A stretch of 27,031 bases of DNA, taken from positions 1 to 27,031 of IMG/VR virus record IMGVR_UViG_3300029822_000062; one strand, 5' to 3'. The position numbers were made by a program, and so were the translations under genes. The stretch is from a virus. Taxonomy: Duplodnaviria; Caudoviricetes. Positions 1-27,031 of the stretch are shown piece after piece. Under the pieces are notes generated by a model. The model made no database searches. It had not been told where the DNA came from and worked only from the letters and a program-made list of their open reading frames with translations. Within the stretch, counting starts at the first letter, position 1; the number at the start of each line of letters is the position of its first letter.

Positions 1-84
1 TTTTTCCTCGCGTGAATCTCGGTTTATGAAATTTTGCAAAACTTGTTTTTAACCAAAATTAGGAAAATGAAGGAGGTAAGAAGG

Positions 85-549
85 ATGCCAAGAAAAAAGC
101 AACCAATTAATTTATTAATGGCCAAGGGCAATAGATCTCATATGACTAAAAAAGAAATTGAAGCAAGAAAGAAACAAGAAATAAAGGCAAAGGCAGATAA
201 GATTGAACCACCTTCTTATTTACCTGATGAACTTAAAGAAAACTTTAATAAAATAGCATACGAACTCATGGATGTTGATATAATGAGTAATTTGGATTGT
301 GAAGCATTGGCAAGATTTGTATTTGCAGAGCATGAATATGAGAAAGTTAGCCTTAAATTATTTAAGCTTAAAACAGTAGGCACTAGATATTATGATTTAT
401 TGCAGATACAAGATAAATGGTTCAAACAATGCAGACAATCAGCATCAGATTTAGGATTAACAATAAGCAGCAGATGCAAGCTAGTAGTTCCACATGAGAA
501 AGACAAAGGAAAGCCAACAAAAGCCGAGAGGGAATTTGGTGATGTATAA
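85..549 (+). CDS. terS: Phage terminase small subunit (P27 family-like)
   Basis: RBS AAGGAGG before ATG 85. Contains P27-like motifs (PPSYL; DxEALARF; C-terminal 'ASDLGLTISSRCKL') and overlaps the terL start. Confidence 0.85.
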   Translation: MPRKKQPINLLMAKGNRSHMTKKEIEARKKQEIKAKADKIEPPSYLPDELKENFNKIAYELMDVDIMSNLDCEALARFVFAEHEYEKVSLKLFKLKTVGTRYYDLLQIQDKWFKQCRQSASDLGLTISSRCKLVVPHEKDKGKPTKAEREFGDV

Positions 550-2276
550 TGAACCTTACCCAAGAATTGATCCAATATTGTAATGACATTTTAGAAGGTA
601 AAATATTAGCTTGCCAAAAGCATAAATGGGCTTGCCAAAGGTTTTTAAATGATTTAGATAGACAGAATACAGATAATTTCCCTTATGTTTTTAATGAGGA
701 CAAGGCTAACAGATTTTTAGATTGGATGCATTTATTTAAACATACTAAAGGACCATTACAAGGTCAACTTATAGAACCTCATATTATTCAGAAGTTCAAT
801 TTTGAAAATATATTTGGATGGATAAATGTAAAAACAGGTTATAGAAGATTTAGAAAATCATATTGGCAAGTAGGAAGAAAAAATGCGAAGTCTCAATCAG
901 AGGCATGTGTGGGAACTTACGAAACTTTTGCAGATAGTGAAAGTGCTTCGGAGGTTTATTGTGCTGCAACAAAAACAAAACAATCTAAAATAGTATGGAA
1001 TGAAGCAAGACTTCAAACAAAGAGGTGTGATTTTTTAAAAGGCAAATATAAAATAGCGAATGGAATGATAATGCACTTAAAAAGTGATTCATATATGACT
1101 TATCTAAGTAAAGAAGATGGAAAAACAGGTGATGGCTTCAACCCTCAATGTGGAATAATTGATGAATACCATTTGCATCCTACTACAGAGATGTATGATG
1201 TCCTTAATTCTGGCATGGGCGCAAGGACACAACCGTTGATGATGATTATAACAACCGCGGGATATGAATTAAATCATCCATGTTATAGAGTAGAGTATAA
1301 ATACGTAAGTAATATATTAAATCCAGATAGTCCAGTAGAAAACGACGAATATTTTGTAATGATAAATGAACTAGATAAGGATAAAGACGGAAACATAACT
1401 GATGATATAAAAGATGAAAAAGTTTGGATAAAAGCCAATCCTATTGTTGCAGAAAACGAGGTTGGCCTTAATTATTTACGTGGAGAATTAAAGGCAGCAT
1501 TAGCAGAACCGGAAAAGATGAAAACATTCTTAACTAAAAACATGAACGTGTGGATTGATAAAAGAGCTAGTGGCTACATGGAAATGGATAAATGGAGAGC
1601 CGGTGGAGTAGAAAACTATGATTTAAATAATTTAATGAATATGGAATGTATAGCAGGACTTGATCTATCAGCTAAGAATGATTTAACCTCTATAAGTTTT
1701 GATTTCAAGATTGACAATGATAAGTATGTTGTATTAAGCCATAGTTTTATGCCTAAAGACAGGCTACATGAGAAAATGATAAAAGATAAGATGCCATATG
1801 ATTTATGGTCAAAGGATAATAAATGGATTACTTTAACACCTGGAAGTGTAGTTGATTACTCTTATATTAAAAAATATATTGAAGAAATGTATCAAAAGTA
1901 TAAATGGAGATATAGAGAAATAGTTTATGACCCTTGGAACGCTACACAATTTGCCATAATGATGGAAAATGCGGGATATACAATGGCTGAAATGAGACAA
2001 GGTATAAGAAGCCTTGGTGAAGGTACTAAAAACTTTAGAGATTCGGTTTATGCAGGCAATGTAATCCATGATAATAACCCAGTTTTGACCTGGGCTTTAG
2101 GAAATGCGGTTACAAAACCAGATGCAAATGAAAACATTATGTTAGATAAAGAAAAAAGTACATTTAGGATAGATCCTGCAGCAGCTTTAATGAACGCACA
2201 TTCCAGGATGATTATTGTTAATCCAGATAAAGGCACAAGTGTATATGAAAAACGTGGTATGAGGTCTCTATTATAA
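549..2276 (+). CDS. terL: Phage terminase large subunit
   Basis: 575 aa. Walker A-like GRKNAKS, Walker B IIDEYH, motif III ITTAG, nuclease GLDLS and C-terminal RIDPAAA. Confidence 0.95.
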   Translation: MNLTQELIQYCNDILEGKILACQKHKWACQRFLNDLDRQNTDNFPYVFNEDKANRFLDWMHLFKHTKGPLQGQLIEPHIIQKFNFENIFGWINVKTGYRRFRKSYWQVGRKNAKSQSEACVGTYETFADSESASEVYCAATKTKQSKIVWNEARLQTKRCDFLKGKYKIANGMIMHLKSDSYMTYLSKEDGKTGDGFNPQCGIIDEYHLHPTTEMYDVLNSGMGARTQPLMMIITTAGYELNHPCYRVEYKYVSNILNPDSPVENDEYFVMINELDKDKDGNITDDIKDEKVWIKANPIVAENEVGLNYLRGELKAALAEPEKMKTFLTKNMNVWIDKRASGYMEMDKWRAGGVENYDLNNLMNMECIAGLDLSAKNDLTSISFDFKIDNDKYVVLSHSFMPKDRLHEKMIKDKMPYDLWSKDNKWITLTPGSVVDYSYIKKYIEEMYQKYKWRYREIVYDPWNATQFAIMMENAGYTMAEMRQGIRSLGEGTKNFRDSVYAGNVIHDNNPVLTWALGNAVTKPDANENIMLDKEKSTFRIDPAAALMNAHSRMIIVNPDKGTSVYEKRGMRSLL

Positions 2277-2289
2277 AAGGAGTGGTAAT

Positions 2290-2637
2290 ATGCAAAAGGA
2301 ACTTTTTAGATTACAGGATTATTTTAAAAATTATCCGGATATAGAAGTATGGGTTATAGGAGATAGAAGAAAAACAGCAGAATACTATTGGAAATGTATA
2401 AAAGAACATATAGAAACCAATAAGAAACCTATATTTAATTCACCTTCTACACTTGCTACACGTGGAGAAGGTTTAAATCCTGATGATGCAATAATAGTAT
2501 TATGTGGCCATTGGTATGAAAATAAACATTCATGTAATGGATTATTCCAATATTATTTAAACAATGCAAAGTTTACATTACCAATTGGAGAAATGCCTGA
2601 CCATATTATAAATAAAGGAGAAACAAATAATGAGTGA
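2290..2637 (+). CDS. Hypothetical protein inserted between terL and portal
   Basis: 115 aa ORF with RBS AAGGAG. No recognised motif. Confidence 0.7.
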   Translation: MQKELFRLQDYFKNYPDIEVWVIGDRRKTAEYYWKCIKEHIETNKKPIFNSPSTLATRGEGLNPDDAIIVLCGHWYENKHSCNGLFQYYLNNAKFTLPIGEMPDHIINKGETNNE

Positions 2638-2896
2638 TTTGCTAAAAAGACCTGGTACTTTTAAAATAACTAGAGACCTTATTATAGACAATCCTGAAGC
2701 TGTAAATGAAGTATTAAAAGATGTTTTAGTAGTAGGTGTAGATAATGATTTCTTTACTGGCATTTTAACTTATAAGGGATATTCCAAGCACTTTGGTGTA
2801 ATAAAAGAAGGCGAAATGCCACCTGAATATTTTGCTACTATTCGTACTGATGATAAAACAAGAATAGTAGGTGTAACTTGGAAAAAACTTAATTAA
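2630..2896 (+). CDS. Hypothetical protein
   Basis: 88 aa ORF with RBS AAGGAG, overlapping the previous ORF. Confidence 0.7.
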   Translation: MSDLLKRPGTFKITRDLIIDNPEAVNEVLKDVLVVGVDNDFFTGILTYKGYSKHFGVIKEGEMPPEYFATIRTDDKTRIVGVTWKKLN

Positions 2897-2965
2897 AGTG
2901 AAAAAGTAGTTAAGCAGAGCCTTTAAATAAGAGTTTTTTATTTTGCTTTGGGAGGTGGTGAGATA

Positions 2966-4240
2966 TTGAATGTATTCCAGAAAGCAGTTTCAAGGATGAT
3001 ATTTGGGAAGACTTTTCAAGAAAAGGTATCAGATTTCTTGACAGGAGCCGACTTAGACAATGCATCTAATAGTTTTAATATAGATCAAGTTACTGCAATG
3101 AAATATAGCGCTGTGTTTGGGTGCGTAAGAGTTCTAGCAGAAACGTTGGCGAACACTCCTATTATGTTATACAGGAAAAAGTCTGATACAGAAAGAGAAA
3201 CCAGAAATGATTTAGCTATCTATGATATTTTGCACAATAGACCTAATGAAGAAATGTCACCTTTTAACTTTAAAGAATTTTGCATGACATCTTTAAATCT
3301 CGGAGGCAATACAGTATGCCAGAGGCTTGTAAATCAGAAAGGTGATTTGGTAGGACTATACCCTTACAACTATAATAGAATTAATATCCATAGGGATTAT
3401 TCAACCAAAAAACTCATATATACGGTCAATGCTGGTACTGACAGCAGAGATTTTCAAAGAGAAGAAGTATTGCATATACCAGGTATTAGCCTAGATGGTA
3501 TAGTAGGACTTTCCCCTATTGAATATGCGGCAAGTGCCATAAGACTAGGGCTAAATTACGAACAATTTGGAGTAAACTTTTATAAAAACGGTGCTAATGC
3601 GTCAGGAGCTTTTAAACATCCAGGCACATTAGGTGATGAAGCCTTTAAGAGATTAAAGAAGGAATTAAAGACCAATTATACAGGCTTGAAAAATACAGGT
3701 ACACCAATGATTTTAGAGGATGGACTTGAATTTCAACCGTTCCAAATAAAGCCTGTTGACGCACAACTACTAGAAAGTAAATATTTTCAGATTGAGGATA
3801 TATGCCGTATTTATAGAGTACCTCAACACTTGGTGCAAAAACTTGATAGGTCCACTAATAACAATATAGAACATCAAAGCTTAGAATTTGTAATGTATAC
3901 TATGCTTCCATGGTTTAAGCGTTGGGAAGATAATATAAATATGCAACTACTAACACTCCAAGAAAGATTAGCAGGATATTATGTTGAATTTAAAGCAGAT
4001 GCACTTCTTAGAGGTGATATTGCAAGCAGAGCCACTTATTATGCACAGGGCAGGCAATGGGGATGGCTAAGCGTAAATGATATTAGAAGATTAGAGAATA
4101 TGCCAGCCATACCAAACGGTGATATATATTTGCAACCGATAAATATGGGCGAAGCTGGGAAGATTCAACAGCAAGAACAATTAAAGGCTATGACGGAGAA
4201 AATCTATAATGTGATTTTAAATAAAGATAAGGCAGCTTAA
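2966..4240 (+). CDS. HK97-family portal protein
   Basis: RBS GGAGGTGG before TTG 2966. Motifs SAVFGCVRVLA, LHNRPN, GLSPI, EDICRIYRVP, NNIEHQ, LLRGD and NDIRRLEN. Confidence 0.95.
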   Translation: MNVFQKAVSRMIFGKTFQEKVSDFLTGADLDNASNSFNIDQVTAMKYSAVFGCVRVLAETLANTPIMLYRKKSDTERETRNDLAIYDILHNRPNEEMSPFNFKEFCMTSLNLGGNTVCQRLVNQKGDLVGLYPYNYNRINIHRDYSTKKLIYTVNAGTDSRDFQREEVLHIPGISLDGIVGLSPIEYAASAIRLGLNYEQFGVNFYKNGANASGAFKHPGTLGDEAFKRLKKELKTNYTGLKNTGTPMILEDGLEFQPFQIKPVDAQLLESKYFQIEDICRIYRVPQHLVQKLDRSTNNNIEHQSLEFVMYTMLPWFKRWEDNINMQLLTLQERLAGYYVEFKADALLRGDIASRATYYAQGRQWGWLSVNDIRRLENMPAIPNGDIYLQPINMGEAGKIQQQEQLKAMTEKIYNVILNKDKAA

Positions 4241-4257
4241 TTGAAAGGAGTGAGAAA

Positions 4258-5244
4258 ATGCCAAAGGTATATCAATTTACAAAGAAAGATAAATCAGGAA
4301 ATATAAAAAATGCTGGAAGAATGGAAATTAAAAATCAAGCCAATAATTCAGCCGATTTATATTTTTATGGTGATATTGTAAGCACTGCATATAATCCAGA
4401 CGATTGGTGGAGTTGCGGAGATCCTGAAGATAAGGCGCCACAAGATGTGGCAGACTTTTTAAGTGAACTTGATGGAATGACAGATATAAACATTCATGTT
4501 AATAGTGGTGGTGGAGACGTATTTGCAGGATTAGCAATTTACAATATATTAAAAAGTAATAAGGCAAATAAAACAGTTTATGTTGATGGCTTGGCAGCTT
4601 CTATTGCAAGTGTGATAGCACTAGCAGGGGATACAGTGATAATTCCAAGTACAGCACAACTTATGGTTCATAATCCATGGACATTTATGTTTGGAGGGTA
4701 TAATGCTGCAGAACTTTTGCAAACGGCCGATATGCTTGACCAAGTTAAGCAACCAATTCTTAATGTTTATGCTGAAAATTTAAAAGATGGTGTTGACATT
4801 GATACAATTCAAGAGCTTATGGACAATGAGACCTGGCTTACTGGTGAAGAAGCAGAACAGTATTTCAATATCCAAGTTGAAGAAACTGAAACTGTTGCAG
4901 CTTGTGCAAATAGTGAGTTCTTTAGTAAATACAAGCATACACCAAAGGCTCTTATCCAAACGAAGAAAAGTAAAATAAAGCCTAAAGCAAATAATACTGT
5001 TGTACCATTAAAGGTCAATAATAAAGTTAACCCAGTAATTATTAAAAACGAAGGAAGAACCTTATCTTCTGAGAATGAGCAGCGTATTAGAGATGCACAA
5101 GCATTATTAGATGAAGTCCTTGAACAGATTGATGGTACCTCAAATGGGGATGAAAATGATATAGGAAATGGTTCAGAAAATCAGGAAGATCAACAAAAAA
5201 TCGAACAGTTAAAAGCAAAATTAGCCTTAGGATCATTAATCTAG
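4258..5244 (+). CDS. Prohead maturation protease, ClpP (S14) type
   Basis: HVNSGGGDVF, DGLAASIAS (catalytic Ser), MVHNP (His) and ETWLTGEEA. Lies between portal and capsid. Confidence 0.93.
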   Translation: MPKVYQFTKKDKSGNIKNAGRMEIKNQANNSADLYFYGDIVSTAYNPDDWWSCGDPEDKAPQDVADFLSELDGMTDINIHVNSGGGDVFAGLAIYNILKSNKANKTVYVDGLAASIASVIALAGDTVIIPSTAQLMVHNPWTFMFGGYNAAELLQTADMLDQVKQPILNVYAENLKDGVDIDTIQELMDNETWLTGEEAEQYFNIQVEETETVAACANSEFFSKYKHTPKALIQTKKSKIKPKANNTVVPLKVNNKVNPVIIKNEGRTLSSENEQRIRDAQALLDEVLEQIDGTSNGDENDIGNGSENQEDQQKIEQLKAKLALGSLI

Positions 5245-5286
5245 GCTTATTTTTATGCAAAAAATTAGAAAATCGGAGGTAAAAGC

Positions 5287-6585
5287 ATGAACAAATTACA
5301 AGAATTAATGAATAAATTAGACGAATTGAAGAATAAAAAGGCAGCTTTACAAACAGAGGCAAAGGCATTAATAGCTAAAGATGATGCTACAGCAGATGAA
5401 ATCAGCGCAAAATCAAGTGAAATTGAAGCCATAAATGCCAAAATTGAAGTACAAAATCAGCTGATTGAGGATGAAAAAGCAGCAATTGAAGCAGAAAAAA
5501 AGAACAAAAAGCCAGTAAATGATCCTTTATATGCTGAACCTAATGATCATGATAAGAATAAATGGAAAGGTGGATTAGGTGAATTCTTACATTGTGTTGC
5601 TCAGGCTTCAAAACCAGGTGGAATAATGGATAATAGGCTCATACTTCATAATTCAGCAAGTGGAGCAAATGAGAACATTGCAACAGAGGGTGGATTCTTA
5701 GTTGAAGGTGACTTTGTACAATCATTAATAGATACTATGATGACACAGGTTCAAGTAAGAAACAGAATTCAAATGTTGCCTCTTACTACTGCAAATAAAT
5801 TGAATATTTTTGGACCAGATGAAAGTTCAAGAAAAACTGGCAGCAGATGGGGCGGTGTCCAAGTCTATCACGCAAGTGAAGCTGGAACAGTACAATCTTC
5901 AAAACCTAAATTTAGAGAGTTTAGCTTAAAACTTGAAAAATTAATGGCTCTGTGTTATGCAACTGATGAACTTTTAGAAGATACTAATCTTTTAGGTACT
6001 GTAATTCAACAGGCATATGCAGATGAAATGTCGTTTATGCTTGATGATGATATTATAAACGGTGATGGAAAAGGCAAGGCATTAGGAATATTAAGCTCTC
6101 CAGCACTTGTAACAGTAGACAAAGAATCAAATCAAGCAGCTCAAACAGTTACTGCAGCAAACATAAATAAAATGTGGGTTAGGATGCCAGCAAGGTATAG
6201 AGCACAAGCAGTTTGGTTTATAAATCAGGAAGTTGATACAGCACTCACAGAGATGGCTTTTGGAACTGGTGTAAATATGCATCCATTAGCACTTGAATAT
6301 CTGCAAAAAGGAACAATGAAAGGTGCACCAGTTGTTTCTATTGAACAAGCCTCTGCATTAGGAACAAAAGGAGATATTATATTAAGTGATCCTACACAAT
6401 ATATTGGAATTGACAAGGCTAACTTAACCGCAGATTCATCTATACATGTTAGATATTTATATGATGAGCAGGTATTTAGATTTATCTATAGATTTAACGG
6501 GGCACCTTACAGAAATAAGCCTATTACTCCATATAAGGGAAATGTAGATTTAAGCCCATTTGTTACTTTAGCAGATAGAAAATAG
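5287..6585 (+). CDS. HK97-fold major capsid protein
   Basis: N-terminal coiled-coil delta domain, then EGGFLV, TDELLED and IINGDGKGKALGIL. Position after the protease fits. Confidence 0.93.
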   Translation: MNKLQELMNKLDELKNKKAALQTEAKALIAKDDATADEISAKSSEIEAINAKIEVQNQLIEDEKAAIEAEKKNKKPVNDPLYAEPNDHDKNKWKGGLGEFLHCVAQASKPGGIMDNRLILHNSASGANENIATEGGFLVEGDFVQSLIDTMMTQVQVRNRIQMLPLTTANKLNIFGPDESSRKTGSRWGGVQVYHASEAGTVQSSKPKFREFSLKLEKLMALCYATDELLEDTNLLGTVIQQAYADEMSFMLDDDIINGDGKGKALGILSSPALVTVDKESNQAAQTVTAANINKMWVRMPARYRAQAVWFINQEVDTALTEMAFGTGVNMHPLALEYLQKGTMKGAPVVSIEQASALGTKGDIILSDPTQYIGIDKANLTADSSIHVRYLYDEQVFRFIYRFNGAPYRNKPITPYKGNVDLSPFVTLADRK

Positions 6586-6597
6586 GAGGATGATAGT

Positions 6598-7017
6598 ATG
6601 TATATACCAGAAGAATATAAAAGTAGGGTGCTTATAGCACCAGAAGGAACAGCCACATCAGGAGGAGGATACTTAACGCCTACTCCTGGATTAAATTCTT
6701 TAACAGTAAGGGCAGTAGTCAACATGGGCAATGCTACAGATTTAGCATTAACTTTAAAATCGGCGGATGATGCAACCGGAACTAATGCAACTAATTTTTC
6801 GGATGTACCAGTATTTGTTGATGGGACAAAACAGGATAATGACGCACATGCATATACAGTTTCAGAAGATACAGGAACCACCATAGTTGATTTTTGCATT
6901 ATGCCAAGCTTATTATCAGAAGGAAGGACAATTGGATTAGCTTTTGGAGCGAGCAATGCAGCTAATATAATAGCAGCAGAAATAATTGAGGACACAGCAT
7001 ATAAACCTGCAAATTAA
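6598..7017 (+). CDS. Putative virion structural protein (possible head decoration)
   Basis: 139 aa, beta-rich, strong RBS, directly after the capsid gene. Function inferred from position only. Confidence 0.55.
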   Translation: MYIPEEYKSRVLIAPEGTATSGGGYLTPTPGLNSLTVRAVVNMGNATDLALTLKSADDATGTNATNFSDVPVFVDGTKQDNDAHAYTVSEDTGTTIVDFCIMPSLLSEGRTIGLAFGASNAANIIAAEIIEDTAYKPAN

Positions 7018-7029
7018 GGTTGTGATTAA

Positions 7030-7674
7030 ATGAATAAAGAATACAACTTAAATCTAGTAACACCTCCTGCAGTTGAACCATTAACCTTAGAAGAAGTTGA
7101 AAACTATCTAAAGGTTGATGATACCATAGATGATCTAGAGAAAAATTATATTAGTTCATTAATTACACTTGCACGAGAATATTGCGAAGGCCGACAAAAA
7201 CGAGCATATATAACACAGACATGGGAAATGGCTCTACAGGAATTCCCCTGTAGACATACTGACGCGCTGAATGATTATGAAGAAACTGACATTATAGAAA
7301 TCCCTAAAGGCAATTTACAATCAATTAATAGCTTTGTCTATAAAGATTTATACGGTAATGCAAAAACATTAGATGAAAATGTTGATTATATAGTTAGTAA
7401 AAGAGGTATAGTAGGGAAAGTATGTCCACCATATGCATGCATATTTCCAACTGTACCTTTGTGGCCTTTAGACCCTATAATAATTAATTTTACCTGTGGA
7501 TATGGTGATGATGGTACAAAAGTGCCTTTTAAAGTAAAGCAAGCAATGAAACTTTTAATAAGCCATTGGTATAATACAAGAATTGTTATTAATTCAAGCA
7601 ATGCTAGCGTTTCAAAAGAAATAGAGTTTACTGTAAGTGCCTTGCTAGGCGTGGATAAGATATATAAGCTATAG
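7030..7674 (+). CDS. Head-tail connector (HK97 gp6/SPP1 gp15-like)
   Basis: PPAVEPLTLEEVENYLKVD, LAREYCE..RAYITQTW and VKQAMKLLISHWYNTR. Confidence 0.88.
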   Translation: MNKEYNLNLVTPPAVEPLTLEEVENYLKVDDTIDDLEKNYISSLITLAREYCEGRQKRAYITQTWEMALQEFPCRHTDALNDYEETDIIEIPKGNLQSINSFVYKDLYGNAKTLDENVDYIVSKRGIVGKVCPPYACIFPTVPLWPLDPIIINFTCGYGDDGTKVPFKVKQAMKLLISHWYNTRIVINSSNASVSKEIEFTVSALLGVDKIYKL

Positions 7675-7702
7675 AAATTCATATACAAAAGGGAGTGATG
7701 AT

Positions 7703-8098
7703 TTGGATCCCGGGAAATTAAACAAGAGAGTAGAAGTTTGGAGAAAGTCTCCAGTTGAAAACGAACTCGGCGCTGAAGATTTTATACCTGCGAAAGTTAA
7801 AACAATATGGGCTGGAATAGTTCCACAGACAGGAAGCCTAGTTAAACAGCAAAATGCAAATACTCTACTAGCAGATGTTACACATAAAATAATTATAAGA
7901 TATGACTCTGGAAAAGACATAAGAAGTGATGATTGGTTAATGTATTTTGAAAAAGCAAGTGATAGAGATGCTTATACTGATGCTTGTTCTAAAAATCAAG
8001 ATATTAAAGTAGGACATAGATTTGATATTAAATATCCACTAGATCCATTTTATAATCATGAAACTTTAGAATTGTTCTGTACTGAAAAAATAGAGTAG
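7703..8098 (+). CDS. Head closure protein (SPP1 gp16-like)
   Basis: MDPGKLNKRV, TIWA, THKIIIRY and C-terminal LELFC. Synteny fits. Confidence 0.85.
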   Translation: MDPGKLNKRVEVWRKSPVENELGAEDFIPAKVKTIWAGIVPQTGSLVKQQNANTLLADVTHKIIIRYDSGKDIRSDDWLMYFEKASDRDAYTDACSKNQDIKVGHRFDIKYPLDPFYNHETLELFCTEKIE

Positions 8099-8106
8099 GT
8101 GATATT

Positions 8107-8613
8107 ATGTCAGATGGCTTTGATACACACGAATTAGATGATTTTGCAAGAGATTTACTTGAATTATCACAAGAGAAACTCCCTAAAGAAACATCTAAAT
8201 TTATAAAGAAGAATGCAAATCAGTTAAAAACAGCAACTAAAAGAAAAGCCAAAGAGGTGGGAATTCAAGAACTAACAGGATCAAAAAAGAAAGATAGAAA
8301 ATATGAGTATTTTATAAACTTTAGAACTGGGAAAGTATATAACTATAACGGTGGATTGTCTTGTAGAGCTTACAACTCTTCTCCACATGCTCATTTATTG
8401 GAATATGGTCATAGAATGGTTGGGCATGGCAAAAAGAAAGATGAAAGAGCAGACTTAACAGCAAAATATAAAGGCAAGGGTGGAGAAATGATAGAGAGTG
8501 GTTTCGTACCAGGCCTTCATCCGTTTGAAAAGGCATATCAAGATTATAAAGAAAAATATGTTGACAACTGTGAAAAATTCATAGATGAAATGTTAAAAGA
8601 AAAAGGCTTGTAG
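8107..8613 (+). CDS. HK97 gp10-like neck/tail component
   Basis: SPHAHLLEYGH and FVPGLHPFEKA motifs. Synteny fits. Confidence 0.8.
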   Translation: MSDGFDTHELDDFARDLLELSQEKLPKETSKFIKKNANQLKTATKRKAKEVGIQELTGSKKKDRKYEYFINFRTGKVYNYNGGLSCRAYNSSPHAHLLEYGHRMVGHGKKKDERADLTAKYKGKGGEMIESGFVPGLHPFEKAYQDYKEKYVDNCEKFIDEMLKEKGL

Positions 8614-8621
8614 GTGATTAT

Positions 8622-9062
8622 ATGGAGTTAAAAACTATAGTTAAAACAATAAATAATATGTTAAAGGCGAAGTTCCTTGATATTCATAGGCAGAGTACAG
8701 ATATACAAGAAGGTTTTAAAAGGCCTTCTTTTTTTGTTACCACAGATAGTAATAAATCAGGCCAACAGAATGACAGAATTACTAATAAAAAAGTAGGAAT
8801 AAGAATTTATTACTTTCCTTCAAATGAACATAACTGCCAAATAGAATTACTGGAAATGCAAGATTCACTGGATGAATTATTTAGTAATGGCTTCATGATT
8901 CAAGAAGGTGAGGACAAGACCTATATCAATTTAGATGAAGATGGTATTGACTTCAACACTACAGACAATGTTCTTCAAGCTCTCTTCTACGTGAATTACA
9001 TGAATGAAACTGACCCTGACGCAGATTACGACTATATGGAAAAATTGAATTTAAATTTATAG
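8622..9062 (+). CDS. Putative tail terminator/completion protein
   Basis: EGFKRPSFFV and IYYFP motifs. Lies directly before the sheath gene. Confidence 0.65.
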   Translation: MELKTIVKTINNMLKAKFLDIHRQSTDIQEGFKRPSFFVTTDSNKSGQQNDRITNKKVGIRIYYFPSNEHNCQIELLEMQDSLDELFSNGFMIQEGEDKTYINLDEDGIDFNTTDNVLQALFYVNYMNETDPDADYDYMEKLNLNL

Positions 9063-9078
9063 AAAGGAAGGATGCAAT

Positions 9079-10164
9079 GTGACTTTGCACAAGCCAAATA
9101 TAGATGTGACATTTAAAACTTTGGCCACTAGTTTTAATGCTAGAAATGCCAATAAAAATGTAATACTTATCATTAAAGACGATACTGTTAAGACATTTAC
9201 AAAAAAGGTATATACAAGGCTAACAGATGTAACAGACAGCACGAATTATACAGCGGCTAATTTCCAAGCTATAAAAGATTGCTTTGTATCTAATATAAGA
9301 CAATGCACCGTTATAAGGATGGACGCAACAGATGGTGTTATTGCGGATGCACTTGCAATAGTTGGAGGGTTAGAAGCTGGGTATGTTGGAATACTTAGTA
9401 GCGTAGCAACAGATCAGCAAGCAGTTGCGGCATGGATAAAAACACAGGAAGAAGCAAAGAAAAGTTTTAAAGGAATAGTTTATAGTCCTACTACTCCACC
9501 AGACAGCAGAGAGGTGCTAAACTTTACTAATACCCAGGTAACATTTAAAGATGTTTCTAGGGGACAAGCAGATGCATGGCAGTTTATACCTTCATTGCTT
9601 GGATATATAGCTGGAAGAGATACAGATGAAGGAGCAACTTACCTTGTTATGGAGAATTTAGAAAGTGTTGTTGAGTCAACAGATTTAGATACTGCTATAA
9701 ATAGTGGACAATTAATCCTCTTTAATGACAGTGGAGTAGTTAGAATTGTACTTGGCATAAATAGTAAAACTACATTAGCCACAGATGAAATTGAAGATAT
9801 GAAGCTTATAGAGGTAAGCGAGGCTATGGACATAATACGTGACGACATAACTAACACTTATAAAAATGATTTTATTAGAAAATATAAAAACACTAATAAT
9901 AATAGAGAAATTTTTATAAGTGCTGTGAATGATTATTTTTCAAGCTTAGAAGGGCAGGAAATATTGTCCTCTGATTTCGATAATAAAGCACAACAGGATA
10001 TATCTGCTATGAGGCAATACCTAGTTAGTCAGAATGTTGACGCACGAGATATGACAGATGCACAAGTCAAGCATCAAAAATTTGGAAGGAATTTATTTGC
10101 AAAAGGAAATATAGAGATAGCAGAGGCAATGACAGATTTAACATTTACAAATGTAATGAATTAA
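9079..10164 (+). CDS. Contractile tail sheath protein (short XkdK-like)
   Basis: GINSKTT, IEVSEAMDIIRDDI and KYKNTNNNR..FISAVNDYF C-terminal sheath motifs. Followed by the tube gene, with baseplate J present downstream. Confidence 0.85.
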   Translation: MTLHKPNIDVTFKTLATSFNARNANKNVILIIKDDTVKTFTKKVYTRLTDVTDSTNYTAANFQAIKDCFVSNIRQCTVIRMDATDGVIADALAIVGGLEAGYVGILSSVATDQQAVAAWIKTQEEAKKSFKGIVYSPTTPPDSREVLNFTNTQVTFKDVSRGQADAWQFIPSLLGYIAGRDTDEGATYLVMENLESVVESTDLDTAINSGQLILFNDSGVVRIVLGINSKTTLATDEIEDMKLIEVSEAMDIIRDDITNTYKNDFIRKYKNTNNNREIFISAVNDYFSSLEGQEILSSDFDNKAQQDISAMRQYLVSQNVDARDMTDAQVKHQKFGRNLFAKGNIEIAEAMTDLTFTNVMN

Positions 10165-10192
10165 AGAGGCAAGCCACATTGTCTCTTTTTTT
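10164..10192 (+). terminator. Intrinsic terminator after the sheath gene
   Basis: AAGAGGCAA-gccaca-TTGTCTCTT hairpin followed by a T tract. Confidence 0.7.
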
Positions 10193-10228
10193 ATTGCCTA
10201 AAAAATTGAAAAGAAAGGGGTAATATAG

Positions 10229-10663
10229 ATGGCAAAAGCTAAGTATATGAATGGTACCAATGGTAAAGCGTGGTACAATGGAGAACTAATTAGTAGATTA
10301 ACATCCATAGAATTGAAACTTACTGCAAAGACAGATGATATTAACACTTGTGGGGAAATGGAAACAGACACGGCTATTCTAGGCTATTCAACAAGTGGAA
10401 CTTTAAAACTGAATAAATGGGCTGATGATGTTACAGCAGAAATGATGGAGAACGTTTTTAAGTGTATCACGACAGGAGTACCCGACGATGCAAAAGTAAT
10501 AATTGCATTGGAAGACCCAAGCACTGGTAAAGCTGAAAGGTATGCAATTAACGATATAGTATTTACTGAAATTAGTATTAAATGTGAGCCAAAGAAAATT
10601 ATTGAACAGGAATTTCCGTTCAAGGCTGGAAAATGTGAACTTCTGGAAACTATGGCAAGCTAA
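10229..10663 (+). CDS. Tail tube protein (XkdM-like)
   Basis: NGTNGKAWYNG, GTLKL, LEDP and C-terminal EFPF. Directly after the sheath. Confidence 0.82.
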   Translation: MAKAKYMNGTNGKAWYNGELISRLTSIELKLTAKTDDINTCGEMETDTAILGYSTSGTLKLNKWADDVTAEMMENVFKCITTGVPDDAKVIIALEDPSTGKAERYAINDIVFTEISIKCEPKKIIEQEFPFKAGKCELLETMAS

Positions 10664-10678
10664 TAAGGAGGATTTAAA

Positions 10679-11176
10679 ATGAGTAAAAAAGAAAATAAGA
10701 AAAAACTTTTAGAAGAGAAGAAACAAAAACTAGAACAGAGAAAAAAAGAGCTGGAAGAAAAAAAGAAAAATGCGAAAGAGTTTAGCATAGAGGATTTAAT
10801 AGCTAAGAAGTTAAGAAAAGATGAAAGGAAAAATAAGGTTATTGAAGTTTACAGTGAGGAGGCTGACAGAAAATTAAAGGTTAAAATGCCTTCCGATAAG
10901 GCTGTATTGAAAATAATCAATACCATAGCGAATACAGCTGATGAAGACGGCAATGTTGACATTGAAGCTTTTACAGAGGCAGCTACACCACTTATATATA
11001 ATTGCTGTCCTAAATTGCATGATAAGGAATTGCAAAAAGCTTGTGAAATAGCTGGTGATTGTTGGGATATAGTAGAAGTAATCTTCAATTGGGATGAAAG
11101 AGTTGGAATAGCTCAAGAAATCCTAGAAAACAGTAAAGTTTCTAAGGATATTGATGAAGAAATAAAAAACTCATAG
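10679..11176 (+). CDS. Tail assembly chaperone (XkdN-like, gpG analogue)
   Basis: IYNCCPKLHDKELQ motif. Ends EIKNS over the slippery heptamer A AAA AAC (11164-11170). Confidence 0.8.
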   Translation: MSKKENKKKLLEEKKQKLEQRKKELEEKKKNAKEFSIEDLIAKKLRKDERKNKVIEVYSEEADRKLKVKMPSDKAVLKIINTIANTADEDGNVDIEAFTEAATPLIYNCCPKLHDKELQKACEIAGDCWDIVEVIFNWDERVGIAQEILENSKVSKDIDEEIKNS

Positions 11177-11349
11177 AGCAGGATAGATGGTGTAATACAA
11201 TAGCTTTCTTTACTGCAAGAGGAAAAGACGAAGAAAAGTTGTTAAATGCATCTCCCATAGAAAAGATATTTTATAATAACGTAAAGGAAAATTACTGGAG
11301 GGAAAAAGCAGAATTTATGTCAGCTATGTTTAATGGAAAAAAAGAATAA
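11170..11349 (+). CDS. -1 frameshift extension of the tail assembly chaperone (gpT analogue)
   Basis: The -1 frame is open for 59 codons (LIEQDRWCNTIAFF...MFNGKKE*) right after the slippery site, with no start codon/RBS of its own at the 5' end. Confidence 0.7.
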   Translation, partial: LIEQDRWCNTIAFFTARGKDEEKLLNASPIEKIFYNNVKENYWREKAEFMSAMFNGKKE

Positions 11350-11379
11350 TTGGAATATAATCTCCAAATTTGCTATTAT
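11350..11379 (+). promoter_or_regulatory. Candidate sigma-A promoter of the moron
   Basis: TTGGAA (11350-55), 18 nt spacer, then TG-c-TATTAT (extended -10). Confidence 0.45.
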
Positions 11380-11410
11380 AGAGGTATAAAGGAAAAGAGA
11401 GGGGATTATT

Positions 11411-12001
11411 ATGTTTTCCAAAGGTAAAAAATTGAAGGAAATGTTTCCTAATTATGATTTTTATGATTCTATATATGGTGATTTTTACCTACTTATAGGA
11501 AATGAAGATTTAATTTTTATAAATAAGCGGGATGCTAAAAAAGTAGTATTAAAAGAAATACAACCTGAAAGAATTACACAAATAGATGATTTAGAGGTAT
11601 ATCAAGATGGTAAAACTATAAAATGTGGAAATGGTGGCAAGGTGTTAGCAGGTGGAATTACATTTGGCTTACTTGGAGCGTTAGTTGGTGCCAATGCTAA
11701 ACATAAAGAAATAGATTATGTAACAAGTTTAGGATTAAACATTTATGCTGATGGTAAGTTATATAATTATTGTAGTATAAAAACTGAAACTAAAAAGAAT
11801 AGTTTTACTTATAGAATAAGTATAGAAACCTTAAATAGCCTTAGGGCAAAGTTATTAAAATTCCAGAACACAATTGAAGATACTATAGTAAAAGATGATA
11901 TTATAACTCAGATTAAAGCACTAGCAGATTTAAAAGAGCAGGGTGTACTTACAGAAGAAGAATTTACTAAAAAGAAAACTGAATTATTAGCAAAGATATA
12001 A
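11411..12001 (+). CDS. SHOCT-domain membrane-associated protein (moron)
   Basis: Glycine-zipper hydrophobic segment VLAGGITFGLLGALVGA and C-terminal SHOCT 'IKALADLKEQGVLTEEEFTKKKTELL'. Confidence 0.8.
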   Translation: MFSKGKKLKEMFPNYDFYDSIYGDFYLLIGNEDLIFINKRDAKKVVLKEIQPERITQIDDLEVYQDGKTIKCGNGGKVLAGGITFGLLGALVGANAKHKEIDYVTSLGLNIYADGKLYNYCSIKTETKKNSFTYRISIETLNSLRAKLLKFQNTIEDTIVKDDIITQIKALADLKEQGVLTEEEFTKKKTELLAKI

Positions 12002-12026
12002 GAATCACTTATGTGGTTCTTTTTTA
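12000..12026 (+). terminator. Intrinsic terminator after the moron
   Basis: AAGAATCAC-ttat-GTGGTTCTT followed by TTTT. Confidence 0.75.
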
Positions 12027-12078
12027 TTTAGAGATATTTTTTATATCTCCTTTTTCTTTTATAGAGGAGGTGACACAA

Positions 12079-12597
12079 ATTAGTAGAACGATAGCAACTA
12101 TACTGAACTTAAAAGACTTATTCAGCCCCACCTTACGAGAGACGGTTAATAATACTAAAGAGTTTCAAAGGCAAATTCAGCATACTCAAAATGAAATTAC
12201 GAAATTAAAAGACAATGTTTCTAATAATTTTGGAAATATTAAGGCAAAGGTAGCTGGAGTGGTAACAGGACTTGGAGTTGCTGAATTTGCAAAACAATCA
12301 GTTGAACTCGCTAGTAATCTTGTTGAAGTCCAGAATGTAGTAGACCAGACTTTTGGAAGTGGCGCAACGCAAATAAATAATTGGAGCAAAACTGCCCTAA
12401 ACGCTTTTGGATTAAATCAATTGCAAGCAAAGCAATTTACTGGGTATTTAGGCGCTATGATGAAAAGTTCTGGAATAACTGGAGATGCACTTACAAAAAT
12501 GAGTGAAAATCTAGTCGGACTTGCTGGAGATATGGCATCATTTGATAACCTAGATCCTGAGGTAGCTTTTGAAAAAATTAGAAGTGGTATATCGGGT
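12079..12597 (+). CDS. Tape measure protein, exon 1
   Basis: RBS GGAGGTG, then ATT-AGT-AGA (xSRTIATILNLKD). TMP motifs EVQNVVDQTFG and LAGDMASF. Ends KIRSGISG at the group I 5' splice site. Confidence 0.85.
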
Positions 12598-12682
12598 AAA
12601 TGTTTTGCCCCTCGCTATAGAAATGTAGCATAGAAGGTCGAGTAAAATCGGTGAAAGCTAAGTTAATTAATTATATAAAATA

Positions 12683-12811
12683 TGGTATAATATAAATATA
12701 GGATAGGTTTGAATTAGCTACTCAAACTGATAAGGGTATTTTCCTAGACACCCTTCCTATTTAAATAATTCAATATCTAGGAAAATAAAACCTATAGGAG
12801 GGTTATTTATT
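12683..12811 (+). promoter_or_regulatory. Internal extended -10 promoter and structured leader RNA, copy 1
   Basis: TGGTATAAT, then a three-stem junction with a 12-bp pseudoknot, then RBS GGAGGG. Homologous to 15590-15720. Confidence 0.75.
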
Positions 12812-13684
12812 ATGCAAAAAATTAGTGGAATTTACAAAATAACTTGTCTGTCCAATAAAAAGTTTTACATTGGTTCATCAGTAGATATAAAAAAGAGATG
12901 GAATGAGCACATATGGGAACTTAATAATGGCAAACATTGTAATAAGCACCTTCAAGATGCGTGGGATAAATATGGACAAGGCAATTTCAAATTTGAGATT
13001 ATAGAAAAATGTGGTAAGAATAATATATTACAAAAAGAGCAAGAGTATATTGATTTATATAATGTTTGTGATAGAACTAGAGGATTTAATATCTCCAAAG
13101 ATGCTTTAGCACCAATGAAAGGAAGAAAACATAGTAAAGAAACTAGAAAACATTTTTCCAAGATAAGAAAAGGAACCTTAAAAGGCAAAAATAACCCAAT
13201 GTATGGGAAACACTTAACCTTAGAGCAAAAAGAACATTTAAGAATGTTAAATATGGGACAAAATAATGCTTTTTATGGTAAAAAACATACTAAAGAAGCT
13301 AAAAACAAAATTAGTATAGCAAATAAAGGAAGAACAGTTTCAGAAACACAAAAGCAACATTTAAGTATGACTATGCTAGGAGAAAATAATCCTTTTTTTG
13401 GGAAAAAACATTCTCAACAAGATTTAAACAAAATGAGCAAAAACAGAAAAGGAAAATGTGCGGGCAAAGAAAATCCTAATTCTAAAAAAGTTGTAAAACT
13501 TGATGAAGGAAATAATTTAATAGAAATATATGATACTGTAACAGAGGCAGCAAATAAAAATAATGCTCAGCGTTCACATATAGCATTAGTTTGCAGAGGA
13601 GAAAGAAAACACACAGGTGGATATAAGTGGATATACTATGAGGACTATTTAAAATTAGATAAGGGAAAAACACAGAGTGCTTAA
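12812..13684 (+). CDS. Intron-encoded GIY-YIG homing endonuclease with NUMOD3 repeats and a NUMOD1-like C-terminus
   Basis: GIYKIT..FYIGSS..KRW..H, repeated NP(M/F)(Y/F)GKKH(S/T) units and a C-terminal TVTEAA..IALVC..GGYKW. Confidence 0.92.
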   Translation: MQKISGIYKITCLSNKKFYIGSSVDIKKRWNEHIWELNNGKHCNKHLQDAWDKYGQGNFKFEIIEKCGKNNILQKEQEYIDLYNVCDRTRGFNISKDALAPMKGRKHSKETRKHFSKIRKGTLKGKNNPMYGKHLTLEQKEHLRMLNMGQNNAFYGKKHTKEAKNKISIANKGRTVSETQKQHLSMTMLGENNPFFGKKHSQQDLNKMSKNRKGKCAGKENPNSKKVVKLDEGNNLIEIYDTVTEAANKNNAQRSHIALVCRGERKHTGGYKWIYYEDYLKLDKGKTQSA

Positions 13685-13702
13685 TACCATAGGCACTCTT
13701 TT
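13674..13702 (+). terminator. Hairpin/terminator at the end of the GIY-YIG ORF
   Basis: AGAGTGC-ttaataccatag-GCACTCT followed by TTT. Homologous to 16996-17024. Confidence 0.6.
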
Positions 13703-13963
13703 ATAATGTAATTAATTAATATGCCAATACCGAGGAAAGCTATCAGATTACGAAAGGCTGATAACCTCCGTAGAGCGTAGAGAGTGAATAAATATAATCT
13801 CTCCAAGAGTATTCGACACGATTATATATAGTATAATCTGAAAACCTAACGTTAAAACGAGGGTGAAAATGTACGCCGAACTGGGTATGAATTAACATAC
13901 CGATAATCAATGAGGGAAACCTCCAGAAATAAAGGATAAAAAGCCTTTATGATAACATAATTG

Positions 13964-15449
13964 GAAACTGAACCATTAAAAGAAATTGGCATAAATATGG
14001 ATGTTGCTAACTTGAAGGCTTATGCATTAAAAGAGGGCATCACTAAGAGCTATGAAAGCATGAACCAAGCTGAACAAACAACATTAAGATATAACTATTT
14101 AATGAGTGTTACAGCCGATAAACACGGTGATTTTGCTAAAACACAACAAACTTTCGCCAACCAAATGAGGATTGCTAAAGGTAGTATAGGACAGGCAGGA
14201 GCCAGTATTGCAACAGGATTTTTACCATATTTAAATAAACTCTTATTAATGTTTAATAATGGAGGTTTGAAATCAATTGGAAGCATTTTTAGTGGCATAG
14301 GTAACACAATAATAAGCATTGCTAATAGTGCGAAAGTCCCAATACAAAGCTTAGTTAATAGTTTAGGCAATTTAGCTAAAACAAGTGGACTAAAAACTTT
14401 ATTTTCTGGAGTAGATAGTAAGCCGTTAGAAACACTTAAATATACAATTAATAGTGTTATTTATGGCATAAGAGATTTAGTCAATTTTATAGCAGACCAT
14501 ATGACGGCAACTAAAACTATTTTAGCCGGTGTAGGTGGTGCATTTGCAGCAGCTAAGTTTATACAAGAAGCTATAAAAGTGCAGAAAGCTATAAAAGATG
14601 TTAGTAAAGGAATAGAGGATTTAAAAAATTTAAGCAAAGTAGGAAAACTTTTTTCAACCTTATTCAGCGTGCCTGGTGGAGCATTAGGATTCATTGCAAT
14701 TATTGCAATAGTAGCAGCAGGAGCATATTTAATTATTAATCATTGGACACAAGTAAAACAATTTGCAGACAATTTCTTTAATAGTGTACAAGGAAAATTT
14801 TTAACGGCAACAGTTGGAATTTTAGGAATAACTAAAGCTACAAAGGCACTAGGAATAACATTTACGGATTTAAAAATTATTGGACTATATGCTGCAGATG
14901 CAGTGAAAAAAATAGGACTTGGTATTGGTACAGGATTTTCTAAAGCTGGCCTATTAGCAAAAACTTTAGGTTCTAGTTTACTTGGAATAGGGAAAAGTGC
15001 ACTTAGTGCAGCTAGAGATATAGCAATAATGACAGGAGGAATAGTAAAACAGGGTGCATTATGGGCAGCTAATGCAATTAAAGCTGGGGTATATAAAGTA
15101 GCAACTCTTGCAGTAGCGGCAGCACAAAGGACGGCTGCAGTGGCACAAAGAGTATTAAATATTGTAATGGATGCTAATCCTATAGTATTAATAATAACTG
15201 CAATCGCCGGACTAGTTGCCGCATTAGTAACCCTATATAATAAAAATGTTTGGTTTAGGAATAAAGTAAATGAAGTATTTGCATGGTTTGGAACATTACC
15301 CAGCAAGTTCAAGGGCTGGGCACATGATATGATAGACGGTTTTGTACAAGGGATACAAGATAAAATTGCATCAGTAAAGCAAGGTGCTCAAAACATAGCT
15401 AACACAATTAGAAAAATACTTCATTTTAGTACACCAGACGAAGGACCGT
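13964..15449 (+). CDS. Tape measure protein, exon 2
   Basis: Begins ETEPLKEIGINM. Ala/Gly-rich helical sequence, ANPIVLII..LY.KN.WFRN motif, ends HFSTPDEGP+T. Confidence 0.88.
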
Positions 15450-15589
15450 TAAAATTAGCGGCTTGATATAGCAATATATCAATGAATAACCATGTGAACC
15501 TATAAATATAGGGTGTGTATGAATAACCATATGCTAACGGTGAAAGCTAAGTTTATATTTGTTTAAAATGAAAATGATAATTAAAAATA

Positions 15590-15720
15590 TGGTATAATAT
15601 AAGTAGGATAGATAAGGAAGTCGCGAGCCTTATTGATAAGGGTGTTTTCCCAAATGCCTTTCCTTCGAATTAAAATTAAATATTTTGGGAAATAAAAGAC
15701 CTATGGGAGGGTTATTTGTT
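15590..15720 (+). promoter_or_regulatory. Internal extended -10 promoter and structured leader RNA, copy 2
   Basis: TGGTATAAT, the same stem architecture as copy 1 with compensatory changes, then RBS GGAGGG. Confidence 0.75.
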
Positions 15721-17013
15721 ATGCCAAAAAAATTCACAATAGAGCAGATTAAAAAATTTGTAAAAGGAAATTCAGATTGCAAATTATTAGATGAAGAATA
15801 CATTAATCAAGACACAAAGATGAAATTTCAATGTAAGTGTGGGAACATATTTGAAACTACTTTTAGCAGGTTTAAAAATAAAAATAAAAGGCAATGTAGT
15901 GAATGCGGTAAAAAGTCTAGGATTAAGAAAAGGAGAAAACCACATAAAGAATTTTGCAAGCAGGTTTATGAATTGGTTGGGAATGAATATTTAGTTCTTG
16001 GAAAATATAAAAATAATTGTACTAAAGTTTTAATGGAACATAATAAATGCGGACATTCATATGAAGTTACTCCAGGTAATTTTTTAAGAGGTGAAAGATG
16101 CCCAAACTGTTTTGGAACTCCTAAAAAAGACACAGAACAATTTAAAAAAGAAGTATTTAAAAAATGGGGTAATGAATATAAAGTTTTAGGGCAATATAAA
16201 AGCAATAACTCAAAAATATTAATAGAGCATACTAAATGTGGGTTTAAATGGTTCACATTGCCAAGACATTTATTAGAAGACCATGGATGCCCTAAATGCT
16301 CTAATAATATTAAAAAAGATATTGAAATATTTAAAAAAGAGCTTAGCAAAATTAATAAAAATATAGTTGTATTAGGAGAATATGAAAATGTGGATACTCC
16401 AATTAAAGTTAGATGTTTAATAGATGGTTATGAATGGAGAGCTGCTCCACATAATTTATTAAAAGGTAGCAAATGCCCACGATGCAGTAAGCACGAAAGA
16501 TACACCACTAAAACTTATAAAGATAAAATATTGAATTTATATGGAAATGAATATAGTATTTTAGGAAATTATATTAACAGTAAAACCAAAATATTAATTA
16601 AGCATAACAAATGCGGACATATTTGGAAAGCTGTTCCTCCAAGTTTAATAAGTGGTTATGGGTGCCCTAAATGTAATGAAAGCAAAGGAGAAAAGAAAAT
16701 TTCCACATATTTAGATAAAAATAATGTTAAATATATAACCCAATATAAGTTTAAAAGTTGTAAAAATAAAAGAGAATTGCCATTTGATTTTTATTTATCT
16801 GAATATAATATTTGCATTGAATATGATGGAGAACAACATTTTAAGCCATACAGATTCACAGATAAAAAGAAATCTTTTGAAAAATTGCATATGACTAAAG
16901 TTAGAGACCAGATAAAAAATAAATACTGCAAAGAGAACAATATAAAGCTTGTAAGAATACCATATACAGAATTTAACAATATAGAAATTATTTTAAAGAG
17001 TGTTTTACCATAG
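15721..17013 (+). CDS. Intron-encoded putative homing endonuclease: five tandem Zn-ribbon repeats plus a Vsr/DUF559-like (EDxHD-type) nuclease domain
   Basis: Repeats (H/C)xxCG..W..P..LL.G..CPxC. C-terminal SKGEKKI..PFDFYL..IEYDGEQH..RDQIKNKYC..IKLVRIPY. ATG 15721 follows the RBS. Confidence 0.85.
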   Translation: MPKKFTIEQIKKFVKGNSDCKLLDEEYINQDTKMKFQCKCGNIFETTFSRFKNKNKRQCSECGKKSRIKKRRKPHKEFCKQVYELVGNEYLVLGKYKNNCTKVLMEHNKCGHSYEVTPGNFLRGERCPNCFGTPKKDTEQFKKEVFKKWGNEYKVLGQYKSNNSKILIEHTKCGFKWFTLPRHLLEDHGCPKCSNNIKKDIEIFKKELSKINKNIVVLGEYENVDTPIKVRCLIDGYEWRAAPHNLLKGSKCPRCSKHERYTTKTYKDKILNLYGNEYSILGNYINSKTKILIKHNKCGHIWKAVPPSLISGYGCPKCNESKGEKKISTYLDKNNVKYITQYKFKSCKNKRELPFDFYLSEYNICIEYDGEQHFKPYRFTDKKKSFEKLHMTKVRDQIKNKYCKENNIKLVRIPYTEFNNIEIILKSVLP

Positions 17014-17024
17014 CACTCTTTTTT
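16996..17024 (+). terminator. Hairpin/terminator at the end of the second endonuclease ORF
   Basis: AAGAGTGT..TACCATA..GCACTCTT followed by TTTT. Confidence 0.6.
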
Positions 17025-17244
17025 ATTTTAAATAAATATAAATATGCCAATACCGTGCCAAGCCCTAACAATATAGCTATGGCTATGTTAGTGGAAGGTG
17101 TAACGACTATTCCGAGAGGAAGTACATTCTATGTGAAATTCATAGTTTGGAAGTGCATGGGTTCTTTTAATAAAAGAATATGAGATAGTCTAATCCGACT
17201 AATTTAATCAGTGTTAAAGTATTCCGAAAGGAACGGTATAAATG

Positions 17245-18380
17245 TAAAACCATATGCAACTTGGATGCCGGATATGGTAAATGGTATGAACCAAGGTATT
17301 ATTAATACCACTCCAAATATTGTAAAGGGCATAACAGATATGGCAACTAATATGACAGTACCTATAAACGACTTTGTAAAATCTAATAATACATTAGGTG
17401 TTAATGCGGTACAAGAGTTAAGTGCAGGCATATCAAGTCAGGAAAGTAATGCAGTTGCTACAGCACAAAGTTTAGCTACGAAAATATTACAAGGCGTTAA
17501 AGATATTTTTGGAATACATTCCCCAAGTAGGGCAATGGGTGATGTGGGTATTAACTTTATGCAAGGCTTTATAGACAAATTAAAGAGCAGCAATATAGCA
17601 GATGTAATTAAAACGGTATTTGGAGATATAGCAAGTTTAGCAAACGGAACTTTAGGTGGGGCATTAAGTGGTATAGTGTCTAATTTTATAAACACTGGAG
17701 ATTTAAAAGGACTAGGCGGTATGCTTCAAGGTGTAATGCAAAATGGATTAAGTTTTCTTGGTAGTGGAAGCGTTAGTGGCAATGTAAGTGAATGGTTAGC
17801 TGCTGCATTGGCTGCAACAGGAACATCTATGGATTGGTTACCTGGATTACTTAAGCTAGTAAGTTATGAATCTGGAGATCCCGGAACACTAGGAAGTGGA
17901 GATGCTTCTTTAGTTAACAGTGTCCCTGTAGGAAATGAATATGCAACAGGGCTCTTACAGATGTTGCCTTCCACTTTTAGAGAGTTTACAGCGGGCATTG
18001 GAGATATAACAAACCCTGTAGCAAATGCGGCGGCAGCAATAAGATATATAAAGTCTAGGTATGGCAGTGTATACAATACCCCATTATTTACAAGTGGCGG
18101 CAGGTATAATGGATATGCAACTGGTACAAATAGTGCTAACAAAGGCATAGCAGAACTAGCAGAGGATGGGGCGGAACTTGTTACAGGCAAACAATTTAGA
18201 AACTTGCATGGTGGAGAACATGTTTATACAGCACAAGAAACAAAAGGTTTGCTAGGTGGTAAATCTATAAAAATGACAAATAACTTTTACTTTAAAGGTA
18301 ATATTGGAAATGAAGAATTTTTTGAAGAAGCAGGTAGTTATATTACTACTAAGTTCAGAACAGCATTAGCTAATATGTAG
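17245..18380 (+). CDS. Tape measure protein, exon 3, with a lytic transglycosylase (SLT-like) domain
   Basis: IFGIHSPSR; YES catalytic Glu, ATGLLQMLPSTF, NPVANAAAAIRYIKSRYG; GYATGT..AEDGAELV. The spliced CDS is 3141 nt = 1046 aa. Confidence 0.88.
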
Positions 18381-18391
18381 GAGGTGTGCTT

Positions 18392-18892
18392 ATGGATATA
18401 TTTTTTAGTAGTTTAGACAGGTCACAAGTGTATAAGCTTCCTATCATTCCGGAGAATATGCCAGAACTGAGTAAATCATCTAAGAATGAAGAATTTGAGG
18501 GGGATGGACAAACATATAACATTCTTGGGAATGTAGGGCTAGCAACTTTTACTATTGATTCATGGATGCCTGAGTATGCAGGAAAATGTACACAGAGTTT
18601 TTGTAAAAGCCAAATTAATCCTTATTTGATAATAAACTTGTGGAGTCAAGCTATGATAGATAAAAAGCCAATAAGGTGTGTTCAAACTAGAAATGATGGT
18701 AGTGAAATACTAAATTGGCTTGTAAGTGTAGAAAATATGAGTTGGTACCCAAGGCAAAATAAGGATATAAAGTATAAAGCAGAATTTAAGGAGTATGTAA
18801 GCCCAGAAGAAATATTTATTGATCCAGTTAAAAAGCCTATAAATGATGCTTTAAATAATTTAACAAACGTTATAAAGAGTGTATTTAAGTGA
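18392..18892 (+). CDS. Tail tube initiator-like protein (XkdP-like, no LysM seen)
   Basis: LPIIP..P N-terminus and DIKY..EFKEY C-terminus. Directly after the TMP. Confidence 0.6.
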   Translation: MDIFFSSLDRSQVYKLPIIPENMPELSKSSKNEEFEGDGQTYNILGNVGLATFTIDSWMPEYAGKCTQSFCKSQINPYLIINLWSQAMIDKKPIRCVQTRNDGSEILNWLVSVENMSWYPRQNKDIKYKAEFKEYVSPEEIFIDPVKKPINDALNNLTNVIKSVFK

Positions 18893-18902
18893 AGGTGATG
18901 TA

Positions 18903-20306
18903 ATGTCTAATGGATGGAGATTTTTTACGAATTATCTAGTTGGACATAGCTATAAAGATTATATAGACGTAACAAAATACTGCAGTAATTGGGCTTGGAC
19001 AGATGATAAGGACACTATAGCACAAACTCTTACTTTTGACAGCATATTAGATTTTGCAGAGGGTAGGAGCCATATTATATTAAAAAAAGGTGATAAAACA
19101 ATAATTGCAGGAGTAGTTACGCAGAAACCGCAAAAAAAGAATAGTTGCAATTACACAGCACAGGACTACAGTTTTTACCTAAATAAAGACCAAATAAAAG
19201 TGTATCAATTTAATGGAGAGGATGCTAAAAGCTGTATTTATAGAATATTAGAAGATAATAATGTAGGTGGTGCCTGTATGACTTTAAATACTAAAATATC
19301 CAAGCTATATTGGGGCAAAACCTATATAGATATAATCAAAGATATTTTAGAGCAATGTAAGGCAGAAATCGGCGAAGATATATTTATGGAAATGCGTGGT
19401 ACTGTTTTATGGATTGATAAAGTAAGTAATTTAAAATTGAATTGTAAATATATTATGGGTAATGATTATACAGTAACTAGAAACATGGAGAATATGTGTA
19501 ACTACGTTATAGTCAGCAATAGTTCAACAGGTTCCGAAAGTGGAGAAAGTACATCCCCACCAAGTATATTAGCCACATTAAGGGATGATAAAAACATACA
19601 AATATTCGGCCGTATGAGTAAAATTCTGCAAGTTGAAGGGCAAAATGAAGCTCAGGCAAGAACAACAGGACAGAATTATCTAAATAATTTTGATGCAACC
19701 AACAGAGAGGTTACAGTAACATTGCTTGATGTAGTAAATGGCGAAAATATAAGGGCAAACAGACAAATGCCTTTGGATATAAGTAAATATGGAGTAAAAG
19801 GATATTATAAGATAAAAAATGCTCAGCATACTTTAAAAGGAGGCACACATAAAGTGCAAGTTACAATAGATTTTTCTGGTGCAAGTTTTGAGGACAACAC
19901 AGTTTATAAAACACCTACAGGTAGCAGTATTAAAGCTTCTAATGGTAATAGTAAAGCAGATGAAATTATTAGCTACGCAAAGCAATTCTTAGGCAGGCCG
20001 TACGAACATGGCGGCGGCAATCCTCCTAATTCATTCGACTGTAGTAGTTTTGTAAGCTATGTGTTTTCACATTTTGGCATAAATTTAACTGCTTATACCT
20101 ATGACATGATAAATCAAGGCACAAGGATAAGCATAAGCAACATACAACCGGGTGATGTCCTATTTTTCTATAATACTGGCCATTGCGGTATTTATATTGG
20201 AAATGACCAATTCATTCATGCTCCGCATACAGGAGATGTGGTTAAAATTAGTACATTTAGTGGAAGTTATTCGAGTGTGTGCAATGCTGCAATAAGGGTA
20301 ATTTAG
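18903..20306 (+). CDS. Baseplate hub (XkdQ-like) fused to an NlpC/P60 peptidase
   Basis: C-terminal AKQFLGRPY..FDCSSFV..PGDVLFF..GHCGIYIG..FIHAP (Cys-His-His). Hub assignment from N-terminus and synteny. Confidence 0.85.
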   Translation: MSNGWRFFTNYLVGHSYKDYIDVTKYCSNWAWTDDKDTIAQTLTFDSILDFAEGRSHIILKKGDKTIIAGVVTQKPQKKNSCNYTAQDYSFYLNKDQIKVYQFNGEDAKSCIYRILEDNNVGGACMTLNTKISKLYWGKTYIDIIKDILEQCKAEIGEDIFMEMRGTVLWIDKVSNLKLNCKYIMGNDYTVTRNMENMCNYVIVSNSSTGSESGESTSPPSILATLRDDKNIQIFGRMSKILQVEGQNEAQARTTGQNYLNNFDATNREVTVTLLDVVNGENIRANRQMPLDISKYGVKGYYKIKNAQHTLKGGTHKVQVTIDFSGASFEDNTVYKTPTGSSIKASNGNSKADEIISYAKQFLGRPYEHGGGNPPNSFDCSSFVSYVFSHFGINLTAYTYDMINQGTRISISNIQPGDVLFFYNTGHCGIYIGNDQFIHAPHTGDVVKISTFSGSYSSVCNAAIRVI

Positions 20307-20316
20307 AGGTGATTTA

Positions 20317-20685
20317 ATGAATTATGATGCACGTTGGGCTGAAAAAGGAGCGAAGGAAATTAAGAATAGAAATAATCCGCAATTGTTAGGACATAAAATA
20401 GCAACAGTAGTACAAATAAATCCAATAAAGGTAAGCGTGCTTGATGGGCAGGCTTTTTTTAGTGAAGATAATGAAAGGCAAAAGTTAATTATAGGTAATG
20501 CTTTAAAAGAATATAAACTACCTGTAACTGTTAGTATAACAACAGATAGAGGTACTTACACAGGGACAGGCACAGCTATCCATGAAGGAATAAAAGTAGG
20601 TGACAAATTGATTTGCGAGTTTACGCAGAGCAATCAAGAATTAATAGTTATAGACAAGGTAGGTGGTGATAATGGCAGCAACTAA
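20317..20685 (+). CDS. XkdR/DUF2577-like baseplate spike-region protein
   Basis: VVQINPIKV, IKVGD and IVIDKV motifs. Synteny fits. Confidence 0.65.
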   Translation: MNYDARWAEKGAKEIKNRNNPQLLGHKIATVVQINPIKVSVLDGQAFFSEDNERQKLIIGNALKEYKLPVTVSITTDRGTYTGTGTAIHEGIKVGDKLICEFTQSNQELIVIDKVGGDNGSN

Positions 20686-21142
20686 TATGCTTCCTTTGAT
20701 ACCGGGGCTACAAGAACAAATAGACAATATACAAACTGTAAATACAACAATAGAGCCACTTGGAAGAGCAATGAAATTCGACTTTGTTAACAAATGTTTT
20801 GTACTTCAAGATGGCAGGCCAGTTGAATTGAGTACAGATGAAGAAAAGATACAGCAATGGATCCGTTTAATTATATTAACTTATAAAGACACATACGACA
20901 TTTATAAAGGTACTGATTTTTATTGCAATGTTAAAGACGCTATAGGTAAGAAAATGAGTGGCTATAATGCTTTTTATCAGAGTGAAATTCAAAGAGAAGT
21001 TAGAGAAGCTCTGTTGAAACATAGATATATTGCAAGTGTAGATAACTTTTCTATAGTACAGACAGATAAGAGAACATGGAATGTGCAATATGTTGTCACT
21101 CTTATCACAGGTCAAACAGTTTCTAATGAGGAGGTGGTTTGA
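20672..21142 (+). CDS. XkdS/DUF2634-like baseplate wedge (gp25-like) protein
   Basis: FDF...F, IQQWI and SEIQREVREALL..I.SVDNF. Confidence 0.75.
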   Translation: MAATNMLPLIPGLQEQIDNIQTVNTTIEPLGRAMKFDFVNKCFVLQDGRPVELSTDEEKIQQWIRLIILTYKDTYDIYKGTDFYCNVKDAIGKKMSGYNAFYQSEIQREVREALLKHRYIASVDNFSIVQTDKRTWNVQYVVTLITGQTVSNEEVV

Positions 21143-22267
21143 TTGGGCTATTATGATGATAAAACAACAGACAATTTGCAAACTGAACTACTGTCTAATG
21201 TAAGTGATGATTATGATAAAACTATTGGCTACCCTATGTATGATTCCTTAAAGGCTGTAGCTATTGAAATCGCCAACATTTATACAGAACTGTCTGCAAC
21301 AAGAGCCAGTATAGAGTCCCCGGATAATTTAAGTGGGGCAGATAGAGAAAAATTTGTAGTACAAAGGACAGGGCAAACAAAGAAAATAGGAGCTTTTGCG
21401 AGTACAAATTTACATGTAAATGGAACTGGAGTAGTAAAGGCAGGAGATAAAGTTGAAACAAAGGCAGGTATTCAATATGCTTGTACAGCTGATACCGTAA
21501 TTAATGGTACAGGTATTGCCCCTATTCAAGCTACAGAAATAGGGACGTATGGAAATACTCCAGCTAACACAATTACACAAATACCAGTTACTATTCCAGG
21601 TATAACGTCAATCACAAACCCTAATTCTGTTATTAATGGTGTAGATAATGAAAGTGATGATAGTTTAAGAGAAAGATATTATACTTATTTAAGAAATCCA
21701 ATTACTTCAAACAACGAAAATGCATTTATTAATTGGGCAGAAAGTATAGATGGAGTAGGACGTGCAAAAGCTTTTGGATGTTGGCAAGGGAAAAACAGTG
21801 TATTAGTTATTATCTGTAACGGAAATATGCAGGTAGCAGATGCTACATTAGTACAAACAGTACAAAATGCTATAGATCCTAAAGGCATCCAAGATTCTGA
21901 TGGTAATTGGAGCACCTGGGGGTTAGGAAAAGGACTTGCAAGTGGAGGCAGTTTTGCAACAATACAAAGTGCTGCAGCTAAGAATATAAATATAACTGCT
22001 AATGTAGTTTTAGCTACAAATTATACACTTGACCAAGTTAAAACAAGCTTTTCTAATTCTGTAACAAACTATTTAAAAACTATAGCATTGCAAGATGATG
22101 TACCAACAGTTTCATATGGAAAAATAGTTAATCTATTATATGAAACTGAGGGAATTAGCGATTATAGTAATGCTCAAATAAATGGAGGTACTGCAAATAT
22201 ACCACTATCTTTAATAAGCAGTCTGTGTGAAATTCCAGTGCTAGGGACGGTGACATTGAGTGTCTAG
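21143..22267 (+). CDS. Baseplate J-like protein (XkdT)
   Basis: GNTPANTI, NGVDNESDDSLRER, WAESIDGVGRA and C-terminal PVLGTVTL. Confidence 0.92.
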   Translation: MGYYDDKTTDNLQTELLSNVSDDYDKTIGYPMYDSLKAVAIEIANIYTELSATRASIESPDNLSGADREKFVVQRTGQTKKIGAFASTNLHVNGTGVVKAGDKVETKAGIQYACTADTVINGTGIAPIQATEIGTYGNTPANTITQIPVTIPGITSITNPNSVINGVDNESDDSLRERYYTYLRNPITSNNENAFINWAESIDGVGRAKAFGCWQGKNSVLVIICNGNMQVADATLVQTVQNAIDPKGIQDSDGNWSTWGLGKGLASGGSFATIQSAAAKNINITANVVLATNYTLDQVKTSFSNSVTNYLKTIALQDDVPTVSYGKIVNLLYETEGISDYSNAQINGGTANIPLSLISSLCEIPVLGTVTLSV

Positions 22268-22889
22268 TAAAGATGATTTAATACAACATTTGCATGAGCT
22301 ATACAGGGCAGATCCTTATATAAATGAATTATATAAAAGTGTTGGTATAGAAATGGACAACGTAAAAAGTATAATTGATGATTTAGGTAAAGAATACTTT
22401 TTTGACACTATGACTACAGATATTGGTATTCCAACATTTGAGAACTTATTAAGGTTCAAAACTAGTTCTAATGCAATTTTAGCAAATAGAAGAAGTCAAC
22501 TTGAAGCTAGATATAAAGGTAGAGGTAAATTTAGTATTGATTTAATACAAGCAATTTGCAATAGTTGGTTACATGGTAATACTGATGTTAGTTTTATAGA
22601 TGATATTATAAAGATAAAGTTTATTGGTATAAATGGTATTTCAAACGACTTAGATAATATATATAAAGCTATCCAAGTCATTAAACCAGCACAAATACCA
22701 ACTGATTATGAATTAGTCTCTATAACAGATATGAGTATATATTTTGGGGCTGCAACATTATCTGGTGAAACTGTAACTGTATATCCTTGGACAAATAGAG
22801 AAATAGAAACAACAGGAGTTGTAAATTTAGGCTCTGCACCAGCTATAAATGCAGAAACGACTACTATATATCCAAAGGAGGTAAATTAA
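22260..22889 (+). CDS. Baseplate protein (XkdU/YmfQ, DUF2313-like)
   Basis: FFDTMT..GI..FE.LL, RRS.L.AR and IKPAQI. Follows baseplate J. Confidence 0.75.
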   Translation: MSSKDDLIQHLHELYRADPYINELYKSVGIEMDNVKSIIDDLGKEYFFDTMTTDIGIPTFENLLRFKTSSNAILANRRSQLEARYKGRGKFSIDLIQAICNSWLHGNTDVSFIDDIIKIKFIGINGISNDLDNIYKAIQVIKPAQIPTDYELVSITDMSIYFGAATLSGETVTVYPWTNREIETTGVVNLGSAPAINAETTTIYPKEVN

Positions 22890-24035
22890 ATGGCAGATCA
22901 ACAATTTTATACAATAGTAACAACTGCAGGCAAAGCAAAAATAGCTAATGCAACGGCTTTTGGAACGAAAGTTAATTTTGCTACTTTAAAAGCAGGAGAT
23001 GGAAATGGTACTTATTATGAACCGACAGAAGCTCAAATAGATTTAGTCCATACTGTGTGGAGTGGACCTATAACAAATATAAGTACAGATCCTAATAACC
23101 CAAATTGGATAATTGTAGCCGTATCAGTACCTGCAAATGTCGGTGGATTTATGATACGTGAAGTAGGTATTTTTGATGATACTGGGACAATGATAGCTAT
23201 TGGAAAGTATCCAGAAACATATAAACCTACAAGCGACACAGGTTCAACAAAAGATTTAACTATAAGAACAATATTAGAAGTTAGCAATGCAGGGACTATA
23301 GAATTAAATGTAGATCCTAATGTAATACTTGCAACTAAAAAAGATATTGAAGATATAAATAGTAAAATAGTAACAGATGAAAATGCAGTAAACAATTTGC
23401 AAACAGATGTATTAGAGTCTACAGGATTTGGCGTAGTAAGTGGTTTAACTGTTTCAGCTCAAACAAGTCCAAACATGACTGTAAATGTTTCTTCAGGTAT
23501 TGTTCATATGCCATCTGGTATAAGATTAGCACCGTCAGGTAATTCTGCATTAGCAATAACAGCAGCGGATGCAACTAATCCGAGAGTTGACATTATTTAT
23601 GTGAAAAATGATAGTACAATAGGATATTTAGCAGGAATACCTGCAGTGACACCAACAGCACCAGATATACCAACAGGTGCTTTTTTACTATATCAAATTA
23701 ATGTTCCTGCAGGAGCTACAAGTATAACTAATGATAACATTATGGATAAGCGAAAAATGAAGATTACATCAGAATATCTAGATAATACGATTAATCAACA
23801 TAAGGCAGATATTACGAATCCACACAAAGTTACAGCAAGCCAAGTTGGATTAGGCAATGTAGAAAAAGAGTTAGCTAGTGTTCAAACGGATATAATAGAT
23901 TTAGCTTTTCAATTAGCTATACAAAATTTAGTAAGTACATCCAATATGAAACATGTTTTCATAGATAAAATTGAAAACGCTAGTGATGTAAACTTAATAT
24001 CGGGAATGTATGCTAATAGCAAAGTTTATATCTAA
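22890..24035 (+). CDS. Tail fibre protein (tail-collar N-terminal domain)
   Basis: FYTIVTTAGKAKIANA..GDGNG..GGFMIREVGIFD..YPETYKP N-terminal baseplate-binding module, plus NPHKVTASQVGLGNV fibre motif. Confidence 0.85.
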   Translation: MADQQFYTIVTTAGKAKIANATAFGTKVNFATLKAGDGNGTYYEPTEAQIDLVHTVWSGPITNISTDPNNPNWIIVAVSVPANVGGFMIREVGIFDDTGTMIAIGKYPETYKPTSDTGSTKDLTIRTILEVSNAGTIELNVDPNVILATKKDIEDINSKIVTDENAVNNLQTDVLESTGFGVVSGLTVSAQTSPNMTVNVSSGIVHMPSGIRLAPSGNSALAITAADATNPRVDIIYVKNDSTIGYLAGIPAVTPTAPDIPTGAFLLYQINVPAGATSITNDNIMDKRKMKITSEYLDNTINQHKADITNPHKVTASQVGLGNVEKELASVQTDIIDLAFQLAIQNLVSTSNMKHVFIDKIENASDVNLISGMYANSKVYI

Positions 24036-24129
24036 TATGGTTATTTTATAACAAAATGTTAATTAAAGCTAACAACTTATGATAAACTAAAACAGTTGAA
24101 ATTCAATTCAAAAATTGAAAGGTGACAAA

Positions 24130-24471
24130 GTGGAACCATTAATTTTACAAAAGAAAACAGAAGTGTTATTGAATAAAGAGGTATACCCTATACTAAAGAA
24201 GTATCCTAAGTCTGAGAAGTTTGCATTATGCCAGGAGATTAAGCAAGCTTTTTATAGGACTCTTAGAAATATTATGCTTGCTAATAATGTAAAAAGAAAT
24301 AGACTTCATTATCTTCAACAAGTTGATGCTGACTTGAAATTATTGCTTGTTTTGTTTTCTATATCTAGAGAACAAAAGTATATAACAGAAAGAAAGTGCT
24401 TACAGCTCCAGGACAAGATAAGCGAACTTGGGAGAATAACTGGTGGCTTAATGAAAGTATCAGTTAAATAA
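24130..24471 (+). CDS. avd: DGR accessory variability determinant (Avd-like four-helix bundle)
   Basis: YPKSEKFALCQEIK and ISELGRITGGL. Lies directly upstream of TR and RT; GTG start after AAAGGTGA. Confidence 0.9.
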   Translation: MEPLILQKKTEVLLNKEVYPILKKYPKSEKFALCQEIKQAFYRTLRNIMLANNVKRNRLHYLQQVDADLKLLLVLFSISREQKYITERKCLQLQDKISELGRITGGLMKVSVK

Positions 24472-24499
24472 AATAAATATAGGGTTAATTCTGTATGGG

Positions 24500-24596
24500 C
24501 TTCCTCTCGTGTTGTTCGCGGGTACAATTCTGCTCGCTATTTCAATAATAACAATAGTAATAATACTAACAATCTCATTGGGTGGCGCCCCGTCCT
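24500..24596 (+). repeat. DGR template repeat (TR)
   Basis: 97-nt non-coding copy of 26428-26524, rich in AAT/AAC codons. 9 of the 14 mismatches fall at TR adenines. Confidence 0.92.
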
Positions 24597-24752
24597 GTAA
24601 GCATTTAGATTGGTACGACTACGGTTTTATCAACATGACCCTAAAGTTTTATGTTTAGGTTAGGACTTCAGGGGAGAATTAATCCTTCACTAGTAAATGG
24701 TGTAAACACATGAATAATGGCATTTTGCCAAGCTTTGAAAGGAGATGCCAAA

Positions 24753-25811
24753 ATGCCGAATACTTTATTTGAAAAGGCAGTAGACTATAAAAATTTAAAA
24801 GAAAGCTATAAGAGAGCACAACAGGCTCAGAAAAAATATAAAAAAGAAGCTATAATATTTGATATGGCAAGGGAAAAGAATTTGGTGAAACTTTGGAGAG
24901 AATTAAAAAATGGAACTTATATGCCTGGAAGTTATATAGAATTTAAGGTATATGAACCTAAAGAACGTGTAATTCATGCTCCAAGGATAAGAGATAAAAT
25001 AGTTCAATTTGCAGCACATATGGTACTTCAGGAAGTTTATTATAATAAATTCATAAATTCTTCTTATGCTTGTCTAATGGAAAGAGGAACTCATAAAGCT
25101 GTACAGAAGGTTCAACATGACATGAGGTATGTCCAATGGAAACATGGTAATGGTTGGATACTTAAGATGGATGCAAGAAAATTTTTCTATTCTATAAACA
25201 GAGACATACTTAAACAGATCTTAAGGAAAAAGATTAAGGATGATAAGTTTTTAAATCTTTTAGATAAAATTATAGATAGCTCTCCAGAAGGTGAAAAAGG
25301 GATTCCTCTTGGAAATGTAACTAGTCAGGATTTTGCCAATATATATCTTAATGAAGTGGACCAATATGCTAAAAGGTATCTTGGCCTTAAATACTATGTA
25401 AGATATATGGATGATATTATAGTAATTCTAAGGACAAAAGAAGAAGCAAAGCAAGCTAAAGAGAATATAACAAAATTTCTAAATGAAAAGCTTGATTTAC
25501 AAATAAATAATAAAACTAAAGTATTCCCTTTAAGCCAAGGTGTTAATGCTTATGGATTTAAAATATTTACTACCCATAAGTTGATAAGGAATTCTTCCAA
25601 GGCAGCTATGAAGAGAAGAATTAAAGCTATGGATAAAAAAGTTAAAAATAAGGAAATGTCAGAAAAAGAAGTACAGCAAAGTGTTAATAGCTGGTTAGGC
25701 CATGCAAGACATTCTAATAGCTATAACCTTAGTAAAAAAATATTCAGTAGATACAATTATATAAAAATAGAAAATCCCAAATTTAAGTTTGGGAAGATAA
25801 GCACTCAGTAA
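24753..25811 (+). CDS. DGR reverse transcriptase
   Basis: EPKERVI, RDKIVQ, RGTHKA, LKMDARKFF, GIPLGNVTSQ (DGR-type SQ motif) and YVRYMDD. RBS AAAGGAG before ATG 24753. Confidence 0.95.
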   Translation: MPNTLFEKAVDYKNLKESYKRAQQAQKKYKKEAIIFDMAREKNLVKLWRELKNGTYMPGSYIEFKVYEPKERVIHAPRIRDKIVQFAAHMVLQEVYYNKFINSSYACLMERGTHKAVQKVQHDMRYVQWKHGNGWILKMDARKFFYSINRDILKQILRKKIKDDKFLNLLDKIIDSSPEGEKGIPLGNVTSQDFANIYLNEVDQYAKRYLGLKYYVRYMDDIIVILRTKEEAKQAKENITKFLNEKLDLQINNKTKVFPLSQGVNAYGFKIFTTHKLIRNSSKAAMKRRIKAMDKKVKNKEMSEKEVQQSVNSWLGHARHSNSYNLSKKIFSRYNYIKIENPKFKFGKISTQ

Positions 25812-25825
25812 TGGGTGTTTTTTTA
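25800..25825 (+). terminator. Intrinsic terminator after RT
   Basis: AGCACTCA-gtaa-TGGGTGTT followed by a T tract. Confidence 0.7.
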
Positions 25826-25850
25826 TTTTACAAAAAAGGAGAGTGAAATA

Positions 25851-27031
25851 ATGGCCAATGGTGATCTGGTTAAATTAGGTACCTTTTATTTAAATGGTAC
25901 AAAGCAAGCAAGACCTACTTATCCATGGCAGAATGGATCTACGCCAACAGGAGCTCCTGGAGCAGGCAATATACCCACTTACTCATCAGGAAACATAGAA
26001 ATAAAAGACACAGATGCTGATGATGCTTATAAGATTCAATGGATAGAGGTAAATGATACAACTAATAATAAGAAACTTCTAATAGCTGATAGAAACTTAT
26101 TAGTAAGTGCTTCATGGGACGCACTAAATGCTCAATCATTAATAACAGGCAAAACTGTAACTATAGATGGACAGCAGTATAAGTTAAGGGTACTTACAGG
26201 CGGTAGTAATTATAGAAGTGGCAGTGATAATTATAGTGGTGGTACTCCTACTGACAATGAATGGGATAGAATAATTGCAAATGAAGCAGCCTTTTCAGGA
26301 CTACCTACTCCTAGCACTACTGACTTAGATTCTACACAAAATGAAACTGATAGGCTGGGAACACATAACCAAAAGTGGAATTGGTATAATTGTTATAGTT
26401 GGGCACAAGAGACATTTTATCCAAATTCTTCCTCTCGTGTTATTCGTGGGTACGATTCTGCCCGCTTTTTCACTACTAACAATAGTACTAATCCTTACAG
26501 TACCGTTGGGTGGCGCCCCGTCCTTGAAGTTCTGAACACTGCCCCTCTGGTATCTGATTCAGATAAGGACTTAGGAAGTTATGCTGCAGCTTTGACAAAG
26601 AACTACACTGTAACAGATGCAGATGGAGATACAATCACAGTAGTTGAAAAATTAGATGGAAGTGTAATTAGAACATTAAATAATCAAGCGAGTGGAACGA
26701 GCTTAACCGTAGATTTAACTACACAATGGTCAAGTTTAAGTTTGGCAAGTCATACAATTACAATTGAAGTAACTGATTCAAAGGGACTAGCTGGAGTAAC
26801 AAGAACTTGGACATTTACCAAAACAAATAGTGCTCCTGGAGCACCAAGCATAACCTCACCTGTTAATTTAATGAGAGTACCTCAGAATTTTGATGTAGAG
26901 TTTACAACCTCAACTGATGTAGAGGGAGATACCCAAACATTAAAGTTACAAATTGCAGATGATAGTGGATTTACTCAAAATGCACAAACAATTACAACTG
27001 GATTAAAAAAATACAATGATACAAGTAAGCA
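25851..27031 (+). CDS. DGR target protein (C-type-lectin-like variable domain followed by Ig-like beta domains), 3' truncated by the window
   Basis: Missing from the ORF track because it has no stop in the window. RBS AAGGAG, ATG 25851, open to the window end. Contains SWAQE..SSRVIRG..GWRPVLE followed by NTAP..YTVTDADGD and NSAP..DVEGD. Confidence 0.88.
   Translation, partial: MANGDLVKLGTFYLNGTKQARPTYPWQNGSTPTGAPGAGNIPTYSSGNIEIKDTDADDAYKIQWIEVNDTTNNKKLLIADRNLLVSASWDALNAQSLITGKTVTIDGQQYKLRVLTGGSNYRSGSDNYSGGTPTDNEWDRIIANEAAFSGLPTPSTTDLDSTQNETDRLGTHNQKWNWYNCYSWAQETFYPNSSSRVIRGYDSARFFTTNNSTNPYSTVGWRPVLEVLNTAPLVSDSDKDLGSYAAALTKNYTVTDADGDTITVVEKLDGSVIRTLNNQASGTSLTVDLTTQWSSLSLASHTITIEVTDSKGLAGVTRTWTFTKTNSAPGAPSITSPVNLMRVPQNFDVEFTTSTDVEGDTQTLKLQIADDSGFTQNAQTITTGLKKYNDTSK
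26428..26524 (+). repeat. DGR variable repeat (VR)
   Basis: In-frame copy of TR encoding SSRVIRGYDSARFFTTNNSTNPYSTVGWRPV, ending in the GC-rich IMH-like GGGTGGCGCCCCGTCC. Confidence 0.92.

Follow-up and report, generated by a model that had tools for sequence, protein, structure and literature searches.

A virus record assigned to the Caudoviricetes (27,031 nt, all of it analysed here and called the window) raises the question of why two unrelated intron endonucleases should be preceded by similar leader RNAs, and what such an RNA does for the gene that it heads. All features described below lie on the + strand. The host gene is a prophage tape-measure gene with a C-terminal SLT domain (span 12070..18380), split into three exons (12070-12597, 13964-15449, and 17245-18380) by two group I introns (12598..13963 and 15450..17244), whose removal in silico yields a single ORF of 1049 aa. 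A U-G pair at the 5' splice site and a terminal G, as seen in intron 1, together with the restored reading frame, indicate group I introns with predicted splicing; the Rfam group I model RF00028 gave no match to intron 1. The leader and ORF of intron 1 sit in a peripheral arm that we read by eye as P5, and those of intron 2 in the equivalent arm. Intron 1 encodes a GIY-YIG endonuclease with NUMOD3 repeats (290 aa; 12812..13684), and intron 2 an endonuclease with zinc-finger repeats (DUF4379/CapR; 430 aa; 15721..17013), whose C-terminal domain matches PHROG homing or intron-encoded nuclease families and whose type was read by eye, without a Pfam call, as Vsr-like.

Each endonuclease ORF is headed by a leader of about 115 nt that forms a three-way junction, with a P3 loop that pairs downstream. 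In copy 1, the core (12698..12760; junction strands UAG and YGAWA) is made of P1 (12698-12703/12755-12760), P2 (12707-12712/12722-12727), and P3 (12733-12737/12750-12754), and the start codon follows at 12812; in copy 2 (core 15605..15664), the corresponding stems are P1 (15605-15608/15661-15664), P2 (15612-15617/15628-15633), and P3 (15639-15644/15655-15660), with the start codon at 15721. Single-sequence folding favours the junction in copy 1 (-15.0 kcal/mol); in copy 2, the junction is no more than 0.1 kcal/mol less stable than the best fold. The elements that an earlier note on this DNA had described in the two leaders were all found where it placed them. Extended -10 promoter-like sites precede the cores (12683..12691 with the -10 hexamer at 12686 in copy 1; 15590..15598 with the hexamer at 15593 in copy 2), their spacing to the fold being the same across the family, and the predicted transcription start of copy 1 would be the 5' end of P1; a promoter scanner called neither site. 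Downstream of P1, at least six U in 8 nt are found in 51% of 61 relatives versus 3.7% of random positions (taken from the loci rather than from intergenic DNA, the tract itself being partly paired in P1), and neither window copy has such a U-tract. A search for RNA reads on a common gut-phage member returned contigs only, without ends.

The resemblance between the two leaders is more than chance, because a covariance model trained on 18 further phage sequences, neither window copy among them, recovers both (43.4 and 29.2 bits). In an alignment of 85 sequences fitted to the structure, 92.4% of cells pair, and the covariation score of 0.74 (0.19 when shuffled) was reached by none of 500 shuffles; in a MAFFT subset not fitted to the structure, the score was 0.64 versus 0.20. 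Pairing is thus kept while sequence changes, as the earlier note had proposed from two copies, and its reading of the leader as a conserved, covarying cis-acting RNA, distinct from the intron core and adjacent to unrelated nucleases, is supported. The same note had taken the leader for a cassette specific to introns and nucleases, which proved too narrow: a rough test suggests an intronic position for only 10 of the 58 representatives, and replication initiators (10) and integrases (2) account for 12 of the 62 downstream genes, the others being nucleases (43) or unassigned (7). The family is widespread among phage contigs, its junction bases are its most conserved positions, and its stems tolerate G-U pairs on the sense strand; host types deduced from promoter motifs and cargo would have it span Firmicutes-, Bacteroidota-, and Proteobacteria-type phages. 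Seven of 140 parser hits were discarded by eye as chance. A first loose pattern gave one true match among 20 in viral contigs and no family member among the matches listed for genome contigs; whole-genome model searches, in which 30-150 candidates were scored per search, were insensitive (1/150), and a pattern search of 401 genomes returned six that matched, five real and one by chance.

Two features were lacking from the earlier note, namely a self-complementary P2 loop and a second partner of the P3 loop in the ribosome-binding region. The P2 loop carries UAGCUA in copy 1 (12715..12720) and UCGCGA in copy 2 (15621..15626), with predicted duplexes of -6.5 and -9.5 kcal/mol for self-pairing and -3.6 kcal/mol for the cross pair. 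With the loop centre left free, a palindromic hexamer was found in 46 of 48 unique viral hits and in 70 of 72 structured metagenome hits versus 2 of 19 unstructured ones; these counts leave out two scans whose pattern fixed the palindrome, which are included in a tally of 205 sequences. All eight hits of at least 28 bits from a scan disfavouring the usual register retain a 4-nt palindromic core. Whole palindromes have been exchanged between near-identical leaders in several clades (e.g., L181/window copy 2, L462/L468, L262/L275, L159/L173, and L222/L487), and the position is filled by GACG or by one of six or more distinct palindromes. Self-complementarity is therefore kept while sequence changes, as in a kissing loop. 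AU-only palindromes are common (UAAUUA in 30/205) and form weak self-duplexes, down to -1.8 kcal/mol, and a non-palindromic UUGCUA occurs in 4/205 structured sequences. Retroviral dimerisation loops (HIV-1 DIS and the GACG tetraloops of MLV) likewise present a purine-flanked palindromic hexamer or GACG on a hairpin; according to one source (PMC5874298), GACG tetraloops make loop-loop contacts in retroviral dimers, and HIV replicates poorly when its DIS is mutated to contain more than one A-U pair. Retroviral loops, however, dimerise genomes for packaging, whereas the leader loops are often AU-rich and belong to a bacterial translation leader, making this an analogy and not a homology. Perfecting of the inverted repeat by template switching was rejected, as an asymmetric purine bulge persists.

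The P3 loop (L3) is a gene-specific pairing loop with two tandem partners, D1 (a decoy) and D2. In copy 1, L3 (12738..12749) can pair with D1 (12776..12787; -15.0 kcal/mol) or with D2 in the Shine-Dalgarno region (12795..12803; -8.3 kcal/mol); in copy 2, D1 lies at 15684..15692 (-11.2 kcal/mol) and D2 at 15704..15712 (-9.0 kcal/mol), the latter being a Shine-Dalgarno region placed in a small hairpin loop. A second partner scoring at least 12 is present in 55 of 61 representatives (7 of 68, without a called ORF, being left out) versus 17% of swapped and 8% of shuffled controls, and in 58 of 72 members of an independent set. D1 and D2 repeat each other almost exactly and use the same L3 bases in 56/61, with D1 the stronger in 39 and D2 in 17, and L3 always matches its own downstream gene. 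In Shine-Dalgarno users, the complementarity of D2 stems partly from shared purine-rich content; D2 is also retained where a Bacteroidota-type promoter motif precedes the leader, and there it is not a Shine-Dalgarno sequence. The L3 loops of the window are predicted to pair with each other's D1 (-8.0 and -8.9 kcal/mol), and specificity is therefore incomplete.

Neither window copy matches Rfam, in agreement with the earlier note, but its description of the RNA as a candidate undescribed one is not supported. Proteobacterial-type relatives align with the whole int-alpA model (RF02996), the best of them scoring 29.8 and 27.1 bits; neither these nor the window copies reach the gathering cut-off (35.8 bits). 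The two groups have in common a three-way junction with UAG and (C)GAAA strands (UAG and YGAWA in our leaders) and a P3 ending in CU before P1. In true int-alpA RNAs, too, the P2 loop, often GACG, can pair with itself, and L3 has two tandem partners ahead of the start codon: among 23 loci (4 of 27 hits did not parse), 19 P2 loops have GACG or a palindromic core and four have no self-complementary core, and a second L3 partner is found in 19 versus 40% when swapped. Because relatives match RF02996 over its full length and true int-alpA shares both features, we conclude that the leader is a variant, long-armed branch of int-alpA, and not a ribozyme. The branches differ in that P1 ends in GCC and P2 is short in int-alpA, whereas in the window P1 ends in GGA and P2 has 6 bp with a 9-10-nt loop (8-10 nt in the long-armed branch at large), and the leader-family model matches only 1 of 27 int-alpA loci. 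The int-alpA model has a U-rich tail after P1; a U-tract is absent from the window copies and present in 51% of the 61 relatives. The name int-alpA suggests an association with integrase and alpA genes; integrases make up 2 of the 62 downstream genes here, and the window cargo consists of nucleases.

In the literature searched, we found neither a functional study of int-alpA, the term being used elsewhere for a gene order in the text available, nor, apart from one chance match, a description of the leader's feature combination or consensus strings. The long-armed branch may already be numbered in the data of Fremin 2021 (PMC8040213) or Weinberg 2017 (PMC5737381); Fremin 2023 (PMC10690425) includes anonymous candidates that precede DUF1376, NUMOD4, HNH, and GIY-YIG genes (DNAVirus_187, 2711, 4653, and 8377 among them). 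The consensus hairpin of RAGATH-14 (RF03145) has the same 9-nt loop as copy 1, but this RNA is 190 nt long, has a different architecture, and scores 15.3 against a cut-off of 149.1. A functional parallel is offered by the T-even homing endonucleases I-TevI/II/III, segB, and Aeh1 mobE, in which RNA structure over the ribosome-binding site (RBS) of an intron endonuclease is a known means of control and is combined with an internal promoter (PMC2988022). The L3:D2 duplexes given above would likewise pair the RBS with upstream RNA. The T-even structure, however, is a single hairpin, bypassed since the late transcript lacks the 5' arm, whereas the predicted -10 site of the window leaders precedes the entire fold, which in addition has loop-to-tail pairing, a duplicated target, and a self-complementary loop.

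We propose, from comparative sequence evidence and with slightly less than even confidence, that the leader controls translation of a dose-sensitive phage gene by the amount of RNA, output falling as RNA accumulates. Comparison among members supports a transcript that would start at P1 and fold into a compact three-way junction, whose L3 can pair with either of two mutually exclusive tandem sites, D1 near P1 or D2 over the initiation region, and whose P2 loop is kept self-complementary. On a lone transcript, L3 would occupy D1, the first of the two sites to be transcribed and usually the stronger, leaving the initiation region open. As RNA accumulates, kissing between P2 loops would supply the message with a second L3, which would clamp D2 and block initiation. 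A possible source of this second L3 is a tail-less core RNA, left either when transcription terminates at the U-tract that follows P1 in many members or when the AU-rich linker decays; alternatively, two messages could swap strands. Since the window copies lack the U-tract, a tail-less partner is conjecture there. Whatever protein is encoded, it would be made in a burst in a naive cell, after which its production would limit itself. In the CopA/CopT and RNAI/RNAII antisense systems, copy number sets the level of an RNA that shuts off a replication initiator by making a kissing contact. The leader would act alike, but it has no antisense gene, sensor and target being the same sense RNA.

Both partners are reachable in cis, D2 is the stronger in a minority of members, and its placement in a hairpin loop in the window suits a loop-loop contact within one molecule. 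These points, with the T-even precedent of RBS sequestration, would fit a monomeric brake or timer in which L3 sits on D1 and then relaxes to D2, or samples both, the palindrome serving some other purpose, for example in a tertiary contact or as a site for a protein. We nevertheless consider this unlikely, because the repeated whole-palindrome swaps and GACG loops are left unexplained and because relaxation from the usually stronger D1 to D2 would be unfavourable in most members. It is rather improbable that the conserved junction is the binding site of a host factor or metabolite that shifts L3 between D1 and D2, given that these two sites are near-identical repeats read by the same bases, that the cargo consists of selfish or replication genes rather than metabolic ones, and that the self-complementary loops would have no explanation; such a switch would account for the strong conservation of the junction, its sharing with int-alpA, and its UAG/YGA strands, which we take to resemble the 5S rRNA loop E submotif, and a cargo too varied for one cognate protein fits a host factor.

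The approximately 65-nt core might instead work mainly as a small terminated RNA in trans, for instance by shutting down the same gene when a further phage enters, with cis control secondary. Rfam types int-alpA as "Gene; sRNA" with a model that includes the U tail, and a promoter immediately upstream of P1 and, in roughly half of the members, a U-tract that follows it point the same way; the constant match of L3 to its own downstream gene and the tract-free window copies make this quite improbable. We give very little credence to a role of the palindrome as DNA, that is, as a methylation site or the operator of a dimeric protein: although the loop cores are short, palindromic, and near a promoter, and several are well-known methylase or restriction sites, the diversity of palindromes together with GACG, the asymmetric flanks, and stems that accept G-U on the sense strand argue against it. 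A self-cleaving or capping ribozyme freeing the endonuclease message from its intron, a possibility raised in the earlier note and suggested by the intronic position of the window copies and by the CUGAUA strand of copy 1, which we take to resemble part of the hammerhead core, is barely credible, as neither the window nor any of 38 loci gave a match to a catalytic core or an Rfam ribozyme model, the hammerhead core is otherwise missing (hammerhead and k-turn readings being rejected on sequence), and most members are non-intronic with a promoter-like site of their own.

Returning to control by RNA amount, a wider and more doubtful extension is that the int-alpA superfamily is a portable, protein-free sensor of RNA dose, whose copies would self-kiss and supply one another in trans with a spare anti-initiation loop, so that any cargo (homing nuclease, replication initiator, or integrase) would be on in a naive cell and silenced after RNA buildup; exchanges of palindrome and L3 would then create partly insulated channels, as in the two introns. 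Our analysis gives a testable mechanism to int-alpA, a catalogued RNA, and extends it to a long-armed branch across several phage host types. If concentration-dependent self-pairing does switch translation, this would be a regulatory logic that we did not find in the literature searched, and would provide a feedback part of about 110 nt for synthetic biology. For the phages themselves, it bears on how selfish nucleases and replication or integration genes may keep their dose in check with no cognate repressor.

The window holds the head-tail module of a phage that we infer to be of Clostridium type. Two group I introns, at 12598-13963 and 15450-17244, interrupt the tape-measure gene, and their in-silico excision yields a single open frame of 1049 aa. 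Intron 1 contains a GIY-YIG/NUMOD3 endonuclease (12812-13684) and intron 2 a zinc-finger-repeat nuclease matching PHROG homing-endonuclease families (15721-17013). A gene of 196 aa whose product carries a SHOCT domain at its C-terminus (11411-12001) is flanked by the tail chaperone region and the tape-measure gene, and is probably an accessory insert. Further downstream is a diversity-generating retroelement (24115-26529), with an Avd-like gene (24115-24471), a template repeat (24500-24601), an RT-9 RNA (24608-24719; Rfam match, 66.6 bits), a reverse transcriptase (24717-25811) and, within a downstream ORF, a variable repeat (26428-26529); 9 of the 16 differences between the two repeats fall at template adenines.

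All the leader elements described in the earlier note were located in the sequence. Both leaders (copies 1 and 2, in introns 1 and 2) are identically placed, after an extended -10 site and before the start codon, and their core runs through stem P1, a UAG strand, P2, a YGAWA strand and P3 before returning to P1, forming a three-way junction. Given the -10 spacing, the likely transcript start is at the first bases of P1. Loose patterns detected a promoter-like motif ahead of P1 in 52 of 61 relatives (24 Bacteroidota-type, 28 sigma-70-type); a generic promoter scan made no call at either window -10 site. Two more extended -10 nonamers, at 7567 and 26382, are intragenic and have no leader.

The leader is a real, widespread structured element. 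Pattern scanning of viral contigs, with seven chance matches discarded by eye, gave 133 distinct structured instances, 68 of them at below 80% mutual identity, and a covariance model built from 18 sequences excluding the window copies recovered both copies. The expected covariation was also found: in an 85-sequence alignment fitted to the structure, the score was 0.742, against 0.189 for shuffled alignments and no more than 0.142 for slid ones, with 92.4% of cells pairing and both sides varying in 12 of 16 pairs; an unfitted subset gave 0.642 versus 0.204. Compensation is visible among close kin, since locus L182 resembles copy 1 except for one exchanged P3 pair, and L181 resembles copy 2 except for a different palindrome in the P2 loop. 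A one-subtype pattern found five real members among 401 genomes of a single clostridial-type family. One member (L184, 1591-1656) falls where a named Clostridium phage (MW478292.1), a cultured source of the leader, has an unannotated gap in its split terminase gene. Leaders are paired about 1.9 kb apart on single contigs at L174, L262/L263 and L275; the L174 pair has a common palindrome and different P3 loops (L3).

A palindrome in the P2 loop is expected by chance in about 1 in 16. With the four central loop bases unconstrained (scan B), the loop hexamer was palindromic in 46 of 48 unique viral matches, both exceptions lacking the fold; in scan A it was palindromic in 12 of 14 folded matches. 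Among the matches listed in an independent metagenome scan, the same held for 70 of 72 structured sequences (51/52 clusters) and 2 of 19 unstructured ones. A scan disfavouring this register gave eight matches of at least 28 bits, all with a 4-nt palindromic core, and three weaker ones without it that may be chance. Six palindromes were seen, swapped between near-identical leaders in several clades. Against loop self-pairing, UUGCUA occurs in 4 of 205 sequences and AU-only loops give weak predicted duplexes; in HIV, DIS loops are described as functioning poorly once they contain more than a single A-U pair (PMC5874298). Copies 1 and 2 differ in palindrome (predicted cross duplex -3.6, self -6.5 and -9.5 kcal/mol), which would fit separate channels, although cross-pairing is predicted for their L3 loops. 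The 9-nt palindromic loop on the P2 hairpin of copy 1 (12707-12727) is also present on a hairpin in the consensus of the Rfam family RAGATH-14, which suggests a loop module common to different RNA families.

L3, whose sequence varies among members, is complementary to two sites that follow it, D1 and, further downstream, D2. The second-best site scored at least 12 in 55 of 61 members, compared with 17% on exchange of loops and tails among members and 8% on shuffling of the tails; among the metagenome matches listed, 58 of 72 had a second site. Identical loop bases serve both partners in 56 of 61, the stronger being D1 in 39 and D2 in 17. In 59 of 61, no more than 13 nt separate the end of D2 from the called start, a few starts being miscalled; for both window genes D2 is the Shine-Dalgarno region. 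In Bacteroidota-type members D2 is an unrelated gene-specific repeat adjoining the start codon, so the duplication cannot be put down to Shine-Dalgarno content. After P1 comes a U-rich tract in 51% of members (3.7% of random positions); both window copies lack it.

The idea of an intron/endonuclease cassette fares poorly: of 58 representatives whose flanks sufficed for a rough test by motif and nhmmer, just 10 appear to sit in introns. Its interchangeable nuclease cargo survives in part, as 43 of 62 downstream proteins are either nucleases or associated with them (HNH/NUMOD4, GIY-YIG, zinc-finger-repeat, LAGLIDADG), but 10 are replication initiators (six DUF1376, four by PHROG) and two tyrosine integrases; seven have no assignment. 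The leader is a general phage leader, separate from any intron cassette. At L017 (1490-2760) and L166, a leader and HNH gene lie about 45 nt past an apparent tape-measure gene break, with no recognisable intron core ahead of them and a terminator-like hairpin behind; the contig ends there, and the arrangement may represent either an intron or a free insertion. At L159 and L173, around 3000, the leader begins immediately behind a tRNA gene and is followed by a GIY-YIG-like gene. At L159, L355, L365 and L143 the leader is intact and the downstream frame stops early, which may reflect a pseudogene, a recoded stop or an assembly error.

The window copies have no significant Rfam match, and 38 related loci gave none at gathering level for the leader element. 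The claim that the RNA is undescribed is nevertheless not supported: Proteobacterial-type members match the whole int-alpA model (RF02996) at 29.8 and 27.1 bits, below the 35.8 cut-off, and share its junction strands and U tail. Among 27 int-alpA matches from cellular genomes, 23 were parsed; the P2 loop is GACG in 8, has a palindromic core in 11 and shows neither in 4. A second partner for L3 is present in 19, against 40% with swapping and 24% with shuffling. In retroviral dimers, loop-loop contacts are described as formed by GACG tetraloops and by palindromes flanked with purines (PMC5874298). The leader covariance model matched 1 of the 27 int-alpA loci. The full-length sub-cut-off matches, common features and this low recovery therefore indicate a distinct long-P2 branch of the int-alpA architecture. 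The window RNA is no int-alpA member by score but probably works like one. T-even endonuclease control, as presented in PMC2988022, uses a late transcript without the blocking arm, unlike the leader here. Anonymous RNA candidates reported ahead of the same gene classes (Fremin 2023; PMC10690425) may already include this branch.

At the level of sequence, the comparison supports the predicted fold, the kept self-complementarity and a duplicated L3 target over the initiation region, with pairing at its two sites mutually exclusive. Control of translation by the leader by way of L3, in one form or another, is strongly favoured. In a lone transcript, L3 would be parked on D1 and translation would proceed; in accumulated RNA, P2 kissing would supply a second L3 and D2 would be clamped. 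The simplest origin of this second L3 would be a core without its tail, generated by U-tract termination or decay. We propose this kissing-dependent dose model, in which lone RNA would be translated and accumulated RNA repressed, tentatively, at slightly less than even odds. It would account for all three features together and would suit genes needing a dose limit.
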